From Staphylococcus phage Twort, in the sequence record NC_007021.1: a stretch of DNA of 64,000 bases; one strand, 5' to 3'. Positions 1 through 64,000 of the stretch are shown in pieces. The position numbers and the translations under genes were made by a program. The notes under the pieces were generated by a model. That model did not search any database. It was not told the DNA's origin and saw nothing but the letters and a program-made list of their open reading frames with translations. Positions within the stretch are counted from its first letter, which is position 1, and each line of letters begins with the position of its first letter.

Positions 1-2456
1 CTGATTTTACATGGGAAAATGGACAACAAGATATTGATGAGATACTTGCTATGTTAAAAGAATGGGTAGCTAGTAAAGAAGATATTAAAGTAGCACACAA
101 TGGGCAGTATGATATTAACTTTTTAATGTCCTCACAAAATTTCACAGAGTTTAATGAACATCAAGATACTAAAGTAGGTTGGTATTTAGCTGTTACACAA
201 GAAGAGGCGGAATCTTTAAAACTATCTGATATTTCTTATGAAGTTACTGATATGGGTGGGTATGACAAGCCTTTAGAAAATTTTAAAAAATGGTTTATCC
301 AAGATTTACTTAAGTATTTATCCGATGCTTTAAATGAAAGAAAGAAAGAGAATAAGAAACCTGTTAAAAAAGAGTATGATATAAAGGCTCCTGATTATGA
401 CTCATGGATTAAGGGTAAATTACAAGAACCTGTAGACTTAGATAATCATGATATAAAGCTAAAGGTGTCTGAAGAAGAAAAAGTATATACTGAGTTAGGA
501 TTAGTACCAGAAATTCTTAATAAAAATATATTCTTTGAAGACACATTTAAAGAGTTAGTATCTAAATATGATGTTTATATGAATTTATCTTCAGCGTCAA
601 AAGAATACGTGTTAGATACTGCTATTAATCTTATTAATAAATACAAGAACGTAAAAGATGTAATTAATGATGTAGATGGTAATAGCTTTAACTATGATTG
701 GATTCCATTAGAACTTATGCATCCCTATGCTAGTGGAGATACTGATGCTTGTAGACGTATATATTGTGATGTTATTAATAAATTAAAAGAGCAGAATAGA
801 CCTAAGGCTTTAGAATTATTAACTAAGAGTTACCCAAGACTAACAAGAACTCTAGCTAGAATACAATCTAATGGTATGTATACTGATACTGAATATTTAT
901 ATATGATAGATGATAAATATAGTAATGAATTAGATAAAATAGAACAAAAATTAAGAAGTCATTGGGTTATTAAGGAATTTGAAGATACAAGATATGATTT
1001 ATATATGGCAGGTGTAGAAGAATTTGAAAGTAATCCACCTAAAGAACGTAATAAATCTATAACTCAATATAGAGATAAATTTAAGAATGGTGGTTGGAAA
1101 TTTAAACCAAGTTCAGGGGCACATAAAGGAGAAGTATTATTTTCTATCTTAGGAATATCATTACCTTATGAAAAAGAATTTGTTAAGGATAAACCTTTTA
1201 CCAAAGGAGTAAAAGAGGATAAATTAACTTGGGAAGATTATAAAACAAATAAAAGCACTATTGACTATATTATTGATAATATAGAACTTAAAAAAGATTG
1301 TATAGATGTGGTTGTTCTTATGAAGAAGTATGCTGAATTACAAACAAAAAGAAACTCCTTCACTAAGAAACTTCCTAACCTGGTTAATAAAGAGACTAGT
1401 ACTTTACATGGCAATTTTAATAGTACTGGTACAGCATCGGCTAGGCTAAGTAGTAGTGCTCCTAATTTACAACAATTACCTTCTCACACATCAGATGTTA
1501 ATAAATTTGACTACCATTATCCTGTTAAACGTGCTTTTAAATCTAGATATAAGAATGGTATTATGACAGAGTTAGACTTTAGTGCTATTGAGATGAAAAT
1601 AATAGGACTATATACTAAAGACCCTGAAATGTTAGAATCATTTTTAAAAGGAGAAGATATTCATAAATCAACAGCAAGTATTGTTTATAACAAACCTGTA
1701 GAAGATATAACTGCTGAAGAAAGACAGAACACTAAGAAAGTAAACTTCGGCATCGCATATGGGGAAAGTCCGTTCTCTTTTTCTGGCAAAAATAATATGA
1801 CTGTAGAAGAGGCAGAAGAGATATTTAATAAATATTTTAATACTAAACCTTCCGTAAAAAATTCAATTGATGCTACGCATGATTTTGTACAGAAACATGG
1901 TTATGTAGAGGCTATGCAAGGACACCAACGTTTTATTAGAGATGCTCAAAGCAGTGATAAGAAAAAACGTAATCAAGCCCTTAGACAGTCATTCAATACA
2001 ATAATACAAAGTACAGCTGGGTACCTTACTAATATGGCTTTAACATTTATAGATGATTTTATACAACAAAACAATATAAAATCAAAAATAGTAGCAACAG
2101 TACACGATAGTATTTTAATTGATACCCACCCTGATGATATTTTTATTATTGGTAAAGTATCTAAGCATATTATGGAAAACTTACCATATGATTTTCTATT
2201 CATGAATCATAATGGAAGTAGCATAAGATACCCTATAGAGGCTGACTTTGAAATAGGTCTTGCGTATAATGATATGGTAGAGTATGATGAGGAAGATATG
2301 AAGACATTTAATAAAGTAGAAAACTACATTAAATATAAAATGTCCCTAAAAACTATTAAGGAATATTTCGAGTCAGGTAAACTTACTGAAGAGCAATACA
2401 AACAAAAAGTAAGTATTGTAGAATCAGAGAAATATAAATACCAACAAATGTCTTGA
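1..2456 (+). CDS. DNA polymerase, family A (Pol I-like); 5' end cut by the window edge
   Basis: The reading frame is open from the window start and in phase with ORF 51..2456. The translation has KKVNFGIAYGES (motif B, KxxxNFGxxYG) and VATVHDSILID (motif C), and the N-part resembles a 3'-5' exonuclease. Confidence 0.85.
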   Translation, partial: DFTWENGQQDIDEILAMLKEWVASKEDIKVAHNGQYDINFLMSSQNFTEFNEHQDTKVGWYLAVTQEEAESLKLSDISYEVTDMGGYDKPLENFKKWFIQDLLKYLSDALNERKKENKKPVKKEYDIKAPDYDSWIKGKLQEPVDLDNHDIKLKVSEEEKVYTELGLVPEILNKNIFFEDTFKELVSKYDVYMNLSSASKEYVLDTAINLINKYKNVKDVINDVDGNSFNYDWIPLELMHPYASGDTDACRRIYCDVINKLKEQNRPKALELLTKSYPRLTRTLARIQSNGMYTDTEYLYMIDDKYSNELDKIEQKLRSHWVIKEFEDTRYDLYMAGVEEFESNPPKERNKSITQYRDKFKNGGWKFKPSSGAHKGEVLFSILGISLPYEKEFVKDKPFTKGVKEDKLTWEDYKTNKSTIDYIIDNIELKKDCIDVVVLMKKYAELQTKRNSFTKKLPNLVNKETSTLHGNFNSTGTASARLSSSAPNLQQLPSHTSDVNKFDYHYPVKRAFKSRYKNGIMTELDFSAIEMKIIGLYTKDPEMLESFLKGEDIHKSTASIVYNKPVEDITAEERQNTKKVNFGIAYGESPFSFSGKNNMTVEEAEEIFNKYFNTKPSVKNSIDATHDFVQKHGYVEAMQGHQRFIRDAQSSDKKKRNQALRQSFNTIIQSTAGYLTNMALTFIDDFIQQNNIKSKIVATVHDSILIDTHPDDIFIIGKVSKHIMENLPYDFLFMNHNGSSIRYPIEADFEIGLAYNDMVEYDEEDMKTFNKVENYIKYKMSLKTIKEYFESGKLTEEQYKQKVSIVESEKYKYQQMS

Positions 2457-2505
2457 CAATACAGATAATCTATGTTAGACTATATGAAGTAAAGGAGGTA
2501 TGTAT

Positions 2506-2709
2506 ATGAGGTTTAAGAAATATAGGAAGAAAGATGCTATTGAACTCATTAAAAGCGGTAAAGTACATATTATGTATAACTACCATACGAAAGAACCTAT
2601 TACATTATTTGAATGCGTATTTAGACCTACCTTTCTAAAAGATAAATCTTTATGGGTAGTAAAAAAGGAAAATACGAAATGGGGTAGAAAGAAATGGAAA
2701 TTCAAGTAG
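2506..2709 (+). CDS. hypothetical small basic protein
   Basis: ORF track 2500..2709. The AGGAGG at 2493-2498 favours the second ATG at 2506. Confidence 0.5.
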   Translation: MRFKKYRKKDAIELIKSGKVHIMYNYHTKEPITLFECVFRPTFLKDKSLWVVKKENTKWGRKKWKFK

Positions 2710-3176
2710 ATAGTTTAGATTTTGACACGATTAAAATTAAAGACAAGAATAATAATGAAACAATTCTTTCTATCCGAGAGGAACTTAAAATAGATGAGGT
2801 TAATTTAAATGAGTCTTTTATGACTCAATCTAGTAAGTTTGCTTATTGGGCCAACTTACTAGAAATTGTTCGTAGGTATAGTGAGGCTGAAGAACGGAAG
2901 CTAGAGACAATCGGAGCACAACTTAATCTATCTATTCGTGAATGGTATAAACAAAATAAAGAAAAGCCTACTAAAGATATGATTGAAGCTAGAATTATGA
3001 TAGACAAGAACTACCAAGAACAGTTAAAAGTAGTAGAAGAATGGAATTACAAAACAAAACAGTTACAATACGTAGTAAAAGCTTTTGAGCAACGTGTAAA
3101 CGCACTAACACATTTAGGTGCTGAACAAAGACTAACAAACAAGAATAAGGTTATTACAAACCCATATTCTCACTAA
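2694..3176 (+). CDS. hypothetical protein (coiled-coil rich)
   Basis: 160-aa ORF that overlaps its upstream neighbour, as in an operon. Confidence 0.6.
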   Translation: MEIQVDSLDFDTIKIKDKNNNETILSIREELKIDEVNLNESFMTQSSKFAYWANLLEIVRRYSEAEERKLETIGAQLNLSIREWYKQNKEKPTKDMIEARIMIDKNYQEQLKVVEEWNYKTKQLQYVVKAFEQRVNALTHLGAEQRLTNKNKVITNPYSH

Positions 3177-3184
3177 AAAAAGTA

Positions 3185-3213
3185 TTGACAAAGTATATAA
3201 ATTATGTTACAAT
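3185..3213 (+). promoter_or_regulatory. sigma-70-type promoter (TTGACA, 17-nt spacer, TACAAT)
   Basis: TTGACA at 3185-3190 and TACAAT at 3208-3213, upstream of RBS AAGGAGAG and the ATG at 3248. Confidence 0.6.
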
Positions 3214-3247
3214 ATAAAAGAATTTAAATTTAAGGAGAGATATTTTT

Positions 3248-4342
3248 ATGTCATTTGCAGATTTTTTAAGTCAAGAACAAAAGAAACAAGAAGGTTTTAA
3301 TAACGATAATGTAGAACGTTACACACCTAAACAACCAGTATTACGTTTAGGTAAGCAAAAAGATGGTTCACAGAAAGAACAAGTATTAGTACGTATCTTA
3401 CCTGCAACAGATGGTGGGTTTGCTTTTGCTAAAGCATTTCGTACTACTTTCATTAACTATACTAAAAAGAACGGGGAGCAAACAGGTTCTGGATTAACAC
3501 TACCTGCTGATAATGGTTCATCAGTGTTAGACCCATTCATTACGGATTGGATTTCTAAAAAAGTACAATTTAGCCGTTTCCCTAATAAACCCTCATTACG
3601 TTACTTTATTCATGTTATTGAGTACGTAAATAATGGCGGTCAATTACAACCAATGAAGGATGACCAAGGTAATTTAAAAGTTCAACCTATGGAAATTTCA
3701 GGTACAGCCTATACAAATATTATTAATGCTTTAGGTGACCCTATGTTAGCACCTAAGACAGAGACAGATTTACGATTCATTGCACCTGATAATGCATTTA
3801 TTGTAAATATTCGTAAAGCTAAAAAAGGTGAGATGCAATGGGGTGTTACGGTATATCCTACAGTAGAATTAGGAGCTTTACCTAATAACTGGAAAGAATT
3901 AACAAGTGATTTAGATAAACTAGCTACACCTACAGAAGAACAAAACCCTAAATTTGTTAACTTCTTAATTAATAATGTAAACAATACTGAATTATCTACA
4001 GATAATTTCAAGTTTAATCGTGAAACAAATACTTTAGGTGAAGAACCTACACCTAAGCAAGAATCACCTTCAGAACAAGATATTTCTAATATGATGCCAG
4101 ACAATTTAACACAGCAACAGCCTACACAGAACAATCAACCGTACCAACCAACAGATAATCCTTTTGATGTAGGTGATTTATCAGAACCTGAACCATATGA
4201 AATGCCACAACAACCAACACAACAGAAACAAGAGCAAACTAAACAACAAGAACAACCAAAACAAGCACCTACTCAACAAAATAACCAAAGTATGCCACAA
4301 GATATTAATTCTATTTTAGGTGACTTAGATATTGACATTTAA
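3248..4342 (+). CDS. hypothetical protein with a Q/P/T-rich low-complexity C-terminal third and an acidic tail (DLDIDI); SSB-like is possible but unproven
   Basis: 364-aa ORF with a strong RBS. The C-terminal QQPTQ repeats end in an acidic tail. Confidence 0.65.
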   Translation: MSFADFLSQEQKKQEGFNNDNVERYTPKQPVLRLGKQKDGSQKEQVLVRILPATDGGFAFAKAFRTTFINYTKKNGEQTGSGLTLPADNGSSVLDPFITDWISKKVQFSRFPNKPSLRYFIHVIEYVNNGGQLQPMKDDQGNLKVQPMEISGTAYTNIINALGDPMLAPKTETDLRFIAPDNAFIVNIRKAKKGEMQWGVTVYPTVELGALPNNWKELTSDLDKLATPTEEQNPKFVNFLINNVNNTELSTDNFKFNRETNTLGEEPTPKQESPSEQDISNMMPDNLTQQQPTQNNQPYQPTDNPFDVGDLSEPEPYEMPQQPTQQKQEQTKQQEQPKQAPTQQNNQSMPQDINSILGDLDIDI

Positions 4343-4345
4343 TTA

Positions 4346-4369
4346 AAAGGGCTTTAAAGCCCTTTTATT
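4346..4369. terminator. palindromic hairpin terminator AAAGGGCTTTAAAGCCCTTT followed by a T-rich run
   Basis: Perfect 20-nt palindrome directly after the stop of ORF 3248..4342. Confidence 0.7.
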
Positions 4370-4484
4370 ATACATATATGAGGGGAGTACTTATATTAAT
4401 TTTGACCAACTGAACCCGTACTTTCAAAATAGACTACATCAAAAGTTAATCTTACCAAATGATAAAGAGGTACTATTAAGTCAT

Positions 4485-4730
4485 GTGTTAACACATAGAA
4501 ACTCTGTGAGTCTTTGGTTTACTTACAAGTTAAATAAAGTGAATATTGAGATTGACTATTCACTTCGTAGCGATGCTATATTACACGTACCTGAAATATG
4601 TCTAGGTAATCGAATACTGACTAAGCATATGAAATTCAACAAAATTAGTAGTTTACTACATCATATAGAGTACTCATTAGAGAATTGGGTTGAAGATATA
4701 GACTCTAATGATGTTTTAGAATGGATATAA
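4485..4730 (+). CDS. hypothetical protein (81 aa)
   Basis: ORF only; no clear RBS. Confidence 0.35.
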   Translation: MLTHRNSVSLWFTYKLNKVNIEIDYSLRSDAILHVPEICLGNRILTKHMKFNKISSLLHHIEYSLENWVEDIDSNDVLEWI

Positions 4731-5968
4731 AAGGAGAGATTTTCTTGGCTAGAGCTAAAAAAGGACAGGAAGTAGATTTATCACAATTAAATACAATTGA
4801 TTTAGGGAAAGAAATGGGATTAACATTACTTTCTGATACGAATAAAGCTGATATTAAAAACATTTTACCTACTATGGTTCCACAGTATGATAGAATCTTA
4901 GGAGGAGGTATTCCACTAGGACGACTTACCGAGGTTTACGGTTTAAATGCGAGCGGTAAATCGACATTTGCTGTTCATTTATCACGTATCACCACTCAGC
5001 TAGGTGTCATTACAGTATGGATTGATATTGAAGGTACTGCTGACAATAGACGAATGGAGCAGTTAGGTGTAGATGTATCTAAATTATTCTCTATTCAAGC
5101 AGGTGAAGGCAGACTTAAAAATACGGTAGAATTATCTATTGAAACTGTAGGTAAGGAGTTAGAATACTGGATTGATACTTTTAATGAGAAATTACCAGGT
5201 GTACCTATTCTATTTATTTGGGATTCTTTAGGAGGTACACGTACCGATGAAGAAATTAAAGGTGGTATTGATACTAAGAAACTAGGTATTAGAGCTTCTA
5301 GCGCACAAAAAGTTATTAACGCTATTACTCCTAAGTTAAATGAAACAAATACAGGTGTGTTAATTATTAACCAAGCACGAGATAACTTAAATATGAGTAA
5401 CCCTTACGATGACCCTATTAAGTCTACAGGTGGTAGGGCGTTTGAACATGCGGCTAGTTTACGTATTAAGGTAAATAAAGGGGCGCAAATCAAACAAGCA
5501 AAAGCCAGTGGTAAAGATGAATACTCAGGTCATATTATGCGTATTGAAACTAAAAAATCTAAACTATCAAGACCAAACCAAAAGGCTGAAGCTCACCTGC
5601 TATCCGAGTGGGAGTTATCTGACGGTACATTACTGAATGGATTAGACCTACATAATGTTGTGTATCAAGAGGCTGTAGAAAAAGGTTTAATCACTAAAGG
5701 CGCTTGGAGAAATTATATTACTTTAAATGGTGAAGAGATTAAGTTACGAGATGCTGAATGGGTACCTAGATTAAAAGAAGATTATGAGCTTTATTTAGAA
5801 CTATTTAAACGTACTTATGTGGAGAACTTCCCTAATGGATACTCCCCGCTAGAAAATAAGACGGTAGATGTTACACAATTAGATGAATACCAAGCATTAG
5901 AGGATTACTACACAGCATTAAAGGAATCTGATAATGAGCAAGCAGTAGAGGAAGATGATAATGAATAA
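4721..5968 (+). CDS. RecA/UvsX-like recombinase (P-loop ATPase)
   Basis: Walker A GLNASGKST, and the overall size and architecture of a RecA-like protein. The true start may be the in-frame TTG at 4745, which follows RBS AAGGAGAG. Confidence 0.8.
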   Translation: MDIKGEIFLARAKKGQEVDLSQLNTIDLGKEMGLTLLSDTNKADIKNILPTMVPQYDRILGGGIPLGRLTEVYGLNASGKSTFAVHLSRITTQLGVITVWIDIEGTADNRRMEQLGVDVSKLFSIQAGEGRLKNTVELSIETVGKELEYWIDTFNEKLPGVPILFIWDSLGGTRTDEEIKGGIDTKKLGIRASSAQKVINAITPKLNETNTGVLIINQARDNLNMSNPYDDPIKSTGGRAFEHAASLRIKVNKGAQIKQAKASGKDEYSGHIMRIETKKSKLSRPNQKAEAHLLSEWELSDGTLLNGLDLHNVVYQEAVEKGLITKGAWRNYITLNGEEIKLRDAEWVPRLKEDYELYLELFKRTYVENFPNGYSPLENKTVDVTQLDEYQALEDYYTALKESDNEQAVEEDDNE

Positions 5969-6308
5969 CTTAATTGATGACAATATTAAAAAGGTTAAAA
6001 GGGCGTTAGTTGATACTAACTCCCTTGATATTGTACCTGAACCTTATCTTGCTATTGCTAGTAAGTTTAAGAAAGTAAGAGAAAAAGGTGAATCCGTTAT
6101 TCTTGAAGAAGCAGGATTTCCTCATACTAATTCTACTATTATGTATATTGATTATGTTTCTGACAGATGGGTTTTAGGTTACTCATATACAAAATCTGAA
6201 AGAGAAACTGTAAAAATACCTAGAACTATTCATTATTCTGACATTTATGTAACAGACAAATCACATAAAGTAAATGTAATTTTTGAAGGGGAGAATCCTT
6301 ATGAATAG
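5955..6308 (+). CDS. hypothetical protein
   Basis: 117-aa ORF with GAGGAAG upstream; the ATG at 5961 is an equally plausible start. Confidence 0.55.
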   Translation: MIMNNLIDDNIKKVKRALVDTNSLDIVPEPYLAIASKFKKVREKGESVILEEAGFPHTNSTIMYIDYVSDRWVLGYSYTKSERETVKIPRTIHYSDIYVTDKSHKVNVIFEGENPYE

Positions 6309-6936
6309 ATACGTAGTAGACCCTTCAATGAACGATTTAGAAAGGGATGTAGATACCTTACTTTATAAGTATAAAAACTTAAGGTGGTCACTCTACCATA
6401 GATATGCAGGTGTATTATCTAATGAATCAGAACGCCAAGAGTTACAAGAGTATATAGATGAGCAATTTATTAAACTTGTTAAAGAGTATAATATTAGAAG
6501 TGGTGTAGATTTTCCTGGCTATATTAAATCAAAACTTACATTAAGAGTTAGAAACAGTTATGTAAAGAAGAATAAGAAATATAAAAAAACAGAACTTCTA
6601 GGTAATAAAGATAATACTGTTGAAATGTTATCAGAACAGTTAGTTAGTGGTGTTAATGAGTCTGATGTAATTAGTTATGTGTTTGAAGGTGTAGAATTTA
6701 ACGACATTCAAAAACTATTACTCTATTACTTATTAGATGATGGGTATCATGAAGACTCTGCTATTATTAGACTTGTATCGGAGGAACTAGCAGTACAACG
6801 AAAAGAGGTATCTAAAGAGCTAGAAGAACTTAGAACTTATATTAAGTTTAAAATTGATGCTTATCATGAGAACTTTACTAAAAATTTAATGGAGCATGGC
6901 AAGGTAAATACAGAAAATACAACATGGGAGCTGTAA
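6301..6936 (+). CDS. putative sigma-factor-like transcription protein (by position and size; weak sequence support)
   Basis: The ORF track starts at the TTG at 6283. The ATG at 6301 follows GGGGAG with a 7-nt spacing. Twort-like phages carry a sigma-like gene right after the recA-like gene. Confidence 0.5.
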   Translation: MNRYVVDPSMNDLERDVDTLLYKYKNLRWSLYHRYAGVLSNESERQELQEYIDEQFIKLVKEYNIRSGVDFPGYIKSKLTLRVRNSYVKKNKKYKKTELLGNKDNTVEMLSEQLVSGVNESDVISYVFEGVEFNDIQKLLLYYLLDDGYHEDSAIIRLVSEELAVQRKEVSKELEELRTYIKFKIDAYHENFTKNLMEHGKVNTENTTWEL

Positions 6937-6961
6937 AAGGGTACTTTAAGTACCCTTTTTG
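6936..6961 (+). terminator. rho-independent terminator
   Basis: AAAGGGTAC-tttaa-GTACCCTTT followed by TTTTT, directly after the stop at 6934-6936. Confidence 0.75.
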
Positions 6962-7006
6962 TTATATTAAAATTGAATTTATAAAGAAGAAAAAGGAGCT
7001 TAAATT

Positions 7007-7645
7007 ATGGCTAAAAAGAATGTAAACGAGCTACTTAAGCAAGAAAAAGTAGAAGTAGCAAATAAATATTTACAAGTAGTAACACATAGAGATGGCTACA
7101 CACGCACACATGAAGGTCAATACTCATACAAAGTAGTTGACAAGTCTGGGGAACTATTTATTTTTCCTGTACAAACAGATGGGTATGGTAAATTACAAGT
7201 GATGGTAGATTCTCCTATCGCATACACGAACGGGAATAACATTCACTTTGTAGTAAATACATTAACAGACCCATATACGCAAGCGTTTATTCGTACAGAA
7301 GAAATCAAAGGTTTAGATAAAGGTAAACAACTTATTCAAGCCTTCTTAGCTTTCATTGAAGACCGTTTCCGTTTTGGTGTTTATAATGTATTTGTTGTTG
7401 GTAAGGAGGATGCTAAAACTGTAGCTGATGTTGCAGGTACAGATGCAGTTAAAGTAGAGGAAGTTAAAGGTCGTGCTTTTGAAGACCTAGTAGTTAACTA
7501 CCCAACAGGCAATGCTCGTGAAGATGTACGTCATGCAGACCAAAGTGAAGGTATGGGTGATACATCAGAGCCTTCAGCACCTGAAAGTCCTACTAATGTA
7601 CAGGTATCACCTGGTGAAACTTCAGCAGATATTTCAGCACAATAA
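7007..7645 (+). CDS. hypothetical protein whose C-terminal tail is PTNVQVSPGETSADIS
   Basis: 212-aa ORF with a strong RBS (AAAGGAGC). The last 16 aa are shared with the next gene. Confidence 0.7.
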   Translation: MAKKNVNELLKQEKVEVANKYLQVVTHRDGYTRTHEGQYSYKVVDKSGELFIFPVQTDGYGKLQVMVDSPIAYTNGNNIHFVVNTLTDPYTQAFIRTEEIKGLDKGKQLIQAFLAFIEDRFRFGVYNVFVVGKEDAKTVADVAGTDAVKVEEVKGRAFEDLVVNYPTGNAREDVRHADQSEGMGDTSEPSAPESPTNVQVSPGETSADISAQ

Positions 7646-7668
7646 AATAATATAAAGGAGTAATACAA

Positions 7669-8187
7669 TTGGCAACTAAATTTAATCTTTACAAAGATGA
7701 GAAACTTGTTAAAAGTGTAGACAAAGAAGAAATTGGTACAACAGCTATTACAATTGACTCTTTAGAGGCTGACACGGATTACCCTGAAGGTACTTACACT
7801 GTATCTTTCTCTAATGAGTCTGGGGAATCTCAAAAAGTTAATGTTCCTCAATTTAAAACTAAAGCTATTGGACTTATATCTATTACATTAGATGTAGATA
7901 CTTTAGACTTAACAGTTAAAGAAACACATCAATTAAATGTTACTTTTGAACCTAGCACAGCGTCTAATCAGAATGTAAAATATGAATCAGATAGTGAACA
8001 TGCAACAGTTACACCAGAAGGGTTAGTAGAAGCAGTATCCGTTGGTTCTGCAAACATCACTGTAACTTCTGAGGATGGCTCACATACAGATGTAGTAGCT
8101 GTAACAGTAAAAGAACCAATTCCTTCAGAACCTACTAATGTACAGGTATCACCTGGTGAAACTTCAGCAGATATTTCAGTAGAATAG
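7669..8187 (+). CDS. Big_2 (bacterial Ig-like) domain protein
   Basis: TTG start 8 nt after AAGGAG. Big_2-like motif ANITVTSEDGSHTDVVAVTV, and the same C-terminal tail as the previous ORF. Confidence 0.7.
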   Translation: MATKFNLYKDEKLVKSVDKEEIGTTAITIDSLEADTDYPEGTYTVSFSNESGESQKVNVPQFKTKAIGLISITLDVDTLDLTVKETHQLNVTFEPSTASNQNVKYESDSEHATVTPEGLVEAVSVGSANITVTSEDGSHTDVVAVTVKEPIPSEPTNVQVSPGETSADISVE

Positions 8188-8198
8188 GAGAGTAAATA

Positions 8199-8414
8199 AT
8201 GTCTAAAACGTTAAAAGTATATAAAAAAGAAACTGGTGAGGTAGTAGGACAAAAAGAAGTAACTACAAGTACTACTAAAATCACAATTACAGGTCTTGAG
8301 AAAGGTACTACATATAATACAGGAACTTTCCAAGTTTCTTACACAAATGAGTCTGGAGAATCTCAAAAAGTAGATGTTCCAGAATTTACTACAATCAATT
8401 CAGATATTGTATAA
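8199..8414 (+). CDS. small Ig-like domain protein
   Basis: 71 aa. Shares VS(F/Y)(S/T)NESGESQKV(N/D)VP(Q/E)F(K/T)T with ORF 7669 and with the N-terminus of the 1380-aa protein. Confidence 0.6.
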   Translation: MSKTLKVYKKETGEVVGQKEVTTSTTKITITGLEKGTTYNTGTFQVSYTNESGESQKVDVPEFTTINSDIV

Positions 8415-8421
8415 GATATTT

Positions 8422-8453
8422 AGACTAGGATTAAATTCCTAGTCTTTTTTTTT
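8422..8453 (+). terminator. rho-independent terminator
   Basis: AGACTAGGA-ttaaat-TCCTAGTCT followed by T9. Confidence 0.8.
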
Positions 8454-8454
8454 A

Positions 8455-8483
8455 TTGACATTATTTTAACTATATGTTATGAT
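8455..8483 (+). promoter_or_regulatory. sigma-70-type promoter (TTGACA-17-TATGAT)
   Basis: Consensus -35, 17-nt spacer, and a -10 at 8478-8483. Confidence 0.6.
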
Positions 8484-8514
8484 TACTAATGAAATTAAGA
8501 AAGGAGAGGTTTTT

Positions 8515-8757
8515 GTGGAACCTATTTTATTAAGAAGTGCGTATGATTACTTAAAAGTTAAGTACGCAATGGAAAATAAAGAAAAGTATGTTGCAGTAGC
8601 GTTCGATGATATTTCTGTAGAGTCGTTAAATGTTATGAGTATGATGAATGTTATTCAAGACTACTTACACATTTACGGTTATAAGGTATCGGAGTATGGT
8701 AAAATGAATGCGGATGAGGATGTTAAAGGTTACTTATACGAAAGGATTGAAGATTAA
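8515..8757 (+). CDS. hypothetical protein
   Basis: The ORF track starts at 8479, but that ATG lies inside the -10 box. The in-frame GTG at 8515 follows RBS GGAGAGG by 5 nt. Confidence 0.55.
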   Translation: MEPILLRSAYDYLKVKYAMENKEKYVAVAFDDISVESLNVMSMMNVIQDYLHIYGYKVSEYGKMNADEDVKGYLYERIED

Positions 8758-9491
8758 TGCTTATTATTTACAATAAGAACCATATACAATCAAAAGAAGT
8801 TCACAAGCATTTAGGATATAGTGTAAATGAGAATGTTTGTGCTGTAGTAAATAACCAAGATGCTATTAAAGTAGTTAAAGAGTCACAAGATACTGATATT
8901 ATGTTAGTAGGGTTTATTTACACAAAAGACCTTGAGTGTTTAGTAGAATTAGGTAAAACTATCTATTGGGTATCTAACATAGGTACTATACCTAGCTTAT
9001 TTAAACACGTGGATAATAGTAAAATAAAATCTTTATTAGAGCAAGCAGTAGAACTTCTACCAGAAGAATACGGTGTTTTTGAGTACACTAAAGAATCTAT
9101 GAAGAAAGCTACTGACTACTATAACTTTAAAAACGATGACTACTTAGAAGAAGTAGACATTGACAAAGACCTTATTGACATGTTAGCTAAAAAATGCTAT
9201 ACTAATGGAGACTTACACTTTCTGTATGAATTAGACCCTAAACTTAGATTACCTATTGCATATAGTATTACAAGGGGTAAAGATAAAGCTATTGTAGTTA
9301 TAGGGTCACAAACAGCTAGTGATAATGATATGCTTTCTTTCTATGTAAAAGGATATGATGTAAGTAAACTAGCAAATACATTTAATGCAGAATATGAAGT
9401 TGGTAATAACACCTTTACTACCTTTATTCCTAGTCATATTAATGTAGTAGGTAAAAGTATAAAAAAGTATATGGAGGATTCCGATGTATAA
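8757..9491 (+). CDS. hypothetical protein
   Basis: 244-aa ORF with start/stop overlaps to its neighbours. Confidence 0.65.
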   Translation: MLIIYNKNHIQSKEVHKHLGYSVNENVCAVVNNQDAIKVVKESQDTDIMLVGFIYTKDLECLVELGKTIYWVSNIGTIPSLFKHVDNSKIKSLLEQAVELLPEEYGVFEYTKESMKKATDYYNFKNDDYLEEVDIDKDLIDMLAKKCYTNGDLHFLYELDPKLRLPIAYSITRGKDKAIVVIGSQTASDNDMLSFYVKGYDVSKLANTFNAEYEVGNNTFTTFIPSHINVVGKSIKKYMEDSDV

Positions 9492-10719
9492 GTCAGTAGA
9501 AGAAGTTTATGCAATTGTCTTTGGTGTTTTAGCTAAAGACGAAGGTAAAATTGTAAGTAGCAAGTTTAATAAAATTTTAAATGAAATTGGTATTGATAGA
9601 GTTTCAGTTAATGACTTAAAAGATATTTCTGAAATGATTCATGAAGATGATTATTTAAATGGGTTGAAAAATGACGCTATTTTAGGTAAAGTATCCTTAA
9701 AAGACCTAGAAAGCGTAGAAGGTAAAAAAGTATTCAAAGATAATAACTATCTAGATACAGTTTCTACTTATGTAGTAGAGAACGAGAAAAGATTATCTAA
9801 CTTACGTGAATTACGTAAGCACCAAAAAAATGGTGCTTATATGGAAATGCTTATGGAAGGTCTTAAAAAAGATTTAGTTAAGGAACTTAAAAACCCTATT
9901 ATTGAAGACCGAGATATTTTACTAGGACATACTGATAAAGAGCTAGTCTTATTATTATCGGATTTTCATGTAGGATTTACTTCTAGGGATTTAGATAATA
10001 AGTATAACTTTGAGGTTTTAACTAACCGACTAACGAAGTATTTAGATGAAGTTCAGACTATGGTATTAGAGCATGATATTGATGATGTTAGTATTTTCTT
10101 TGTAGGGGACTTAGTAGAGCATATTAATATGCGTGATGTTAACCAAGCATTTGATACAGAATTTACTATGAGTGAACAGATTTCTAAAGGTACTAGATTA
10201 CTAATAGACATTATTAAAAACGTATCTGAAATGGTAGATGGTAAAGTTACTTTTGGTATTGTTGCAGGTAACCATGACAGATTACAAGGTAACAAGAATC
10301 ACAAAATTTATAATGATAGTGTAGCTTATATTGTTCTTGATACTCTTTTATGTATGCAAGAAAATGGTGTTATTAATGATATTGATATTATTGATAATAG
10401 AGAAGATATTTATAAATTCTATCATAAAGTTAATAATACTAATATCTGTGTGACACATGGAGATTCTTTAAAAGGTAAAGGCAAGAATATTAGTAAAGTA
10501 GAAGTTAAGGAAAATATAGATGTATTAGTTACAGGTCATGTACATCACTTTAGTGCAACCCAAGAAGATTTTCATAAAACACATGTAGTAGCTAGCAGTC
10601 CTATTGGATTTAATAATTATTCTAAAGAATTGAATTTATCTAGGACTTCACCTAGTCAGCAAATGCTTCTAGTAGATAGTAGTAAGAACTTAACAATCAA
10701 AACAGTATTCTTAGACTAG
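9484..10719 (+). CDS. calcineurin-like metallophosphoesterase with an extra N-terminal domain
   Basis: Motifs SDFHVG (DxH), FVGDLVEH (GD), AGNHDR (GNHD/E) and VTHGD. Confidence 0.75.
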   Translation: MYKSVEEVYAIVFGVLAKDEGKIVSSKFNKILNEIGIDRVSVNDLKDISEMIHEDDYLNGLKNDAILGKVSLKDLESVEGKKVFKDNNYLDTVSTYVVENEKRLSNLRELRKHQKNGAYMEMLMEGLKKDLVKELKNPIIEDRDILLGHTDKELVLLLSDFHVGFTSRDLDNKYNFEVLTNRLTKYLDEVQTMVLEHDIDDVSIFFVGDLVEHINMRDVNQAFDTEFTMSEQISKGTRLLIDIIKNVSEMVDGKVTFGIVAGNHDRLQGNKNHKIYNDSVAYIVLDTLLCMQENGVINDIDIIDNREDIYKFYHKVNNTNICVTHGDSLKGKGKNISKVEVKENIDVLVTGHVHHFSATQEDFHKTHVVASSPIGFNNYSKELNLSRTSPSQQMLLVDSSKNLTIKTVFLD

Positions 10720-10728
10720 GAGGATTTT

Positions 10729-11094
10729 ATGAGTAATTTATTAATTATTTGTATCGTATACGCAGTAATTGTGACTATTAATGTAGTTACTAAGGTTTTA
10801 GAAATTTGGAGTTTTGAGAAGCGTAGTGTTGCTATGGGTAAAAGCCCATTTAGTAACTTTATTTACTACTACGAAATCATTCCTTATACAGTAGGATTAA
10901 TTACCCTTGTAGTAATTTCCTATTTTAGCTACATGTTACCTAACCCAAATACAGTAGGTCACATTATTGTATTTACAGGATTAGTTGCTTTCTTTTACTT
11001 CTTATCAGGAATTATTACTGTATTTATTATATCAGTAGTAGAGGCAAATATTGTACGTAAAAGAACTAAGGAAAACGAGAGTCAAGACGAATAG
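10729..11094 (+). CDS. membrane protein (3-4 TM segments)
   Basis: Hydrophobic 121-aa ORF with RBS AGGAGG. Confidence 0.6.
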   Translation: MSNLLIICIVYAVIVTINVVTKVLEIWSFEKRSVAMGKSPFSNFIYYYEIIPYTVGLITLVVISYFSYMLPNPNTVGHIIVFTGLVAFFYFLSGIITVFIISVVEANIVRKRTKENESQDE

Positions 11095-11146
11095 GTCTTG
11101 ACTTTTTTTATTATGTATGATAAATTAATAAAGAGGTGGTAAAAAA

Positions 11147-11683
11147 ATGGACTTTTCATTTACAAGTTTTGAAGATGAACGAATTGCAATGCGTATATCT
11201 GAAGGTATTTATTATTTTAAGGAAGAGCCTATCTATTGGATAGAGCATATTGAAGAAAATTCAGATGAGTATGTTTTTGTATACGCTATACAAGATAAAA
11301 AAGAAGAAAAGCCACAAAAGGCTTATAAGGTAGAGGAAGTAACTAAGACATTAAAAGGTGGGACATACCTTAGTAATAGGATTAAAAGCCTTATACCTGT
11401 TAAAAAGCAATATAAAAAAGTATACAAAGAGCCTTTGTTTGTTGCTAACATTATTCCTAGTGGTATTGGTATAGATACTATTACTGGAAGAAGTGGTAAA
11501 GGATTCTTTGAAAGACAACGTGAAGAACGTATCACTACATCTAAAGGTGTTACTGTAAAAGGTGGAGATTATACAGGGGTGTTTATTACATTAGAAAATA
11601 TTAAATGGAATCGGTCTTACACACCCTTAGAAAGTGTTGTAGAATATTATAAACAAACTAAAGAAGGTAGAATTAATGTCTGA
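11147..11683 (+). CDS. hypothetical protein
   Basis: 178-aa ORF with RBS GAGGTGG. Confidence 0.65.
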   Translation: MDFSFTSFEDERIAMRISEGIYYFKEEPIYWIEHIEENSDEYVFVYAIQDKKEEKPQKAYKVEEVTKTLKGGTYLSNRIKSLIPVKKQYKKVYKEPLFVANIIPSGIGIDTITGRSGKGFFERQREERITTSKGVTVKGGDYTGVFITLENIKWNRSYTPLESVVEYYKQTKEGRINV

Positions 11684-12422
11684 AATGTTTTATGAGCAAG
11701 ATATTAAAGATTTAATTAGGACTAAAAAACATTTATTTCATAAGGATGAGATAACAAGTAATATAGATGATATTAAAATATTTAATGAAAAGGTAATTTG
11801 TCAAGGAAAGTGTAGAACCGATTGTTTAGTACTAGACCGTAACGGTACTGTTATGGGAATAGAAATAAAAACTGAGAGGGATTCTACACAAAGATTAAAT
11901 AAACAGCTTTACTATTATAGCTTAGTATGTAAATATGTTTATGTATTTTGTCATGATAAACATGTCCCTAAGGTAGAAAAAATACTAAAAGAACATAAAC
12001 ATGACCACGTAGGTATTATAAGTTACATTAATTTCAGAGGTAAACCTACAGTAGGTAAATATAAACAAGCAACACCCTCACCTTTCAGAAGTCCTTACCA
12101 TACTTTAAATATTCTATGGAAGTACTCTTTACTAACTATGCTAAGAATCATACGAGACTATACAAAGTACTACAACAAGAAAGTTACATTCAATAAGAAT
12201 GGTCACCAAAATGAATTAGCAACAAAAAGCACACAATCTTATAGAATGAAAAAACCTGCTATTATAAACCAAATTATTGGTTTTATAGGGGTAGAAAAAA
12301 CTTACCAGTTATTCTGTAGAGTTGTTATTTATGGTTATTCAGATAGATGGAAATTGATAGATGAGACATTTTTTGATGTAGTTAAGAATGGGGTGATTGG
12401 TATTTATGAAGAAGAAAGATAA
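11676..12422 (+). CDS. putative PD-(D/E)xK-fold nuclease-like protein
   Basis: DCLVLDRNGTVMGIEIKTE matches the hhhD...hhE-h-K core motif. This is an inference from the motif alone. Confidence 0.5.
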   Translation: MSEMFYEQDIKDLIRTKKHLFHKDEITSNIDDIKIFNEKVICQGKCRTDCLVLDRNGTVMGIEIKTERDSTQRLNKQLYYYSLVCKYVYVFCHDKHVPKVEKILKEHKHDHVGIISYINFRGKPTVGKYKQATPSPFRSPYHTLNILWKYSLLTMLRIIRDYTKYYNKKVTFNKNGHQNELATKSTQSYRMKKPAIINQIIGFIGVEKTYQLFCRVVIYGYSDRWKLIDETFFDVVKNGVIGIYEEER

Positions 12423-12825
12423 ACCAAAAAGAATATGGCACCAACCAGTAAACTTTGCGCCTACAAATAACTTAGCGGGTGCAAACCCTACATTTTTCCC
12501 TAAAAAAGGGCAACAACCTAAGGAATCTAAGGGATATGAGTATCGTATACAATTTATAAAGAGGTTTGACAATGTAACGAATACTGATGTTAGTATGCAA
12601 AAGAAGTATATGTTAAATCTTATTAGTAGGGACTTGAATTTACCTGAAAAATATATTACACTAACACAAAAAGGTAAGAAAAAAGAAGATATTTTACATA
12701 CAAATAGAATATATTACGTTTATAGGTCTAAAAAACTTATAGGTAAGTGTGCTATACAAGAACAAAGAACGTTTACAACGACAAACTTATTGTTTATTTT
12801 TAAATTAAGGAAAAGGAAGAGGTAA
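12406..12825 (+). CDS. hypothetical basic protein
   Basis: The ORF track starts at the TTG at 12397; the ATG at 12406 is more likely. Confidence 0.5.
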   Translation: MKKKDKPKRIWHQPVNFAPTNNLAGANPTFFPKKGQQPKESKGYEYRIQFIKRFDNVTNTDVSMQKKYMLNLISRDLNLPEKYITLTQKGKKKEDILHTNRIYYVYRSKKLIGKCAIQEQRTFTTTNLLFIFKLRKRKR

Positions 12826-12826
12826 T

Positions 12827-13633
12827 ATGGAGATTATTAATAAAGAAACAACTATTAGTGTAAAAACATTATTAAAGAAATTAAAGAAAGAACCTACTAT
12901 TGTAGGGGTAGGTTATGGTTCTGAGTTATTTCCCTACCAACTATTAACGGAGCCTTATGTAGAGATAGAGGAATCGGAAGATGGTTTTCTTAAGATTTAT
13001 AATAAAGTATTTGTTCCTCATTTTAGAGTAACAGACTTTAATAATTTTAGTATTGTCCTAGAAAGTGCTATGCTAGGTTACACTACTAAGTTACAAGAAC
13101 CTAGTAAGAATACTTTTGATATTATGACTACGTATAAGGAAGATAAGACTGTACAAGAGTATGCTGTTTCTAGCGTATTTGAAGAACCCACTATCACTAA
13201 ATCTTCTTTTACTATTAATAAAAAAAGATTTACTATATATAAGATTACAGAAACACAAATTACGTCTTTAGACTTTAAAGATTTTACACATACAATGTAC
13301 TTAGTAACTACCGAAGAACAGAATTTTGAGGTGTCTAAGTTACTTAAAGGTAGGTTAAGTAAAACAGAAACACATCATTTACTAAACTTATTCTCAGGTA
13401 CTAAGGTATTACCTGAAACAGTTATTGCTGTATCTTCTTCAAGAAGTAATGTAAGTTTTGATATGTACGAACCTAATGGGTTTATTCTTATTTTCAAAGC
13501 TAACATTTATGAATTAGGTTCTAAAAACCATAATATTTCCTTCCATAAAGACCTTATTAAAGGTAGTACTTTAGAAGATAATAGTCTTACATTACACATT
13601 AAAAATAAACATGATTTACAATTATTTTGGTAA
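12827..13633 (+). CDS. hypothetical protein
   Basis: 268-aa ORF with RBS AAGGAAAAGGAAGAGG. Confidence 0.65.
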   Translation: MEIINKETTISVKTLLKKLKKEPTIVGVGYGSELFPYQLLTEPYVEIEESEDGFLKIYNKVFVPHFRVTDFNNFSIVLESAMLGYTTKLQEPSKNTFDIMTTYKEDKTVQEYAVSSVFEEPTITKSSFTINKKRFTIYKITETQITSLDFKDFTHTMYLVTTEEQNFEVSKLLKGRLSKTETHHLLNLFSGTKVLPETVIAVSSSRSNVSFDMYEPNGFILIFKANIYELGSKNHNISFHKDLIKGSTLEDNSLTLHIKNKHDLQLFW

Positions 13634-13971
13634 TAATTAATAATATTAGTGTTATTCTATAATTTTTACTTACAACAAAGTAGTTACTAAAATTAAAGGT
13701 GAGTCAAAGATTATAAAAATGCAAGAATAAAATAATGAAAAATATTTTCGAAATCCTACTTTATTTTGAAAATAATTACCATAGAAATTTACTACTAGAT
13801 AGTTACAAGTTTATTTCTATGGTTTTTTAAAAATAAAATTTTGGGAAAATAGTGATATATTAAGTATGAAATACCTCTTAAAACCTTATTCTAAAAGGGT
13901 TATAGTAGTTTACTATAAAGTGTTTCATCATTAGTTTAATTTATTATATTAATAAAGGAAGATACATAAAT

Positions 13972-14700
13972 ATGGCTAGAAAAAAGATGAGAAATAAAAA
14001 TGATAAGAATCTTAAAGTTGTACCAGAGAAAAAGAGTATATTAGTAGAACTTTACGAAAATAAGTTATTACGTACTAAGGTAGATAATGCAATTGATGAA
14101 GACTTAGGTTATGATTATATTATAGAACTATGTAAAGAATATGGATTAGAATTATCTAAATCTGCTATTAGTCGTTATAAAACAAAACGTAGAGAAGCTA
14201 TACAAAATGGTTGGGATTTAGGAGAATATATTGATGGTAGAAAGAAAAATAATGTTTCTTCCATTGAAGACAAAGAAGTAGATGTAGCTAGTAAAGTAGA
14301 CCCAACACATCCTTTCGAAGTAGCTAAGAAAAAAACGCAAGACATTTATGATGACATTGAAGTACTTGATAGCATTATTCAAGCAGGTGCTTTAGGATTA
14401 CAATATGTAGACACCGTAGACCCTGCACTTGCATTAAAAGCAATGGAAACTAAGCATAAGATTACAGGTGGACAACTACAAGGAATGAGTTTAGTTGGTA
14501 TGCGTGAGTTGCTAGTTAAACAAAATGCTAGGGATACAGCAATTACACAAGTAATCTTAGAATATATTCCAGAAGAAAAACATGAAGAAGTCATGGAACG
14601 TTTAGAAGAAACTGAAAAAGAGTTCTATGAAAACTTAGACCTGGATGAAGAAGATATGAGATTAAAACAAGCGTTAGATAGAGTAGGTTACTCTATTTAG
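13972..14700 (+). CDS. hypothetical protein (basic N-terminus, acidic C-terminus)
   Basis: 242-aa ORF with RBS AAAGGAAGA, preceded by 338 bp of non-coding AT-rich DNA. Confidence 0.65.
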   Translation: MARKKMRNKNDKNLKVVPEKKSILVELYENKLLRTKVDNAIDEDLGYDYIIELCKEYGLELSKSAISRYKTKRREAIQNGWDLGEYIDGRKKNNVSSIEDKEVDVASKVDPTHPFEVAKKKTQDIYDDIEVLDSIIQAGALGLQYVDTVDPALALKAMETKHKITGGQLQGMSLVGMRELLVKQNARDTAITQVILEYIPEEKHEEVMERLEETEKEFYENLDLDEEDMRLKQALDRVGYSI

Positions 14701-14715
14701 AATAGGAGAAGTTAT

Positions 14716-15180
14716 ATGGTAGAAGAAATCGTATTTAAACAGTTAGAAGAGGCAAAGCCTATTAAAGACCTTGGGACAATTATCAGGTACTTAGAAGAAG
14801 GTAAAGTACTACTTGTTAGACAAGAAAATCAAGGTGACATTATTGTAAAGTTAACGGACAATAGTACAAATGGTCATAAGATGACTTATATTAGTAGAGA
14901 CATTAAAGAAGAATCTAGTTATTATAAAAGACATTGGGCTCCATTCGACATTAGTATTAATGCATTCCTTGCTTTTGATGTTTACTTAGCTGAGGATGTG
15001 AATAAGTATAATTATAATAATAAATTTAATATTAAGGATATTGTTGAGTTTGTAGCAGGAGACAATAATGACATTGCTTATATACATGATGTGTATACTG
15101 ATGGTACTAAGTTTATGTACAGTTTAACTGGAGAAGAAAGATTATTTGAAGAGTCAGAATTACGTAAAATTAATCGTTGA
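14716..15180 (+). CDS. hypothetical protein
   Basis: ORF with RBS. Confidence 0.6.
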   Translation: MVEEIVFKQLEEAKPIKDLGTIIRYLEEGKVLLVRQENQGDIIVKLTDNSTNGHKMTYISRDIKEESSYYKRHWAPFDISINAFLAFDVYLAEDVNKYNYNNKFNIKDIVEFVAGDNNDIAYIHDVYTDGTKFMYSLTGEERLFEESELRKINR

Positions 15181-15237
15181 CATAAGTAAAAAGTTATGAT
15201 AAAGTATATGTATACTTATTAAAGGAGAGATAGTATT

Positions 15238-15669
15238 ATGATTATTTACTTAAACAATGAGGAAAAGAATTTAGTAAAGGAAAATAAATATACACCATTA
15301 GAAAGTAAGTTTAAAACGAAAAAAGAAAAAGACATTGTAGAAATGTATCGTAAAGGTCATCCAGTTAATGACATTTGTAATGTACATAACATTAGTATGG
15401 GTATGTTATATACTGTTGTTAATAACCATAAACTAGGTAAACGTAATGTTACTAAAGGATTATTAAGTAAAATTAAACATATACTGAATAATAAAAATAA
15501 ACTAGAGAACTTGATTAATGATTATGGTAAATTAACGAATAAGGAAATCTATAGTAAGTATCAAATTCATAAGAATGGTTTGTATTATATCTTAGACTTG
15601 TATAACATTGAAAGAAAACAAGACACTAAAGATGAGGTATTATCAGATAACATTGTAATTGAAGAATAG
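15238..15669 (+). CDS. hypothetical protein, possibly with a small HTH
   Basis: ORF with RBS AAAGGAGAGA. Confidence 0.6.
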   Translation: MIIYLNNEEKNLVKENKYTPLESKFKTKKEKDIVEMYRKGHPVNDICNVHNISMGMLYTVVNNHKLGKRNVTKGLLSKIKHILNNKNKLENLINDYGKLTNKEIYSKYQIHKNGLYYILDLYNIERKQDTKDEVLSDNIVIEE

Positions 15670-15678
15670 GGTGATAAT

Positions 15679-16353
15679 ATGAGTTACCAAGAAAGATTAA
15701 AAGAGATTAGGAAACAAAGTGATACACATAAAGAAATTAATAATAGTAAGAAGAAATATACAATGGATGAGTTAGAGCTATCTTTATTTGATAGGGATAG
15801 TGATGTTATTAAACCATTTACAAGTATTAGTAAAGATGATGAGATTAGCAGTAATGACTTATTTATTGCAACCCTACCTAATAATATTGTCCTTGCTGAT
15901 GGAACTACTTTAGAAAAAGGTCAGTATATTGGTAATAGTATGGGTAAATTATCAGACCTTGAAGATATGGAAGATTCGGGTATATCTTCTAAAACCCTCT
16001 ATGAAAATGGCCATAGAATTAACTTACTTGCTGTTGTTAATAATCCTAAGGCAGTATACACTCAAAAAGATTTAGTTGTGGATATTAAAGATGGCGTAGA
16101 AGTTAGAGACGTAACAACTAAAAGCTCTTCTGTAATTTCTAAACAAAAAATAGATTATATATCTCTTGTAGATGAATCTTACTTCGATAACCTTATAGAT
16201 GATGTTCTTAAAGATTACAATAACTTATCTAATCCTAATACCTTGCTTAAAAGATATATTAAAAACAAAGAAATGTTAGGTGAAGGTAAAAAAATGATTT
16301 ATTGTTCATTGCTAGATAAAGAAGTATTGGTTGTAGGTGGGAAAGATGAGTAG
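15679..16353 (+). CDS. hypothetical protein
   Basis: 224-aa ORF. Confidence 0.6.
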   Translation: MSYQERLKEIRKQSDTHKEINNSKKKYTMDELELSLFDRDSDVIKPFTSISKDDEISSNDLFIATLPNNIVLADGTTLEKGQYIGNSMGKLSDLEDMEDSGISSKTLYENGHRINLLAVVNNPKAVYTQKDLVVDIKDGVEVRDVTTKSSSVISKQKIDYISLVDESYFDNLIDDVLKDYNNLSNPNTLLKRYIKNKEMLGEGKKMIYCSLLDKEVLVVGGKDE

Positions 16354-16741
16354 TAAGAAATGGCTATTTTATGTATTACTTTTTGCTGTTCTATTAAGCG
16401 CTGTATTTGCATATTCTTGGACTTCTATTTACTATGAGAAAAATGCGTATGATTCAGGTGTAGTCCAAGACAGTGAAAGTAATAATACTAAAAATAATGG
16501 AGATATAGAATATGTTACAACAGTAACATTAAAAAAGGATACAGATAAGAAAGCTACATTTATGGATGAGTTACCAAACTTTTTACCTGGAAGAACGGAT
16601 GGTAAAACTATAGATAAAAGTTTTTACAAATCTAGTGACTTTCGTGAAGGTGAGAGATTTAAATTATATAGAATTTACACAAGAGATAATAATGGTGAGG
16701 TAACACATAAGTATCGTTTTGAAAAGGAAGTAGATAATTAG
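16337..16741 (+). CDS. membrane-anchored protein (N-terminal TM segment)
   Basis: Hydrophobic N-terminus; overlaps the upstream gene. Confidence 0.6.
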   Translation: MGKMSSKKWLFYVLLFAVLLSAVFAYSWTSIYYEKNAYDSGVVQDSESNNTKNNGDIEYVTTVTLKKDTDKKATFMDELPNFLPGRTDGKTIDKSFYKSSDFREGERFKLYRIYTRDNNGEVTHKYRFEKEVDN

Positions 16742-16873
16742 TGGCTCCTTTAACTATATCAATTATTATAGGTATTTGTATTATATATTATTTATTTGAG
16801 AAAGATTAGGTTAAGTGGAAGTTTTCCCTTGACCTTTTTTTATTTATCTGTATAATATTAATTAGGAGGGATT

Positions 16874-17116
16874 TTGATGATGAATTTAAAAATATTTTAT
16901 GAAGAGGTTAAACAATTAGAAAATAGAAAGATTGCCAAGGAGCAGGTATTACTAGAATCAATGAAAACATTTAGTAAGTTAAGAGGAACTTTAACAAATA
17001 GTCAATTAAGTCTTGACATTCTTTTAAATTATGGTATAGTTGAATATATCAAATATAAAAGGTATTTAGGAAGATTACAAAATTGTGTAGTAAAAGCATA
17101 TAAGGAGGAGTATTAA
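16874..17116 (+). CDS. hypothetical protein
   Basis: RBS AGGAGGGA. Confidence 0.55.
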   Translation: MMMNLKIFYEEVKQLENRKIAKEQVLLESMKTFSKLRGTLTNSQLSLDILLNYGIVEYIKYKRYLGRLQNCVVKAYKEEY

Positions 17117-17340
17117 TGTTATTTTTTAAAGAAAAGTTTTATAATGAATTAAGTTATTATAGAGGTGGACACAAGGATTTAGAAAGTATGTTTGAGTTAG
17201 CGTTAGAGTATATTGAGAAATTAGAAGAAGAAGATGAACAGCAGGTAACTGATTATGAGAACGCTATGGAAGAAGAATTAAGGGATGCTGTTGATGTAAT
17301 TGAGAGTCAGTTAGAAATTATTAAGGATATAGTTCGATGA
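17116..17340 (+). CDS. hypothetical acidic protein
   Basis: RBS AAGGAGGAG. Confidence 0.55.
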   Translation: MLFFKEKFYNELSYYRGGHKDLESMFELALEYIEKLEEEDEQQVTDYENAMEEELRDAVDVIESQLEIIKDIVR

Positions 17341-17501
17341 GTGGGTTTAATGATTTTCTTAAACAAGAATCTAAAAGGGTTAATAAACCACTCAAGAAAC
17401 AGAGAAAGAAGAAAGAAACACCTATAGAAGAAGTGCAAGAAAAGTTAGCTAAAATAAGAAGTAAATCAAAGTATATGGATTTAGGTAGGAGATATAAATG
17501 A
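17337..17501 (+). CDS. small basic protein (54 aa), translationally coupled; absent from the ORF track because it is under the size cutoff
   Basis: ATGA overlaps at both ends, with the upstream gene at 17337-17340 and the downstream gene at 17498-17501. Confidence 0.45.
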   Translation: MSGFNDFLKQESKRVNKPLKKQRKKKETPIEEVQEKLAKIRSKSKYMDLGRRYK

Positions 17502-17704
17502 AAACCTATACATGCAATAGGGTATCGGCTAGTGTTGAAGAACTTAAACAGTACAAAGATTTCAGGTTATTATTCGGGTTTGATGATGTTGTATTATATT
17601 TACTTAGTGAGCAAGATGAAGCAAAAACATTTAAAATGGAAAAGAAAGAATTAGAAAAAATAGAAAAGAAATATAGTAATGAACCTTTCTTTTCTTACTT
17701 ATAG
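17498..17704 (+). CDS. hypothetical protein
   Basis: 68-aa ORF with RBS GGTAGGAG. Confidence 0.5.
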   Translation: MKTYTCNRVSASVEELKQYKDFRLLFGFDDVVLYLLSEQDEAKTFKMEKKELEKIEKKYSNEPFFSYL

Positions 17705-17800
17705 GAGGGTATTGTAACAGGTAGTAATAATTTATAAAAACTTATAAATTTATTTGCATTTTTGGATAAAGTATGCTATGTTATATTTAGAGGTGATAAT

Positions 17801-17881
17801 ATGGCATATATGTCTATAGGAAAATTTAGTAAAGAGATAGGTGTTACACTCAAACATTACGTAATTGGCAGGGTGAATTAA
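17801..17881 (+). pseudogene. remnant of an IS607-type serine-recombinase TnpA: only the N-terminal MerR-like HTH (26 codons) survives
   Basis: MAYMSIGKFSKEIGVTLKHYVIGRVN* resembles the N-terminal HTH of IS607 OrfA proteins (the ...AK.AGVT.RTL..W pattern). Confidence 0.4.
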
Positions 17882-17884
17882 CTA

Positions 17885-18994
17885 ATGATAACGAAAAAAG
17901 TTAGACTTAAACCTACTAAACAACAGGAGTTAAAATTACGTAAATCAGCAGATATAGCACGATTTATATATAATTGGACTTTAGCAAAACAACAAGAAAA
18001 TTATAAACAAGGCAATAAATTTATACAAGATTCTGTGTTAAGAAAAGAAATAACACAATTAAAGAAAACTGAAGAGTTTAGATGGTTAAATGAAGTAAGT
18101 AATAATATTCCTAAGCAAGCAGTTAAAGATGCTTGTAATGCTTACAAAAGATTTTTTAAAAAACAATCTGGTTTTCCTAAATTTAAATCTAAAAAGAAAA
18201 CAAGACCTAGTTTCTATAATGATACACAAAAACTAAAAGTAAAAGAAAAATCAGTATTATTAGAAAAAGTGGGTTGGGTTAGAACATCTGAACAATTACC
18301 TGTAGGTACTAAGTACTACAATCCTAGAATCACTTTTGATGGTAAATATTGGTATATAAGTGTTTCTATTGAAGAAGAAAATAAATATGAAGAACTAACA
18401 AACGAATCTTTAGGTATTGATTTAGGAATAAAAGAATTAGCCGTATGCTCTGATGGAAGTATTTATGAAAATATTAACAAAACAATAAGAGTTAAAAAAC
18501 TAGAAAAACGATTACGTAGATTGCAACGTAAGGTATCTCGTAAATACCAAAATAATAAAGAAGGGAGTACCTTTGTCAAAACTTGCAATATTATAAAACT
18601 TGAAAAACAAATTAAACTCTTACAACGAAGATTGTCTAACATTCGTAAAAACTATTTACATCAAACAACAACTTCTATAGTGAAAACCAAACCTAGAAGA
18701 ATTGTTATAGAAGATTTGAATGTAAGTGGTATGATGAAGAATAGACACTTAGCTAAAGCAATACAAAAACAAGGATTCTATGAGTTCCGTAAACAACTAG
18801 AATATAAGTGTGGAAGAAAAGGTATAGAACTTGTTATTGCAGATAGATTCTTTCCTTCTAGTAAAACATGCTCTAATTGTGGTAACATCCACAAAAACTT
18901 AAAACTATCAGATAGAATATTTAAGTGTGACTGTGGTTTTAGTATTGATAGAGACCTTAATGCTAGTATTAATTTAGCTAATTATAATATTTAG
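17885..18994 (+). CDS. tnpB: TnpB (OrfB, IS605/IS607 family); RuvC-like RNA-guided nuclease, apparently intact
   Basis: N-terminal K.RL.PTK.QE...ARF.YN. RuvC-I GIDLGI, RuvC-II IEDLNV, zinc finger CSNCGN...CDCG, and RuvC-III DRDLNASINL. Confidence 0.85.
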   Translation: MITKKVRLKPTKQQELKLRKSADIARFIYNWTLAKQQENYKQGNKFIQDSVLRKEITQLKKTEEFRWLNEVSNNIPKQAVKDACNAYKRFFKKQSGFPKFKSKKKTRPSFYNDTQKLKVKEKSVLLEKVGWVRTSEQLPVGTKYYNPRITFDGKYWYISVSIEEENKYEELTNESLGIDLGIKELAVCSDGSIYENINKTIRVKKLEKRLRRLQRKVSRKYQNNKEGSTFVKTCNIIKLEKQIKLLQRRLSNIRKNYLHQTTTSIVKTKPRRIVIEDLNVSGMMKNRHLAKAIQKQGFYEFRKQLEYKCGRKGIELVIADRFFPSSKTCSNCGNIHKNLKLSDRIFKCDCGFSIDRDLNASINLANYNI

Positions 18995-19153
18995 ATTATC
19001 ACTAATAAGATACTAAATATATGTACCATTCGTTGTATGGGAATTTAAGCCTTTGGAGTATCATACAAACTTGAGTAGAGTAAATGAATATAGTAATTTA
19101 CTCAAAAGGGGATACGTTGAAAAAGGAATATAATTTATAAAGTTTTATAAATT
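18995..19153 (+). ncRNA. candidate omega RNA / right-end region of the TnpB element
   Basis: Called from position, on the 3' flank of tnpB. There is a hairpin GAGTAAAT...ATTTACTC and a terminal palindrome. No covariance evidence. Confidence 0.3.
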
Positions 19154-19171
19154 TTTGACAACGGGAATCAT

Positions 19172-19372
19172 ATGTTAACTATTCTAGTACTCATTTGGGT
19201 ATTACTATTTTTAACTGTTTTATTTAATATTAAAGTAGGGAATATTTTTATTCTAGGTGATTATGTAGAATTTAAAGACAAATTTGTGGCAGTATCGTTC
19301 TTATTATTTTTATTGCTGTCTATGTTAATTGGTTTAATAATTATTCTTAAAGGAGTGTATGGACAATGGTAA
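19172..19372 (+). CDS. small membrane protein
   Basis: Hydrophobic 66-aa ORF. Confidence 0.45.
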   Translation: MLTILVLIWVLLFLTVLFNIKVGNIFILGDYVEFKDKFVAVSFLLFLLLSMLIGLIIILKGVYGQW

Positions 19373-19644
19373 AAGGAAACATTAAAGAACTTTTAAATTG
19401 TATTTGTGGTTGTGTAGATTCATTTATGGATGAAGGTAAAAGTTATGTAGTGTATTCAGACAAAAAAGTATTTGTTAAGTATAAAGGTGTTGTTATTGCA
19501 AGTATTGAAGATGATGTTGTTCATAGTAATGTATACCAACTTAAGACTGGTACTATAGAAAAACAAACCTTATATACTTTAGTTAAAGCACTTCAGTATT
19601 TAGTTAGTCTGGAGTATAGAGAACGAGAAGATATAAATATTTAA
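19366..19644 (+). CDS. hypothetical protein
   Basis: 92-aa ORF. Confidence 0.55.
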   Translation: MVKGNIKELLNCICGCVDSFMDEGKSYVVYSDKKVFVKYKGVVIASIEDDVVHSNVYQLKTGTIEKQTLYTLVKALQYLVSLEYREREDINI

Positions 19645-19653
19645 AAAAGTTTA

Positions 19654-19686
19654 GGGAATCTGTTGACATTCAGATTCCCTTTTGTT
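19654..19686 (+). terminator. terminator hairpin that overlaps the next -35
   Basis: GGGAATCTG-ttgacatt-CAGATTCCC followed by TTTT. Confidence 0.7.
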
Positions 19687-19691
19687 ATACT
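19663..19691 (+). promoter_or_regulatory. sigma-70-type promoter (TTGACA-17-TATACT)
   Basis: Consensus elements; the -35 sits in the terminator loop. Confidence 0.65.
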
Positions 19692-19722
19692 CTAATTAAG
19701 ATAAGAAAAGGAGATGTTTCAT

Positions 19723-20286
19723 ATGAAAAAATTATTTATGGTAGGAAGTTTAGGTCTGATGTTATTCGTAGGAGGTTGTGGTACTACAGAGCATAAAGAA
19801 GGTTCTCTGGAATCTAACACTAATGAAGTTGTAACAACAGAACAAAGTACAACACAAGAGTATAATGGAAGTAGTGAAGGTGGAAACGGAAACCCTAATG
19901 CAAATGTAACAACTGACCCAAGTGAAAAATATTTATCTGACTTTTTTGAGTCTAGGGCACAAGGAACAATATTAGATAGATTAGACCGCTATGCAGAATT
20001 AGTAGGTAAAATTAATAACCCAGAGGAAAACGTAGAAGCAGAAACATTACAATATGCTATTAAGAATATGGACACTTATGTAGAAGAGTTACCTGTTGAA
20101 ACAGAAGACGATGCTAAGGCACAAGAACAACTAAGACAAATGGTTCAATACTATAAGCAAGCAAATGAAAACTTTAAAGAATACCAAGATACTGGTGATA
20201 TAAATAAACTAAATAAAGGTAACGAAATGTATAATGAAGGATATACTTTAGAAGTAGAAGTAAAAAGAGGGACTAACTTAATTTAG
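19723..20286 (+). CDS. lipoprotein (signal peptide plus a LFVGGC lipobox-like motif)
   Basis: The ORF track starts at 19714. The ATG at 19723 is 9 nt after AAAAGGAG. The N-terminus is MKKLFMVGSLGLMLFVGGCGT. Confidence 0.65.
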   Translation: MKKLFMVGSLGLMLFVGGCGTTEHKEGSLESNTNEVVTTEQSTTQEYNGSSEGGNGNPNANVTTDPSEKYLSDFFESRAQGTILDRLDRYAELVGKINNPEENVEAETLQYAIKNMDTYVEELPVETEDDAKAQEQLRQMVQYYKQANENFKEYQDTGDINKLNKGNEMYNEGYTLEVEVKRGTNLI

Positions 20287-20302
20287 GAGGAGGAGATAAA
20301 TA

Positions 20303-20659
20303 ATGGAAAGAGTTACATGGGAAGATATTAAAAGATTAATAATACGCAATGGAACACTAGTACCACCGAATCTGCATGTTTATACAATAGGCAACTATCA
20401 AATTAATTATCATATACTAGAAGATAAAATATGTTTATGCAAGGATAATGTAGAAGTAGCAGTCATAAAAGGACATATGCCTTGTCATATCACAGAGTTA
20501 GAGGAGGTTACTAATAAAGCACTAAGGTTAAATAAGGGTATTACAAGTGTAATTGATTACTATAAGAAACAATACTTGTATTATAATAAATTAGAAAATG
20601 AAAGAAAAGAGCAGGAAGAAGAGAAACTAGAAAAGTTACAATCTTTTATGAATAAATAA
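20303..20659 (+). CDS. hypothetical protein; paralog of ORF 27387
   Basis: RBS GGAGGAGG. The C-terminus resembles that of the 27387..27731 product. Confidence 0.6.
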   Translation: MERVTWEDIKRLIIRNGTLVPPNLHVYTIGNYQINYHILEDKICLCKDNVEVAVIKGHMPCHITELEEVTNKALRLNKGITSVIDYYKKQYLYYNKLENERKEQEEEKLEKLQSFMNK

Positions 20660-20672
20660 GGAGGAATAGCTA

Positions 20673-20873
20673 ATGCGCCATGTAGAAATTAGGGAAAAAA
20701 TAAACGGGAAACAGGTTATTGTATTCTTTAAAAACCATTTCTTTAATAGAACTGTTGTGGTACTTGATTTAGATACAGGAGAACTTATCAATTTACCTAA
20801 AAAATCTATAGAGGAAGTGTATCCTATTTTAGTAGGGAACTTAGATACAAAAGAATTAAAAAAATATATTTAA
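20673..20873 (+). CDS. hypothetical protein
   Basis: RBS AAGGAGGAA. Confidence 0.55.
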   Translation: MRHVEIREKINGKQVIVFFKNHFFNRTVVVLDLDTGELINLPKKSIEEVYPILVGNLDTKELKKYI

Positions 20874-20886
20874 AGGAGAATTTATT

Positions 20887-21339
20887 ATGAGTAAATTAGA
20901 TTTATTAAAAGATATTGATATTGTTGAGTATTTAGAGGAACGAGATGTAGTAGAAGGTGTCGTAGGTAAACATAATGTTACTGTTAGGAAGGTACTAGAT
21001 AGTGAGTATGTTATAACTGTAGAGGGTGTAAAATATGAAAAAGTAGAGGGGTTCGACCTTCTAGTAGAACTATATCAAATTAAGTACTTTACTAAAGAAG
21101 ATATGAATAAAAAGTTAGAAAAAATATCTTCAGATATTCAAAAAGTAAAATTAGAAAAAGAATTAAGAGAAGAATTAAATAGCTTACTAAAGGGTATTGA
21201 AGAGAATTTAGTACATATTAAAGCCTTATTATTAACTAGTGAAGAACAAGGGTATACCCAAAACCTATTTAAACTTAATACTGGATACGAATCCATTAAA
21301 ATTATGAATGATATTATTAAATTTATTAAACATAAATAA
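20887..21339 (+). CDS. hypothetical protein
   Basis: RBS AAAGGAGAA. Confidence 0.6.
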   Translation: MSKLDLLKDIDIVEYLEERDVVEGVVGKHNVTVRKVLDSEYVITVEGVKYEKVEGFDLLVELYQIKYFTKEDMNKKLEKISSDIQKVKLEKELREELNSLLKGIEENLVHIKALLLTSEEQGYTQNLFKLNTGYESIKIMNDIIKFIKHK

Positions 21340-21347
21340 AAAAACTT

Positions 21348-21380
21348 AGACTTAGGTGTTGACATTCACCTAAGTCTTTT
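21348..21380 (+). terminator. terminator hairpin that overlaps the next -35
   Basis: AGACTTAGGTG-ttgacatt-CACCTAAGTCT followed by TTTT. Confidence 0.75.
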
Positions 21381-21387
21381 GTATACT
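21359..21387 (+). promoter_or_regulatory. sigma-70-type promoter (TTGACA-17-TATACT)
   Basis: Consensus promoter. Confidence 0.65.
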
Positions 21388-21419
21388 TAAGGTACAAAGA
21401 ATTTAGGAGGAGATTAATT

Positions 21420-21794
21420 ATGAAAAACACATATGAAAAAGTAATTGAATTTATTGAAGAAGAGTTTAAAGGAGATTATACACATGTTGTAGAAGGAAAG
21501 AGATATATTATCAATATGCTAGAGGAAGAAGAGCGTATTAATAGGAATAAATATATTGGTAAACAGAGTAAATTAGATATTATTTCAATTCTTGATTCCT
21601 TTAAATTTATTTTAAGAGTATTAAACAATAAAGAAACTAAACCTAATTTAGACCAAGCAACAGAAAAATACGTAGTTAAGACTGTAAATACAATGATGCA
21701 AGCAGTAAATGAAAGCAAGAAATATGGGAATGACAGTTATGAAAGTGATTATAAATTAAGGAGTGAAGATAAATTATGGAATATGAAAAGGTAG
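21420..21794 (+). CDS. hypothetical protein
   Basis: RBS AGGAGGAG. Confidence 0.6.
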   Translation: MKNTYEKVIEFIEEEFKGDYTHVVEGKRYIINMLEEEERINRNKYIGKQSKLDIISILDSFKFILRVLNNKETKPNLDQATEKYVVKTVNTMMQAVNESKKYGNDSYESDYKLRSEDKLWNMKR

Positions 21795-22069
21795 TACAAT
21801 ACGTTAAGGACTATGGGATTTACTTCAAGACCTCTAACACATGGAAACTAAATTTAAATAGTGGGTATTACATTAAGTATCAGACTCTTGAAAATGAAGA
21901 AATGTTGTTTATTAGTAATGGACTTATTAAAGGGGTACTAATAGATATTTACTTACAAAGTTTTAAACTAGACCTTTTAAAATATACTAATATTTATGAT
22001 GTTATTGATTATCATCTAGGAATAAAACCAGATAATTCTAATATTGAAAAATTTATGTGGGGAAGATAA
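21776..22069 (+). CDS. hypothetical protein; paralog of the frameshifted ORF 22101..22425
   Basis: 97-aa ORF. Confidence 0.55.
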   Translation: MEYEKVVQYVKDYGIYFKTSNTWKLNLNSGYYIKYQTLENEEMLFISNGLIKGVLIDIYLQSFKLDLLKYTNIYDVIDYHLGIKPDNSNIEKFMWGR

Positions 22070-22100
22070 TTTATAACTAGGATTAGAAATTTTGTGAAAT

Positions 22101-22425
22101 ATGGGGGATTAAAATAGATACAATAGATGTAATAAATTATATTAAAGAGAATGGAAAACATTATAGTTTAGAAAATTTAAGTGATAAGTGGGACTTAGAG
22201 TTAGAGAACGGATACCATATTCGGTATACTATACTCAATCTATTATTTAAGATTCATGAGTTAACAATTATTAAAGGTACACGTAATAGAACATTTAGAC
22301 AAAATGAAATTATACAATTTGATGAATCACTAAAAGGAAAAGAAAATATTTACCAAGTTATAGATTGTTGGTTACCTACAGAACCTGCTAACAAAGATAT
22401 TGACAAATTTTTTAAATACAAATAA
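22101..22425 (+). pseudogene. paralog of ORF 21776..22069 with a frameshift in a G5 run just after the ATG
   Basis: The ATG at 22101 is followed by GGGGG. With 4 G's the frame would read MGIKIDTIDVINYIKENGKHYSL... through to the TAA at 22423-22425. As written it is M-G-D-stop. Confidence 0.45.
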
Positions 22426-22437
22426 GGAGAGTTAATT

Positions 22438-22893
22438 ATGGATAAAAAACAATTAGAAGATTTACGTAATAAATGGTTTGGATTGTTAGTTGATAATATT
22501 ATGGATTATGATGATACAATTCATATTCAAGATATTTATAAATTAGTAGAAAAGACGGAAAGTATTAATATCTTAGATTCCTTTTATAGAACTAGAAATA
22601 GTGTTAACATGTTTAAAGATTGGATAGAAGATAATAGTGAAAGTTCTATTGAAAAGATATTAGAAAAGAGAAATATAGGGTATGAAAAGAAAGAAGTAGG
22701 AAATGAAACTCACTACATATTCTTCTTGGATGATAATACTAATTTTTATACAATTGAGAAAACCCCTCATTCAATTTTCTTAAATATATTTGATATTAAT
22801 ACCTCTGAATTTGAGACTTATATAGACATAAATGATTACAAAGAACTATCCATGCATATAGATAAACTTATGAGGTATGAAGATGAAAATTAA
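22438..22893 (+). CDS. hypothetical protein
   Basis: RBS AAGGAGAG. Confidence 0.6.
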   Translation: MDKKQLEDLRNKWFGLLVDNIMDYDDTIHIQDIYKLVEKTESINILDSFYRTRNSVNMFKDWIEDNSESSIEKILEKRNIGYEKKEVGNETHYIFFLDDNTNFYTIEKTPHSIFLNIFDINTSEFETYIDINDYKELSMHIDKLMRYEDEN

Positions 22894-23095
22894 AGTAGAT
22901 GATGAACAGTGGATATATGAAAGAGATAAATACCCTATGATTAAAACAAGAAATTGTGGTATTGGAGAGAGCTCACTTGGTTATTACTTTACTTACAAAC
23001 CCGTTGTAGAAATAGAGGGTAAGGATGTTCCTATAGAGGATGGGGATATTTTAATTGTAGAGAATGATAAAGTGACACAAATATATAAAAATTAG
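22877..23095 (+). CDS. hypothetical protein
   Basis: 72-aa ORF. Confidence 0.5.
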   Translation: MKMKIKVDDEQWIYERDKYPMIKTRNCGIGESSLGYYFTYKPVVEIEGKDVPIEDGDILIVENDKVTQIYKN

Positions 23096-23157
23096 CACCT
23101 ATAAAGATGTTTGTAATACTATTTAACTAAACTAAACATTAGAAAGGATAGATTTAA

Positions 23158-23490
23158 ATGGCAAGAGTAAAAATTTATAACGTAATTGAGAAAATGTGTA
23201 TAGAAAAACTAAAGGAAGAGGTGTATGATGAAAATATTGATGCTTTTTCTAACTTGAATAGACATAAGTTTCAGTTAACTTTACACTACTGGAAAAATAC
23301 AAATGACCCACATTATAATAACTTACCTGATAAACTCGTATTTAAAGGTACTTATAAAGAGTTATATGAAAAGGCGTATGGTAGTGGGTTAATTGAATCT
23401 GAATATGCTTTTGCAAGTTCACTTAAAAAAGAAGAAAAGTATGACTCACTAATTCAAATAGAAATAAAAGAAGTAGAAATATTAGAATAA
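23158..23490 (+). CDS. hypothetical protein
   Basis: RBS AAAGGATAG. Confidence 0.55.
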   Translation: MARVKIYNVIEKMCIEKLKEEVYDENIDAFSNLNRHKFQLTLHYWKNTNDPHYNNLPDKLVFKGTYKELYEKAYGSGLIESEYAFASSLKKEEKYDSLIQIEIKEVEILE

Positions 23491-23499
23491 AGAATATTG

Positions 23500-24510
23500 A
23501 GTTAGCTTAATAAAAAGAATAAAGTCTTAAAAATCCACTATATATAAAGTATATAGTGGTTTTGTTGTAATATAAGAATAAATAAACTAAATATATATAA
23601 AAAAATAGTAAAAAGATATAAAGATATAAAGATAGGAATAGGTATATAGTAGATAAAAGGAAAGACTGAAATACACTAACCTAGTATATTATACATAGTA
23701 AATATATATATGTATATATAACTTAAAGTATAATAATAATTATATACACTGATACGTATAGTAATAAATACCTATAATTAAAAATAAAATTAAATAAGTA
23801 AAGATAACTAAATTAAAACCAATTAAAAGAAAACGAACCCCAGAACTTTTTCTTATATATAAGAATATGTAGTAGAAAAAGAAAAAGAAGAAAGAAAGAT
23901 AGCTAGAAGAATAGAGTTATTGTAAAGAAAGTAATTAGAAATAAATAAGTGAATAAATAAAGGTATAAGAGGGAGTAGTGTAAAAGAATAAATAATAGAA
24001 GAAGTAAATATAGATACCCTATAAGCATAATAAGCAATGTAAATAAGAAACAATGTAAGTAACTATACAATAAGTAATAGGTAATAGGTAATACAATAAA
24101 CAATAAAAACTAATAGTAAATAACAATACAATAGCAATAACAATACAATAGACAAAGAAACAGATAATACAAACCCCAGAACTTTTTCGACCCTCCGTCC
24201 CGTCCTACTTAATGTAGTATACGGTTATATTATGTTTGAAATATAGATATTTATTATACTTTACTTACTTTAATTACTGTATAATGCTTAATATTCTACA
24301 CTTAATCTATAGTAATATACTAGTTATCTACCTTAATGTATTAGTTATTTATACTAATCTGGTACTATCAATGCTTTATTCTACCTTTATATACTATTAC
24401 TTATATATACTCTTATATGGTTTCCGCTTCTACACTTTTTTTGTATACATGTATATATATGTATTGACATTCTATATAGTATTTGGTATACTTAATATAT
24501 ACTTATAAGG
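23500..24510. other. about 1 kb non-coding low-complexity tract: a purine-rich plus strand (about 23520-24170), then a pyrimidine-rich plus strand (about 24236-24480)
   Basis: The first part has almost no C and the second almost no G. A 17-bp direct repeat AACCCCAGAACTTTTTC sits at 23836-23852 and 24172-24188. The predicted ORFs here are low-complexity artefacts. Confidence 0.6.
24464..24492 (+). promoter_or_regulatory. sigma-70-type promoter (TTGACA-17-TATACT)
   Basis: Consensus promoter upstream of RBS AAGGAGGG and the ATG at 24523. Confidence 0.65.
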
Positions 24511-24522
24511 AGGGAAGTTATT

Positions 24523-25269
24523 ATGTTTAATGAAGAAACTACAAATAGAACTAGATTAAGTAAGGAAGATATAGATAATAGGATAAAAGAGCGTAAGTTG
24601 TGGATGAGAACTAAATGTAAGGAAGGTAAACACACAACATTCAGCAATTGTATTATCGAGAATATAGACTTAAGTGGTTATTACTTACGTGGATTAGATT
24701 TCCATGGGTCTAGGTTAGAAAATGTTAATTTAAGTAACGTAGACTTGTCAGTTGCAGACCTATCAGGTACTGAGATTATTAATTGTAATTTACATGGTAC
24801 TAACTTCAAGGAATCTAATATAAATAATAGTGAGATATTTGCATGTAGAATTGAAGATGTAGATATGAGTTATACTGACCTTCGTAATTCTACTATAATT
24901 ACTGAAATATATAATACTAATTTTAATTATACTAATATGAATCATAGTCATTTAAAGTGTGCAACATTAGTAGGATGTACGTTTAAAGATACTAGTTTAC
25001 GGCATGCAGTATTAGATTATGTTAGGGTAGCAGATACTGAGTTATCTAAAGCAAGTTTAAATAGTGCTGTTATCTTAGATATTGAGGGTCTAAATGTTTA
25101 CTCTGTTGGTAATAATGGTAATCCTATTATTTATATTCCTAAATATGATAAAGTATTTGCGGAGCACTGGACTTCTACACTAGATGGATTTCTAAAGCAA
25201 GGACTTGAAATGGAAGAAGAAAAAGGTAAGATTGAGAAAATTTATGAATTCTTTAAGGTATGTAGGTAG
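24523..25269 (+). CDS. pentapeptide-repeat protein
   Basis: Tandem A(D/N)LxX-type pentapeptides, for example NIDLSGYYLRGLDFHGSRLENVNLSNVDLSVADLSGTEIINCNLHGTNF. Confidence 0.8.
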   Translation: MFNEETTNRTRLSKEDIDNRIKERKLWMRTKCKEGKHTTFSNCIIENIDLSGYYLRGLDFHGSRLENVNLSNVDLSVADLSGTEIINCNLHGTNFKESNINNSEIFACRIEDVDMSYTDLRNSTIITEIYNTNFNYTNMNHSHLKCATLVGCTFKDTSLRHAVLDYVRVADTELSKASLNSAVILDIEGLNVYSVGNNGNPIIYIPKYDKVFAEHWTSTLDGFLKQGLEMEEEKGKIEKIYEFFKVCR

Positions 25270-25298
25270 AAGCGGTAAACTATTCCGCTTCTTTTTTA
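25269..25298 (+). terminator. rho-independent terminator
   Basis: GAAGCGG-taaactatt-CCGCTTC followed by TTTTTT. Confidence 0.8.
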
Positions 25299-25307
25299 TA
25301 TTTATTG

Positions 25308-25336
25308 TTGACATTCTATATAGCAAGTAGTATAAT
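25308..25336 (+). promoter_or_regulatory. sigma-70 consensus promoter (TTGACA-17-TATAAT)
   Basis: Perfect consensus hexamers with a 17-nt spacer. Confidence 0.75.
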
Positions 25337-25366
25337 AGGCTTATAAACAAGTAGGAGGAGATTATA

Positions 25367-25774
25367 ATGAAAATTAAAAAGCAAGTAACATTTAAAGAAC
25401 TAATGGGGTTATACTATAAAGGAGAATTAGAACAGGGAGATTATGAAGCCGAACAAGGCAATACTATTGTAAAGGTATCTTGTGGTATCATAGGAATATC
25501 TTTCTCACAATTCTATAAAAATAAAGATATGTTTGATTCATTTCCATATATAAAGAATGATACACTGTTTACTATAGAACAAGAAATAGGTTTAAATACT
25601 AAGTTAGATAAAGTGGTTGTAGTTTATGAAGATACGGCTGATATAGAATATGATATAAGTGTTAACAATATTTTAAGACGCTATGATTTTGATGCGGAAG
25701 ACTATATTGTATCTATCAACGTAGAAGTAAATAATGAATTACAGACAGTATGGAAAGATGGGAAGTTACTATGA
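25367..25774 (+). CDS. hypothetical protein
   Basis: RBS AGGAGGAG. Confidence 0.6.
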   Translation: MKIKKQVTFKELMGLYYKGELEQGDYEAEQGNTIVKVSCGIIGISFSQFYKNKDMFDSFPYIKNDTLFTIEQEIGLNTKLDKVVVVYEDTADIEYDISVNNILRRYDFDAEDYIVSINVEVNNELQTVWKDGKLL

Positions 25775-25959
25775 TTAGTAGTATATTAATGGTTATTATA
25801 ATTAGTATTATTGTATTAAGTACAGCGTGTTACTTATTTTATTTGATGGTAGAAGCGGTTAAGTATGAAGATGTATTTCTGTTTATAGCTACGCTTGTAC
25901 TTAATATAGTGTACTGGTTAACGATTATCTTTCTTATTCTTAAATACTTTGGGTTGTAA
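25771..25959 (+). CDS. small membrane protein of the MISSI...KYFGL family
   Basis: The ORF track starts at 25750. The ATG at 25771 overlaps the upstream stop as ATGA. The product begins MISSILMV and ends LKYFGL. Confidence 0.55.
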   Translation: MISSILMVIIISIIVLSTACYLFYLMVEAVKYEDVFLFIATLVLNIVYWLTIIFLILKYFGL

Positions 25960-26004
25960 AATAAACTATACGAATATTGTTAAGTAATAATAAGGAGTGG
26001 TATA

Positions 26005-26502
26005 ATGGTAAATAAAAATTTGTCAGAATCAATTACTAAAGAAGTTAAAGATAAGTTACATGAATTGGTAGATAATTTAGATATTGAGGTAGAATATAAA
26101 TTTAATCATGCAGGCAGTGTAGAAGTAGATGTTAAGTTTGATATTAAAGAAAAACCTTTTACATTAGATAGAGATATTCCTGTAATAAACACGGCTTATA
26201 GTAAACTAATTGGTACGCTAGAAGAAGATAATAAGAAATTAATGGGAAATATTATCGAGGAGAATAAAAAGAAATATCCTAAGGAATTAGATAAGTATGA
26301 TTTAAGTAAGTATAATTTTGAGTTTAATGATATAGATAAGGATACTAGGGAAGATACTAGAACTGTATATATTAGATTTAACGATGGTAGGGTACTCCCT
26401 ATATTCTTAGAAGACCTTATATTCTACTTATCTATTAGTAAAGAAGGAGACACGTTATCTTTTAATTATGAAGATGTAGATATAGTTGAATTAATGGGTT
26501 GA
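26005..26502 (+). CDS. hypothetical protein
   Basis: RBS AAGGAGTGG. Confidence 0.6.
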   Translation: MVNKNLSESITKEVKDKLHELVDNLDIEVEYKFNHAGSVEVDVKFDIKEKPFTLDRDIPVINTAYSKLIGTLEEDNKKLMGNIIEENKKKYPKELDKYDLSKYNFEFNDIDKDTREDTRTVYIRFNDGRVLPIFLEDLIFYLSISKEGDTLSFNYEDVDIVELMG

Positions 26503-26527
26503 CAAAGTGTTAAGTACATGGTATAGT
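26499..26527 (+). promoter_or_regulatory. sigma-70-type promoter (TTGACA-17-TATAGT)
   Basis: The -35 overlaps the stop codon of ORF 26005. Confidence 0.6.
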
Positions 26528-26559
26528 AAGTACATAAGAATAGTAGGAGGAATTTAATT

Positions 26560-26793
26560 ATGGACTTAATTAGTTATTTAGAGAATGAAGGATTTGAAGT
26601 AAGTAAAGAACATGGGTATGAAGGAGATTGTTATTTAGTAAAAAGTATTGAAGGTAATGAAGTACCTATTGAAATTATCAGTGACACTGTTATTATTACT
26701 GATGATAATGGGACAGATATTCATGTTGATGCTAATAAACCTAAAGCTATTGTAGATGTACTTTTAGATTTAACAAGCACTGATTATGAGTAA
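26560..26793 (+). CDS. hypothetical acidic protein
   Basis: RBS AGGAGGAA. Confidence 0.55.
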   Translation: MDLISYLENEGFEVSKEHGYEGDCYLVKSIEGNEVPIEIISDTVIITDDNGTDIHVDANKPKAIVDVLLDLTSTDYE

Positions 26794-26816
26794 TTGTATA
26801 TTAGGAGGAATTAATT

Positions 26817-27119
26817 ATGTTTAAAAAGTCAAAAGAAAAGAATAAAGTAGAATATGGTAGAAACGAAGGTAGCCATGTACCACAAAATAAGGCATTAGTT
26901 CAGTTAGTTAGAGATATTACTGGTGGTTTTGTTTTACCTCTTACAGATGGTCATGAGTATGTAGTAGTAATTCGTGGTACTAAGACGCTAGTATTTAATG
27001 TTGTAGGTGAAAGAATTTACTTAAGTGGTTCATTATTAGGTAAAGATTTTTCTTGTGCTGACAACAAAAATAATCCTGTTTCTATTGAAGTAGTTAAATT
27101 AATTTCTAAATTAGTATAA
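26817..27119 (+). CDS. hypothetical protein
   Basis: RBS AGGAGGAA. Confidence 0.55.
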   Translation: MFKKSKEKNKVEYGRNEGSHVPQNKALVQLVRDITGGFVLPLTDGHEYVVVIRGTKTLVFNVVGERIYLSGSLLGKDFSCADNKNNPVSIEVVKLISKLV

Positions 27120-27127
27120 AGTATATT

Positions 27128-27155
27128 ACCGCTTCTATTATTGAAGCGGTTTTTA
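27128..27155 (+). terminator. rho-independent terminator
   Basis: ACCGCTTC-tattatt-GAAGCGGT followed by TTTTT. Confidence 0.75.
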
Positions 27156-27324
27156 TTATACCTTACTATGCTCTAATTCTTTCATATTTAACGTATATAG
27201 GGTTTTATATGTATTTAGGTATATTTATATTAAAAAGCACTATCGTTTGTTATACGTTGTCTATAGAGCATATAGAGGGTATTAAAAGAATACAAAATTT
27301 ATAGTAAATAATTGAAATTAATGT

Positions 27325-27353
27325 TTGACATTCTATGAGTTATAGCTTATAGT
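27325..27353 (+). promoter_or_regulatory. sigma-70-type promoter (TTGACA-17-TATAGT)
   Basis: Consensus -35 and 17-nt spacer. Confidence 0.6.
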
Positions 27354-27386
27354 AAGTATATAGAAGAAATTAGGAGGAGATTAATT

Positions 27387-27731
27387 ATGGAAGTTTTTGA
27401 TTTAAAAAAGTTTGTTGTTGATAACGGCTTACATATACAAGAAGGTTCTATGTCATATTATGAGTATAAGGTAGATTCTAGCTATTCTATTAGGGTTGTT
27501 AGTAGATTGGCATATTGTGATGTTATTGTGTTTGTGTATAAGAGTAAATACATCCATAGTATTAATACTACCTATGAGGAAGATAAGGTAGAAGAATTAG
27601 AAAAGCTATTAGAAGAAAGTAAGAATATTTCAGTAGTTATGGACTATTACTTAATTAAACGTATGGAAAGGAAACGTATTGAAGCGGAAGAACAAAGAAA
27701 ATTAGATAAATTTATGTTAAAAGGAGAATAG
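27387..27731 (+). CDS. hypothetical protein; paralog of ORF 20303
   Basis: RBS AGGAGGAG. Confidence 0.6.
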   Translation: MEVFDLKKFVVDNGLHIQEGSMSYYEYKVDSSYSIRVVSRLAYCDVIVFVYKSKYIHSINTTYEEDKVEELEKLLEESKNISVVMDYYLIKRMERKRIEAEEQRKLDKFMLKGE

Positions 27732-27767
27732 TGTTTGATATATAATAAGTATTAGGAGGTGTAACTT

Positions 27768-27941
27768 ATGATTTTAATTTTAGTATTACTTACAATTAAT
27801 CTTATATGTTTAATTATTATTGGTAATAGTATCTTAGAATTAGAGGGGAAGCGGGCTTTAGTTAACTGTATCTTATTCTCAGTACCAGTGATTGCTATTG
27901 TTGTATGTATATATAGTTTAGTATTGGAGTGTTGGTTATGA
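27768..27941 (+). CDS. small membrane protein (57 aa); absent from the ORF track
   Basis: The ATG is 6 nt after AGGAGGTG. The product is hydrophobic, and its stop overlaps the next start as ATGA. Confidence 0.45.
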   Translation: MILILVLLTINLICLIIIGNSILELEGKRALVNCILFSVPVIAIVVCIYSLVLECWL

Positions 27942-28126
27942 TTAGTAGTATTATAGAGTTCATTGTAATAAGTATAATTAGTGTAGTTTCAGTAGGTGTG
28001 TTTGGGTTTATGTGGTATGCAGTATTTTATACTAAGGATAAAGTATTACTTTCAGTTGCTATACTACTAACAGTTATTCTTGGATTATCTGGGCTTGGTG
28101 CTACATTAGATTACTTTGGATTGTAG
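27938..28126 (+). CDS. small membrane protein of the MISSI...DYFGL family
   Basis: The ORF track starts at the GTG at 27929. The ATG at 27938 gives MISSIIEF...LDYFGL. Confidence 0.55.
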   Translation: MISSIIEFIVISIISVVSVGVFGFMWYAVFYTKDKVLLSVAILLTVILGLSGLGATLDYFGL

Positions 28127-28352
28127 GAGTGGGATTATGATTGATGTTATTATGTTAATTCTAGCTATTATCAGTATACCTTTGTATATATGGTTAGGTA
28201 ATGAGTATTATAATTGGGTGCTTAATAACTATAATAAGAGTAGTGATATAGTACAAGCATGTATATTTGGTGGTTTATTTATGGCTATTGTTATAAGTTT
28301 ACTTGCTATATGTGGAAGTATTAGTAATATAATAGGAGGGTTTATAATATGA
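28116..28352 (+). CDS. small membrane protein
   Basis: Two predicted TM segments; overlaps both neighbours. Confidence 0.55.
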   Translation: MDCRSGIMIDVIMLILAIISIPLYIWLGNEYYNWVLNNYNKSSDIVQACIFGGLFMAIVISLLAICGSISNIIGGFII

Positions 28353-28567
28353 GTAGTTATGTACATCATGTACCAGTCGTTACACCTCATAATGATGGTG
28401 GTGCTTCTACTGTAGATAGTAGTAATGGTAATCATACTGTAGACCATAAAGAACAATGGGAACCTGGTATGAGTGAGCAGGAGGCTATGTATACTGTATT
28501 TGGTATTGCATTATTTATTATGATAGTTGTTCTTGTTTTTATTATCGTGGTTAAACTTAAAAGATAG
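28349..28567 (+). CDS. small protein with a C-terminal TM anchor
   Basis: ATGA overlap with the upstream gene. Confidence 0.55.
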   Translation: MSSYVHHVPVVTPHNDGGASTVDSSNGNHTVDHKEQWEPGMSEQEAMYTVFGIALFIMIVVLVFIIVVKLKR

Positions 28568-28578
28568 GAGTTGAGATT

Positions 28579-28767
28579 ATGATTAGTAGTATTTTAGTTA
28601 TAGTAGTAGGAGTTATCTTGTTTTTAGGAATGAGCTTTAACCTTATTTGGTTATTAGGGAATGCACTTAAAGAAAAGGATAAATATTTAATTACTTTAAG
28701 TGTTGTATGTAATGTAGTGTTTTGGTTATCTATAATTGTTATAGCTTTGAAGTATTTTGGATTATAA
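28579..28767 (+). CDS. small membrane protein of the MISSI...KYFGL family
   Basis: MISSILVIVV...ALKYFGL, with RBS GGAGTTGAG. Confidence 0.55.
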   Translation: MISSILVIVVGVILFLGMSFNLIWLLGNALKEKDKYLITLSVVCNVVFWLSIIVIALKYFGL

Positions 28768-28873
28768 TGTTTCCTAGAATCAAAATTTAGCCGTTTTTCG
28801 TAAAGGCTACGTGCAATCTACAGACGGGAATTATTTTTAGGTAGTATTTATCCTAGAAAATAGAATGAGTGTC

Positions 28874-28906
28874 AGAAGCGGTTTTCTATTCCGCTTCTTT
28901 TTTTTA
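28874..28906 (+). terminator. rho-independent terminator
   Basis: AGAAGCGG-ttttctatt-CCGCTTCT followed by T8. Confidence 0.8.
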
Positions 28907-28914
28907 TATTATTG

Positions 28915-28943
28915 TTGACAGTGGTTAGGGTAAGTAGTATAAT
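28915..28943 (+). promoter_or_regulatory. sigma-70 consensus promoter (TTGACA-17-TATAAT)
   Basis: Perfect hexamers. Confidence 0.75.
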
Positions 28944-28963
28944 TGTAGTAGAGGTGATAAGGT

Positions 28964-29914
28964 ATGGATAAACATTTTAAAGGTAGAGAAGTTAATGTTG
29001 AAACTGGGGAAACTAGATATATGAACCCTATTTGGAGGCCTTTATTTGACCCTTCTGAGTACATATCTAAAGATATTATTAGTGGTAAACTAGAACGTAA
29101 AGAATTTGAAGAAAAGTTTTTTAATTTTATTACAGAGTTTCAAAGTAACCTAAGAAATAAGTATAATGCTAGTTTTGATGAAATAGGTAGATTACTAGTT
29201 CTAATGACTTATACAAATTATAGGGATATAGAGACGGGTCATCATTATCTGCTAACGGATAATAATAAAGACATGTCAATTAAAAATCTAAGTAAAATAT
29301 GGAAATTAGAGTTACAACAAACAAGGAATGTTAAAAGTATAATGAAGAAGAAAGGTATTATAGGAGAAGATGATGAAGGTTTATATATACCAGACGACAT
29401 TCTTATTAGAGGTAAAATATACCCTAAGGAGAAAAAAGAGTTAAATTACTATATAATATATGACAAACCTATAAGGGATTTGTATAATGGTTTAACAGAA
29501 AGTAATAAAAGAGACAGTGCCAAAGTAGTAGGATTATTTTTGTCTTTAGTACCATTCATTAAAGTATCATCAAGAAAAAAGAAAAATAATGAAAAAGGCT
29601 CTAATAATACTTTAGTTATGTCTGAGTGGGATAACGAAAATAAGCAATATAAACCTATAAGCAAAGTAAAATTATCCGAAGAACTGGGTATAAGTAGAAC
29701 TACAATGGATAGATATTTAGGTATACTCAACGCTAAGTCTAAAGAGGTCACTGGTAGATATTTACTGTATGACATTAAACCAACAGGATTAAACGAATTA
29801 GACAAATCTATTATGGTTATTAACCCTTATTATACTTATACACAAGGAACAGGAAGTAATTCTTTTAATATACTTGAGGAATGGATTAATGAAGCGGAAG
29901 AAAATAGTAAGTGA
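28964..29914 (+). CDS. HTH-containing DNA-binding protein (316 aa)
   Basis: HTH-like segment SEELGISRTTMDRYLGIL. Iterons lie immediately downstream. Confidence 0.65.
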   Translation: MDKHFKGREVNVETGETRYMNPIWRPLFDPSEYISKDIISGKLERKEFEEKFFNFITEFQSNLRNKYNASFDEIGRLLVLMTYTNYRDIETGHHYLLTDNNKDMSIKNLSKIWKLELQQTRNVKSIMKKKGIIGEDDEGLYIPDDILIRGKIYPKEKKELNYYIIYDKPIRDLYNGLTESNKRDSAKVVGLFLSLVPFIKVSSRKKKNNEKGSNNTLVMSEWDNENKQYKPISKVKLSEELGISRTTMDRYLGILNAKSKEVTGRYLLYDIKPTGLNELDKSIMVINPYYTYTQGTGSNSFNILEEWINEAEENSK

Positions 29915-29976
29915 TAGTATTTTAAATAGATACTTTATACTATGCGAGTGGTAGTTAGTATATTGTATACATATTT

Positions 29977-30087
29977 GAAAAATTGTCCATTCTGTATTAT
30001 AAGATACACAAGATTAATATAGCTCTGTATATGAAAATTGTCCATTCTGTATTATATTTTGGGAAAAATTGTCCATTCTGTATTATA
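29977..30087. repeat. three direct iterons GAAAA(A)TTGTCCATTCTGTATTATA
   Basis: Copies at 29977-30001, 30033-30056 and 30063-30087, with a 22-bp identical core. Confidence 0.85.
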
Positions 30088-30291
30088 CACATAAATCGTG
30101 AAACCCTTTGAGGGAGTAAGATGAAAGCATAATTTTCATAAGTTTTGCATCTACTTTTGTTAGTGGGATAATACATCTTGAACAGTACCTAACAAAAGAA
30201 TTAAAACCCTATGACTTATCTGAACTATTTCATAGTTCATCTAAGCCACTTACTTTCCAAACCTGCAAAGTAAGCAAAGAGGTGGAGGAAT

Positions 30292-30330
30292 AAAACACCT
30301 TAAAACCGAGGTGTTTTACACCTCCTATTT
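30292..30330 (+). terminator. rho-independent terminator
   Basis: AAAACACC-ttaaaaccga-GGTGTTTT followed by a T-rich run. Confidence 0.6.
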
Positions 30331-30513
30331 TATTTATTTAGTAAACACAATAATTAATATTATATATAGTAATAAGTATAGTAAGTGTAATAGTAAAAAG
30401 GTTTTATAGTAAGTATAGATTACTCAAGATTAGTATTAGCATAGCGTAGTGGATTTTTATAATATACTTCTATGTCACGAAAAAACGATTTTCAATTAAT
30501 TACTCTTTATCTA

Positions 30514-30542
30514 TTGACACTCATTCCCTTATACCTTATAAT
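30514..30542 (+). promoter_or_regulatory. sigma-70 consensus promoter (TTGACA-17-TATAAT)
   Basis: Perfect hexamers upstream of RBS AAGGGAGGAA and the ATG at 30575. Confidence 0.75.
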
Positions 30543-30574
30543 TAAACTATATTCAAATAAAGGGAGGAATAATA

Positions 30575-30847
30575 ATGAAAATTGTAGATAAAGGTTATTC
30601 AAGAGAAGAAATGGAAACAACTTGTAATTATGATTATATTAATGGGGAATGGGATATTTACACTACTGTACCAAAACATATTACAAAACTACTTAAACAA
30701 TATGGAGATAAGGTAGAAGTATTAGAAAAGATTGATGGAGGAAGAGAAGTAGCAGTCAGGGTTACTATTCAAGAAGATATTATTACATTTAGAAAAGTCC
30801 TTACTCAAGAAGAGAAGGATAAAAAGGCAAAAGGATTAAAGAAATAA
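30575..30847 (+). CDS. hypothetical protein
   Basis: Strong RBS. Confidence 0.6.
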   Translation: MKIVDKGYSREEMETTCNYDYINGEWDIYTTVPKHITKLLKQYGDKVEVLEKIDGGREVAVRVTIQEDIITFRKVLTQEEKDKKAKGLKK

Positions 30848-31033
30848 CGTATTTACTGTTTAAACGACCACTGTAGGTTAAATAAAAAACAAGAATATTT
30901 TTCTAAGGGGTTTTATCCTAGAATACGTTAAGTTAAATAATTACTAAGTAGACAAGTATAAATTTGAGATAAGAAGCGGAATATATTTAGGATAAAACTA
31001 TAAGTTCCGCTTCTACTATTAAAAGGAGATGTT

Positions 31034-31234
31034 ATGATGAATATTCAAGAGGCAAAGGATAAGTTGTTTGAATTATTTTTATCAGATTTAAAGAATTATG
31101 ATAATGATGTAATTGATAGTGATTTATGTAAGTTGATTGATGATATGGATGAGTTGTTTGATACACAAAACCTTAGATATACGGATAGTCAAGGAATCGT
31201 TTTATTTATTGAAGATTGGTTAGAGGGTAGATAA
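31034..31234 (+). CDS. hypothetical protein; paralog of ORF 31378 (N-terminus ..EAKDK..)
   Basis: RBS AAAGGAGATG. Confidence 0.5.
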   Translation: MMNIQEAKDKLFELFLSDLKNYDNDVIDSDLCKLIDDMDELFDTQNLRYTDSQGIVLFIEDWLEGR

Positions 31235-31377
31235 CCATAGGATAAATCATTTAAGATAAGTTACCTTGAGATAGTCTTATGATAAAACCCGTAAGATACA
31301 ATAGGATGCAATAGCTTATAGGATGTTAAGATACCTAAGTATAAATTTAAGATTATTATTGAAAAGGAGATTTTTAT

Positions 31378-31794
31378 ATGAATGAAGAACAAGCAAAGGA
31401 TAAGATATATTATGAGTTACTTTACACAGTACGTGAGTATGGAGGTACAGAAGCGGATTTATTAAAGCTTATTGATAGTTTTAGTTATTTAGATGGTAAA
31501 GCTCCCATGTTTATGAATCCAGAAATGGAAAGCTACTCAATTGAACAATTTCTTAATGAACAAAAGAGTAACTTAGAAAAGTATTTAGAAGCTCTAGATA
31601 TAAAATATAATAAAGTAATTGATATTACAGGAGCAGAGTATAAAATATTCGGTGGTAAGTTAGTAATACAAGAAGGAGATAATTATTATACTTTGTCTAT
31701 CAATGTAGATAATAGTCATGATATTACCTTATATAAGTTACCTTTTTACTCTATGTTAAGTATTATCATTGACAATAAATACAAATTTCAGTAA
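31378..31794 (+). CDS. hypothetical protein
   Basis: RBS AAAGGAGA. Confidence 0.6.
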   Translation: MNEEQAKDKIYYELLYTVREYGGTEADLLKLIDSFSYLDGKAPMFMNPEMESYSIEQFLNEQKSNLEKYLEALDIKYNKVIDITGAEYKIFGGKLVIQEGDNYYTLSINVDNSHDITLYKLPFYSMLSIIIDNKYKFQ

Positions 31795-31805
31795 GTATAA
31801 ACTAA

Positions 31806-31842
31806 AGTCCTAGGGTGAAATAAGACACCTAGGACTATTTTC
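31806..31842 (+). terminator. rho-independent terminator
   Basis: AGTCCTAGGGTG...CACCTAGGACT followed by ATTTTCT. Confidence 0.7.
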
Positions 31843-31984
31843 TATAAGAATCGGTTTTGACTAAGTATAAATTATCTTTCAGAAGTGAATAAGTAGCAAA
31901 AATCACTAAGTAGCAAAAAACCTTTCTACCCGAAAAATATATAGGGTAGTAGATTTCTAAATATTCTGACAATTTAGACAAAAG

Positions 31985-32020
31985 GGAGAGCGGTCATTGT
32001 GACCGCTTCTATAATTTTTT
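31985..32020. terminator. bidirectional terminator between convergent genes
   Basis: AGCGGTC-attgt-GACCGCT with T-runs on both strands. Confidence 0.65.
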
Positions 32021-32373
32021 TATATGATAGTAAACATGTTGTATGTGAACATTTCTTTTTTAGAATTTTCTCTAATACAAGCATTAATTAAACCTTTAAT
32101 TGTTTTATATTCTTTTGTTAATTTTTCATTTCTAATAATATCATATTCAAATTCTTCTAAAGTTGAATCAATATCAAATACAAATTCACTTGTATACACT
32201 TCATAATACATGTCGTTTGAGTCTTCATAGTCATGTACCTGAAAGTTGTTCACAATGATTCTTGCGCTATCCATGTCGTTATAACGTAGGTAGCTTTGAA
32301 TTGTTGCATAAATGTCTTGTGATTCCCATCTTGGTAAATTGTTTAATCCTTTAATTCCGTTAATTGTTTTCAT
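32020..32373 (-). CDS. hypothetical protein
   Basis: 117-aa ORF with RBS AAAAGGAATTGA on the minus strand. Confidence 0.6.
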   Translation of the reverse strand: MKTINGIKGLNNLPRWESQDIYATIQSYLRYNDMDSARIIVNNFQVHDYEDSNDMYYEVYTSEFVFDIDSTLEEFEYDIIRNEKLTKEYKTIKGLINACIRENSKKEMFTYNMFTII

Positions 32374-32503
32374 AATAAATCAATTCCTTTTTTATAGATT
32401 TTTTGTAGTTGGCTTGTTAGCTCCTCTACATTTATTATAATACAGTAATTGGGAATAAAAGTAAAGCATTTTTTAGGTAAAATTTTACACTTTTAAATAG
32501 TCG

Positions 32504-32552
32504 GAATTGTTTTCATATTTAGAACAATTCAGAATTGTCTAACAATTCTGAA
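32504..32552. promoter_or_regulatory. operator-like array: four GAATTGT/ACAATTC half-sites, including a perfect 11-bp inverted repeat
   Basis: GAATTGT at 32504 and 32532; ACAATTC at 32524 and 32542. TTCAGAATTGT-cta-ACAATTCTGAA spans 32528-32552, inside a divergent intergenic region. Confidence 0.55.
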
Positions 32553-32696
32553 AATTTAAACAACTTAACTTGTGTCGTGTTTCTTCTATATAATAGGAAT
32601 AAAAAGAAATTTAAAAAAATTTACCAAAAAGGGTTTACAAACTTCTGGGGCTATGTTATTCTAATTATAGAAAGTTAATCAAGGGAGGAAAAACAA

Positions 32697-32900
32697 ATGA
32701 AACAAGCACAAGCAATTAAAAAATTTATCGAATTACGTAAGGAACTAAAAGAAGAAGGGTACACAATTAGTAAACAACAATTGTTGTCTAATATGGAAAT
32801 ATACCACTTAAATTTAAAAATAGATTCACAAATTGAATGGTTTCTAGAAACACCAAACAATGAAATAATAGAAGAAATGAAAGACTTGGGGGATTTATAA
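32697..32900 (+). CDS. hypothetical protein
   Basis: RBS AAGGGAGGAAAA. Confidence 0.55.
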   Translation: MKQAQAIKKFIELRKELKEEGYTISKQQLLSNMEIYHLNLKIDSQIEWFLETPNNEIIEEMKDLGDL

Positions 32901-33041
32901 AATGATTAGATTTAAATGGAAAAACAAAACAATCAAAAGCACGGAAAAAACGGATAATATTCTTATTAGTCTAGGGGCTTGCACAATAACGGGAATTGTG
33001 TTAAAGTTAATACAGTTACAATTTACATTACCACTTGAAAC

Positions 33042-33260
33042 GTGGTTACGATAAGAAAGGAATTGATATTTATGATTATGACAGTAGGACGAGCTAAAGA
33101 ATACGGAAACAAAATGGTTGAGCTAGGACATTGTGACCTTGCAGGGCAATGGTTCGATATTGCAGACGACATTCGAGTTATTGGTGTTGAATGTTTTAAT
33201 AAAGATTGGTTAAAACAAAAAGAAAAAGAAACATTAGAAATTATTAAAGAGGGAAAATAA
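33042..33260 (+). CDS. hypothetical protein
   Basis: RBS AAGGAATTGA. Confidence 0.5.
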   Translation: MVTIRKELIFMIMTVGRAKEYGNKMVELGHCDLAGQWFDIADDIRVIGVECFNKDWLKQKEKETLEIIKEGK

Positions 33261-33273
33261 TCCCTCTTTTTTA
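33247..33273 (+). terminator. rho-independent terminator
   Basis: AAGAGGGA-aaataa-TCCCTCTT followed by TTTT. Confidence 0.75.
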
Positions 33274-33422
33274 TTTGTTTAAAATGAAATTATATAAAAA
33301 ATATAATTAATAATTTACGGGGGTATATAGTATGCAACATAATAAGGGTACGCTTATTATTTGCTATGGGGTCTAGTTGGGGTACTATAGATTTGGCATA
33401 TTTATAGGGGTTTAATTACAGA

Positions 33423-33526
33423 AGTCAACACCCATAGTATTTATGCACATAATAGTCAACATACCTATTATAAAGTCAACATAAATAATGTCTATTCTAT
33501 TATAAAAGTCAACTAATAAACTTGAC
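33423..33526. repeat. AGTCAAC iteron array: four direct copies plus one inverted partial copy
   Basis: AGTCAAC at 33423, 33454, 33474 and 33507; GTCAAG inverted at 33521. Lies in a 570-bp gap between convergent gene blocks. Confidence 0.7.
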
Positions 33527-33829
33527 ATCTTTTACTTGTGTGTTTATAGTATATTCATTAAGAGTAGCTCTATCTATAGAACTTTATATATAGGTTACCT
33601 TATAAGTATATTTATGTATCTGCTTTATTATAATAAAAAGGAGTAGATTATTATACTACTCCTTAAATATAATTACTTGTTATTTACTTAAATCTCTTTC
33701 TAGCTCCTTTACACGTTTCCACGACTCAATCCAATTGACTTTTAAATCATAGATAATAACCACCTCCCTAATTGCTTATATATCTAGTATACAGGATAGT
33801 ATATAGGATAGTATTTAGAATGTCAATAA

Positions 33830-34432
33830 TTATTCGAAAGATTCTTCTATAATTTCTAGTAATGTATTACATTCAATTCTATCTAATTCATTATAAGATT
33901 TTAACTGATAGTAGCAATTGTATACAATTTCATCAAAGGCTTTTGCTTTTTTTTCTTGTAGAGTGGGCTGTATATTCATTGTAGTTTCATTATCCGTTTC
34001 CTTTCTAGGTTCTTCTAAAAATTCTTTAGCATTTTCCTTACCTATAGTTACTTCTAGTATATTATAATAATAATCGGTCTTTTGGTTTAAGTTGTAATTA
34101 TCATTGTAATCATTCCAATCCACGTAGATATATTCATGTGTTTTATCCTCGTAGATAATATCTATAGCTGTAATGTCATGGAAGTTTTCTACTCTCTCGT
34201 ACACTGTAATCTCTCCGTCTAGGCTATCAAAAGTTAACTCTTTCGGGTTATTGATAAGAAGTCCTAAGTGGCTACAATGTTTTGTTTTATCTGTGTAGAA
34301 ATTTCCTTCTGAAGAGGGTTGAGATGTAAAGGTTTCCGTAATTCCTTCTATATATAAGTAGTCAATATCTTTTGGAGCTAGACGAATAACATCACAATTT
34401 TCTAATACTAAATCAATATAATTTATATTCAT
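33830..34432 (-). CDS. hypothetical protein
   Basis: 200-aa ORF with a minus-strand RBS AGGAGGAAA. Confidence 0.65.
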   Translation of the reverse strand: MNINYIDLVLENCDVIRLAPKDIDYLYIEGITETFTSQPSSEGNFYTDKTKHCSHLGLLINNPKELTFDSLDGEITVYERVENFHDITAIDIIYEDKTHEYIYVDWNDYNDNYNLNQKTDYYYNILEVTIGKENAKEFLEEPRKETDNETTMNIQPTLQEKKAKAFDEIVYNCYYQLKSYNELDRIECNTLLEIIEESFE

Positions 34433-34491
34433 AGTAATTTTCCTCCTAATTCCATAATGATGGTAAAATGATTTTAAAGTTATTTAAAATC

Positions 34492-34746
34492 CTATTTTTT
34501 ATGTTTACTTAGTTCTTTTAATACATGATTTTTTATCTTACTGTTTTTACGTTTATCTTCCATTACCTTTTCAGTATAGTTAGTGAAATCCTGAAAGTCT
34601 TTATTTATCTTTACTTCAAACTCTTTAAATTCTTCTCTATCTTTCTTTACAAGTTTACACATTAATACAAAGAATACTGTATATAGAATAGAGATTATAA
34701 TGAGTACTATGATTGCTACCATACCTAAAGATACTAAATTACCCAT
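34492..34746 (-). CDS. small membrane protein
   Basis: N-terminal TM segment, RBS AAGGAGGAAT. Confidence 0.6.
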   Translation of the reverse strand: MGNLVSLGMVAIIVLIIISILYTVFFVLMCKLVKKDREEFKEFEVKINKDFQDFTNYTEKVMEDKRKNSKIKNHVLKELSKHKK

Positions 34747-34767
34747 AATTATTCCTCCTTTAAATTA

Positions 34768-34796
34768 ATTATAGTGTATATTGGAAAGTATGTCAA
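34768..34796 (-). promoter_or_regulatory. sigma-70 consensus promoter on the minus strand (TTGACA-17-TATAAT)
   Basis: Plus-strand TGTCAA at 34791-34796 and ATTATA at 34768-34773. Confidence 0.7.
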
Positions 34797-34827
34797 TAGG
34801 TAAATAAAAAACTAAGGAAAAAATTCC

Positions 34828-35049
34828 TTAGTCCTCTATCGTTAGTTCATGAATCCTAACTACATCTATACCGATTACAAAATCTTTAACAAATTGTTGC
34901 CCAAAGAAAGAGTCTTGTTCTTCTTCATATCCTTCTTCTGTAAGTCTTTGAACAAGTTTTTCTTTATCTTTATAGACCTTATCTTCCCTATAGTGATAAT
35001 TTTCTTCATAAGGTTCACAATTGTCATGCTCTACTTGATATAGTTTCAT
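34828..35049 (-). CDS. hypothetical protein
   Basis: 73-aa ORF. Confidence 0.5.
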   Translation of the reverse strand: MKLYQVEHDNCEPYEENYHYREDKVYKDKEKLVQRLTEEGYEEEQDSFFGQQFVKDFVIGIDVVRIHELTIED

Positions 35050-35059
35050 AATATTTACC

Positions 35060-35431
35060 TCACTTAATATCTTTAATTAATTCTTTGATTAGTTGTAAGG
35101 TAGGTTCTTGGTCTACATCTACAACTAATGTATCTAACTTCTCTAATACTTTTTCTTTTATATACTTATTCTCTTTTGCAGGTTCTACAAGCTCTATAAT
35201 CTTATCTAACTTTTCTTCAAATATGCGATTGTTTTGATTTGTTGTTTTACAAAAATCACCTAAGATAAAGCTATTTACATAGTCAGTCTCTTTACTAACA
35301 TCGTAAATATATGAAACTTTATAATTAATGTCATTTACCGTTCTTCTGGTAGACTCTGAAGATGTATATAATTCTTTAACTTTATAAAATGTGTCGGATA
35401 TATATTTAGCATATGTTTCATTAAACTTCAT
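35060..35431 (-). CDS. hypothetical protein
   Basis: 123-aa ORF. Confidence 0.6.
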   Translation of the reverse strand: MKFNETYAKYISDTFYKVKELYTSSESTRRTVNDINYKVSYIYDVSKETDYVNSFILGDFCKTTNQNNRIFEEKLDKIIELVEPAKENKYIKEKVLEKLDTLVVDVDQEPTLQLIKELIKDIK

Positions 35432-37685
35432 ATAAAAATTCCTTTCTTAGCCCTACAATATTGTCCCTATTTTCTTTTAGATAATTTTTATCTTGCTTTT
35501 CTAGCCAATAGTAGAATTCTCTTAGGGTTTTATCTTTTTGTAGGATATATTGTTTAGGTCTATTTCCACTAGACTTAGCTACAGAAGAAATTAAACCTCT
35601 CATATACTTCCAGTTGTTATAATATTCTAATTTTTGTTTGACCATAAATTTATTGCTGTCCTCAAAGACATAACCTTCAATTTCTTCCTTGTTATCCTCT
35701 GTAACAAAGTTATAGAACTCTACCCATGTATTTAAAGTAGTAACTTGTTTTTTGTAAGGTAATCCTAAGTACTGTGCTGTAGATTTTACTTCTTTGTAAG
35801 GAAGTTTATTAAACTGTAATTCATTCTTAATAATGTCGAGTAAAACAATTTTGTTTTCGTTGTATTCTATGATATGGGGGTCGTTTTCAATATCAATAAC
35901 CTCAAATACAAATGTGGAGTTAGAATATTTTAATGTTTCTTTTAAAGTATTTAAGTCAATTTTTGAATTTTCTACAATGGTTTTAAACATTAGCGCATAT
36001 TCATTGTCTTTAGATAAATGAGTGCTAGATTTGCTTGCGTAGATAATCTCATCTCTCTTTTCGTCATAGAACATTAAGCCTAAGAAACCATTTTCTTTTT
36101 CATAAACATCTACTGGGAATGATAAAGTGTCAGGCAAGTTTTCTAACTTAGTTTCGTTCATTTCATTGATGTTGAAAAATTTAGGATACCCTCTTCCTAC
36201 AACTGTATGGTCATCTTCTCTAATAAACAGTCCTCTTGCGGTAACAGATAATTGGTTCCAGTTCTTTTTAGTAAAGGCATGTTTAGTAAAATTGACGGAT
36301 ACAATATCATCATGAGTAGGTTTTACTTTAATTGTTTTTCTATCCTCTTTTGCAATATTTAAATAGGTTTCTACAGTTAGCTCTGGGTCTATTTCTTTTA
36401 AATGGTCTCTAGTATCTAATAACAATTTTTCATTATATACTGGGTTTTTGATTTCGTGAGGCATGATAGAGTTATCTTCATCAATAGTAACAGCTCTTAA
36501 GTGTCCTCCTTTTTCTACACGTCCTTCTAGGTTAATAGAGTCTTTATACGTGTCTAAAGGTTGTCTGTATAAGTTTCTATGACCATGAATCTGTATAGTG
36601 TCAGAATTATCCCATTCAGAATCAATATCAAATTCATAACCGCCAACACCATTAATAATTTGGTGAGTTGATACCATATTTAAATTATCTAACATTTGAG
36701 GCATAATACCACCATGTGTTATTACATAATCCTGTCCTTTATATGTGAAATATGCAAGTTGTTGTAATTTTTCTACTACGGTCTTAATTCTTTTTTGTGT
36801 AATACCAAACTTAATAAAACTTCTAAGAGTTGAAATAAAACCCCTAGCTCGAAACACTTTCATTGCCTTATTGAAAAACTCATCTTTATCTTCATAAATA
36901 TCTGTTAATTCTTCGAGTTCCTGATTATCTAAGTAGATAAAGTTTCTTAGATGTCGTTCGTGATTGCCCTCTAATAAAATAACATTTGGCTGTTTACAAA
37001 TCAATTCTAGGTATTCAAAAACTTCTTTTGTTTCTATCCCTCTATCGAAATAATCTCCAACAAAAATAAATAATTCATTTGGATTATCTAAAATTTTATT
37101 TACGGAAGCAAAAGCAGATAAAACTGTAAAGCATGAATGAACGTCTCCAATTACATGAATCTTATTGTAGTGGTCGACCTTCATAAAATCTTTATCCCAT
37201 TTTAATGTATCTAATAAGTTATCTTTATCTACACTCTTAGCATAGCTTGGGATATTTTCATGTTGCAATCTATCATACATATTTTCAATAACTTCTTCTG
37301 GGACTTGCTTATGAGACTCTCTGTTTTTATTTCTTTCTAATAAAGTATCTAAGTCCTCTTCCAATGTTACAACATAAGTTCTATATCGGTATTTTCTTGC
37401 AAGTTTTTCATATTTTTTGATTAGTTTACTTGTTGAGTGAGTAGCATCAATAACAGTAAAATCTCCACGAATCATACGCTGTTCTAAAATTTCAAGTAAA
37501 AGTGTCCATATATAATTATCATTTTCTTGTGTAGTTACTTGTTGTCCTTTTGTGTTGTAAACTGGTGAGCCACATTGCGTTCTTAAAACATCTGGAGAAA
37601 GCGTGAATTGTTCTAGTCCATTTTCTTTGATGTAGGTGGATTTACCTACACCAGGAACTCCCCGTAAAAGTACTAATTGTCTCAT
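35421..37685 (-). CDS. fused polynucleotide kinase / metallophosphoesterase / RNA-ligase-like (adenylyltransferase) protein; Pnkp-like RNA repair enzyme
   Basis: P-loop GVPGVGKST plus SPDVLR (kinase). GDVHSCF, GDYFDRG and GNHERH (calcineurin-like phosphatase). KENGF (ligase motif I, KxNG), EGYVFED (motif IV) and MVKQK (motif V). The internal Met at 37685 probably starts the protein; the ORF track starts at 37724. Confidence 0.8.
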   Translation of the reverse strand: MRQLVLLRGVPGVGKSTYIKENGLEQFTLSPDVLRTQCGSPVYNTKGQQVTTQENDNYIWTLLLEILEQRMIRGDFTVIDATHSTSKLIKKYEKLARKYRYRTYVVTLEEDLDTLLERNKNRESHKQVPEEVIENMYDRLQHENIPSYAKSVDKDNLLDTLKWDKDFMKVDHYNKIHVIGDVHSCFTVLSAFASVNKILDNPNELFIFVGDYFDRGIETKEVFEYLELICKQPNVILLEGNHERHLRNFIYLDNQELEELTDIYEDKDEFFNKAMKVFRARGFISTLRSFIKFGITQKRIKTVVEKLQQLAYFTYKGQDYVITHGGIMPQMLDNLNMVSTHQIINGVGGYEFDIDSEWDNSDTIQIHGHRNLYRQPLDTYKDSINLEGRVEKGGHLRAVTIDEDNSIMPHEIKNPVYNEKLLLDTRDHLKEIDPELTVETYLNIAKEDRKTIKVKPTHDDIVSVNFTKHAFTKKNWNQLSVTARGLFIREDDHTVVGRGYPKFFNINEMNETKLENLPDTLSFPVDVYEKENGFLGLMFYDEKRDEIIYASKSSTHLSKDNEYALMFKTIVENSKIDLNTLKETLKYSNSTFVFEVIDIENDPHIIEYNENKIVLLDIIKNELQFNKLPYKEVKSTAQYLGLPYKKQVTTLNTWVEFYNFVTEDNKEEIEGYVFEDSNKFMVKQKLEYYNNWKYMRGLISSVAKSSGNRPKQYILQKDKTLREFYYWLEKQDKNYLKENRDNIVGLRKEFLYEV

Positions 37686-37686
37686 A

Positions 37687-37992
37687 TTAACAGTCCTCCC
37701 TACCTTCTTTGAGATAGTTCTCATATTTTTTCTTTAAAGCAGGATTTTTGCTAGATAATATAAATTCAAGTATCTCTTTATCCGTGAAAATTTTTGTATA
37801 TTCTTCTTCCCATTCTACATCTTTATAATTGTGTTCTCCTGTTTCTTCAAGATTGTTTAAAGCCATCTCAGCATATATCTTCGCATCAATTAACCATCTT
37901 GTATACATGCTTGAAGGGTCTAAAAACTTTATTTGATTTTCATAATTAATAATATCTGTTTTTAATTTAAGTTTTGCTTGTTCTTTATTCAT
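37687..37992 (-). CDS. hypothetical protein
   Basis: 101-aa ORF. Confidence 0.6.
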   Translation of the reverse strand: MNKEQAKLKLKTDIINYENQIKFLDPSSMYTRWLIDAKIYAEMALNNLEETGEHNYKDVEWEEEYTKIFTDKEILEFILSSKNPALKKKYENYLKEGREDC

Positions 37993-38249
37993 TATAGCAC
38001 CTCATACGTTTTATGGAATATTTCAGGTTTAACTGGATAGAATTCACCATGTACGCCTTGGACAATATAATCATTCAATCTAGCCTCTAAATTGCCTTCT
38101 AAAGTTTTTATAATTAAATACCCTTGATGCCTTGAAACGCAATACCTAACTTGACCATTAGACCAATTCTCTATTTCTTCTGCACTTTCCAAATCTGTAA
38201 ACTGAACAAATTCAATTTCTACTGGTTTCTTCCTAGCTTTCTGAATCAT
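37992..38249 (-). CDS. hypothetical protein
   Basis: 85-aa ORF; ATGA-type overlaps with its neighbours. Confidence 0.6.
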   Translation of the reverse strand: MIQKARKKPVEIEFVQFTDLESAEEIENWSNGQVRYCVSRHQGYLIIKTLEGNLEARLNDYIVQGVHGEFYPVKPEIFHKTYEVL

Positions 38250-38953
38250 TCTAACTCCTCCAATTTAATAAATGGTAATTCTATATCTCTAAAAACTGCT
38301 CCTACATCACACAACAACATATCATTATGTTTTTCTACCTGACCACTACTAGTAGGTGTATGCCCACATACGTGTATAAAACCATCTTTTCTAGGTTGAA
38401 AATCCCTAGACCACATTAACTGGTCTACTGTTTGTCCTTCTACAGGTTTCCAACTTACACCACCAGAATGAGTAAATATATATTTATCTTTCTTATAATA
38501 CCTCCTACAATTAGTCATAAACACTTTAAACTTCCTATAATCTTCAGATTCTTTAAGTTTATTTAGTTCATTTTTAATAAAATCATAATCGTTCCTTAAA
38601 ACATCTTCTACAATGTTACATGTTAAAGTTGCAATATCAACACCGTAAGAGTCAAGTGTTTCCATGCAATATCTTGATAGCCACTCAATATCATAAATAC
38701 CTAATCGGTCTATATTCTCTATAATCCTATATAACTCATCATCATGATTTCCTAGTAGGGCTACTACATTTTCATCATTTAATAATAAATCAAATAGATA
38801 GTTCACAACATCCTTAGACCTATCACCTCTGTCTATATAATCTCCTAAGAATACTATTGTATCTTCTGGTTTACGCTCTTCAATTATTTTATTCATTAGT
38901 CTCATAAGTTTATCATACTCTCCATGTATATCTGGGATTACAAATATGCTCAT
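38246..38953 (-). CDS. Ser/Thr-protein-phosphatase-family metallophosphoesterase
   Basis: PDIHGE, GDYIDRG, GNHD and a GH motif. Confidence 0.8.
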   Translation of the reverse strand: MSIFVIPDIHGEYDKLMRLMNKIIEERKPEDTIVFLGDYIDRGDRSKDVVNYLFDLLLNDENVVALLGNHDDELYRIIENIDRLGIYDIEWLSRYCMETLDSYGVDIATLTCNIVEDVLRNDYDFIKNELNKLKESEDYRKFKVFMTNCRRYYKKDKYIFTHSGGVSWKPVEGQTVDQLMWSRDFQPRKDGFIHVCGHTPTSSGQVEKHNDMLLCDVGAVFRDIELPFIKLEELE

Positions 38954-39076
38954 AAATCTTCCTCCCTACTGTTGTTTCATTAACTAAAGAAACTCTACAG
39001 CATTTTCTTTATTAACACTCACTTTAAATTCTTTATATTCCTCTCTCCAGCACTAAATCACTATACTTAATATTTT

Positions 39077-39259
39077 TCACGTTAACTCCTCCAATTTTTC
39101 CATCAATACTTTATTCCAGTTCTTCAATCTTTGGTTTTGCTCTTTTAATAACTTCATTTTTTTAATGTTACTATTTAATAAATCTTGTTTATTTTTATAG
39201 AGTAATTCAATTAACTCTAATTCTTTAAGTCTTTCTTTCTCTATATACACGGTTTCCAT
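39077..39259 (-). CDS. small coiled-coil protein
   Basis: 60-aa ORF. Confidence 0.45.
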   Translation of the reverse strand: METVYIEKERLKELELIELLYKNKQDLLNSNIKKMKLLKEQNQRLKNWNKVLMEKLEELT

Positions 39260-39266
39260 ACTATCC

Positions 39267-39824
39267 CTACTTTAATTTCTTTATAGACTCTACTACTTTC
39301 CTTGTACTTCTAACATCAGCATTCTTTAAGTTACTTAATAGAAAATTTAATTTATTTACATAGCTATCTACTGTAGAAATAAAAACATCTTCCATATCAC
39401 TATACTCCGAACGCATTTCTACGAATATAGTTATAGTGTTTCTATCTGAGATATGAACGTCAATTATAATAGTGTCTAAAGAGTAAGAATTTTTATCTAC
39501 ACTAAATACTTCATATGGCTCATTTTTTATTATATTATCATGGACAAAATGTCCATTATTCCTTTTAAGTTCTATCCAAGAACTGTATTTGATGTATCTT
39601 TGCTCTTTGATAAAATCTTCTTTAGTTATTTCATTAATCTCCCGAACAAACAATTCTTCATACACTTCTAAATCATAGTTTGATTGTATATACTCTAATT
39701 CTTCTAGGTTGGTAGAATATCCAAGTATTTCAGTATTATCTGTGGTATATTCAAAATACTCATCCCAACCAACATTTGTATGAGTATATTCACTTACCTT
39801 TATTAATGCATATAATTTTGCCAT
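39267..39824 (-). CDS. hypothetical protein
   Basis: 185-aa ORF with RBS AAGGAGGGG. Confidence 0.65.
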   Translation of the reverse strand: MAKLYALIKVSEYTHTNVGWDEYFEYTTDNTEILGYSTNLEELEYIQSNYDLEVYEELFVREINEITKEDFIKEQRYIKYSSWIELKRNNGHFVHDNIIKNEPYEVFSVDKNSYSLDTIIIDVHISDRNTITIFVEMRSEYSDMEDVFISTVDSYVNKLNFLLSNLKNADVRSTRKVVESIKKLK

Positions 39825-39849
39825 AACAACCCCTCCTTAATTACATTAT

Positions 39850-39884
39850 ATAACAGAAAAGAACCCGTGTCAACAGGTTCTTTA
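39850..39884 (-). terminator. minus-strand rho-independent terminator
   Basis: Plus-strand AAAGAACC...GGTTCTTT hairpin, with a T-run in the minus-strand reading. Confidence 0.6.
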
Positions 39885-39886
39885 AA

Positions 39887-40270
39887 TTAATCTTTGTAAT
39901 CTGGTTTGGCAGGAATCCACATTTTAGGGTTATAATTTATTTCATATTGGTATTTGCTTACATTTTTAGTAGTCACATCTTCCACAACGTAAGATACGTT
40001 ATCAGATAATCCAATAATATGTTTTTGATACTCTCCGTCTTTCTTTTCTACTACAACTTCTAACTGTCGGTCTTTATCATCTGCTTTAATAGACATTCTT
40101 CCCGACATTTGAAAAATAATGTCTTGTTTAATAGCATTGATAACCGTAACTTTTCTTACTGTATTAAAATTGTCTGCCTCTTCTGACAGGTTCTCACTAA
40201 CTCTATCTGCTTGATTACAAGCACTTAAAATGAAAACAGAGCCGAGCAATAATATTATAATTTTTTTCAT
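39887..40270 (-). CDS. lipoprotein
   Basis: Signal peptide MKKIIILLLGSVFILSAC, with an LSAC lipobox. Confidence 0.7.
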   Translation of the reverse strand: MKKIIILLLGSVFILSACNQADRVSENLSEEADNFNTVRKVTVINAIKQDIIFQMSGRMSIKADDKDRQLEVVVEKKDGEYQKHIIGLSDNVSYVVEDVTTKNVSKYQYEINYNPKMWIPAKPDYKD

Positions 40271-40279
40271 ATGTTTCTC

Positions 40280-40720
40280 CTATTCTTTAATTAATTTATC
40301 CCCTTCTTGGATGTAATCAATGTCTTTAAGTCCGTCTATCTTTTTCCAAGCAACCATCTTATTGTTTTTTATATAGTAACTCATGGTAATATTATTGTAT
40401 TTTAAATCTCCCGTAACATACATAGTTACAGATTCTACTTTATACTTATTAATAGCAGTTCCCTCAGCTCCTATAAAATCAGAACCATTCTCTCTTTCTT
40501 TTTTATATTCTTCCATATCCAACCAATACTCTTTACCTGATACTGTAATTAATCTAACAATTTTTTCCTTACTTAATATCTCTATATCATTCATATCTAT
40601 TTCTTTAGGAAAATTACTTCTTTTGATTCTCTTTATACGAACCATTAAACTTTCACTAACCATGAAAAGTAGAAGGAATGCCAGACCAATAAACGCAATA
40701 CCCATTAATATATCATACAT
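40280..40720 (-). CDS. membrane-anchored protein
   Basis: N-terminal TM segment. Confidence 0.6.
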   Translation of the reverse strand: MYDILMGIAFIGLAFLLLFMVSESLMVRIKRIKRSNFPKEIDMNDIEILSKEKIVRLITVSGKEYWLDMEEYKKERENGSDFIGAEGTAINKYKVESVTMYVTGDLKYNNITMSYYIKNNKMVAWKKIDGLKDIDYIQEGDKLIKE

Positions 40721-40728
40721 AAAATCAC

Positions 40729-41412
40729 CTATAAGTGTCCGATAGAAATTGGCTCTACCGCTTTTACTAAGTTGTTCTCTATACTTTTTACAGTAGTACT
40801 AACATTATTAATTACAGTTACAGCTTCTTTATCTGGTGAATATAGTTTAATAGTAATTAAATGCGTTTTCTGATTATAGTATAGTACTAATTTATAATTA
40901 CAGTCTAGATGAAGTATAACTGATTCAAAAACATCACCATTAATTTGTTTTACTTCTTTTGATAATAAATTAACCTGTACAGTTGTTTTTGGTATGTATG
41001 ACTCTACATATGAGCTACATAACCCAATAATACCTGGTAGCTTATTTACTTCCCTAGTACCATTTTCAATTTTATCTTTAAGTTCAAAGTATTTACTTTT
41101 AGCACCTACATAACATTCTTCTAAGAATACTTCTGGATTTTCTACACCTTCTGGAATATCAAAAGAGTACATGATTTCTTGTGAAAATATGATTACAAGT
41201 TTATTAGTTTCCTCAATCATAGTAAATGTTACTGTTAAATCTAAATCTGTATCTTTAATTTTAAAAAGGATACTATGTTCTTCGTCTGATTCAAACTCTG
41301 ATACTTTCTTAAAACTACTTTCTTTGTTAAACGTAAAACCATTAGAAGTAAATTCATAACCATTTAAAGTATCCATACTTTCAATAATATCTTTCCATTT
41401 TTTTAATTCCAT
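40729..41412 (-). CDS. hypothetical protein
   Basis: 227-aa ORF. Confidence 0.65.
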   Translation of the reverse strand: MELKKWKDIIESMDTLNGYEFTSNGFTFNKESSFKKVSEFESDEEHSILFKIKDTDLDLTVTFTMIEETNKLVIIFSQEIMYSFDIPEGVENPEVFLEECYVGAKSKYFELKDKIENGTREVNKLPGIIGLCSSYVESYIPKTTVQVNLLSKEVKQINGDVFESVILHLDCNYKLVLYYNQKTHLITIKLYSPDKEAVTVINNVSTTVKSIENNLVKAVEPISIGHL

Positions 41413-41504
41413 ATTTAAATATCTCCTTTATATAGTTTCTGGTACCGACATTAATGTCGGGAGCAAATATTATATATCCTATTTATTTTTTTCAACATAC
41501 TTAA

Positions 41505-41732
41505 TTATACACGTTTATTATCTACATTAGTAAATCCAATAGCCAACCCATCAAAAGCAATAAACAGCACTGCCCTCCATTGTTCTGATGTTAATTTAGG
41601 GTAACTTTTATGTACCCTATTAAGAAAATCATTTAGTTCTTTCTGTGTCTTAAAAGTTATTCCTTCAATAGGAATCGTAGTACCCTGTAAACACTCAAGA
41701 TTAATATTCACCTTTAATTTACCTCCTAGCAT
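41505..41732 (-). CDS. hypothetical protein
   Basis: 75-aa ORF. Confidence 0.5.
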   Translation of the reverse strand: MLGGKLKVNINLECLQGTTIPIEGITFKTQKELNDFLNRVHKSYPKLTSEQWRAVLFIAFDGLAIGFTNVDNKRV

Positions 41733-41955
41733 CTAAATCCGTATTAGCATATTTAACCATGAGATTAAATAATTTCTTATCTGCTCCTAAAGCCCTGAAT
41801 GAATATTGTTTTTCAGTGAACACCCAACAATGAGGATGTTTAGCACTCTTATAAGAAATTAGGATTTTAGTTTTATATTTCGATATATTTTTATGTGAAA
41901 CATTTACTTTATATCCTAGTTCATTAACTTTCTTTATAAATTCTAGTGTTGTCAT
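41719..41955 (-). CDS. hypothetical protein
   Basis: 78-aa ORF with an ATGA overlap. Confidence 0.55.
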   Translation of the reverse strand: MTTLEFIKKVNELGYKVNVSHKNISKYKTKILISYKSAKHPHCWVFTEKQYSFRALGADKKLFNLMVKYANTDLDARR

Positions 41956-42320
41956 TCTACCATCTCCTCCATTAATTCAGGATTTTCATATAAGTTGCCT
42001 ATAACTTCTAAATTCGACCAGTCATAGATGTGATAGTGGTCGTATCCCCAGTTACAATATTCTGTTAATACAAATCCACCGTCTAGCCATTCAACTAAAA
42101 ACAAATCGTCGAGTAAACCTCTAACAACGTCTTTCCCATAAATCTCAACGCCGTTTTTGTCTTTAAATCCTGTCGACTGCATAAGTTCATAATTAAATAT
42201 TTGATGCAAAGAGCTTGCTAGTGCTACTAGAATTTTCGACCCGTTAATTTGAATGGTCAGTTCATCATGGTTATACATTTCATTCTTTCTTTTATCCCAC
42301 ACTCTAAATTTCGGTATCAT
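41952..42320 (-). CDS. YopX-family protein
   Basis: (M)IPKFRVWDK...MQSTGFKDKNGVEIYGKDVV...WSNLEVIGNLYENPEL. The ORF track starts at 42398, but the Met at 42320 follows GGAGG and overlaps the upstream stop as ATGA. Confidence 0.75.
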   Translation of the reverse strand: MIPKFRVWDKRKNEMYNHDELTIQINGSKILVALASSLHQIFNYELMQSTGFKDKNGVEIYGKDVVRGLLDDLFLVEWLDGGFVLTEYCNWGYDHYHIYDWSNLEVIGNLYENPELMEEMVE

Positions 42321-43070
42321 TCTACCATTCCTCCATTTTTCCAAATAAGTTCTTTTTGTCCTCTTAATGGTTGTGTTAAAGCTTTTTCTACACTCCATCC
42401 TTTTTTAATTCTTGACCACAAAGAACTATAAGGGATACCTGTTATATCAGACCATTCGGCTATGCTATGCTTTTCATTATTGTATTCTAAAATATGGTTA
42501 TTCCTTCTATTTCTCTCTTGTTGTGTATAATCAGCCCACCTGCAATTATTAGGTTTGTAATCATCATCATTATCAATTCTATCTAGTGTTAAAGTGTTAT
42601 CATATCCACTATTCATTGACCATTTATAAAAATTTTCAAAAGAATCAAACCATTCATCACAAACTTTTATACCTCTCTCACCATAGTTTTTATAGTTTAT
42701 ACTATTTATATTGGAACATCTCATTTTCATATTGTTCCAAATGTTATACAATCTACTATTTCTATTTCCATGTTTTTTCTGTCTCCAGCTAATTTTTTGT
42801 TTAAGCAACCACATGATTTAGTATTGCCTGTTCTTATATCTGTTCCTCTAACTACGAATTCATTTCCACATTTACAAACACACAACCAACAAACATGTTT
42901 CCCTTTGTTTTCAACTCTTTTTAAAACAGTACACCCATTAAATTTATAGTTTGTCATGTCTTTAAGTTTACCCATTACCTAACCCCCTGACTGTTTCTCT
43001 TGCCATTCTTCCAACCCCACTGAATCAGTTCGGGTAGCGTCATTTTCTTAATCGTTTTAATCTTTACCAT
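42317..43070 (-). pseudogene. endonuclease-like zinc-ribbon/HTH protein split across three overlapping ORFs (42975..43070, 42727..42975, 42317..42814); frameshift in an A6 tract
   Basis: The frame change lies between ...TKSCGCLNKK and KKHGNRNSRLYNIWNNMKMRC. One extra A in GACAGAAAAAAC would fuse the two pieces. Confidence 0.55.
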
Positions 43071-43101
43071 TTCTCATTTCCTCCTAATTGATTATATACT
43101 T

Positions 43102-43130
43102 AGTATAAAGGATAATAACTAGATTGTCAA
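43102..43130 (-). promoter_or_regulatory. sigma-70-type promoter on the minus strand (TTGACA-17-TATACT)
   Basis: Plus-strand TGTCAA at 43125-43130 and AGTATA at 43102-43107. AGGAGG follows, then a 31-codon ORF. Confidence 0.65.
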
Positions 43131-43491
43131 CTATAAAAATAAAAAAAGTACCTACAAATTAATGTAGATACTTATACTATAATTATAGAATTTTAGGTGT
43201 GTACATGAAGGATAACTCATGTAGGGTTTAGTAGTAAGATACAAAGCGTCTACCACGCAACATACAACACCTCTTGTATGTTATTATATACGTACTGGAA
43301 GAAGTTACCAGTAGGAACCTACAGTCATATACAAAGCCTATGCCAGGCAATATATGGTATATCTCATATATCAGGTATAATACCTTATAATGATTATCTT
43401 GTAACCTATAACTTCTGATAATTAGGGTTTTATAATAATTACTGTATAAGTAACTATAACCTATAAGTTTTTTGCATGCTAGGGGCTATAA

Positions 43492-43563
43492 TGGACTCTG
43501 TAGGGATTGAACCTACACTCCAACGCTTATGAGGCGTTTGCTTTACCATTAAGCTAAGAGTCC
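43492..43563 (-). tRNA. tRNA-Met (anticodon CAT)
   Basis: A full cloverleaf folds by hand: acceptor GGACTCT/AGAGTCC, D arm GCTT-AATGGTA-AAGC, anticodon arm AACGC-CTCATAA-GCGTT, T arm GTAGG-TTCAATC-CCTAC. CCA is not encoded. Confidence 0.85.
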
Positions 43564-43571
43564 ACAACAGT

Positions 43572-43637
43572 ATCCTAAGAGAGGACTCGAACCTCAACGA
43601 CTAGATAGCTACAACTAGCCAATGCCATTACTTAGGA
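43572..43637 (-). tRNA. degenerate tRNA-like gene (pseudo-tRNA?) just 5' of tRNA-Met
   Basis: Perfect 7-bp acceptor TCCTAAG/CTTAGGA and T arm GAGG-TTCGAGT-CCTC. Only 34 nt lie between them, with no canonical D arm and a 6-bp stem carrying a 10-nt loop. Confidence 0.4.
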
Positions 43638-43764
43638 TAATTAATGTTAGGTATGTTTCTAATAATTAGAAATAAGAAGTATTTTTATAATGATTTCAAA
43701 GTACCCATATAGTTAGGCTCTTACTTTCATTATATTATTAACTATATCTAATGTAACATACTTT

Positions 43765-44154
43765 CTAACTCTTGTCAATACTTTTATTCCATTTAGAGTT
43801 TGGTTTAATTAAACCTTTTTCTATTAGAGAAGTATTAAGTTGTTTATATTCAGTACCCTCTTTATACCATACTCTAGCTAGGTATCTACCAAATACATCA
43901 CTTTTATATGTCTGGACAATAATGTCTTTATTTAAAACTTTACTCTGTGTAAATTCTGTAGCTTCTTTATAATTATTTGCTCCTCTTTCTGGTGTATCTA
44001 CATCTATTAACCTAACTCTTTGTTCTGAGTACATGCGCATCCCATGGTCTAGTGTAATATCAATAGTATCTCCATCAATAACCTTTGTGCACTTTGCTTT
44101 GAACATATATAATTGTTCGTCCAAATTACTAAAGTCCATTTTTATATTCCTCAA
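43765..44154 (-). CDS. staphylococcal-nuclease (SNase/thermonuclease)-like protein
   Basis: KVIDGDTIDITL...RVRLIDVDTPE... matches the SNase core motifs. Confidence 0.75.
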   Translation of the reverse strand: MRNIKMDFSNLDEQLYMFKAKCTKVIDGDTIDITLDHGMRMYSEQRVRLIDVDTPERGANNYKEATEFTQSKVLNKDIIVQTYKSDVFGRYLARVWYKEGTEYKQLNTSLIEKGLIKPNSKWNKSIDKS

Positions 44155-44179
44155 TTCTATTATATTTTAAATAACAGAG

Positions 44180-44497
44180 CTACTTCTGTAGCTCTGAATA
44201 TCCGAATAAATTTTTACAAATACTCTTAGCATAGCAACGAATAGCATAATTACTGTCATCACTATCTTTTAAGTATAGACTATGAACTAAATCATAAGCA
44301 TAAAATATTACATGTTGTGATTTTTTCTTGCCTTCTCTAACCTCAAAAGTTATAGTGTCAGTATTTTTGAATCCAGTTATTTTAAATTCTTTATTAGTGT
44401 TTAAATTTTTAGGGAACTTCATCCAACCTTTTTCATACATAATCTCTACTGCGTTACTAAATTGTCTTTTAGCCGTGTCCTTATTCATAATAATCAA
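44180..44497 (-). CDS. hypothetical protein
   Basis: 105-aa ORF driven by the promoter at 44522-44550. Confidence 0.6.
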   Translation of the reverse strand: MIIMNKDTAKRQFSNAVEIMYEKGWMKFPKNLNTNKEFKITGFKNTDTITFEVREGKKKSQHVIFYAYDLVHSLYLKDSDDSNYAIRCYAKSICKNLFGYSELQK

Positions 44498-44521
44498 TCC
44501 CTTTCCTTAATTTCTATACTA

Positions 44522-44550
44522 AGTATACCATATAAGGAAAGGGACGTCAA
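44522..44550 (-). promoter_or_regulatory. sigma-70-type promoter on the minus strand (TTGACG-17-TATACT)
   Basis: Plus-strand CGTCAA at 44545-44550 and AGTATA at 44522-44527. Confidence 0.6.
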
Positions 44551-44564
44551 CATTAATATTTAAA

Positions 44565-47500
44565 CTAATTTAAAGGAATCCAATCACTAGTACTTGAAGT
44601 TCCTTTAGCAATATATACAGTAGAATCTACTATAGCTAGTTGTCCTTTATATAAAGGTGTACTAGAAATGCTTTCCGTAACACCTATTTGACTTATTGCT
44701 TCAAAAGATGCTTTACTTGAAAGGAATTCCCATGACACAGTACCATCTGATACTACACCCGATGAATGTACTGGTTGTGTGTTACCACTAACACCAGTTG
44801 TTGTTGCTTTATATACATAAGAACCGTTATATACGATTTGTCCTTGTGTATAGCTTGTACCTGTAATCCACTTAGTGTCACATGCTATACCTTCCGATGT
44901 ACATTTCCATTTATTTGGACTACCTTTAGTTAATACTCTAGATGTATTATTAATAATATCCCCTATTCTCCATGAACCTGATGTTGGTATTTTTGTTCCA
45001 TCTACTACTTTAGGTATATTATAAGCTATATTGTCTTTACTATAAGAATCTGTAGCATTTATGGATACACTTAAGTTTTTATTCATATTATTGTCTGTAA
45101 TACTGATACCACTACAACTTCCTTGAATATTTAGTGAGTCCGTACCATAATCAGATTTTATGTGGTTTCGACTGATATTACTGTCATTTAAATAGTTACA
45201 AAATACAATTCTTTCCGCTTTATTAGAGTAACTTCTAATAGTATTACCTTTTAGATTTATATCGTAAATAGGTTTGGAACTAGTTCCAGAATAGTATACG
45301 ACAACATTCTTCAATGTATCTGTGGTTTGTTTTATCGTATTATTCTGTATATCTATTTGATTGACTCCTGGGTATATTAAAATCTCATATCCTTCACTAC
45401 CTGATATATTGTTATTACTAATTACACCTTTACTTCCTCCTGTAATTGTAATACCGTTAGCAGGTTTTGTACTTAATTCACCTTTATTAGTATTATTAGA
45501 GACTACATTATTAGAGATTGTATAATTAGTTCCAGAAATACTTATACCTGAAAATTTATTTCCTATATGTATGTTATTACTTATAATAACATTTTCTGTT
45601 CCTGACTCAAAGCCACTGGAACCATTATTTTGTGAGATATTGTTTGTGTAATATCCGTTTCTAGTTCCTCCCATGTAGTTAAAGCCATTTTCTAAGCATT
45701 GGTATGCTGAACAATTATCTATTTCTATTTGTTCTGACCAACGGTAAAAGCCATCTACAGCCTGCATAGTACTTACAGCGTTAACCACATTACCTAAGAT
45801 GTTTTTACCGTGAACATTATACACTTTACAATTAGTACTTCCTTTGAATGCGATAGCAATAGAACGTGGTGATGCATATCTAAAGTCACCTACTCCATCC
45901 CACTCACCAACAAAAGACAATCCTTCTACTAGTACGTTATCACATCCAACAAATGAAAAACCTGTAAACACATCTCTACCACTAGATGACACGTCATCTA
46001 TAGAGTCTATGTATGCTTTGTTTATTCCCGTCATTTTTATAGTAGGATTACCTTCACCTTTAATATGGATATTACTACCAGTAATTTTTACACGAGATGG
46101 ATTTTGGACGGTAGGACTACTTGTTTTAAATAAGTACTCAGTACTTGTTTTAGGTACTATTAGCGTTCCTCCACCTTTAGATACTAATTCATCTAAAGCT
46201 CTTTGGAATCTAGGATAATCATTATCTTCATTTGACTGTCTAGGGTAGTTTTCTATATTTAAAATATTTTTGCTACTCGTAGTAACTACAGATGTTGTAG
46301 AGTTTGTAGTACCTATTTCTTGCCATGAGTTTCCAATTAATTCCCATCCAACAACGGAAGTGTTATTACTATTATAAACTCTTTCACCATATTTAAAGTC
46401 AGTTGTTAATGTTGGTTTAAAATGTGAATAAAAAACACTTTTAGAGTTTCTTTCAGGAACATTAGAGGTTTTCACAATATTATTAGGGTTAGTTGTTTCT
46501 AGTAATAGTCCTTGTAACGTTCCAGAAATCAAAACAACTACAGTTTTTACATCACTACTATTTACAGTAAAAGTATCTTTTTGTGCTGTATTAAAAGACC
46601 AAGCATTGTTTGTATCATAATAAATACCGTCTATCATTAAAGTATCTTTTCCGTTAGATTGTTTTCCTAGGTAATTACCGTTATAGTCAAAGCATTTAAT
46701 AAATATACCACTAGAATTACCTACAAAAGATAATTTAGATACCGTAATTTCGTCACCTTCTGACACATTATTCACATATAATACCATAGGGCAAGAACCC
46801 GTAAAAGTTAGCAATCCGTTAGAATCAATAAGGCTAGTAGATGTACTGTAATCGTAATACATTTCATCATTAAGAACAGTGGACTTTAATGGCTTTCTAA
46901 AAATATCCTTAACAGTGTGATAGTTACTTCCTAATCTTCTATATTCTTTACTAAAATCATTATTTCTATATAATGTGTACTTCTTGTTAGTATCCGTAAT
47001 AATCTTAGCAATACCACTTCTATGTAATTTAGCAGTTTCATTATTAACATACGTAATTTCGTGTTTTAACCCTAAAATAAAATCAGGAATAAACTTATTA
47101 TCTTTACTATGTGTTATATAATACTTACTTAAATCTTGTGTTGATAAGTCCATAACAGCAAATGTAGCATTATTATTTAACTCATATCTGTAACCCTTAA
47201 AAATAAATCCTACTGCTTTTTTAAGATAAATCATAATATAGTTATCTGACATACCATGAGCAGTTTCAAACTTAAACGAATCAAAAATGTTACTATTACC
47301 GCCGTACATATTTCCATTAGTAAGTGTTTGTCTTATGTTATAATATGTTTCTGGGTGTGTATTAAATGCTGTTCCACTATATGAAAATGCAGATTTATAA
47401 AAATGGTTACTATTCATCCATGATGGTTGACCTTTACCATCGTCACCATCAGAATTTAATTCTATAGATGTTTCATTATTTATAAAAAATTCTATAGTAG

Positions 47501-48707
47501 TATTGTTAAACCAATGCCCTTTACCTTCCGTAGCTCTGTGTTTACTTCCAGTTGTAAAACCTATTATTTCACTAATATGTGTTGTTACATTTTTACAGTT
47601 TACAAATTCAATACCAACGTAGTCTGAATTTTCAAACCCATGGTATCCTCCACCCCAACCTGGATATGAACCATTATCATATATACCTTTAATCTTAATA
47701 CTAGAAAAACTTATTGAATCTATCTTAACTGCTGTTCTATCCCTATTACCACGATAAACTATTTTAGCATCCGACACTAAATTAATATTTTTATTAATTA
47801 TTAACGTGCTATCTAAATAGATAGGTGATTCTTGTGCTGAGATATAAAGGGTATTTCCTTCTTCTGTAGCATTAATAGCACGTGTAAGTATTTGAACATC
47901 AGAAGTATCATTAGTAAGTTTCGGGAAGTTCTTAGATAAAACTTGAGGAACCTTACCAGAATCTAGGTAATCTTGTAATGTTCCAGTAAATCCTTGTTTT
48001 ACAGCTAGTTGATAGCTACTTAACCCATTAGCACCTTTTAAAGATTCTAACCATTCATTATATGTTCCTTCAAAGCCACTCTTAACAGCCAATTGATACG
48101 CACTAAGACCATCAGCACCTTGCTTCCCATTAGGGATAAGTGTTACAGAACCATCTGAAAACGATACTTTAACATTGTCTTCTTGAACTTCTGAAGATAA
48201 TACTGTTATGGATTCACCATCTTTACCATCCAACCCATCTTCACCTTTCAATGAGTTAAGAAAATCTTCTTTAGTTCCTTCATTACCTTGACCTAACCAC
48301 ACATCGTATGCTGAAGCACCATCTATAATATTTATACCTGGTTCTCCCTTTTCCCCTTTATCACCTTTTAGTGAGTTTAAGAACTCATCAATAGTCCCTT
48401 TATTACCTTGGTCTAGCCATATCTTATATGCTGAATCTCCTTTTAGAGAATCTAGATTATCATCGTTTATATCACTAAACTGAACAATGAATACCTGCTC
48501 AAATTGCTGTTTGTCAGTAGTGAATGAAGGCACGTTTACTTTTGTAGTTTCAACGCCCTTTATCAACCATGATACTTTAAATTCACCAGTATCATATTTT
48601 GAACCTGGTGCTAGGTTACGGGCTACTACCTCTCCTAGATTTGTTGAGACACTAGTTCTGTCTATGATTTCATTATTCTTATTATACAATAGTAACTCTT
48701 TTTCCAA
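44565..48707 (-). CDS. large fibre-like protein: N-terminal Ig-like domain, four repeats of about 33 aa with short Gly-X-Y runs, and a C-terminal right-handed beta-helix (pectin-lyase fold)
   Basis: 1380 aa. Repeats SAY..WL.QGN.GT...FLNSLKG(D/E).G. NN.SxN and NNxIxxN ladders typical of a parallel beta-helix. The N-terminus is similar to ORFs 7669 and 8199. Confidence 0.8.
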   Translation of the reverse strand: MEKELLLYNKNNEIIDRTSVSTNLGEVVARNLAPGSKYDTGEFKVSWLIKGVETTKVNVPSFTTDKQQFEQVFIVQFSDINDDNLDSLKGDSAYKIWLDQGNKGTIDEFLNSLKGDKGEKGEPGINIIDGASAYDVWLGQGNEGTKEDFLNSLKGEDGLDGKDGESITVLSSEVQEDNVKVSFSDGSVTLIPNGKQGADGLSAYQLAVKSGFEGTYNEWLESLKGANGLSSYQLAVKQGFTGTLQDYLDSGKVPQVLSKNFPKLTNDTSDVQILTRAINATEEGNTLYISAQESPIYLDSTLIINKNINLVSDAKIVYRGNRDRTAVKIDSISFSSIKIKGIYDNGSYPGWGGGYHGFENSDYVGIEFVNCKNVTTHISEIIGFTTGSKHRATEGKGHWFNNTTIEFFINNETSIELNSDGDDGKGQPSWMNSNHFYKSAFSYSGTAFNTHPETYYNIRQTLTNGNMYGGNSNIFDSFKFETAHGMSDNYIMIYLKKAVGFIFKGYRYELNNNATFAVMDLSTQDLSKYYITHSKDNKFIPDFILGLKHEITYVNNETAKLHRSGIAKIITDTNKKYTLYRNNDFSKEYRRLGSNYHTVKDIFRKPLKSTVLNDEMYYDYSTSTSLIDSNGLLTFTGSCPMVLYVNNVSEGDEITVSKLSFVGNSSGIFIKCFDYNGNYLGKQSNGKDTLMIDGIYYDTNNAWSFNTAQKDTFTVNSSDVKTVVVLISGTLQGLLLETTNPNNIVKTSNVPERNSKSVFYSHFKPTLTTDFKYGERVYNSNNTSVVGWELIGNSWQEIGTTNSTTSVVTTSSKNILNIENYPRQSNEDNDYPRFQRALDELVSKGGGTLIVPKTSTEYLFKTSSPTVQNPSRVKITGSNIHIKGEGNPTIKMTGINKAYIDSIDDVSSSGRDVFTGFSFVGCDNVLVEGLSFVGEWDGVGDFRYASPRSIAIAFKGSTNCKVYNVHGKNILGNVVNAVSTMQAVDGFYRWSEQIEIDNCSAYQCLENGFNYMGGTRNGYYTNNISQNNGSSGFESGTENVIISNNIHIGNKFSGISISGTNYTISNNVVSNNTNKGELSTKPANGITITGGSKGVISNNNISGSEGYEILIYPGVNQIDIQNNTIKQTTDTLKNVVVYYSGTSSKPIYDINLKGNTIRSYSNKAERIVFCNYLNDSNISRNHIKSDYGTDSLNIQGSCSGISITDNNMNKNLSVSINATDSYSKDNIAYNIPKVVDGTKIPTSGSWRIGDIINNTSRVLTKGSPNKWKCTSEGIACDTKWITGTSYTQGQIVYNGSYVYKATTTGVSGNTQPVHSSGVVSDGTVSWEFLSSKASFEAISQIGVTESISSTPLYKGQLAIVDSTVYIAKGTSSTSDWIPLN

Positions 48708-49172
48708 CTAAATACCACCTTTTTTGATTGCATCTTCATAAGAAGATGTGTATTCTACTTCATATCCTTTAATAATACTTGAAGATAAAAATAAATTTTT
48801 ATAAAAAGAATTTAACTCTATATCTTCACCATCTTTTAATAACTTTATAGTATTATCTAGTTCTTCTTTGGTATAGTCTTCCTTTGATATAGTAATACAG
48901 TCTACATCTGTGTAAATCTTTATTTCTTTTATCATCAAAACATCCTTACTAAATATTTGGTTATAATTATCTATATCTGTAGGTTTTCCTTTATAGTTGT
49001 TATTAATTAAGTTATCTACTCTTTTACGTAAAAGATTATCAAATTTATCACATTCTTTTACTATTTTGTTGTACTCAGAGGGTATAAGAGTTTTCTTAGC
49101 GTACTCTAGATGCCAAAACCTACTACTATTTATTAAGTAATCAAACAATCTTTTTATTTCTTTATTGTCCAT
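48708..49172 (-). CDS. hypothetical protein
   Basis: 154-aa ORF. Confidence 0.6.
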   Translation of the reverse strand: MDNKEIKRLFDYLINSSRFWHLEYAKKTLIPSEYNKIVKECDKFDNLLRKRVDNLINNNYKGKPTDIDNYNQIFSKDVLMIKEIKIYTDVDCITISKEDYTKEELDNTIKLLKDGEDIELNSFYKNLFLSSSIIKGYEVEYTSSYEDAIKKGGI

Positions 49173-49352
49173 ATGTGACCCCCAAGCGTAATAGTATACA
49201 TATATAATATAAGAAAAAGCCCACTATAAAGCGGACTTATCTAGTATGCAATATATTCATTTGGTAATTCTATTTCATCATCTTTGTAGTAGTCTTTATA
49301 CTTTTTAACTATCACCAATGATAGTAATATTAACATAAAATAAATAATAAAT

Positions 49353-49679
49353 TTATCCATTAAGTTCCCCTATTAATTCAAAAAAATCATCAATATCTTT
49401 TTTAGTATATTCCTTATTATCAAATATGGATTTATCTAATTTATGGTTTAGTAAATCATACATATCATAAAGACTGTTACATGATGAAAACTCTTTAAAA
49501 TTAGTAGATACTAGAATAATTTCCCCATCTACTTTTACTCGAGCAACATAATAATGCTCTAACTCATCTAATCCTAAATGTGCTGTTTTATTATGGTCTA
49601 GTACTTCTGCATTACTTACATGCTCATAATACTGCTCACAAAAGTATTCAATTAACCCTTTATTCATAAAATCCCTCAT
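49353..49679 (-). CDS. hypothetical protein
   Basis: 108-aa ORF. Confidence 0.55.
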   Translation of the reverse strand: MRDFMNKGLIEYFCEQYYEHVSNAEVLDHNKTAHLGLDELEHYYVARVKVDGEIILVSTNFKEFSSCNSLYDMYDLLNHKLDKSIFDNKEYTKKDIDDFFELIGELNG

Positions 49680-50061
49680 TCACTAAATGTTCTTTTAGTC
49701 TGAAGTAGTAATTATAAATCTTATTAACTTCTTTTTCTTCATTGTCCTTGCGACCTAAACGAACAGTGTATTTAATAATATTAAATAACATAGCATCTAC
49801 AAAACCATTTAATTGTTCTTCTGTAAAACTAATAACATCTACATTATTATCAGAAGAATCGGAATAATGTTTAGGTGTTTCTACTTTAGGTTCAATTTCA
49901 AATTCGTTTAATAAATCTTTTACACTTTCTTCTAGTTTTTTAAAGTGTCTAGGGTGTTGAGATACATTAGTACAAGCTTCTACTAATTCTTGCTTAATAA
50001 GTAATAAATCTACATCTTCCCCGTTATTTTGATGAAATAAAATAAATTCTTTAGATTCCAT
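49660..50061 (-). CDS. hypothetical protein
   Basis: 133-aa ORF. Confidence 0.6.
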   Translation of the reverse strand: MESKEFILFHQNNGEDVDLLLIKQELVEACTNVSQHPRHFKKLEESVKDLLNEFEIEPKVETPKHYSDSSDNNVDVISFTEEQLNGFVDAMLFNIIKYTVRLGRKDNEEKEVNKIYNYYFRLKEHLVNEGFYE

Positions 50062-50117
50062 AAAATCTTCCTTTCATTTTTAAATACAAGTAAAGTATAC
50101 CATATACAATTAAAAAA

Positions 50118-50152
50118 GTCAATAAAAAAATGAGAGGCATTAAAGCCTCTCA
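50118..50152 (-). terminator. minus-strand rho-independent terminator downstream of dut
   Basis: TGAGAGGC-attaaa-GCCTCTCA, followed in the minus-strand reading by TTTTTTTATT. Confidence 0.75.
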
Positions 50153-50211
50153 CCAAAGGAAAGATTATGATGTTATGGAATGTATCTATTTGATACATTT
50201 ATAATATAACA

Positions 50212-50637
50212 TTAGTCTAATCCAGTAGAACCGAAACCACCACGTTCACTAGTCTTATCAAATTCCTCTACAACAACAGGTTTAGGGTATACTACAGGTG
50301 CAATAACTAACTGCGCAATCTTTTTACCCTTTTCAATTTTTTGTGTTGTACCTCCTATATTATCTACCATAACTTTAATTTCTAAATTGTAACCAAAGTC
50401 TATACTTCCAAACTGAACACGTAAATTTGTTTTTGCTGTGATACCTGACTTAGGTCTTACTTGTGCTTCATACCCTGTTGGTAGGTTAATAGCGATGCCA
50501 GTAGATACTAACGTTTTACTACAAGGTTTAATATCAATATCCTCTACTGCATATAAATCTAACCCGCTATCATACATATTAGCTCTAACTGGTACTTTTG
50601 CATCTTTATGTAATAATTTAATTTCTAAATTTTCCAT
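50212..50637 (-). CDS. dut: dUTP diphosphatase (dUTPase)
   Basis: Motifs SGLDL, GSIDFGYNLEI and RGGFGSTG. Confidence 0.85.
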   Translation of the reverse strand: MENLEIKLLHKDAKVPVRANMYDSGLDLYAVEDIDIKPCSKTLVSTGIAINLPTGYEAQVRPKSGITAKTNLRVQFGSIDFGYNLEIKVMVDNIGGTTQKIEKGKKIAQLVIAPVVYPKPVVVEEFDKTSERGGFGSTGLD

Positions 50638-50813
50638 GTAATCCTCCTAAGTAAAATCCTTAATGTCATAATCAATTAATGATACATCTTCAAAATAATC
50701 AGAATGCAATACTAAAGATTTTTCTAATTTATCTTTAATTTCTTGTGTTTCATCCTCATTTTCTACATTCACTCTTACTTTTGCTTTAATAGTAACAATG
50801 TAAGTTTCTTCCA

Positions 50814-51020
50814 TTATTTAATTATTCCTTTCAATAAATAATATCTTTCTAGTATTTCATTGTAAAGACTAATCATACTATCATCTAAGTCCTTACTTTC
50901 TAGGTAATTAATAAGTTTTTCTACTTCTTCTTCACTTAATACAATAACTTTTTCCATATAAGTACCTCCTACCAAAACAGTATAACATAAAAAAAGAACG
51001 CTGTCAAGCGTCCTCTTCAT
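50814..51020 (-). CDS. hypothetical protein
   Basis: 68-aa ORF. Confidence 0.45.
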   Translation of the reverse strand: MKRTLDSVLFLCYTVLVGGTYMEKVIVLSEEEVEKLINYLESKDLDDSMISLYNEILERYYLLKGIIK

Positions 51021-51255
51021 GAATTTCGTATATAGTTTTTTTAGTTAAATTTATAGGTTTATATCCTTTATCTACTAATAGTAGTACACGTCTACTATTT
51101 TTAAAATTAATAGTATTAGGGAAAGATAAAGCAAGTTCTACATTTGGTGTAAATTCTGTAGGCTCACCTAAGTAATCTGTTGCTTTGATGTACATGTTAC
51201 CATCTTTAAAAACTATAACGTTTTCATTTTCTACCTCAGTCCTTTTAAGAATCAT
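51004..51255 (-). CDS. hypothetical protein
   Basis: 83-aa ORF. Confidence 0.5.
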   Translation of the reverse strand: MILKRTEVENENVIVFKDGNMYIKATDYLGEPTEFTPNVELALSFPNTINFKNSRRVLLLVDKGYKPINLTKKTIYEIHEEDA

Positions 51256-51266
51256 AAAAAAACCAC

Positions 51267-51584
51267 CTAATACCCTACTATTATTTTACTTCCTACTATT
51301 AAACTAATATCTTTATTTAGTTTTTCTAATTCTTTAACAGTAGTATTATATTCTTCTGCTATTGATTTTAAGGTATCATTTTCATCTACTATATGCACAA
51401 TAGGATACCTATATATTAGACAATACTTAAAACCTGTTAAAGATACCGATTTAATACCATTAAGTTCTTGTAATCTGTCGATACACACTCCATACTTTTT
51501 ACTTAAAGTCCATAATGTTTCCCCTGGTTTTACTTCATGGTAAAATTTATTACCAACCCTTTTTAAATCCTTTATTAAATCCAC
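51267..51584 (-). CDS. LysM-domain protein (two LysM repeats)
   Basis: GETLWTLSKKYGVCIDRLQELNGI and NDTLKSIAEEYNTTVKELEKLN. Confidence 0.7.
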   Translation of the reverse strand: MDLIKDLKRVGNKFYHEVKPGETLWTLSKKYGVCIDRLQELNGIKSVSLTGFKYCLIYRYPIVHIVDENDTLKSIAEEYNTTVKELEKLNKDISLIVGSKIIVGY

Positions 51585-52167
51585 GATTACGACCCCTTTT
51601 TTCGTAAAAGTCGGCTTGGAAATAACAAATTAGTATTAATAACATATTAACAAGTTCGGTAATAACAATATGAGGTGTCGTATTAGTTAATACCATACTA
51701 ACCGATAGTAAACCAATGGCAAAACCTATAATAAGATATAGCCACTTGTTAGTTCCATCAGACTGTTTAGTTTTATAGAACTGTATAATCTGGCTTATAT
51801 AAGCTAGTATAATGGATAATGTAGCTACTGTCTGTGTTACTTCTACTTTAGAGCCAAACGTAAATAAAAAGAGAGAAAGAATAACTATAAATACAAATAT
51901 AAACAAATCTTTCTTTCTAAATACTACTACAAGTAGACAAACAATACCTAATAGTAAATTAATACCTACCGATATTATTTGAAAATTCGTTGATTCTGTA
52001 TGTAGTAAGTTATAAAAACTAATACCTACAGTAGTTATGATAAGATACCAGAACCATCTAGATACCCCATCAACATTTCTATCTTTTACTAGAGATTTTA
52101 AACCAGGAATATACCCAATCGTAATTAATATAGCATACATTGTACTAAAAAATAGAGCAATATCCAT
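51550..52167 (-). CDS. polytopic membrane protein (5-6 TM segments)
   Basis: Hydrophobic 205-aa ORF. PnuC-like transporter is possible but unverified. Confidence 0.6.
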   Translation of the reverse strand: MDIALFFSTMYAILITIGYIPGLKSLVKDRNVDGVSRWFWYLIITTVGISFYNLLHTESTNFQIISVGINLLLGIVCLLVVVFRKKDLFIFVFIVILSLFLFTFGSKVEVTQTVATLSIILAYISQIIQFYKTKQSDGTNKWLYLIIGFAIGLLSVSMVLTNTTPHIVITELVNMLLILICYFQADFYEKRGRNRGFNKGFKKGW

Positions 52168-52787
52168 TAAGATTCAGCACCTAACTTTTCTAATTCTTCT
52201 AATACTTCTTCCCATGAAATAAATCCTTTTCCATTGGTTAGTGACAGAATCATGCCAAATATAAATTGGTTTGTGCTAAATTCAGCTCTATCAGGGTCAT
52301 TATAAGGTTTGCCATGCCCTTGTCTAATGTCTGAACAGTAAATTAAAACAGGTTTATTTAATATAATTTTTTGTTCTGCTATCAAACCTTGTAGAATGTC
52401 ATACTCCTCTGATAGTTCATCAAATTCATTAAGCATAAAAATATCAGCCTGTTCTTCTAATTGTTTTATAGTTTTTTGTGCTTGATGTTTCATACCTAGT
52501 AAAATACCAAGTTCTGCAATTGTTCCTAGTCCCTCATTAAGTATATCAAACACAAATACATCTGACTCTTGCATTGCTTTAAAGTCATTGTTTAAAATGC
52601 GCTCTGCTAAACCTTCTTGAACTGCATTTTCTTTATCATTAATTGATTTGTCCTTATGCGGGCTATACGGAGTTATCCCAACAATACCTTCTACCCTATC
52701 ATGTTGTTTTTCTCTGTACTCAATCATTGCTTGGTTGAGTAGGTGACCTCCTAAGTATACTACTTTATCTTTAATCTCATTTGCCAT
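52167..52787 (-). CDS. nucleoside 2-deoxyribosyltransferase-like protein
   Basis: Rossmann-like VVYLGG...; NEGLGTIAELGILLG resembles the DDGTAFE(L/I)GYA catalytic region. Family-level inference. Confidence 0.5.
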   Translation of the reverse strand: MANEIKDKVVYLGGHLLNQAMIEYREKQHDRVEGIVGITPYSPHKDKSINDKENAVQEGLAERILNNDFKAMQESDVFVFDILNEGLGTIAELGILLGMKHQAQKTIKQLEEQADIFMLNEFDELSEEYDILQGLIAEQKIILNKPVLIYCSDIRQGHGKPYNDPDRAEFSTNQFIFGMILSLTNGKGFISWEEVLEELEKLGAES

Positions 52788-52792
52788 TATTT

Positions 52793-53260
52793 CTATCCTT
52801 TCTTTACTTTATGTAATATTTTAATATACGTCTTTATTTTTGTAATTGTTGTTATTTTATTTCCATTACTATTTACTACTTTTTGTTTTCTTAAATCCAT
52901 ATAGTAGTCATTATATTTTTTATCTACTATTGTTATTCCCTCTTCTGTACCTTGTCCTTGCATAATACTATACCTATAGTATACTTCTTTATAAGTAAAG
53001 AATAAATCATACCCAAAATCAGTATATTCTAAGAATAAAGTATTATATCTAGATAGTTTAATTTTATTATGTTCTAATATTTTTATTAGAAATTTACCTT
53101 GTTTTCTTTTGTAAGAGTTTTCATAATTTAAATCATTTGTTTCAAATGGTAGTATACTATCTAAATTATAATCATTATTTTTAATTTTATTCTCTAACAT
53201 TTTTTCTTCTTCTAACTCTTGTTTAAGCTCATTAATTAAATATTGTAACTTATCGTCCAT
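52793..53260 (-). CDS. hypothetical protein
   Basis: 155-aa ORF. Confidence 0.6.
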   Translation of the reverse strand: MDDKLQYLINELKQELEEEKMLENKIKNNDYNLDSILPFETNDLNYENSYKRKQGKFLIKILEHNKIKLSRYNTLFLEYTDFGYDLFFTYKEVYYRYSIMQGQGTEEGITIVDKKYNDYYMDLRKQKVVNSNGNKITTITKIKTYIKILHKVKKG

Positions 53261-53272
53261 ACTTATCTCCTA

Positions 53273-53536
53273 TTACTTAACATATTTTTTAACATAGTTA
53301 CTATATTCATTTAATTCTTTTCTATCGGGGTACTTAATAACTAGTAATCCCATAATACCCAAACTAACAAATGGTAATACAGTTAATAACCCTATAAAAC
53401 CTACCGTAGTATTTAAGAAGAAAATTAAAGCATCTAATGTTATATATAAAATAGCTATAACAAAAGATAGTACTATAAGAATAAAAAACTTTGTTAGTAA
53501 ATCAGAACGTTGTATTTTCTTAGATAATTTTTTCAT
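53273..53536 (-). CDS. small membrane protein
   Basis: Two TM segments, RBS AGGAGG, and a promoter at 53561-53589. Confidence 0.6.
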   Translation of the reverse strand: MKKLSKKIQRSDLLTKFFILIVLSFVIAILYITLDALIFFLNTTVGFIGLLTVLPFVSLGIMGLLVIKYPDRKELNEYSNYVKKYVK

Positions 53537-53560
53537 AAATGTAACCTCCTATTTACTATT

Positions 53561-53589
53561 ATTTTAGCATATAGGAGGTTATATGTCAA
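53561..53589 (-). promoter_or_regulatory. sigma-70-type promoter on the minus strand (TTGACA-17-TAAAAT)
   Basis: Plus-strand TGTCAA at 53584-53589 and ATTTTA at 53561-53566. Confidence 0.6.
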
Positions 53590-53606
53590 CGTTTTATTTT
53601 ATGTTC

Positions 53607-54359
53607 CTACCATTTAAAATTATCAGCATAGTTTGATAGTTCTGAACGGAAATTACGAGTGAGTGTATGTTCTCTGGATTTTTCATACCCTCTAAAATAC
53701 TCTAAATAAGGAACAAAACCTGATTTACTCTCATTTTTCAAATCTATCTGTACGCTAGAGCCAATACATAGCGCTTTATTTCCTTTTTTAAATCGAGTGA
53801 GTGTTTTCTTTATATCATTACGCTTAAAGTTTTGAGTCTCATCTAAAATCATTGTACTAGAAATATTAACGCCACGTAAATGTATATGGCTTACTGCATG
53901 AATCCAACAATCATCAAAAGATTTTTCGTTAAAGTTTTCTAATGTTTCTTCTGCCATTTCATAAATAGCTCTTTCAGGTATAACCCCAAGTTCTAATAAT
54001 GCATCATATAAAGCCCCAAAGTAAACGCTCTCTTTTGAAAATTTTGAGCCTGGGAGTGCCCCGATGTCATCTGAAACAGGTGAAATAATATAATACATTG
54101 TCTTTCCTTTATTTAAGTATTCTGCATAAGCCAAAGCAATTGATAGAAAAGATTTCCCAGTTCCTGCTCGTGAGTCTGACCATATAATCTCTACTTCATC
54201 ATCAAAAAAATCTTCTGCAAAATCTAACTGTTCATCACTAGCCTTGCTTAAAAAATCATGGAATACACTATGTTGTACCATGTTATACTTTACATTTGGA
54301 TAATCTCTTAATTTGTACTCTAATTCTTTAGCCGTTTTTGTCATGGTTACATTTACCAA
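53607..54359 (-). CDS. PhoH-like ATPase
   Basis: Walker A SRAGTGKS and Walker-B-like ILDETQNF. Confidence 0.75.
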   Translation of the reverse strand: MVNVTMTKTAKELEYKLRDYPNVKYNMVQHSVFHDFLSKASDEQLDFAEDFFDDEVEIIWSDSRAGTGKSFLSIALAYAEYLNKGKTMYYIISPVSDDIGALPGSKFSKESVYFGALYDALLELGVIPERAIYEMAEETLENFNEKSFDDCWIHAVSHIHLRGVNISSTMILDETQNFKRNDIKKTLTRFKKGNKALCIGSSVQIDLKNESKSGFVPYLEYFRGYEKSREHTLTRNFRSELSNYADNFKW

Positions 54360-54471
54360 CTTTCAAGAGTTTTATAGTACTTCACTTACTAATATAAGAT
54401 TTATTTTAGTATACCATAAATTAGTAATTAATGCAATAAAAAACTACCTAACTCAATAGGTAGTTAATTTA

Positions 54472-55176
54472 TTACATTCCCCAAGCACTTAATCCTTGTG
54501 CTTTATATGCTTTTGTTGCACTATTAATTTGGTCTTGTACTGTTGCCGTACTACCCCAACCTGGCATTGTTTGAAATAATCCTCTAGCGCCACTAGGGTT
54601 CTGAGCATTTACTTGACCATTAGACTCACGAGCAATGATTGCTTCCCAAGTAGATGCGGGTACTCCTGTTCTAGCTTCCATTTCTTTTGAAGCAGATAAC
54701 CCAGTTTCACCTGCTGTATTTCCGTTACCTAGTTTTACTGTACCTACTTGTGTACTCTTATTTTGTGGTTCTTGTATTGTAATTGGTTGTGTATGTTGTT
54801 CTTTATTTTCAGTAGTATACTCTACATTATTCTTTGTGTTATTTTGTTCTAAGGATGCTAACTGAGAACTTGTATTGTTTACTTGTCCATCTGTACCTTG
54901 GTGGTAATCATAACCAAAGTATCCATTATAACTGTAGAAGTGGTAAGTGAACCCTTCTAATACAAATGAGAAGTCATAGTTACCTTCTTGAATAGGTTTA
55001 GTTACTAAGTCCTCTGAGTTTGTTTGAGCCTTATTTGCTAGAGTTGCATAATCAATTTCATCAGCACTAGCTTTATCTGAAATACCTCCAAACGTTAAGG
55101 CTGTTCCTAAAACTAATGATGCTAAAATTGTCTTCTTCAAAATAAAAACTCCTTTATTTTTAGTATTTATAATCAC
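54472..55176 (-). CDS. secreted transglycosylase-like protein (IsaA/SceD-type domain at the C-terminus)
   Basis: Signal peptide, and a C-terminal segment ...ARESNGQVNAQNPSGARGLFQTMPGWG. Confidence 0.7.
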   Translation of the reverse strand: MIINTKNKGVFILKKTILASLVLGTALTFGGISDKASADEIDYATLANKAQTNSEDLVTKPIQEGNYDFSFVLEGFTYHFYSYNGYFGYDYHQGTDGQVNNTSSQLASLEQNNTKNNVEYTTENKEQHTQPITIQEPQNKSTQVGTVKLGNGNTAGETGLSASKEMEARTGVPASTWEAIIARESNGQVNAQNPSGARGLFQTMPGWGSTATVQDQINSATKAYKAQGLSAWGM

Positions 55177-55231
55177 AAGAATAATGTATCATAAATGTTT
55201 TACAAACTAATTACTTACATAATACAAATTA

Positions 55232-55777
55232 TTACAATAAACTATCTTTAGCTAGTATATCAATAGTGTCATGAACAAAGTCTAATTCCATATGTTCTTT
55301 AATTCCTCTAGATATGCCTGTGTAAATAATCTTATCTACTTTTGTGTAATCATTATCTAGAATATATTTAACATGATTAATAAAACTATCAAAAGGTACT
55401 TTTACTTCCCCATCTTTCATAAATATAAGAAGGTCACCCATAGGCAAATCCTCTGTTAATAAATTTAATTTTACTTGCTCCTCAATAGTAAATTCTACTT
55501 CTTCTAAATCACTTATATTAGGTACATGACGTAAGTTGTAGGTTTTACCATTTTTTGAACTAATTTTGGTAAAGAATCCAACAGCATTTTTATCTTTATA
55601 GTAAATTGCCATATAGTTACCACAGTTAGATTCTAAATAAACATCTAATTCTTCTGGTTTATAGTCAGAATAAACACATAGTGATGTACTTTCATTCTTT
55701 AAATATTCTGAAATTTGTTTTACATCGTTAGTAATAGTTTCTTTTGTAGTATACATATAAGGTTTCATAACAATCAT
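55232..55777 (-). CDS. hypothetical protein
   Basis: 181-aa ORF. Confidence 0.6.
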   Translation of the reverse strand: MIVMKPYMYTTKETITNDVKQISEYLKNESTSLCVYSDYKPEELDVYLESNCGNYMAIYYKDKNAVGFFTKISSKNGKTYNLRHVPNISDLEEVEFTIEEQVKLNLLTEDLPMGDLLIFMKDGEVKVPFDSFINHVKYILDNDYTKVDKIIYTGISRGIKEHMELDFVHDTIDILAKDSLL

Positions 55778-56199
55778 CCTTTTCCTATAGATTTTTTAGC
55801 AAGCTCATCAGCTAAATCATTAAATTTATCATTACTGTGAGCTTTAACTTTTTTAAACTCTATTTGAGTATATTTAGAGTATTCTCTTATTCTTTCTACA
55901 TATAATTGACTTAGCCAATTCCTAGCAACCCAAGAACCTTCATACCAGTTAATAAGACCTATGTAGTCTATATGAACAACAGCAACTTTGTATCCTAACT
56001 GTATAGCCTTTTCTAATGCATAGCATACAGCTAGTATTTCCCCTGATACATTATTAAATTTTGCTAGTTTTTCGTTAGATACGTTATTAGAAATTGTGTG
56101 TATGATTTTATTATCATCTAGTAATACTGCACCACAACCTACTTGTTTTTTCTTATAGTCACTGCTACCATCAGTATATATTGTTATTGTATTACTCAT
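55774..56199 (-). CDS. rnh: ribonuclease H
   Basis: IYTDGS, E..A...AL, and a C-terminal HSNDKFNDLADELAK segment in the RNase HI pattern. Confidence 0.8.
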   Translation of the reverse strand: MSNTITIYTDGSSDYKKKQVGCGAVLLDDNKIIHTISNNVSNEKLAKFNNVSGEILAVCYALEKAIQLGYKVAVVHIDYIGLINWYEGSWVARNWLSQLYVERIREYSKYTQIEFKKVKAHSNDKFNDLADELAKKSIGKG

Positions 56200-56381
56200 A
56201 CTTGTTTACCTTTGCATGAGAAGTAAGGATAGGAACAAGCACAATATACATTTTCTACAAACTTAATTACAGCTTTATCAAAGTCAAAACACTTATAACA
56301 AAACTCAAGAGCCTCATCTTCATTATCCGCTACAACTTTTACAATAAAGTCATCTAACTTAACTTCAAATAGATTTTTCAT
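56196..56381 (-). CDS. small Cys-rich protein
   Basis: 61-aa ORF with an ATGA overlap. Confidence 0.5.
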   Translation of the reverse strand: MKNLFEVKLDDFIVKVVADNEDEALEFCYKCFDFDKAVIKFVENVYCACSYPYFSCKGKQV

Positions 56382-56392
56382 AATATAACCCC

Positions 56393-56980
56393 TTACCCTA
56401 GAATAAATTTAATAACATCTAAAGGTGTTTCTAGTGTTTCTAATATAGAATACTCCGTATCTTCTAACTCCTCGATAAACTCCTCTATATCTATATCCAC
56501 TTCTTGTAGGTATTCTATAATTTCTTCATCTTCTTTGTACACTGATTTCATAGAGTTCCCAGATGATAAATCAAAAAGATTAGCTAAATTAACTAAATTA
56601 AATGCAATTTTAACATTATCTAAATCGTCTAAATGAGGATTGCTTTCTATAAAGTTATATAAGCAATCCTTAGTTTTTTCTGATAACATTAGGTCTAATA
56701 ACTCACTTTTTTCATCTCTCGTTGTTTTTTTACGAGTTAAAAATACCTCGTCAAATTCCACCAATCCATTTTTATTTGTATTTAGTAACTTGTCTAAAGC
56801 ACCAAACATGACAATCCTGTCATCAATATCATCTAATTTATTAATAATAGAAAGTATATCAAAGAAGTTATCTTCTCCTATTACTTTATAAATATCTTGT
56901 AATTCAAAAGTATCAATCAATTCTAACAGTTCTTCTAAATCACTAGGTGTTAAATATTTACTCATTATCATCCACCTCAA
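56393..56980 (-). CDS. hypothetical acidic protein
   Basis: 195-aa ORF; the start may be the Met at 56965. Confidence 0.6.
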   Translation of the reverse strand: MRWMIMSKYLTPSDLEELLELIDTFELQDIYKVIGEDNFFDILSIINKLDDIDDRIVMFGALDKLLNTNKNGLVEFDEVFLTRKKTTRDEKSELLDLMLSEKTKDCLYNFIESNPHLDDLDNVKIAFNLVNLANLFDLSSGNSMKSVYKEDEEIIEYLQEVDIDIEEFIEELEDTEYSILETLETPLDVIKFILG

Positions 56981-57170
56981 ATAAAATGTGACTTGGTGTT
57001 TCTAAGATTTTTTCTAAATTAATTTTATTACCACTTCTAGGTGTCTTAAGTCCTTGTTCCCAGTAACTAATAGTAGAGTAATTCACACCTAATTCTTTAG
57101 CAAGACTTCTTAAAGTATATCCTTTTTCAATTCTAATTCTTTGAAGTTTTAGCATTTGTTTTTCTTCCAT
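56958..57170 (-). CDS. XRE-family HTH transcriptional regulator
   Basis: LRSLAKELGVNYSTISYWEQG; a promoter lies at 57203-57231. Confidence 0.75.
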   Translation of the reverse strand: MEEKQMLKLQRIRIEKGYTLRSLAKELGVNYSTISYWEQGLKTPRSGNKINLEKILETPSHILFEVDDNE

Positions 57171-57202
57171 AACTATAACCCTTCCTTTCTAAATATATAA
57201 TT

Positions 57203-57231
57203 AGTATACATTATTTTAATAGGTATGTCAA
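57203..57231 (-). promoter_or_regulatory. sigma-70-type promoter on the minus strand (TTGACA-17-TATACT)
   Basis: Plus-strand TGTCAA at 57226-57231 and AGTATA at 57203-57208. Confidence 0.65.
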
Positions 57232-57233
57232 CA

Positions 57234-57458
57234 CTATTCTTCTCTAATATTTACAAATTTAAGGTTATCTTTATAGGCAATTTTAGAAAATACATGTTCA
57301 TCTGCCTTATGTTTAGCTCTAACCTTGTTAAGTTCTATAACCCTAATATAGAATGTTTCTTCTTTTCCTGTTGTGCTAGTATACTTATATGTTACTTTAT
57401 ATACTGAATTATTTTTACCTAATACCTTTTTATTAAACCATTTTTTAAATTTATTCAT
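57234..57458 (-). CDS. hypothetical basic protein (74 aa)
   Basis: The ORF track extends to 57512, but a TTGACA-17-TATAAT promoter at 57478-57506 lies inside that extension. The Met at 57458 follows AGGAGTG. Confidence 0.55.
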   Translation of the reverse strand: MNKFKKWFNKKVLGKNNSVYKVTYKYTSTTGKEETFYIRVIELNKVRAKHKADEHVFSKIAYKDNLKFVNIREE

Positions 57459-57477
57459 ATCATCACTCCTATAAGTA

Positions 57478-57506
57478 ATTATACCATAACAAAAAGGAGA
57501 TGTCAA
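57478..57506 (-). promoter_or_regulatory. sigma-70 consensus promoter on the minus strand (TTGACA-17-TATAAT)
   Basis: Plus-strand TGTCAA at 57501-57506 and ATTATA at 57478-57483. Confidence 0.65.
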
Positions 57507-57549
57507 CAACATCTTTTTATCTTTTTTTTGTGTTTTATTAAATACGTAC

Positions 57550-57578
57550 TTGACAATATAAAGAATACATTATACTAT
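57550..57578 (+). promoter_or_regulatory. sigma-70-type promoter (TTGACA-17-TACTAT)
   Basis: Upstream of RBS AAGGAGGAG and the ATG at 57601. Confidence 0.6.
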
Positions 57579-57600
57579 TATGTTAAGGAGGAGTAAAACA

Positions 57601-58128
57601 ATGAACTACAAATATTTAATTAAGTTAGTAGAAAAAGGAATTGCTAAAGAGATAGAAGGGGATGGTTACAAGAATTATTATGTTACAAAAAATGGGCGTG
57701 TTTATAGTTGCTCAAAGAAAAAGGGAAATAGCAAAGTAACAAAATTAACACCTCAAAAAAATAATAAAGGTTACTTGCGTATCCAAATTAATGGTAGAAG
57801 TAAACTTTTACATAGGTTAGTTGCTTTGTATTTTGTACCTAATATTAATAATTACGAAACAGTAGACCATATTGATGGTAATAAATTAAATAACAATCAT
57901 ACAAATTTACAATGGTGTACTAATTTAGAAAACATGAGGAATGCTAGAAAAAATGGACTATTTAAAGATACCCCATTAAGAAAATTAAGTAATAAAGAAG
58001 TAGTAGATATAAGGCATAGGTACAAAAATGAGGACATCACTCACCATGAACTTGCTGATGAGTATAATGTAAGCAGAGCAACAATAGGTGCAATAATTAG
58101 GAGACAATTATATAAAAATATACAATAA
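57601..58128 (+). CDS. HNH homing-endonuclease-like protein (HNH_3 / I-HmuI-like)
   Basis: GYLRIQINGRSKLLHRLVALYFVPN...VDHIDGNKLNNNHTNLQW.TNLEN. The ORF track starts at 57580, inside the promoter. Confidence 0.8.
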   Translation: MNYKYLIKLVEKGIAKEIEGDGYKNYYVTKNGRVYSCSKKKGNSKVTKLTPQKNNKGYLRIQINGRSKLLHRLVALYFVPNINNYETVDHIDGNKLNNNHTNLQWCTNLENMRNARKNGLFKDTPLRKLSNKEVVDIRHRYKNEDITHHELADEYNVSRATIGAIIRRQLYKNIQ

Positions 58129-58155
58129 AAAGAAGGCAATTATGCCTTCTTTTTA

Positions 58156-59562
58156 TTAATATATATCTCCCCATAGCTGACCCATAATGTCTGTGTTTTT
58201 ATCCCATGTTCTTACAGGCATCCAAACATCTTGACCTCCATTAGTAGTCCAACTAATCCATACATAACCATCTTGCTTACAAACCGTATCATAAGTTACA
58301 GATTGACCATAATATAGTACTCCTGCTTGAGGACACGTAGTAAAAGGTCCAGTATATCGTGTAACGATACCTTGACGTGCTGTACACTTAAACGTAGCGC
58401 TCTCGGATTTATAGTAAGTACCATAATTATTAACGTTCCATCCACTTGTACTTGACTGCTTAACTGGTTTTGTTTTGGCTTTTTGATTTACTACTGTTGG
58501 TACTGGTGTTTTACCTTCATAATACATTTTAATTTGTTTAATAAAATATTCTTTAAGTTTTTCTATATCAGCCTGAGTGATAGAAGTTTTAGTAGGGTCT
58601 TTACCTACATGCAACTTCATAGAGCGATGAGGACATGCAGTTTGGTAATATTCCATATGTAGTCGTACTGTATTTTTATCTGGCTTTAGTCCCCATTTTT
58701 TAAGCATACGTGATGCCTCATAAAACGCTGTTTGTTCATTTTTAAGAAATTGCTCATCAGATGCAGTCATTGATTGGCATATTTCAATACCATAAAGGTT
58801 TTTATTTCCCCACTGATTAGCACAATGCCAAGCTATACGACTTTCTCCTAAGGCTTGCCATACTTGACCTTCAGAAATATATGAGTGAGCTATACCTTGA
58901 GCCCATCGGTTATATCCCGCATTTTGCAAATTATTTTTATACTGTAATCCTGTCATACTTCCAGCATCGTTGTGTAAAATTACACCTACAGGATTATATC
59001 CTCGTTTAACCATATTGTAATTAATATTAGTTCTATCATATACAATTTTATCTTTATTTATTCCATCTCTATTTGATGGTTTTGGTTTTTTCTTTGTATC
59101 TTTCTTTTTTACACTTGATTCAGTAGCAAAGTTAGGTCTAATAAAATGTGTAATTCCTGTGTAATCGTGTGTTCTGATTGTAGCTAACTCGGTTTTATAA
59201 ATCCCGTTACCGTTCCAGTTTTGTTCAAGAACTGTAACATATTGAAGGTCTCCATAAGGGTCAGGGTTAGTAACTATTGCGATATGACCATAAGTTGCAA
59301 AATTACCAGTAGTCCATACGACTACATCACCGTACTTAGGTCTAAAAGCAGGGTAGTTTTTATATACCGTAGCAGTACCACCAAAAGAGTTATTTATCGC
59401 ATCCTTAGCATTACCCCACATTCTTATTTTACCATCTGTTACATGGTAAATATAATCTACTGCTAAGTCCATACACTGATACCCATATAAACCATCAAAA
59501 TCAGTTCCTGTATTTACTTTACTCTTAATGTAGGACTCTGCTTGTTTCAGGGTTTTCATCAA
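58156..59562 (-). CDS. plyTW: endolysin: CHAP peptidase + amidase_2 + SH3b (matches the Twort endolysin PlyTW from memory)
   Basis: N-terminal CHAP domain (active-site Cys in GYQCMD; His in YGHIAIV). Central N-acetylmuramoyl-L-alanine amidase. C-terminal SH3b-like domain. Overlaps the holin. Confidence 0.85.
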   Translation of the reverse strand: MMKTLKQAESYIKSKVNTGTDFDGLYGYQCMDLAVDYIYHVTDGKIRMWGNAKDAINNSFGGTATVYKNYPAFRPKYGDVVVWTTGNFATYGHIAIVTNPDPYGDLQYVTVLEQNWNGNGIYKTELATIRTHDYTGITHFIRPNFATESSVKKKDTKKKPKPSNRDGINKDKIVYDRTNINYNMVKRGYNPVGVILHNDAGSMTGLQYKNNLQNAGYNRWAQGIAHSYISEGQVWQALGESRIAWHCANQWGNKNLYGIEICQSMTASDEQFLKNEQTAFYEASRMLKKWGLKPDKNTVRLHMEYYQTACPHRSMKLHVGKDPTKTSITQADIEKLKEYFIKQIKMYYEGKTPVPTVVNQKAKTKPVKQSSTSGWNVNNYGTYYKSESATFKCTARQGIVTRYTGPFTTCPQAGVLYYGQSVTYDTVCKQDGYVWISWTTNGGQDVWMPVRTWDKNTDIMGQLWGDIY

Positions 59563-60082
59563 TAACTCCCTCCTCTTTAGTGTCTATATTTTTAGTCGTA
59601 TCTACTGTCTCATCCCAGTTGACACCATAAGGTTTAGCTTGGTCTTTAAAAGGCTCTTCGTCCGCATCATATACATGAGGGTCTACATCTGAAAAGTCTT
59701 CATCAGTACCATATTCCTTAGGAGTTTTAGTATTGTCAACCACATTGTCCTCAACTTTATTATGTTCCCAAGTCAATGCTTTTTCTGGGTCTTTAGAATC
59801 ACGTGGTTCATGGTAATCTGTTTGAACAATAACACTATCTTTAATACCTTTAGTATTGTTATCTACTAAAATACCTAAACCTGCAAGCAGTGTTAAGATA
59901 GAACCAACAATATTAACACCTTGCTCTACTTGACTAGAATAGTCTAAACCAAAAGCACCTGTTAATTGATTGGTAAATACTGCTAGTGCAGATACAGTAG
60001 CTACCCAAAACGTTTTACTTTTAAAACGGGTACTTAAGTTAATTCCACCAACAACTGTAGGTGTTTTATCTTTTTTATCCAA
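59525..60082 (-). CDS. holTW: holin (matches Twort HolTW from memory, 185 aa)
   Basis: N-terminal TM segments (FWVATVSALAVFTNQL; VNIVGSILTLLAGLGILV) and a charged C-terminus. Directly upstream of the endolysin and overlapping it. Confidence 0.8.
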   Translation of the reverse strand: MDKKDKTPTVVGGINLSTRFKSKTFWVATVSALAVFTNQLTGAFGLDYSSQVEQGVNIVGSILTLLAGLGILVDNNTKGIKDSVIVQTDYHEPRDSKDPEKALTWEHNKVEDNVVDNTKTPKEYGTDEDFSDVDPHVYDADEEPFKDQAKPYGVNWDETVDTTKNIDTKEEGVIDENPETSRVLH

Positions 60083-60097
60083 AATAAAAAACGCCCT

Positions 60098-60135
60098 TTC
60101 TTGTTATATTTTTTACATTTCTAATATAACAAGAT
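60098..60135. promoter_or_regulatory. 11-bp perfect inverted repeat CTTGTTATATT-N16-AATATAACAAG upstream of the holin
   Basis: Seen directly, between the small ORF 60157..60336 and the holin start. Confidence 0.5.
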
Positions 60136-60156
60136 TAGACGTTTTAATTATATATT

Positions 60157-60336
60157 AAAGTTCTTTTAATGTATTAATAACTTGAGACATTTGTTTATTA
60201 TCTAGGTCTTCTAGTTTTGTTTCTGGTAATAGTTCTAGCTTTTCCCATAATTCTTCTTTAGTAGATAGCTTATCTTCTAGTAATGCTTTACCTACTAAAC
60301 TTTGAGTAAAATAAATTTGTTTTTGACTAGCCATAA
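60157..60336 (-). CDS. small protein (59 aa); absent from the ORF track
   Basis: MASQKQIYFTQSLVGKALLEDKLSTKEELWEKLELLPETKLEDLDNKQMSQVINTLKEL. No clear RBS; the nearest upstream purine-rich run (AGGAAATGA) abuts the ATG with only 2-3 nt of spacing. Confidence 0.4.
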
Positions 60337-60458
60337 ATAATCATTTCCTTTTTATTAAAATATAGTCATTGCGTACTATCATAAAATCAGGAGGGTTTTA
60401 ATGAAAGAAAGGAGAAATATATGAAAAAATTCTTCCGCAATGACTATAATATTGTAAG

Positions 60459-60994
60459 TTAATACAATTAAATATCATAACATAGCCGTTCTCACACGGA
60501 ACTATGTATAAAGAAATATTGTTAGGTTACCTAGTTCTAGTAAGTTCTATACGGGAGCGACCTCGTAGTCCACTTACAGAAGCATAAGCAATATAGGGGT
60601 AGGGTCTATTACCTACCAACGTTCACACGGTACGAAGAATTAGCCTAACCAAATGTATATATAATATTGATTGTTTATCTTTATTGTAGATTTGTGCTAC
60701 TTGTACTGGTATCATTCATTATCAAACATGTTTCCATGCTCCAACTACAAAAGTGCTTTAGTAGTGTACTTATATAGGAAACCACTAAATTCCCATATAA
60801 GGATTACACCTGACGGATACCATACCTTATATCCCTTTATACATAGAGCTGAACAATCCACCTCGTATTCAATAATACTCAAAGGGTATTTCCTAAGTTC
60901 TCACGTAGGTTTAATACCCTGTGACATTTTCACACTTTACAGCCACCACACTGTTAAACTTCAGTCACTATGTTATGATATTTAATTGTATTAA
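60459..60994. mobile_element. 536-bp non-coding element with perfect 27-bp terminal inverted repeats and 8-bp flanking direct repeats (MITE-like)
   Basis: TIR TTAATACAATTAAATATCATAACATAG at 60459-60485, and its reverse complement at 60968-60994. Flanks ATTGTAAG (60451-60458) and GTTGTAAG (60995-61002). Confidence 0.6.
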
Positions 60995-61118
60995 GTTGTA
61001 AGTATAATATAACACACTTCTAAAACTCAGTCAAGAAAAATCAAAAACTTTTTATAATTTTTTTATACTAGGGTAAAAAAGTAGTAAAAAGACCTAGTTG
61101 TGTAAGGGGTCATTTATT

Positions 61119-61136
61119 TATATATATATATATATA
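61119..61136. repeat. (TA)9 microsatellite
   Basis: tatatatatatatatata. Confidence 0.9.
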
Positions 61137-61283
61137 AAGTATAACATAAATAAAATCCTGTGTCAAGTTAATTTAATAATTTTTTTGAATTTATTAAATT
61201 TTGTTTTTCTAGTTTGTAAGGGTAACCACATTTGTGATGTCCTTATTTCTTATTTTAACTTAAATAGGTAAAGTCAGAACTTT

Positions 61284-61508
61284 CTACTTATTTTGTAATT
61301 CTTCTTGAAGTGAGTCCCAATATTTTTCAGCATCACTTCTATTATCCTCTACATGAGCAGTGATTTTATTACATTTGACACAATGCATATGTTTAATATG
61401 CCCTTCTTCTCTTCTTTTTGCTCTTTTTCTTGGTAATTTAAAACTTGAACCACATTCTTCACATACTAAATTTGAGATTACATAAACTTGCTTTTTCATT
61501 TTTATCAA
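61284..61508 (-). CDS. zinc-ribbon protein
   Basis: CEEC...HMHCVKC. Confidence 0.55.
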   Translation of the reverse strand: MIKMKKQVYVISNLVCEECGSSFKLPRKRAKRREEGHIKHMHCVKCNKITAHVEDNRSDAEKYWDSLQEELQNK

Positions 61509-61633
61509 TTCCTTTTCTATTTATTTGTTAACCTTAGTTTATCTTACCTAGTTCTGAAAGTCAATACTTTTTGATAAATTTCTGTTATACTTTTTGATAA
61601 ATCCTTTAATACCAAGGGTTACAATAAGAAAAA

Positions 61634-61756
61634 AACATGTTTGGAAAATAAGAACCTCTCTTAATATATATATATAACTAATACTAATACTAATAATAAT
61701 AATACTAATACTAATACTAATATATATAAGGGGAACCTTAATTTTCCAAACATGTT
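61634..61756. repeat. 16-bp inverted repeat AACATGTTTGGAAAAT / ATTTTCCAAACATGTT enclosing a (TA)n / (TAATAC)n microsatellite
   Basis: Arms at 61634-61649 and 61741-61756. The loop holds (TA)6 and roughly eight TAATAC/TAATAA units (61661-61728). Confidence 0.8.
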
Positions 61757-61833
61757 AAAAAATAGCTGTAACCATTGATACTAAAGGGTTTAGTAAAAAT
61801 TACATATAAAAAAGACTAACTTTTCAGCTAGTC

Positions 61834-62037
61834 TTAATAAAACAATTTGAAACTTTCAATTCTATTTGGATTTATATAAATTCTACCAGATGTTAAACTA
61901 TTTTCAGTATAAACTTTAAATAACCTTGCACTAGACATATATGCATTTAAATCAGTATCATAAACTGGGTTATCTTCAGTACCAATTAAAAAATACTTTT
62001 TACCACTTGCCATTGTTATTTCAACATACTTAATCAA
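61834..62037 (-). CDS. hypothetical protein
   Basis: 67-aa ORF with RBS AGGAGGAATA. Confidence 0.5.
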   Translation of the reverse strand: MIKYVEITMASGKKYFLIGTEDNPVYDTDLNAYMSSARLFKVYTENSLTSGRIYINPNRIESFKLFY

Positions 62038-62055
62038 TATGTATTCCTCCTAAAC

Positions 62056-62388
62056 CTAAGTAAACTTATTAAATACAAAAGATACAATAGCACCAAGTAC
62101 AAGTAACAACACTTTCTCAACTCTTTCACTTTTCTTATCATCTTTGTCTTTTGTACTTTCAGCTAACTCTTTTACTTTTTCATCTAATGATTCTAACTGT
62201 ATATAAATAGGTGTCTGTCTTTCAACATTAACTGCTAAGTCTTTATCTAGAGTAGCAACTATACTCTTCAATTCATCAACTTCATCTTCTAACTTCTTAA
62301 ATGTATCACTGTCAATATACCCTTTTTCTTGTATTGTATTGCTTATTGATTCAACTTTTTTAAATAGTTCATCTACATTATTTGTCAA
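62056..62388 (-). CDS. coiled-coil protein with a C-terminal TM anchor
   Basis: 110-aa ORF. Confidence 0.55.
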   Translation of the reverse strand: MTNNVDELFKKVESISNTIQEKGYIDSDTFKKLEDEVDELKSIVATLDKDLAVNVERQTPIYIQLESLDEKVKELAESTKDKDDKKSERVEKVLLLVLGAIVSFVFNKFT

Positions 62389-62401
62389 TGTAAATCACCA
62401 C

Positions 62402-62722
62402 TTAATGGTAGGCCGACTCAGAATATACATCAAAGTTATCTATAAACTTATCAATAATCTGGGTATAATTTTTAGTAATAATCTTTCCATACGAAGTTTT
62501 TATGTCAATCTCGAAATCTATAGCACCAAACTCTTGAAGGTCTATACGGCACTTAACTTTACTAGGGTCATTACATGGTAAGTAAGAGTAATCAAAAGAT
62601 ATAATAGAACCATTAGTCAAAAGTCTGTTTATTCTATACATGTGAAAAGTATCCCTATCTCTTTTAAAGTGAGTTAAGGCATCTTTAAATTCAACTTTTA
62701 GAATATCTTTATGCTTAGTCAA
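62402..62722 (-). CDS. hypothetical protein
   Basis: 106-aa ORF with RBS AAGGAGGTTCG. Confidence 0.6.
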   Translation of the reverse strand: MTKHKDILKVEFKDALTHFKRDRDTFHMYRINRLLTNGSIISFDYSYLPCNDPSKVKCRIDLQEFGAIDFEIDIKTSYGKIITKNYTQIIDKFIDNFDVYSESAYH

Positions 62723-62787
62723 TTTTATACCGAACCTCCTTTATTTTTTTAATAAAAAACTTGCATACATTAAGGATTTATGGTATA

Positions 62788-63072
62788 CTATTTAGTGAGT
62801 AAAGTAGCCACCACTACTATTAATGTATAAAGAAAAACACCTATAAAATTCCCTAAATAAAAAATATAGATACCTAAAATTAAAATACAATACATAGCAA
62901 AAATAATAAGTACTTGATACCTAATACCTAAACTATATATAATATTATTAATTAACTTTTGAGTAACTATACTTACACCAACTAGTATAATACTGAAAGC
63001 TACCAGTACGATACATATTTCAATTATAGTTACCAACATATTGTCACCTATTACTTCATGAATATCATTCAA
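62788..63072 (-). CDS. small membrane protein (3 TM segments)
   Basis: Hydrophobic 94-aa ORF. Confidence 0.55.
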   Translation of the reverse strand: MNDIHEVIGDNMLVTIIEICIVLVAFSIILVGVSIVTQKLINNIIYSLGIRYQVLIIFAMYCILILGIYIFYLGNFIGVFLYTLIVVVATLLTK

Positions 63073-63158
63073 AACTTAATATAACATAGAATGACAACAT
63101 TGTATTATATTAATATAGTGAACAACTATGCCTTAAAGCAAGGGGTGGAGATAAAAGT

Positions 63159-63533
63159 TTGAAACGGAAACTAGAAAAGTTAGATAGTATTGTAAAACGT
63201 ATACTAATTTTAGTAATATCAACTTTAGTAATATTATCTATAGTCAATGTATTGTCACTTATATTCGAGATGAGACCTAATGTTGTAATGATTTACTTTA
63301 TGTTTGGTGCTATAATATCTTACGTAGCTTTAACGTACTATGATAAGTTTATACAAAGAAAAGAAGACCCTTTACCAGATTATATATTAAAAGAAGTTCA
63401 AGTAATTAAGAATGAGGTAGATGTTCTTCAGGAGATGTTATCAGAAGAGCAAGGAACTACAAAAGAAGAAGTAAAAGTAAGAGCAAAAGCAAGACGAAAG
63501 GTTAACCATGAAAAAGCACGAAGTAAAAGATAA
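63159..63533 (+). CDS. membrane protein with a basic C-terminal tail
   Basis: TTG start in the ORF track; two TM segments. Confidence 0.5.
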   Translation: MKRKLEKLDSIVKRILILVISTLVILSIVNVLSLIFEMRPNVVMIYFMFGAIISYVALTYYDKFIQRKEDPLPDYILKEVQVIKNEVDVLQEMLSEEQGTTKEEVKVRAKARRKVNHEKARSKR

Positions 63534-63786
63534 ACGTAGACTTGTTAAGAAGAATGGAACCAAAGTAACTGTTATTAATAAGAATGATAAGAGGATTACA
63601 AGCCCTAGTCGTATATGTTGTATATGCGGTGAACAATTGTCAAAAATAAATTATAGTAATGGTACTGTACTTGCAAAAGAAGACCACATACATATACAAT
63701 ACGGAAGTCTTGTATACTTAGATATGTGTAAGAACGTATCTAACTGCTATAAGAACCTTAAAGAAAGGGGTGAGCTTGATGAGTAG
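63508..63786 (+). CDS. zinc-ribbon protein
   Basis: CCICGEQL...C..C. Confidence 0.5.
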   Translation: MKKHEVKDKRRLVKKNGTKVTVINKNDKRITSPSRICCICGEQLSKINYSNGTVLAKEDHIHIQYGSLVYLDMCKNVSNCYKNLKERGELDE

Positions 63787-64000
63787 GGCAGGAAGATTAC
63801 GTAGACGAATGGAAAAGAAGAAAGTAGAACAAGAAGATAAGTCTAAGTACATTCAAGACGGATTTATGAATAGTATCCAAACTTTAATGTTTGATTTCCA
63901 AAATAAAGTTAATGCAGGTCAGGTAGAGATAAAAGACCCAAATGACTTATACAAACTATTTGTAATATATTCACAAATGCAACAGCTTGTAGGAGACCAA
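63780..64000 (+). CDS. hypothetical protein, 3' end cut by the window edge
   Basis: The ATG at 63780 overlaps the upstream stop. The frame MSRAGRLRRRMEKKKVEQEDK... stays open to the window end. Confidence 0.45.

Follow-up and report, generated by a model that had tools for sequence, protein, structure and literature searches.

A 1456-bp insertion in the genome of Staphylococcus phage Twort is probably a non-autonomous IS607-family element whose TnpB protein, directed by its guide RNA, serves as a homing nuclease among co-infecting phages. The window that was analysed is a stretch of 64,000 nucleotides of this genome (NC_007021.1), and all positions given below refer to it. The features of the element and its surroundings are as follows.

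17704..17708, + strand: GGAGG of the left flank, the predicted TAM (target-adjacent motif) and, where no insert interrupts the locus, the Shine-Dalgarno of the downstream gene
17709..19164, + strand: whole inserted element, a non-autonomous IS607-family element, delimited by homology limits and empty alleles
17709..17728, + strand: left-end terminal segment GTATTGTAACAGGTAGTAAT, with a second GG at 17720-17721; homologous to other left-end starts
17729..17750, + strand: left subterminal palindrome AATTTATAA-AAAC-TTATAAATT, an exact motif whose position is kept in all copies retaining the left end
17754..17782, + strand: putative left-end promoter (-35 TTGCAT at 17754-59, 17-nt spacer, TGc-TATGTT at 17777-82)
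17790-96, + strand: RBS GAGGTGA, downstream of the putative left-end promoter
17801..17881, + strand: tnpA stub of 26 codons, MAYMSIGKFSKEIGVTLKHYVIGRVN; 16 N-terminal codons of a serine recombinase with a MerR-type HTH, followed by a frameshift and a large deletion
17885..18994, + strand: tnpB, ATG start, 369-aa RNA-guided RuvC nuclease (predicted activity), from Pfam and NCBIfam matches and similarity to 8iaz_A
18995..19164, + strand: predicted guide-RNA (reRNA/omegaRNA) scaffold, from an Rfam RF03064 match and conserved flanks; 5' flank about 18995-19049, RAGATH-18 core 19050-19128, 3' flank 19129-19164 ending ...ACGG
19132..19153, + strand: right subterminal palindrome AATTTATAA-AGTT-TTATAAATT, inside the 3' flank of the scaffold
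19165..19184, + strand: predicted 20-nt guide/target GAATCATATGTTAACTATTC, phage flank that includes the start codon at 19172
19172..19372, + strand: phage gene downstream of the insert, encoding a putative membrane protein of 66 aa (from the ORF list; named in the source 'putative membrane protein [Staphylococcus phage Twort]')

Insertion site and ends of the element

The limits of the element were set by comparison with the empty sites of close Twort relatives, which were found in phage DH2 and in three Logan contigs (L130-132). The empty alleles read AAAGAGG|TGAATTTATG in DH2 and CTTATAGGAGG|TGACTTCATG in the contigs, and the Twort flanks joined without the element give the contiguous sequence of the relatives lacking the insert. 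At the level of sequence, this comparison establishes the segment as a discrete insertion. Homology among the phage copies ends on the right side at ...TTTTTGACAACGG and on the left side just after the GG of the left flank. The Twort junctions are ...GGAGG| on the left and ...ACGG| on the right, without a target-site duplication relative to the empty alleles, and because GG is present at both of them the boundary is uncertain by 1-2 nt. The left-end segment was also found to be homologous to the left-end starts of the copies in VL10, IMGVR6, RSM-J51Sa, L137, L138 and L140. An insertion had been proposed in the earlier note and is borne out, but the limits given there (17729..19153) were wrong, as the GG junctions place the ends at 17709 and 19164. 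The same segment with identical flanks in every relative, and no empty site, would have spoken against an insertion; the search turned up the empty sites described above and the element at many different sites elsewhere.

The insertion separates the ATG of the small membrane-protein gene from its Shine-Dalgarno GGAGG, which now lies 1.46 kb further upstream. A TTGACA at the right end was considered as an outward promoter for this gene and was rejected, since the right end is only 7 nt from the ATG and no -10 follows.

The motif AATTTATAA-N4-TTATAAATT occurs exactly twice in the 64 kb, at 17729-17750 and 19132-19153, as the earlier note had reported for its two 22-bp palindromes. Its chance expectation in the window is 0.25, and 5 of 100 shuffles yielded two or more matches. 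The palindromes do not bracket the unit as had been thought; they are subterminal, with 20 nt of the element outside the left copy and 11 nt outside the right one. Their description as inverted copies holds for 20 of the 22 positions (19 of 22 in direct orientation, both read from the sequence), but the flanks, TTATTTGCAT after the left copy and TTTTGACAAC after the right copy, show a direct-repeat arrangement of the ends. A palindrome followed by TTTTGGCAACGG forms the same right-end arrangement in bacterial and metagenomic relatives. The left palindrome is presumed to be a binding site of the MerR-type HTH of TnpA.

The 26-codon ORF upstream of tnpB was correctly recognised as an IS607-type tnpA stub. 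Over the first 16 residues it agrees fully (16/16) with the N-terminus of TnpA in the sister copy of phage VL10, where the 204-aa protein carries both MerR and Resolvase domains, while the rest is lost in Twort. In an alignment of the Twort and VL10 DNA, Twort lacks 1 nt after position 17847 and a further stretch of about 505 bp, whose deletion junction is at 17870/17871. Since only these 16 in-frame codons of the HTH remain, in contrast to the complete MerR-HTH serine recombinase of VL10, the Twort element is a deletion derivative and not a complete IS607 element. At least five separate modes of tnpA decay were observed among the phage copies. The left-end promoter is considered putative because it is a weak match to the consensus and was not reported by a consensus promoter scan of Twort; its position and sequence are conserved among the copies, and phage 110 has TTGCAT-17-TATAAT.

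TnpB and its predicted guide RNA

The TnpB protein was found to be full-length with an intact catalytic centre, as had been claimed from the reading frame. Three Pfam domains were matched above their curated cut-offs: HTH_OrfB_IS605 (residues 3-45, 3e-16), OrfB_IS605, the RuvC domain (residues 160-287, 5e-20), and Cas12f1-like_TNB (residues 298-364, 4e-23). The NCBIfam model guided_TnpB was matched with 326 bits against a cut-off of 100, whereas the exception-level model IS607_TnpB (198 bits, cut-off 350) and the IS200_TnpB model (269.5 against 425) stayed below theirs; the element was placed in IS607 on the grounds of its TnpA partner, of RAGATH-18 and of the similarity to ISFba1. The GenBank annotation of the tnpB gene is 'transposase/mobile element protein'.

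The closest structural reference is ISFba1 TnpB, also of the IS607 family, a biochemically and structurally characterised RAGATH-18-guided nuclease (PMC11061315; PDB 8IAZ; Ren et al. 2024). Twort TnpB matches 8iaz_A with E = 8e-88 and 44% identity over residues 5-365, with the same domain order. The RuvC triad consists of D179 in GIDLG, E276 in IEDLN and D357 in DRDLN, which align with D194, E290 and D371 of ISFba1 TnpB, and the zinc ribbon is intact (C329-x2-C332...C348-x-C350). From its 44% identity to the active ISFba1 enzyme, Twort TnpB is likely to carry out RNA-guided, TAM-dependent double-stranded DNA cleavage.

A guide RNA had been predicted 3' of tnpB, and the RAGATH-18 core was observed there with 67.6 bits over the full model (1-71; gathering score 44.9), in the same range as the 66-77 bits of bacterial relatives. 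As in ISFba1, the core 3' of tnpB is bordered on both sides by conserved flanks, after which comes a variable guide. The guide-RNA region is 86-96% identical among the phage copies, as against 76-85% at third codon positions, and a compensatory change from CCAT..ATGG to CCGT..ACGG was noticed in phages 110 and PG-2021_10. The single-sequence fold of the region was no better than that of shuffled sequences (z = -1.07). The 3' flank from RAGATH-18 to the guide measures 36 nt, compared with 64 nt in ISFba1, and for this reason the scaffold function is given as predicted. No second RAGATH-18 match and no second tnpA were found in the 64-kb window. A group I intron, the IStron feature, was not found with Rfam between 16000 and 21000 at E up to 1, nor in the whole window at the gathering score.

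The guide is placed at 19165 because this is the first non-conserved base after ...ACGG among the phage copies; published IS607 scaffolds end in ..UCGG with the guide next (bioRxiv 10.1101/2023.11.20.567912; PMC11061315). The left flanks at 13 phage sites have G at -1 and at -2 in all 13, A at -3 in 12 of the 13 and mostly purines at -4 and -5. The TAM of Twort TnpB would accordingly read RRAGG, as judged from the flanks only and with two of the TAM-contact residues of ISFba1 differing (K80 to N74, N122 to D113). Residues K83, N121 and Y117 of that contact are conserved, while the N61/N62 loop of ISFba1 is absent in Twort. The published TAM of ISFba1, AGGAG or GAGGG, is likewise purine-rich and Shine-Dalgarno-like (PMC11061315). 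The left flanks (RRAGG) and the right end (AACGG) are distinguishable as non-self and self at sequence level, and the IS607 element of C. botulinum has a parallel difference, TGGG as against TCGG (bioRxiv 10.1101/2023.11.20.567912).

The first three steps of the proposed homing reaction are modelled on the homologues, and the last one, repair, is conjectured. The tnpB gene and the downstream scaffold would be transcribed together, with transcription starting at the left-end promoter or reading through from the co-oriented phage genes upstream. TnpB would bind the scaffold ending ...ACGG at 19164, with the next 20 nt or so of phage sequence (19165-19184) as guide, and the complex would cut DNA in which RRAGG directly precedes a sequence matching the guide. 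This would be the corresponding locus of a co-infecting phage free of the insert. We propose that Twort's own copy is spared because the -3 base beside the guide template is C (AACGG) and not A. Repair of the cut genome from the element-bearing genome would copy the element, as in homing or a gene drive, or else the competitor genome would be lost. Transposition to a new site would need TnpA in trans, for example from a copy of the VL10 type.

Targets of this kind were observed for two other copies. The guides of phages phiSA12 and 110 match empty alleles of related phages at 20/20 positions beside such a TAM-like motif. Natural pairs in which one phage is filled, the other is empty and the targets are identical include phage 110 versus 80A/80B and phiSA12 versus JD007. 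A target matching the Twort guide was not found in known phages, nor a second match to it in the window. In the closest empty alleles 10 of the 20 positions are mismatched, a patch with exactly the extent of the Twort guide target, in relatives that are otherwise 96% identical. General target escape in empty alleles was considered and rejected, as empty alleles at the phage 110 and phiSA12 sites have only 0-1 mismatches in target positions 1-20. Strong ongoing nuclease pressure is not evident from these two sites because their empty alleles lack escape mutations.

Distribution, selection and alternative readings

Copies of the element, about 86-92% identical and all encoding 369 aa, were found at 13 other sites in Staphylococcus Twortvirinae phages. 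The 13 mapped junctions belong to Silviavirus, Sepunavirus, Kayvirus, Baoshanvirus and unclassified Twortvirinae, and a fourteenth site in Romulus-type phages holds a 5'-truncated copy. The element of RSM-J51Sa is 86.4% identical to that of Twort, whereas the flanks are only 48-52% identical and effectively unalignable, which excludes an orthologous insertion site for these two. The flanks of filled and empty alleles are 97-100% identical, and occupancy at three sites is patchy (about 10 of 238, 10 of 20 and 1 of 50 related phage records filled). The occurrence of the element at these different sites demonstrates its mobility among phages. Relatives at least 80% identical were only contigs of up to 145 kb or named Staphylococcus phages; in a protein search for a bacterial source, which gave 5283 close homologues, the first chromosome-sized contigs appeared at 71% identity, and a genome scan gave no bacterial copy above 66% identity.

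This distribution bears on the idea of a domesticated TnpB, put forward in the earlier note beside that of a TnpB-only IS remnant. In such a reading TnpB would have a phage function, as an anti-competitor weapon or as an RNA-guided regulator of the adjacent gene, and would not be engaged in selfish homing. The lineage is confined to phages and is under strong purifying selection in lytic hosts, both of which would fit such a role, but its patchiness among near-identical phages and its differing sites form the pattern of a selfish element and not that of a fixed phage gene. Domestication is therefore not favoured. In favour of the regulator, the guide shares sequence with a phage gene's ribosome-binding and start region, and TldR, prophage-encoded nuclease-dead TnpB-like repressors, likewise combine a phage-borne TnpB family protein with an adjacent guide RNA (PMC10705468). 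However, TldR lack the RuvC catalytic residues and target host promoters, whereas Twort TnpB retains D179, E276 and D357 and would take its guide from its own insertion flank; as its guide template is preceded by AACGG and not RRAGG, self-binding for regulation is not expected. No support was found for a regulatory nuclease, and the killing of competitors is mechanistically the same reaction as homing. We consider domestication unlikely.

It is also rather improbable that the element is an inert relic, with tnpB a leftover 'transposase' gene that is passively carried and has no current activity. Such a reading would agree with the destroyed tnpA, which precludes self-transposition, with the lack of a known target for the Twort guide and with the simple GenBank annotation. 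It is opposed by the dN/dS of 0.10-0.15 at dS of 0.3-0.6 between Twort tnpB and eight other phage copies, as all nine copies, at different sites, keep 369 codons and the D-E-D triad. Conservation of the element greatly exceeds that of its flanks, and the non-coding guide-RNA region is conserved beyond third codon positions. These values demonstrate purifying selection, i.e. on function, for tnpB and the guide RNA. An autonomous, currently transposing IS607 copy has next to no probability despite both ends being intact with GG junctions and palindromes, since the deletion of the resolvase domain behind 16 in-frame tnpA codons refutes autonomy and no second tnpA is present in the window.

In the preferred reading of a homing nuclease, some further observations were made at the sister insertions. 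Target copies of 9-11 nt were noticed beside the TAM at the left end of four of them. One explanation, that they serve solely to give the upstream gene its stop codon back, agrees with three sites but not with L144 and was rejected. A right-side duplication at L140 was discounted because the repeat is already present in the empty alleles of Alsa phages, and a left-side 'target copy' at L109 was left uncounted as it resembles an upstream right-end remnant (...AGTAACGG).

More tentatively, this phage-confined IS607 TnpB lineage might spread through lytic Staphylococcus Twortvirinae as an RNA-guided gene drive, which lands between a Shine-Dalgarno (the TAM) and a start codon with a spacer of a few nt and homes into co-infecting genomes. 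The 10/20 patch might then be a scar of an arms race, and the left-end target copies either footprints of TnpB-triggered repair or binding sites that the nuclease does not cleave.

Comparison with known systems and significance

The Twort element belongs to an already known kind of element in which the transposase is lost and TnpB is kept together with its guide RNA. ISFba1 differs in that its host is a gut Firmicute and not a lytic Staphylococcus phage; in Twort tnpA is deleted and the activity is predicted. The CboIStron of Clostridium botulinum (Zedaveinyte et al., bioRxiv 10.1101/2023.11.20.567912) likewise has a serine-recombinase partner and a GG core at both junctions, its scaffold ends in ..CGG, and its TAM ends in GG and differs from the right-end pseudo-TAM at -3, all as in Twort. 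Homing into the empty donor site is the role proposed for both. The CboIStron carries a group I intron, which Twort lacks, and uses TGGG in place of RRAGG; it targets sister chromosomes, whereas the presumed targets of Twort are co-infecting phage genomes.

Free-standing phage homing endonucleases such as T4 SegF and other Seg/Mob genes are similarly small, patchy and located between conserved phage genes, and their preferential inheritance in mixed infection is the effect that would be expected of the Twort element (PMC13565253). In those systems, of the GIY-YIG, HNH or LAGLIDADG type, the protein finds the target, whereas the RuvC nuclease of Twort would be directed by RNA copied from the flank, with self-immunity arising through the insertion itself and one TAM base.

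Homing into co-infecting phages is regarded in a recent review as no more than a theoretical possibility (PMC13565253), and our literature search found no paper on TnpB in Twort-like phages. An active Twort element would mean that RNA-guided homing operates in lytic phages besides bacterial chromosomes and plasmids. As Twort-like phages are therapeutic, a self-spreading nuclease that reshuffles or excludes co-infecting phages would matter for phage cocktails.

Identity and limits of the element

The Twort element derives by deletion from an IS607-family element of the RAGATH-18 class, a kind that is already known. Its features in the window are as follows.

17709..19164 (+), the inserted element, 1456 bp
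17729-17750 and 19132-19153, the two copies of the palindrome
17885..18994 (+), tnpB ORF, 369 aa
about 18995-19164, predicted guide RNA (reRNA) scaffold
19050-19128 (+), match to Rfam RF03064 (RAGATH-18)
19165-19184, predicted guide

The earlier note described the 369-aa ORF as a TnpB with intact RuvC motifs and zinc finger, and the comparisons made with this protein bear it out. Pfam domains HTH_OrfB_IS605 (3e-16), OrfB_IS605 (5e-20) and Cas12f1-like_TNB (4e-23) were found in the order canonical for TnpB, and the NCBIfam guided_TnpB model, whose cut-off is 100 bits, gave 326. The closest solved structure is the IS607 TnpB of ISFba1 (8iaz_A; 44% identity over residues 5-365, E = 8e-88), where D194, E290 and D371, the last being alanine in the deposited mutant, align with the catalytic residues D179 (GIDLG), E276 (IEDLN) and D357 (DRDLN) of the Twort protein. 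The zinc ribbon is C329-x2-C332...C348-x-C350; in phage VL10 arginine replaces its first cysteine (RSNCG vs CSNCG; L001:3680-4789). The Twort gene is already annotated, though only generically, as the identical protein AAX92317.1 / YP_238637.1, 'transposase / mobile element protein [Staphylococcus phage Twort]'.

The limits of the insert were obtained from uninterrupted alleles. The joined Twort flanks are contiguous in phage vB_SpsM-DH2 (76% identity) and also in the far closer relatives L130-132, which are Logan contigs with a right flank 95% identical to that of Twort. Empty alleles read CTTATAGGAGG, TGACTTC and ATG in succession, and the filled Twort allele reads CTTATAGGAGG, the insert (GTATTG...ACGG), GAATCAT and ATG; the boundaries therefore lie at 17709 and 19164, defined, as the earlier note had proposed, by relatives that lack the segment. 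The palindrome AATTTATAA-N4-TTATAAATT does occur at the two positions given in that note, the only two in 64 kb (chance expectation 0.25), but these copies are subterminal and not the termini. The insert separates the Shine-Dalgarno sequence from the start codon of a 66-aa gene, a Twort 'putative membrane protein' that is the first gene 3' of tnpB, and no target duplication was observed. At 17704-17720 of the filled allele the orphaned Shine-Dalgarno GGAGG runs into GTA TTG TAA, so that the left end may hold a start-stop mini-ORF.

The entire TnpB subfamily, with its bacterial and metagenomic relatives, shares this placement between Shine-Dalgarno and start codon. Among 84 distinct sites drawn from the homologous sequences L001-L129, with the Twort site (19164/19172) included, 63 have an ATG-initiated ORF beginning 4-16 nt past the right end (mode 7-8 nt), against 8.5% of random positions. 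The right-end architecture is likewise common to bacterial and metagenomic relatives. No mention of the spacer preference was found in PMC11061315 or bioRxiv 10.1101/2023.11.20.567912.

Guide RNA, TAM and target

RAGATH-18 is the core of the reRNA of IS607-type TnpBs, where conserved 5' and 3' flanks are followed by the variable guide (Ren et al., PMC11061315), and the Twort match, at 67.6 bits, lies above the gathering score of 44.9. The only other Rfam match in the window at gathering score is its sole tRNA, a tRNA-Met (anticodon CAT) at 43491-43564 (-). Nine phage copies are homologous from the stop codon of tnpB up to ...TTTTTGACAACGG, which is invariant, and past it the homology ends abruptly. 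An IS607 scaffold has been shown to end in ...UCGG with the guide beginning at the next base (Zedaveinyte et al., bioRxiv 10.1101/2023.11.20.567912), and the predicted scaffold and guide were placed from these two points. The predicted scaffold has a shorter 3' flank than that of ISFba1. Among phage copies the RNA region shows 86-96% identity, whereas tnpB third codon positions show 76-85%; variation in the RNA clusters in the apical loop, and two copies carry a compensatory pair change (CCAT..ATGG to CCGT..ACGG). The putative left-end promoter of the Twort element is weak and was not reported by a promoter consensus scan.

Published target-adjacent motifs (TAMs) of IS607-type TnpBs are 5'-AGGAG or 5'-GAGGG (PMC11061315). 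In the left flank, G stands at -1 and -2 at all 13 phage junctions, A at -3 at 12 of them, and mostly purines at -4 and -5. The resulting RRAGG is the Shine-Dalgarno sequence of the gene downstream, and at 11 of the 13 sites an ATG lies 6-10 nt past the right end. Inside the element the guide template is preceded by AACGG, and thus position -3 (A vs C) distinguishes target from self, in parallel to TGGG vs TCGG in the IS607 element of C. botulinum. The TAM-contact residues K83, N121 and Y117 of ISFba1 are conserved in Twort TnpB, and two others are changed. In phiSA12 and in phage 110 the guide is a 20/20 match to the empty alleles of related phages. For the Twort guide, no second match was found within the window and no matching target in known phages.

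We noticed that the predicted target in close empty relatives of Twort (L130:2994-3013; also L131 and L132) differs at 10 of 20 positions, compared with 30 of the 821 nt that follow it (3.7%) and a single position among the final 75 nt of the left flank. This patch of hypervariability has the exact extent of the guide target, and could arise from escape from TnpB cutting or from locally relaxed constraint. Two other sites examined were without such hypervariability.

Four of the 13 phage insertions have a copy of target nucleotides 1-9 to 1-11 immediately 3' of the left-flank GG.

Left-end target copies, checked against empty alleles
VL10, L001:2999-3011, 9/9
phiSA12, L004:2654-2666, 11/11
L144, about 2160-2175, 10/10
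phage 110, L002:2891-2903, 9/11

The copy is absent from Twort; more distant examples are found in L011 (9 nt) and L092 (8 nt). Target duplication by IS607 elements is not expected. Their length of 9-11 nt is within the range expected to permit guide binding without cleavage.

Spread, selection and transposase decay

The element is mobile. In megablast it alone matches 61 Staphylococcus Herelleviridae records (86-90% identity), and its junctions were mapped at 13 sites in Twort, Silviavirus, Sepunavirus, Kayvirus, Baoshanvirus and unclassified Twortvirinae, with a fourteenth, 5'-truncated, in Romulus-type phages. Between Twort and RSM-J51Sa the element is 86.4% identical and the flanks 48-52%. 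Exact empty alleles were found in related phages for five further sites.

Records with the uninterrupted allele
phiSA12 site, 228
phage 110 site, 10
VL10 site, 49
L144 site, 234
L140 site, 4

At 80% protein identity or more, about 40 clusters were recovered, all from named Staphylococcus phages or contigs of at most 145 kb; chromosome-sized contigs first appear at 71%, and among species-representative bacterial genomes the top match reaches 66%. Many Staphylococcus Herelleviridae phages (e.g. V1SA19, SAP_01, HM01, Stau2) harbour a second tnpB family, more distant at about 66-70% nucleotide identity and often present at 2-3 positions in one genome, and both families share some contigs (second family e.g. 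L142:1-745, L144:5179-6110).

The element is also under selection. The D-E-D residues and the 369-codon length are kept in 9/9 tnpB copies compared, with pairwise dN/dS of 0.10-0.15 at dS 0.3-0.65. In VL10 (vB_SauM_VL10), the only copy keeping an intact tnpA, a 204-aa ORF 5' of tnpB has MerR HTH and Resolvase domains and is therefore an IS607-type serine transposase. The first 16 residues of this transposase are reproduced exactly by the Twort stub peptide MAYMSIGKFSKEIGVT; beyond the shared codons, one nucleotide is missing from the DNA alignment after 17847 and about 505 bp are deleted, joined at 17870/17871. The small upstream ORF had been taken for an IS607-type tnpA remnant, and this identity together with the deletions upholds that reading. 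Five copies retain an 86-aa MerR-only ORF, annotated 'MerR family transcriptional regulator', which may persist as a regulator binding the end palindromes.

MerR-only ORFs of 86 aa, resolvase domain deleted
phiSA12, L004:2752-3012
PSU6, L043:2588-2845
PALS_1, L046:2255-2512
S25-4, L047:2252-2512
L144, L144:2251-2511

In phage 110 tnpA is wholly absent, and the Romulus and Remus copies have lost the entire left end. Selection keeps the nuclease and its RNA as the transposase decays.

Probable function

In the literature searched, no paper deals with TnpB of Twort-like phages; a single phage-genomics paper names RAGATH-18, as no more than an entry in its list of non-coding RNAs. A 2026 review (PMC13565253) treats 'non-restorative homing' in phages as a theoretical possibility only. 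Such homing by a transposon is the most likely function of the Twort element, judged from its homologues in ISFba1 and C. botulinum. Loaded with its read-through RNA, Twort TnpB would cleave a co-infecting genome at the uninterrupted allele, and recombinational repair of the cut genome would then copy the element in.

Follow-up and report, generated by a model that had tools for sequence, protein, structure and literature searches.

The tnpB gene of Staphylococcus phage Twort (NC_007021.1) is followed by a short intergenic region with conspicuous hairpins, which raises the question of whether this DNA encodes a guide RNA for the adjacent TnpB and, if so, where the scaffold ends and the guide begins. 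We analyzed a 64-kb stretch of the genome (64,000 nucleotides; hereafter the window), and all coordinates refer to it, with features on the + strand except where indicated. The source is a Twort-like Staphylococcus phage (Herelleviridae), in which the element separates a small gene's Shine-Dalgarno sequence from its start codon. Based on the RNA motif and protein identity, where the element begins and ends, a structure that is both conserved and covarying, and the purifying selection acting on tnpB, we conclude that residues 18995–19164 very probably specify the scaffold of a RAGATH-18-type reRNA (omega RNA) that guides the adjacent IS607-family TnpB, within an element that lacks tnpA.

The tnpB gene (17885–18994) is intact and encodes a protein of 369 aa with the Pfam domains HTH_OrfB_IS605, OrfB_IS605 and Cas12f1-like_TNB, a RuvC triad (D179/E276/D357) and a zinc ribbon (CSNC...CDC). 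The closest solved structure is that of ISFba1 TnpB (PDB 8IAZ), which aligns over residues 5–365 with an E-value of 8e-88 and places the triad onto D194/E290/D371 of ISFba1 TnpB; the match to ISDra2 TnpB is weaker (E = 3e-45). The gene is full length in all eight phage copies compared, and the dN/dS of 0.11–0.15 among phage copies shows that it is under purifying selection. Between copies whose tnpB genes differ with a dS of 0.31–0.64, the scaffold is 85–96% identical; this non-coding sequence has changed less than the synonymous sites of tnpB.

The right boundary of the element was located by comparing copies across phage contexts. Eight copies in different genomic contexts share homology up to 19164 and diverge from the next base; overall, 24 family members are homologous through ...TTGACAACGG, which ends at 19164, and then diverge at once, with ACGG as the terminal bases in every family member compared. 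On the left, homology between the window element and VL10 begins at 17711. Abutting the left end is AGGAGG (17703–17708), which is both a TAM-like motif and the Shine-Dalgarno sequence belonging to the downstream gene that the insertion interrupts, and a direct reading of the sequence finds a third G at 17709, leaving the left boundary ambiguous by 1 nt. The two junctions read AGGAGG/G on the left and ...AACGG/ on the right. Phage DH2 carries the uninterrupted site, and the joined flanks of the window are colinear with its TTATAAAGAGG/TGAATTTATG. As homology in the copies ends at 19164 and DH2 has the uninterrupted site, we define the element as 17709–19164, a 1456-bp IS607-family element with GG at both junctions and most of tnpA missing. 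The window copy shows no target-site duplication, its joined flanks being equivalent to the empty site of DH2. It both ends in GG and is inserted at a GG, and it lacks terminal inverted repeats, in agreement with the rules on GG ends and GG insertion described for IS607 (PMC13565253, PMC10690162). The serine-recombinase TnpA gene expected upstream of tnpB has been reduced to 24 codons of the recombinase N-terminus (MAYMSIGKFSKEIGVT...), followed by a stop (17802–17876), and we therefore classify this copy as a non-autonomous IS607 derivative. The deletion is ∼505 bp relative to the intact VL10 copy, in which tnpA is 615 nt: positions 17711–17870 of the window align with 2501–2661 of L001, and 17872–17900 with 3167–3195.

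Each end of the element contains a palindrome. The left one, AATTTATAA-AAAC-TTATAAATT (17728–17752, no strand assigned), resembles the one at the right end, is followed by a promoter-like TTGCAT...TATGTT, and its motif is also kept at the left ends of other copies; published IS607 biology makes it a candidate subterminal repeat for TnpA binding. In the 64-kb window, the palindrome motif TTTATAAANNNTTATAAA is present at only two sites (17731–17748 and 19134–19151), which are the two element ends, with 0.49 matches expected by chance.

A covariance-model search, suggested as a check in the original prediction of an omega RNA at this locus, identified the Rfam motif RAGATH-18 (RF03064) at 19050–19128 with a score of 67.6 bits, well above the gathering score of 44.9 (E = 1e-12). 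The match spans the full model (1–71), lies on the same strand as tnpB and begins 56 nt after its stop codon. It is the sole match to this family in the window. When positions 17000–20000 were searched on both strands against Rfam at a permissive E-value, RAGATH-18 alone exceeded its threshold; matches to snoR9, STnc410 and ceN30 fell far under their own thresholds and were rejected. The motif, whose helices covary, forms the core of the scaffold. The hairpin and the palindrome that had been noted downstream of tnpB are both present, within 1–4 nt of the positions originally given, and can now be assigned to parts of this structure. The hairpin is a perfect 8-bp stem, GAGTAAAT (19078–19085) with ATTTACTC (19096–19103), which is recovered in the minimum free energy fold and corresponds to the variable apical stem of RAGATH-18. 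The palindrome, 22 bp with the sequence AATTTATAAA-GT-TTTATAAATT (19132–19153), is an internal stem-loop of the scaffold rather than its end, since the conserved region extends a further 11 nt, to 19164.

Alignment of 24 homologues revealed that RAGATH-18 is embedded in a 55-nt 5′ flank and a 36-nt 3′ flank that are both conserved and covarying. The 5′ flank (18995–19049) contains a small hairpin (18997–19000 with 19009–19012), for which 83% of the alignment cells are paired and three pairs show double changes, and a stem-loop (19026–19029 with 19037–19040, loop TCGTTGT), for which all four pairs show double changes and 96.9% of cells are paired. The 3′ stem-loop is found at the same place in 24 of 24 homologues, with 87.7% of cells paired, and is formed by different self-complementary sequences in L019 (GAAGCTT/AAGCTTC) and in L036. 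The scaffold ends in the tail TTTTGACAACGG (19154–19164), the right end of the element, from which ACAACG (19158–19163) pairs with CGTTGT (19031–19036) in the loop of the 5′ stem-loop. This long-range helix has 91% of cells paired and covaries at one position (GC in 17 homologues, AU in six and CG in one). For the whole scaffold, 93.1% of cells are paired, and sliding the partners lowers this to 39–44%; double changes are seen in 22 of the 38 pairs, and the observed score was reached by none of 500 shuffles. Because the thermodynamic stability of the single-sequence fold of 18995–19164 is not significant (z = −1.0 versus shuffles), our argument draws on the covariance model and on covariation instead.

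The core of the original proposal is supported: a guide RNA is very probably encoded directly downstream of tnpB, and its guide would be read from the flank outside the right end. Two limits of the RNA have to be moved. It had been drawn from 18850, overlapping the 3′ end of tnpB; the conserved structure begins at ∼18997, and nothing places 18850–18994 in the RNA. The reRNA of ISFba1 starts 13 nt past the tnpB stop codon (PMC11061315). The right end and the start of the guide had been set immediately after 19153; they are at 19164 and 19165, respectively, eleven bases further right, so that a search with the earlier guide stretch would have included 11 nt of scaffold in the query.

The predicted guide, GAAUCAUAUGUUAACUAUUC (19165–19184), lies where conservation stops beyond the right end. 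It takes in the 7 nt that separate the Shine-Dalgarno sequence from the ATG and then the opening 13 nt of the next ORF. Its length follows that found optimal for ISFba1, 20 nt (PMC11061315). The guide does cover the start region of the next gene, as had been suggested, but not a promoter: the TTGACA that resembles part of one belongs to the conserved tail, and a consensus scan found no −10 box to match it on the + strand. The guide sequence GAATCATATGTTAACTATTC is unique in the window with up to three mismatches allowed. Searches for the guide in IMG/VR and metagenomes returned no target: IMG/VR gave no matches, with or without a TAM, and the single metagenome match is preceded by TTTGA, without a GG-type TAM, in unrelated sequence, and was dismissed as a chance match. 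The empty site of DH2 has diverged and would not match the guide. The target is predicted to be the corresponding locus in genomes without the element (a homing site), rather than a host or competing-phage gene. On the TAM side, TATAGGAGGG in the left flank (17700–17709) contains both TAMs published for RAGATH-18 TnpBs, AGGAG and GAGGG (PMC11061315). Related copies have AGAGG, AAAGG, TGAGG or ATAGG at this position, none of which is the published AGGAG.

The downstream ORF (19172–19372; 66 aa, hydrophobic by sequence, no Pfam match) is separated from its Shine-Dalgarno sequence by the insertion; its DH2 orthologue follows the Shine-Dalgarno sequence directly. Insertion between a Shine-Dalgarno sequence and a start codon accounts for 20 of 23 family insertions. 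In every fetched homologue with a TnpB at least 42% identical, RAGATH-18 occupies the same position, 55–75 nt past the stop codon, and it is absent from fetched homologues with a TnpB at most 36% identical; in all, 21 TnpB-linked matches and one solo match were found, in phages and Firmicutes genomes. The same 170 nt accompany tnpB in at least seven unrelated gene neighborhoods. Differing, independent deletions of tnpA are found beside an intact tnpB and scaffold in the window, L012, the S25-3 type, phage 110 and Remus, and the right-end palindrome persists in tnpA-less copies, including some from which the whole left end has gone too (Remus, L017/L018). Solo RAGATH-18 fragments without tnpB occur in other Staphylococcus phages (for example, L001 6288–6377 and hits H75–H83). 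Megablast with the left flank of the window gave no matches, and with the right flank DH2 alone (81%). At one Sepunavirus site, the element is sporadically distributed among near-identical phages, with 10 records occupied and 10 empty. Comparison of occupied (BE06/110) and empty (BE05/80A) Sepunavirus genomes revealed only a few SNPs that co-segregate with the element (−377, −335 and +192), the left side being more polymorphic; this pattern is suggestive of co-conversion, but not decisive.

The left junctions of related copies have a feature of their own. The first 5–11 nt inside the junction repeat the start of the right flank (11 nt in S25-3, 9 nt in VL10 and 9 nt in L017), and the left junction of several copies bears a TAM together with a 5–11-nt partial match to the guide. 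Insertion at a second GG, a target-site duplication from a staggered cut, and an RNA intermediate were each considered as the origin of this partial duplication, and none fits the junction sequences. The partial guide copies could be scars of break-repair acquisition, or partial self-targets for binding without cutting.

Could the palindromes at 17728–17752 and 19132–19153 instead be mainly DNA sites, that is, subterminal repeats bound by TnpA, with TTGACAACGG as the recombination core and the RNA pairing incidental? IS607 TnpA binds multiple subterminal repeats and IS607 elements end in GG (PMC13565253, PMC10690162), nearly the same palindrome marks both element ends and is absent elsewhere in the 64 kb, and the pairs of the 3′ stem-loop are mostly just conserved, with a double change in one of nine. 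However, the right-end palindrome persists in tnpA-less copies, some without a left end, where a TnpA site would be purposeless; L019 and L036 have changed its sequence while keeping its self-complementarity; and covariation links the tail to the loop of the 5′ stem-loop. We therefore regard a primarily DNA-level function as rather unlikely, while noting that the DNA and RNA roles of the palindromes are compatible and not mutually exclusive. That the locus is a decaying relic, with a dead element and an idle RNA and TnpB, is improbable. The reduction of tnpA to 24 codons, the solo fragments in other Staphylococcus phages and the lack of a matching target in the public collections searched (IMG/VR, metagenomes) would fit such decay, but not the 369-aa length and intact catalytic triad of TnpB in the eight phage copies, their low dN/dS, a scaffold conserved beyond the synonymous sites of tnpB, or the repeated loss of tnpA next to an intact tnpB and scaffold.

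Two further readings concern the downstream gene, and both are very unlikely. The structure lies directly upstream of the ORF, its TTGACA (19155–19160) resembles a −35 box, and an A/U hairpin followed by a T run is loosely terminator-like, as might be expected of a cis-regulatory leader, promoter or terminator of the small gene that is unrelated to tnpB. The 170 nt nevertheless move with tnpB between unrelated neighborhoods, conservation ends exactly at 19164 regardless of the next gene, and a consensus scan found neither a + strand promoter at 19155 nor a terminator in 18995–19164. Likewise, the overlap of the guide with a translation start region, and left junctions in which a TAM and a partial guide match make binding without cutting conceivable, would suit a domesticated, nuclease-dead TnpB that acts as an RNA-guided regulator (TldR-like) on the next gene's start region or on the left junction. 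Such a role is hardly reconcilable with the intact RuvC triad, with a guide that just reflects the sequence next to the right end in each setting, or with the AACGG, instead of a TAM, before the target at the gene's own start.

If the scaffold indeed guides TnpB, a mechanism can be outlined from published work on RAGATH-18 and IS607 TnpBs. Transcription would proceed through tnpB and the scaffold into the flank; the scaffold would be bound by TnpB, and the 16–20 nt after 19164 would serve as the guide. The complex would then cut DNA where a TAM ending in RGG (here AGGAGG) directly precedes GAATCATATGTTAAC..., a sequence that represents the uninterrupted allele, which could come from a co-infecting, element-free relative or arise after excision. 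Recombinational repair from the element-bearing copy would re-install the element (homing). At the phage's own right junction, the target is preceded by AACGG, which has C at position −3, in place of the TAM, and this junction would therefore escape cutting. We tentatively suggest that, in Twort-like Staphylococcus phages with a strictly lytic lifestyle, the tnpB-reRNA cassette might in this way persist without a transposase. It would then act as an RNA-guided homing endonuclease whose TAM is the Shine-Dalgarno GG and whose guide is the translation-start region of the next gene, and would pass from phage to phage during co-infection by cutting SD-ATG junctions that are still uninterrupted.

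For annotation, a “transposase plus intergenic hairpins” becomes a three-part unit of tnpB, a ∼170-nt reRNA scaffold and a 20-nt guide, and the exact guide and TAM-side sequence to be used in target searches or editing tests are now defined (TATAGGAGG plus GAATCATATGTTAACTATTC). The biological value is modest: a family already characterized biochemically and structurally gains a member that resides in a phage, lacks tnpA and has a shorter 3′ flank. Two family-wide regularities are without mention in the literature consulted: the near-constant insertion between Shine-Dalgarno sequence and start codon, and the resemblance of the left junction to the guide in several copies.

Among known systems, the free-standing homing endonucleases of large lytic phages (T4 Seg/Mob type) are similarly sporadic among near-identical phages, intergenic and predicted to spread by recombination in co-infection. 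The likeness is functional only, since recognition here would be by RNA and not protein, and homing between phages is our prediction. ISDra2 (IS200/IS605) also has its guide RNA at the right end, takes its guide from the adjacent flank and has a TAM adjoining the left end; in contrast to the window element, ISDra2 has an omega RNA that extends over the 3′ end of tnpB, a transposase of the Y1 HUH type and TTGAT as its TAM. Closer is the Clostridium botulinum IS607 IStron (Zedaveinyte et al., PMC10690162), likewise a serine-recombinase type of element that integrates at GG. Its omega RNA ends in ...UCGG and its TAM was shown experimentally to be TGGG; a purine in the TAM where the scaffold end has C (TGGG versus TCGG) prevents self-cutting, and homing that restores the element is its proposed role (PMC10690162). 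AGGAGG on the left and AACGG on the right of the window element follow the same logic, although its putative TAM and its scaffold family (RAGATH-18) are different and no group I intron was found with Rfam.

The closest counterpart is ISFba1. Ren et al. (2024, Cell Res, PMC11061315) demonstrated that RAGATH-18-derived reRNAs bind IS607 TnpBs and guide TAM-dependent cleavage of dsDNA, with the non-conserved sequence 3′ of the scaffold as the guide. Both elements have the RF03064 motif just 3′ of, and on the same strand as, an IS607-type tnpB, TnpB proteins homologous over their full length, the same scaffold order (5′ flank, RAGATH-18, 3′ flank) and a guide from the right-end flank; the putative TAM of the window is G-rich and Shine-Dalgarno-like, as is that of ISFba1. 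They differ in the 3′ flank: the window has 36 nt, made up of one stem-loop plus a tail, compared to 64 nt with two stem-loops in ISFba1. The scaffold of the window subgroup departs in this respect from the solved structure, and we presume its activity by analogy. The TAMs deduced for the subgroup end in RGG (AGAGG, AAAGG, GGAGG) and are not strictly AGGAG, and the host is a lytic Staphylococcus phage with tnpA deleted from the element, rather than a gut Firmicute. The RAGATH-18 guide RNA family is already published, and the Twort locus is an ordinary member of it.

A scan of all Rfam families over positions 17000–20000 returned a single strong match, RAGATH-18 (RF03064), at 19050–19128 (+ strand), which spans the full model and scores 67.6 bits (gathering score 44.9; E = 1e-12). 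The original prediction of an omega RNA and guide downstream of tnpB (17885–18994, + strand), for which a covariance-model search had been suggested, was right in kind, although its guide coordinates were off by 11 nt and the expected overlap of the RNA with the 3′ end of tnpB was wrong. Between the tnpB stop codon and the ORF at 19172, there is no ORF of at least 40 aa on either strand. The 64-kb window contains no second RAGATH-18, and its only other Rfam match is a tRNA gene at 43492–43563 on the − strand (72.5 bits). The hairpin and the palindrome noticed 3′ of tnpB are both present. The former (19078–19085 with 19096–19103) is a perfect 8-bp stem corresponding to the variable apical stem of RAGATH-18, while the palindrome, AATTTATAAA-GT-TTTATAAATT at 19132–19153, forms the 3′ stem-loop of the scaffold. 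The folding energy is unremarkable compared to shuffled sequences (z = −1.0).

TnpB relatives with 42–92% identity were collected from IMG/VR and bacterial genomes, including Bacillus relatives, Paenibacillus, Clostridium, Robinsoniella and Butyricicoccus. All fetched relatives in this range contain RAGATH-18, 55–75 nt past the tnpB stop, and it is absent from those with TnpB identity of 36% or less. In every relative, the motif is followed by a short linker rich in A, then a hairpin, a T run and ...AACGG, beyond which the sequences are unrelated. The conserved structure anticipated for aligned tnpB 3′ regions was found in an alignment of 24 distinct copies, extending from the tnpB stop codon to the right end. 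This alignment supports a small hairpin (18997–19000 with 19009–19012), a 5′ stem-loop (19026–19029 with 19037–19040), the RAGATH-18 helices, the palindromic 3′ stem-loop, and a long-range helix pairing the loop CGTTGT (19031–19036) with ACAACG (19158–19163). For the whole structure, standard pairs occupy 93.1% of cells, compared to 39–44% when partners are slid by 1–3 columns; double-sided changes occur in 22 of 38 pairs, and none of 500 shuffles reached the observed covariation score. The 3′ stem-loop is largely conserved with little covariation, and covariation in the long-range helix is confined to one position (GC 17, AU 6, CG 1). These helices place the palindrome inside the scaffold, which runs 11 nt past it.

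The region had been taken to end with the palindrome at 19153, whereas homology to other copies runs to 19164, where it stops at ...TTTTTGACAACGG in all eight copies compared and the following base differs. At the left end, homology to phage VL10, which has a complete tnpA, starts at 17711. The window flanks (16700–17709 and 19165–20300) match only the S. pseudintermedius phage DH2 (77–81% identity) in the INPHARED copy searched; the window phage appears to be one of the Twortvirinae, with no closely related sequence in that collection. The DH2 site is uninterrupted: without 17709–19164, the window flanks TTATAGGAGG and GAATCATATGTTAAC are colinear with TTATAAAGAGGTGAATTTATGTTAG of DH2. Based on the homology limits in other copies and on this uninterrupted site, we delimit the element to 17709–19164 (1456 bp), with a boundary ambiguity of one base due to the GGG at both junctions.

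The tnpB region is present in 61 phage records, all from Staphylococcus Herelleviridae, with 80–90% identity and varied genomic neighbourhoods. It is located upstream of the portal gene in VL10, flanked by the genes for ribonucleotide reductase and DNA polymerase in phages 110 and SEP1, between tail lysin genes in S25-3 and phiSA12, next to tRNA-Ser in Remus, and at other sites in PALS_1 and PG-2021_10. The window retains an N-terminal tnpA remnant of 24 codons (17802–17876), with ∼505 bp deleted compared to VL10. Different, independent losses or truncations of tnpA are found in the window, in the fetched sequence L012, in the S25-3/PALS_1 type (reduced to the MerR-like N-terminus), in phage 110 (tnpA absent, left end retained), and in Remus and L017/L018 (neither left end nor tnpA). 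In all of these copies, tnpB and the scaffold are intact. The pattern fits a cassette that may owe its maintenance to TnpB-dependent homing, not to transposition.

Related RNAs and elements also occur in other arrangements. VL10 carries a second, solo RAGATH-18 (6288–6377, 63.8 bits) beside a 45-aa 'transposase' remnant, within the split portal-gene region and with a decayed right end (..AACTGCCCG). RAGATH-18 fragments without tnpB are also found in the Staphylococcus phages StAP1 (KX532239), SA11 and SAP_01. Phage 110 contains a second, different tnpB element (7213–8322; protein start MLRAYKVEIQPT), located between AAAAGG and AGGAAAC, again a Shine-Dalgarno-like site, and absent in 80A, BE05 and BE06; its right end, ..TAGTAGC(AGG), resembles that of an Alicyclobacillus copy. 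An IMG/VR contig (L020) contains a HEARO RNA, an IscB-type omega RNA, at 2112–2321 (162.6 bits), whose end lies 180 nt before the gene for a distant TnpB relative (35% identity).

The tnpB product (369 aa) contains the Pfam domains HTH_OrfB_IS605, OrfB_IS605 and Cas12f1-like_TNB. Its best solved match is ISFba1 TnpB (8IAZ; E = 8e-88, residues 5–365), whose catalytic residues D194, E290 and D371 align with D179, E276 and D357. As the triad is intact, a role as a nuclease-dead regulator is unlikely. The gene is exactly 1110 nt long in all eight phage copies compared, and dN/dS between phage copies and the window copy is 0.11–0.15 at a dS of 0.31–0.64. Over the same comparisons, the non-coding scaffold is 85–96% identical and is thus conserved more than synonymous sites. 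With selection of this kind, a dead relic is an improbable reading of the locus.

The conserved block is also unlikely to be a promoter or terminator of the downstream gene, since it moves with tnpB into unrelated contexts and a consensus scan detected neither feature there; the predicted guide stretch, originally taken for a promoter and start region, is spacer and ORF start. Further downstream, the block of small ORFs after the element is closed by a G+C-rich 10-bp hairpin (19653–19680), which has a terminator score on either strand and overlaps a near-consensus promoter (19663–19691; TTGACA, 17-nt spacer, TG-TATACT). The palindromes could instead be purely DNA-level repeats bound by TnpA, as the motif is found at both element ends and nowhere else in the 64-kb window. 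However, it is kept in copies lacking tnpA or the left end, and the covariation would be left unexplained. TnpA binding is plausible as an additional role of what we interpret as part of an RNA scaffold.

In the published system, TnpB binds an reRNA built from a 5′ flank, RAGATH-18 and a 3′ flank; the non-conserved sequence after them is the guide, with an optimum of 20 nt, and the complex cleaves dsDNA adjoining a 5′-AGGAG or 5′-GAGGG TAM (PMC11061315). By this rule, the guide would be the first 16–20 nt past the right end, GAATCATATGTTAACTATTC (19165–19184), covering a 7-nt spacer plus the start of a 66-aa ORF (its ATG at 19172 and 10 nt more). At the end of the left flank lies AGGAGG(G) (17703–17709), the Shine-Dalgarno sequence of this ORF, which includes both published TAMs. 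Together, these features make the uninterrupted junction TATAGGAGG-GAATCATATG..., the element-free allele, the predicted target. In the phage itself, AACGG stands before this target at the right junction. In another IS607 element, TnpA integrates at GG and the scaffold of the omega RNA has ...UCGG as its end; the TAM of that element, TGGG, departs at −3 from the transposon's own end, TCGG, which prevents self-cleavage (Zedaveinyte et al., PMC10690162). Ten TAMs inferred from related copies and empty sites (AGAGG, AAAGG, GGAGG, TGAGG, ATAGG, GGGGG and similar) have a purine at −3 in all cases and C in none. Searches for the guide, a check originally suggested with a TAM-like motif, gave no match in IMG/VR and one in metagenomes that lacks a GG TAM and is taken as chance. 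The 64-kb window contains no second copy at up to 3 mismatches, and the DH2 site has diverged such that the predicted guide would not match it.

An ORF of at least 40 codons starts 3–18 nt past the right end in 20 of 23 family insertions (window 19164 and L001–L048), compared to 21% of GG sites taken as controls from these sequences. Judged from these junctions, family elements separate a Shine-Dalgarno GG from the start codon, so that the TAM would be the ribosome-binding site and the guide the translation-start region. The papers cited here do not mention this habit. In several related copies, the right flank (guide) begins with nucleotides that recur, over 5–11 nt, just inside the left junction. 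These repeats are 11 nt in S25-3/phiSA12 (L008, 1189–1200 and 2830–2840; compared with the empty site of phage K), 9 nt in VL10 (2501–2509 and 4464–4472; compared with Koomba-kaat_1), 9/11 nt in 110/BE06 (L051/L052, ∼13815–13826 and 15212–15222; compared with BE05/80A), where the left copy departs from the guide at positions 6–7, and 9 nt in L017 (2458–2466 and 3824–3832). Cognate pairs of left end and flank agree at a mean of 7.8 of 12 positions and non-cognate pairs at 3.7, an estimate biased upwards because some junctions were picked by that very similarity. The window's own repeat is slight (5/12). In the three cases checked against empty sites, the upstream gene retains its stop codon through the repeat. 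Such repeats would not be expected of IS607, which is described as producing no target duplication (PMC13565253).

At one Sepunavirus site, ten records are occupied and ten near-identical records are empty. Over ±3.5 kb around the site, BE06 and 110 (occupied) are 99–100% identical to BE05 and 80A (empty). SNPs at −2387, −2066, −1568, −1565, −1101, −377, −335 and +192 co-segregate with the element and, with a mosaic patch from −3500 to −2500, may represent a co-conversion tract. The SNP pattern agrees with acquisition through recombination without proving it.

Biochemical and structural characterisation of the RAGATH-18 TnpB family, including ISFba1, has been available since 2024; 64% of RAGATH-18 RNAs adjoin IS607-family tnpB genes (Ren et al. 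2024, PMC11061315). In GenBank, related phages already have this RNA labelled as RAGATH-18. The window system is a phage-borne, tnpA-less new member of the family. Its scaffold has a 3′ flank of 36 nt, a shorter variant in this subgroup than the flank of ISFba1, which has 64 nt and two stem-loops.

Follow-up and report, generated by a model that had tools for sequence, protein, structure and literature searches.

A covarying structured RNA locus of Staphylococcus phage Twort, very probably a divergent relative of the cage-forming ROOL RNAs

ROOL RNAs form a family described by Weinberg et al. 2017 (PMC5737381). Their structure was analyzed by cryo-EM by Kretsch et al. 2025 (PMC12286853) and by Ling et al. 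2025, the latter as summarised in PMC12515178; according to the former report and to that summary, ROOL self-assembles into an octameric (D4), RNA-only nanocage, larger than the ribosome. A possible phage counterpart was reported for phage K, where the interval 37679-38832 (gp191-gt004) gives rise to the most abundant phage transcript, from its own early promoter (Finstrlova et al. 2022, PMC9241854). The published lncRNA interval covers the entire intergenic region of 1154 bp, with no structure given (PMC9241854), and the RNA was likened to ROOL and GOLLD by tRNA proximity and abundance, not by sequence or structure (PMC9241854; reviewed in PMC10383478).

The sequence described here belongs to a 64-kb stretch of phage Twort DNA, referred to as the window. 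Segment 60459-60994 is very probably a minus-strand gene for a large structured non-coding RNA with a divergent ROOL fold, RNA gene and fold being taken jointly. Within this explanation, covariance-model comparison in both directions makes the RNA a distant relative of the cage-forming ROOLs. Its size, 536 nt, is the span between the outer ends of the closing stem P1; the ends of the Twort transcript are those that we infer.

The inverted repeat and its distribution

The first-pass annotation had read this segment as a miniature non-autonomous element (MITE), with terminal inverted repeats (TIRs) and an 8-bp duplication left by a DDE transposase, and had offered, as the other possibility, a structured RNA with a long-range stem at its boundaries. 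The features on which it relied are real. The 27-mer TTAATACAATTAAATATCATAACATAG has two exact occurrences in the window, at 60459-60485 (plus strand) and, as reverse complement, at 60968-60994, with no further copy beyond these two arms. The perfect 27-bp match was absent from 100 of 100 shuffles, even allowing 3 mismatches, and a repeat search gives longer arms, 30 nt with 97% identity (60456-60485 and 60968-60997). The flanking 8-mers are also present as claimed, with 7/8 identity:

60451-60458, left "target duplication" word ATTGTAAG; on the RNA strand, the first 8 nt past P1
60995-61002, right "target duplication" word GTTGTAAG, RNA strand CUUACAAC; between the -10 box and P1, spanning the predicted transcription start

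The word RTTGTAAG is common by chance, with 7 matches in the window vs 8.45 expected. The interior (about 480 bp) is indeed less AT-rich than its surroundings, with a GC content of 0.33-0.355 vs 0.19-0.28 in the flanks, and the near-repeats noticed within it correspond, on the RNA strand, to recurring GUGAGA/GUGAA motifs, found in loops of the 5'-domain and 3'-terminal hairpins and in the conserved CCGUGUGAA segment. The left-hand neighbours are the holin holTW (Phage_holin_1) and the endolysin plyTW (CHAP, Amidase_2 and SH3_5).

In Twortvirus, Sciuriunavirus, Sepunavirus, Kayvirus, Silviavirus and unclassified Twortvirinae, the element occupies one shared syntenic position (305 phage records), with one locus per record, and it lies between the lysis cassette and a zinc-finger gene in every Twortvirinae genus examined. 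Dense coding sequence surrounds the zinc-finger homologue of Bacillus phage B4. Alsa_4 is without the element; since its gene order differs there, it does not represent an empty site. No empty site with a single RTTGTAAG was found in any genus examined, and dispersed copies with different flanks were found neither in the window nor among 72,556 plasmids nor in 185,579 bacterial species genomes, scanned with the core motif. All relatives carrying the element, with no empty site and no host copies, is the distribution that the first-pass annotation had itself held to speak against a MITE. No transposase partner was found for the Twort element. The transposable element of the window, composed of TnpB and RAGATH-18, is located at 17885-19128.

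Fold, strand and transcription of the RNA

Structural parts of the predicted RNA are listed below in the 5' to 3' order of the RNA, preceded by the gene and its promoters; columns refer to alignment A2.

60459-60994, minus strand: putative ROOL-type structured RNA gene (Rfam ROOL match on this strand, covariation-backed fold, G·U far above A·C)
61138-61166, minus strand: second promoter-like site, TTGACA-17-TATACT with TG, upstream of the RNA promoter; identified by motif
61006-61034, minus strand: predicted RNA promoter, TTGACT-17 nt-TATATT, of the extended -10 type, its TG lying one base before the second hexamer
60968-60994, minus strand: P1 5' strand (the right-hand TIR of the first-pass annotation); columns 6-32 pair with 590-616, double changes in 15/27
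60850-60965, minus strand: 5' domain, P2-/P3-like helices including the GUGAGA-loop hairpin; helices 2-7, aligned to ROOL P2/P3
60824-60847, minus strand: P4 5' strand, paired with 60501-60527; helices 8-9, double changes in 15/23
60811-60822, minus strand: P5 5' strand, paired with 60707-60718; helix 10, 100% paired, double changes in 8/10
60769-60801, minus strand: P8-like hairpin; helix 11, 10/12 pairs co-vary
60763-60766, minus strand: L8-loop partner, corresponding to the ROOL L8-J6/8 kissing contact (bridge B4); helix 12
60745-60749, minus strand: pseudoknot 5' strand UGUAG, paired with CUACA at 60685-60689; helix 13
60722-60743, minus strand: GAAA-loop hairpin, equivalent of ROOL GccgaGAAAucggC; helix 14
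60707-60718, minus strand: P5 3' strand, paired with 60811-60822
60693-60703, minus strand: invariant CAAGUAGCACA segment, paired with UGUGAACGUUG at 60617-60627; helices 15-16
60685-60689, minus strand: pseudoknot 3' strand CUACA, paired with UGUAG at 60745-60749
60637-60684, minus strand: variable A-rich linker, columns 326-398; sequence and length not conserved, not alignable
60598-60617, minus strand: hairpin GGUAGG-UAAUAGAC-CCUACC, equivalent of ROOL ggagGUAAuCAAUCCc
60543-60574, minus strand: P18-like hairpin with loop GGUCGCUCC (60555-60561 core); helices 18-19
60501-60527, minus strand: P4 3' strand, paired with 60824-60847
60486-60499, minus strand: 3'-terminal hairpin CCG-UGUGAGAA-CGG, equivalent of ROOL GGGcGAAGgCCC, directly preceding the P1 3' strand; helix 20, 3/3 pairs co-vary
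60459-60485, minus strand: P1 3' strand (the left-hand TIR), covariation-supported pairing with 60968-60994

RNAalifold, run on 13 homologues, returned 127 pairs, with compensatory changes in 78. The curated structure, based on 17 homologues, comprises 148 pairs in 20 helices; double changes occur in 94 of these pairs, a count that overstates the independent events, because the 17 sequences represent about 8 lineages. Pairing reaches 96.6% in this structure, vs 79.0% in shuffled alignments and 35-40% when the partners are slid, and the covariation score is 0.531 vs 0.198, a value reached by none of 500 shuffles. The hairpin at columns 418-438 and the region 440-500, where MAFFT misaligns the clades, were excluded from the counts. 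In the minus-strand reading, G·U accounts for 10.5% of paired cells and A·C for 1.0%, and such an excess of G·U identifies the minus strand as the RNA. The structured RNA that the first-pass annotation had offered as its alternative is the correct reading.

The loop of the P8-like hairpin, AGUG (60783-60786), is complementary to CACU at 60763-60766. The resulting helix 12 (columns 223-226 and 243-246) is 100% paired and contains two co-varying pairs, of types AU13/GC3/GU1 and CG12/UA5 over the 17 homologues. The pseudoknot (columns 261-265 and 321-325) is also 100% paired, with 3/5 pairs co-varying. For the hairpin at 60598-60617, the Kayvirus-type stem differs in sequence and keeps its pairing, as judged by eye, since MAFFT shifts the columns there. 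Some candidate helices were discarded. The RNAalifold hairpin GUAG/CUAC (columns 310-313 and 321-324) is broken in SscM-2 and PG23, and the pseudoknot was preferred to it; the hairpin at columns 241-244 and 261-264 is broken in Remus, and kissing loop and pseudoknot were preferred. The ROOL consensus also supports the pseudoknot. Diagonals 61-66/218-223, 154-157/216-219 and 282-285/425-428 share positions with better-supported helices and were taken for chance signals.

The extended -10 promoter, of the sigma-70 type, ends about 11 nt before P1, and TTGACA-17-TGnTATAxT is found at equal distance in L162, Sciuriunavirus, Kayvirus-type phages and Silviavirus. Transcription would proceed from this strong promoter (61034-61006), the RNA starting a few nt downstream. 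The RNA would span 60994 to 60459, its 5' and 3' ends pairing as the 27-bp stem P1, seen in the DNA as apparent TIRs, and would fold into the 5' domain, P4, P5, the P8-like and GAAA-capped hairpins, the pseudoknot, the A-rich linker and the P18-like and terminal hairpins. A search downstream of the RNA revealed no intrinsic terminator, and the folding of the 134 nt past P1 does not surpass that of shuffled sequences (z = -1.4). Twort has no tRNA gene next to the RNA, the sole tRNA in the window being at 43491-43564; a scan for a second large RNA revealed no known RNA family beside the tRNA-Met gene. In Kayvirus, tRNA genes directly follow the RNA, in Remus a gene for tRNA-Ser begins 1-2 nt past P1, and in P100 tRNA genes are present on both sides. 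The phage K orthologue (38007-38594, minus strand) shows the same synteny, aligns end-to-end with the Twort RNA and is contained within the published lncRNA interval.

These data bear on three explanations other than an RNA gene. A MITE, inserted by a DDE transposase that bound the 27-bp TIRs and duplicated an 8-bp target, would account for the perfect inverted repeat and for the 7/8 likeness of the adjoining 8-mers, which at fixed positions has a chance of about 1e-3 (our own estimate, not computed by a tool). However, the direct repeat is not kept, as would be expected of a target-site duplication: flank identity falls to 6/8 in L162, a 93%-identical relative, and is lost in other genera, and the right flank falls between the -10 box and the RNA start. 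The arms do not evolve as transposase-recognised TIRs either, since 15/27 pairs co-vary by compensatory substitution, and in the L165/L068/L062 lineage the arms are replaced by unrelated sequence, which nonetheless pairs over about 22 bp. The interior is conserved and carries compensatory changes, which are unexpected for a passenger-less MITE, the syntenic site is the same across the genera, with no additional copy in the window, in the plasmids or in the species genomes scanned with the core motif, and the real transposable element of the window is elsewhere. Taken together, this single orthologous site with co-varying arms makes an insertion highly improbable.

The same long perfect inverted repeat, in an intergenic position, could instead act at the DNA level, as a cruciform or a protein-bound palindrome for replication, packaging or recombination, with the interior as a spacer; each strand is indeed predicted in silico to fold well (z = -6.8 and -7.8). 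Against this, covariation is found throughout the interior helices, the ratio of G·U to A·C of about 10:1 is relevant only to RNA of one strand, a promoter is conserved at a fixed distance, and the orthologue is abundantly transcribed (PMC9241854), so that a purely DNA-level role is very hard to credit. As to a protein-coding gene, the 104-aa ORF 60671-60985 (plus strand) pointed out by the first-pass annotation exists, and short hypothetical proteins are annotated in the homologous region of some GenBank records (e.g. RP15_gp178, and several in vB_ScaM-V1SC04). The ORF, however, has no Pfam match, indels among homologues are not multiples of three and include a hypervariable linker, substitutions track base-pairing and not codon structure, and the annotated ORFs vary in position and strand between records; coding has next to no probability. 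A structured RNA gene is the explanation retained in what follows.

Relationship to ROOL

ROOL (RF03087) is the sole Rfam family matching the element, always on the RNA strand. The Twort RNA scores 60.4 bits (E 2e-11) over the full model, 1-574. Among its relatives, SEP1 (88.2 bits), SscM-2 (62.1), EW6 (52.3) and Kayvirus 812 (36.5) also match the full model length, and Remus gives a local match of 51.3 bits at model positions 185-523. All the staphylococcal RNAs remain below the curated gathering score of 99.1 bits, which is an operational cut-off and not a biological feature, and composition bias contributes 13.8-29.4 bits to their scores; canonical ROOLs score 255-359 Rfam bits. The matches in relatives were obtained by scanning short stretches; one E-value scan against Rfam, with 41 kb of related loci as query, returned no ROOL, and the speed filters tighten with more sequence.

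A reciprocal search was performed with model R1, built only from staphylococcal (Twortvirinae) RNAs. Over 0.92 Mb, including about 80 decoy loci, R1 finds canonical ROOLs at the homologous position, with E-values from 1e-4 to 2e-2, and essentially no decoys. The latter were IMG/VR loci selected by the loose pattern AGTAGC...TTC...GTGAANGTT, mostly chance occurrences among the matches listed. Two sequences bridge the groups. L066, an RNA from IMG/VR, scores 166 Rfam bits, above the gathering score, and is matched by a Twortvirinae profile (nhmmer, 1e-11) and by R1 (31 bits); for Listeria phage P100, the RNA reaches 86 bits with the Rfam model and 79.9 bits with R1.

In CM alignments, equivalents of ROOL P1, P2, P3a/c, P4, P5, P8, P9, P11/12, P14, P18 and P19 were found, and P3b and P7 are absent from the Twort-type RNAs; a search by eye gave no P6 equivalent holding across lineages. 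The CAAGUAGCACA/UGUGAACGUUG region matches ROOL GUAcaAGUAGC ... GUGAAAgUU, the A-rich linker corresponds to the disordered ROOL linker, and the Twort L18 loop is identical to the ROOL consensus. The pseudoknot is UGUAG/CUACA in Twort, UuGcc/Ggcaa in the CM-aligned ROOL consensus and UGCAC/GUGCA in the canonical ROOL L173; the label P10, which may be given to it, is our own assignment from the text of PMC12286853, the figure not being used. The L8-J complementarity co-varies in homologues (AGCG/CGCU, AGUG/CACU, GGUG/CACC) and has equivalents in L173 (UAGCA/UGCUA) and in P100 (GUAAGUA/UACUUAC).

Alternatively, this could be a large structured phage RNA unrelated to ROOL, matched because of its AU-rich composition and a few convergent motifs. 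The scores below gathering, with their bias terms, the several missing ROOL helices and the mere 36.5 bits of the Kayvirus RNA would all agree with such a view. Chance resemblance should not, on the other hand, single out ROOL as the sole match in 6 independent lineages, always on the correct strand and in 5/6 along the entire model, nor let R1 recover canonical ROOLs at homologous coordinates with almost no decoys. The intermediates, L066 by its two matches and P100 by both models, argue in the same direction, as do the pseudoknot and kissing partners, which occupy CM-equivalent positions and are complementary within clades, their sequences differing between clades. We therefore hold an unrelated RNA to be unlikely, and keep to a divergent ROOL.

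Possible assembly and comparison with known systems

By homology with ROOL, several molecules of the Twort RNA would join to form a closed multimeric cage, by means of two contacts. In the first, the L8 loop would pair with the strand just 3' of the same hairpin, in a neighbouring molecule. This partner starts 3 nt past a 12-bp stem, and pairing within one molecule appears sterically unlikely over so short a distance. The second would involve a self-complementary L18 loop, whose ROOL counterpart makes a symmetric loop-loop contact (bridge B6). The L18 loops of relatives are self-complementary (AGCU, UAGCUA, UUGCAA), with a palindrome-keeping switch in one lineage only, and the Twort loop (UCGCU) has just GC as self-complementary core. 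A multimeric cage is the most likely outcome for the Twort RNA; we infer multimerisation from ROOL homology and from the geometry of the 4-bp co-varying interaction.

More tentatively, a deep ROOL branch of their own may be present in the large lytic Herelleviridae of Staphylococcus and Listeria, with a strong early promoter, 3' fusion to phage tRNAs in several lineages and a different cage geometry or stoichiometry, possibly serving the display or protection of tRNA precursors or, early in infection, the sequestration of a host factor. The altered helix set (no P3b/P7, a long P1, lineage-specific insertions) could be behind the different cage. On the main reading, an entire clade falls below the curated Rfam threshold, so that the ROOL family is wider than catalogued, and the new clade provides independent covariation for two tertiary/quaternary contacts. 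The ROOL relative sits in strictly lytic, well-studied and tractable phages (Twort, K, SEP1, Remus, Listeria P100), which offer a test system and include the therapy phage K and the biocontrol phage P100. An RNA gene is the appropriate annotation for the locus, rather than hypothetical ORFs or a mobile element.

With MITEs and IS-derived elements (IS256, ISL3, IS4) the Twort element shares terminal inverted repeats and similar outer 8-mers; unlike them, it is single-copy, fixed and orthologous across genera, and its arms are a co-varying RNA helix. GOLLD, also cage-forming (PMC12286853), is likewise a large, ornate, phage-associated RNA near tRNAs, but differs in size and architecture, and no GOLLD match was found at E up to 10 in Rfam scans of Twort and its relatives. 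Phage K has three tRNA genes after the RNA, Twort none.

The differences from ROOL are evident: scores of 36-88 Rfam bits vs 255-359, the missing P3b and P7 and the lack of a P6 equivalent, a P1 of about 27 bp in Twort vs 16-17 bp, an extra hairpin (columns 446-481) in some Twort-type lineages, and, in Twort itself, no adjacent tRNA. The hosts also differ, lytic Herelleviridae of Staphylococcus (and Listeria) here vs prophages and tRNA islands of rumen bacteria, Lactobacillales and Clostridia for ROOL. Both RNAs, nevertheless, are phage-encoded, ROOL often near tRNA genes and the Twort RNA with tRNA genes adjoining in its relatives, and of similar size (536-590 nt vs a ROOL average of 581 nt). 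ROOL reaches very high abundance in cells, and the phage K orthologue falls within the interval reported to have the highest read count. Both are closed by P1 and present the same helix order, with a variable internal linker. They share the motifs GUAcaAGUAGC and GUGAAAgUU, the GAAA-capped hairpin and the GGUcGCUCC loop, as well as the pseudoknot and the L8-J kissing complementarity at equivalent positions.

Genomic distribution of the element

A conserved RNA gene, fixed in its lineage and homologous to ROOL, occupies the minus strand at 60459-60994; it has a conserved promoter, and its ROOL-like fold is supported by covariation. Its ends form a perfect 27-bp inverted repeat, as the first-pass annotation had described, 60459-60485 being the reverse complement of 60968-60994; no further copy of the 27-mer is found in the window with up to 3 mismatches allowed, and matches occur in none of 100 shuffles. 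The 7/8 match of the outer octamers (ATTGTAAG and GTTGTAAG) was likewise confirmed, as were the less AT-rich interior (GC 0.33-0.355, versus 0.19-0.28 in the flanks) and the ORF, which is 104 aa long and matches no Pfam family. The flank word is found 7 times in the window, versus 8.45 expected by chance.

Features of the Twort locus
61034-61006, minus: promoter, TTGACT-17 nt-TATATT, with TG one base upstream (extended -10)
60459-60994, minus: RNA, 536 nt
left of the RNA, minus: 59-aa ORF, holin holTW, endolysin plyTW (GenBank record Y07739.1, 99.6% match to the window)
right of the RNA, minus: 74-aa zinc-ribbon ORF

Inverted repeats and flanking octamers had been read as the footprint of a miniature transposable element (MITE). 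By blastn, the element is found in 305 of 50,697 phage records, in a single place in each, all of them from Staphylococcus or Mammaliicoccus Herelleviridae. In Sepunavirus, Kayvirus, Silviavirus, Sciuriunavirus and unclassified Twortvirinae it occupies a common site, between the holin/small-ORF block and the zinc-finger gene. None of 72,556 plasmids matches it, and a scan for its conserved core motif in one genome per species (185,579 species) gave 18 hits, none staphylococcal and none homologous by profile search. The flanking octamers match at 6 of 8 positions in L162, a 93% identical Twort relative from IMG/VR, and do not match in other genera. In another IMG/VR lineage (L165, L068, L062) both arms are exchanged for unrelated sequence, and still form a helix of about 22 bp. 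The element is fixed at one orthologous site in every Twortvirinae genus examined and has no copies in the plasmids and species genomes scanned, so that the MITE reading is abandoned on the first-pass annotation's own refutation criterion; its flanks also diverge. The promoter ends 11 nt before the stem, so that the right-hand "target duplication" is actually the spacer from the -10 box to the stem's first base.

A real IS200/IS605-type unit of the Twort genome lies at 17885-19128 (plus strand). It is composed of a TnpB gene (369 aa, with HTH_OrfB_IS605, OrfB_IS605 and Cas12f1-like TNB domains) and, 55 nt past it, a RAGATH-18 RNA (67.6 bits). A similar pair adjoins the ROOL-like RNA of Silviavirus Remus (L003 record, 1384-2638), and is absent from LSA2308 and RP15.

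Several minor features surround the RNA. Just past it, at 60385-60462, CU-rich motifs on its strand (UUUCUCCUUUCUUUC, CCCUCCUG) resemble the 16S rRNA 3' end, and several such motifs, CACCUCCUUUCAC among them, are found at the same place in phage K. The plus-strand reading of these motifs gives strong Shine-Dalgarno sites, together with two overlapping mini-ORFs (ATG at 60402, 7 aa, its TGA overlapping the ATG at 60421, 13 aa), the second of which enters the P1 stem. A 22-nt inverted repeat, 82% complementary (60352-60373/60436-60457), encloses the 62 nt that separate the RNA end from the ribosome-binding site of the 59-aa ORF; this region folds no more stably than shuffles (z = -1.4). The AT-rich spacers on both sides of the zinc-finger ORF carry, at 61114-61139 and 61660-61728, an (AT)n run and a tandem repeat of the TAATAC type (periods 9-12).

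Secondary structure and strand

RNAalifold, applied to 13 homologues (67-93% identity), predicted 127 pairs, 78 of them with compensatory changes. A fixed structure, whose 20 helices (two of them non-nested) comprise 148 pairs, was then evaluated on 17 homologues. These correspond to about 8 lineages, so that counts of cells exaggerate how many events were independent; neither the slid controls nor the tally of distinct pair types is affected by this redundancy. In this structure 96.6% of cells are paired, versus 79.0% in shuffles, and sliding the partners by 1-3 columns leaves only 35-40% paired. Ninety-four pairs are changed on both sides, and the covariation score is 0.531, a value reached in none of 500 shuffles, versus 0.198 for the control. 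The closing stem itself co-varies at 15 of its 27 pairs. The structured RNA with a long-range stem, named as an alternative in the first-pass annotation, is the reading retained.

G·U pairs account for 10.5% of the paired cells, several being constant in all 17 sequences, and A·C for 1.0%; the structure can therefore be formed by the minus-strand transcript only. A pseudoknot, UGUAG (60745-60749)/CUACA (60685-60689), is 100% paired and co-varies at three positions. The P8 loop shows complementarity to a strand starting 3 nt past the P8 stem, as in a kissing interaction: AGCG/CGCU in most lineages, AGUG/CACU in Twort and GGUG/CACC in Silviavirus.

In some GenBank records short hypothetical proteins are annotated within the homologous RNA regions, such as RP15_gp178 (1007-1198 of L009) and five CDS of vB_ScaM-V1SC04 (800-1561 of L012). 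As their position and strand vary among records, they are probably mis-annotations.

Homology with ROOL and transcription signals

Rfam scans were performed on short stretches. ROOL (RF03087, gathering score 99.1 bits) is the sole family matching the element, every time on the RNA strand; matches span the full model (1-574), except in Remus. All staphylococcal RNAs score below the gathering threshold. A reciprocal model, R1, was built from Twortvirinae only, from P5 to the pseudoknot (140 positions, 30 pairs), and searched against 0.92 Mb including about 80 decoy loci.

Matches to the Rfam ROOL model and to R1
Twort: Rfam 60.4 bits, E 2e-11; R1 146.5 bits (an R1 training sequence)
SEP1: Rfam 88.2 bits, E 1e-17
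SscM-2: Rfam 62.1 bits
EW6: Rfam 52.3 bits
Remus: Rfam 51.3 bits, local match
Kayvirus 812: Rfam 36.5 bits, E 9e-6
Listeria phage P100 (L190, NC_007610.1), 1566-2117, plus: Rfam 86 bits; R1 79.9 bits
L066 (IMGVR_UViG_3300033463_000466), 1906-2504, plus: Rfam 166 bits; R1 31 bits
canonical ROOLs from IMG/VR: Rfam 255-359 bits; R1 17-32 bits

R1 recovered ten canonical ROOL loci at homologous coordinates, eight of them with E between 1e-4 and 2e-2; in L173, for example, the R1 match (10021-10165) lies inside the Rfam match (9799-10367). Only one decoy gave a clear match (E 0.54). L066, the one unexpected R1 match, scores above the ROOL gathering threshold and is also detected by a Twortvirinae sequence profile (E 1e-11); it is an intermediate between canonical ROOLs and the staphylococcal clade. 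The P100 RNA matches both models, its Rfam score being below threshold, so that a graded series leads from the Twort RNA to canonical ROOL and the divergent clade extends to Jasinkavirinae. It lies, unannotated, between tRNA-Pro and tRNA-Met, with its own TTGACA-17-TATAGT promoter; the canonical ROOLs from IMG/VR are all found within tRNA islands. In the window, the 225 nt separating convergent ORFs contain a weak R1 match (31784-31909, plus strand; 18.9 bits, E 0.02), probably due to chance.

Other features were noted in the compared loci. P100 (L190 3099-4619) and Alsa_4 (L189 2806-4359) both have, immediately downstream of their zinc-finger gene, a gene encoding about 510 aa that is annotated as "RNA-binding protein" (Pfam DUF2828 and DUF7788); no ROOL-like RNA is present in this 5-kb Alsa_4 locus. 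Canonical-ROOL tRNA islands contain matches to the 3' part of OLE RNA (model positions 436-595; L171 10084-10167, L176 507-590, L168 187-276), at about 53 bits, just above the gathering score, and L177 carries a type II hammerhead at 63-131.

The Twort promoter layout and distance recur, amid differing surroundings, in L162, Sciuriunavirus, Kayvirus-type phages and Silviavirus; upstream sequences of Sepunavirus and the L165 lineage differ from this arrangement. Upstream of the phage K orthologue (NC_005880.2, 38007-38594, minus strand) lie an annotated terminator and the conserved promoter, and downstream of it three tRNA genes. The orthologue falls within the interval 37679-38832, published as a lncRNA with its own early promoter, very abundantly transcribed and showing the highest phage read count (Finstrlova et al., PMC9241854). 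The Twort RNA would be expressed in the same way. A terminator downstream of it was searched for in Twort and not found.

About 340 nt of non-coding sequence (within 42976-43491, minus strand), directly downstream of the sole tRNA gene (tRNA-Met, 43491-43564), end in a hairpin with a T-run near 43140-43170. This stretch, to which no Rfam family corresponds, is a possible equivalent of the second phage K lncRNA (13595-14229, adjoining gt001); a sub-threshold TEG147-like match lies upstream (43685-43739).

Comparison with the ROOL cage

Equivalences were derived from the covariance-model alignments. ROOL P1 corresponds to the 27-bp stem, P2 to GUGACUGAA and its hairpin, P4 to the long helix 60824-60847/60501-60527, P5 to the helix 60811-60822/60707-60718 and P8 to the hairpin 60769-60801. 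The GAAA hairpin and the final hairpin ahead of the P1 3' strand are common to both RNAs, GUACAAGUAGCAC ... GUGUGAACGUU corresponds to the ROOL GUAcaAGUAGC ... GUGAAAgUU helix around a variable linker, and the Twort P18 loop, GGUCGCUCC, is the ROOL consensus. Compared with ROOL, the staphylococcal RNAs lack P3b and P7, have a longer P1 and, in some lineages, an extra hairpin; a P6 equivalent was looked for and not found.

The pseudoknot is complementary within each clade, the equivalents being UuGcc/Ggcaa in the ROOL consensus and UGCAC/GUGCA in canonical L173. P8-loop pairs are GUAAGUA/UACUUAC in P100 and UAGCA/UGCUA in canonical ROOLs. Contact between the loop and the base of its own stem, 12 bp long, would be difficult; the same contact in ROOL, L8-J6/8 (bridge B4), is intermolecular, and forms the octameric cage's "second circle" (PMC12286853). 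Loops equivalent to L18 are self-complementary (AGCU, UAGCUA, UUGCAA in SscM-2) and tentatively fit the symmetric loop-loop bridge B6, with just one lineage switching and a Twort core of GC only. From its homology to ROOL, the Twort RNA probably self-assembles into a ROOL-type cage via the L8-J and L18 contacts, with the A-rich linker inside. In relatives, the 3' end might be produced by processing of the adjoining tRNAs; the tRNA-Ser gene of Remus starts 1-2 nt past P1, consistent with the report that a pre-tRNA fused to the ROOL 3' end leaves the cage undisturbed (PMC12515178).

ROOL is an established family, and the phage K transcript had been published before. Finstrlova et al. (PMC9241854) likened that transcript to ROOL/GOLLD by location and abundance only, and a later review loosely mentions sequence similarity; in the literature searched, we found no paper placing these RNAs in ROOL by sequence or structure. 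They provide a tractable lytic-phage system for the ROOL class. What is new is the ROOL assignment and the divergent, sub-threshold clade across the examined Twortvirinae genera and P100, in which the ROOL pseudoknot and kissing contact are kept by covariation.
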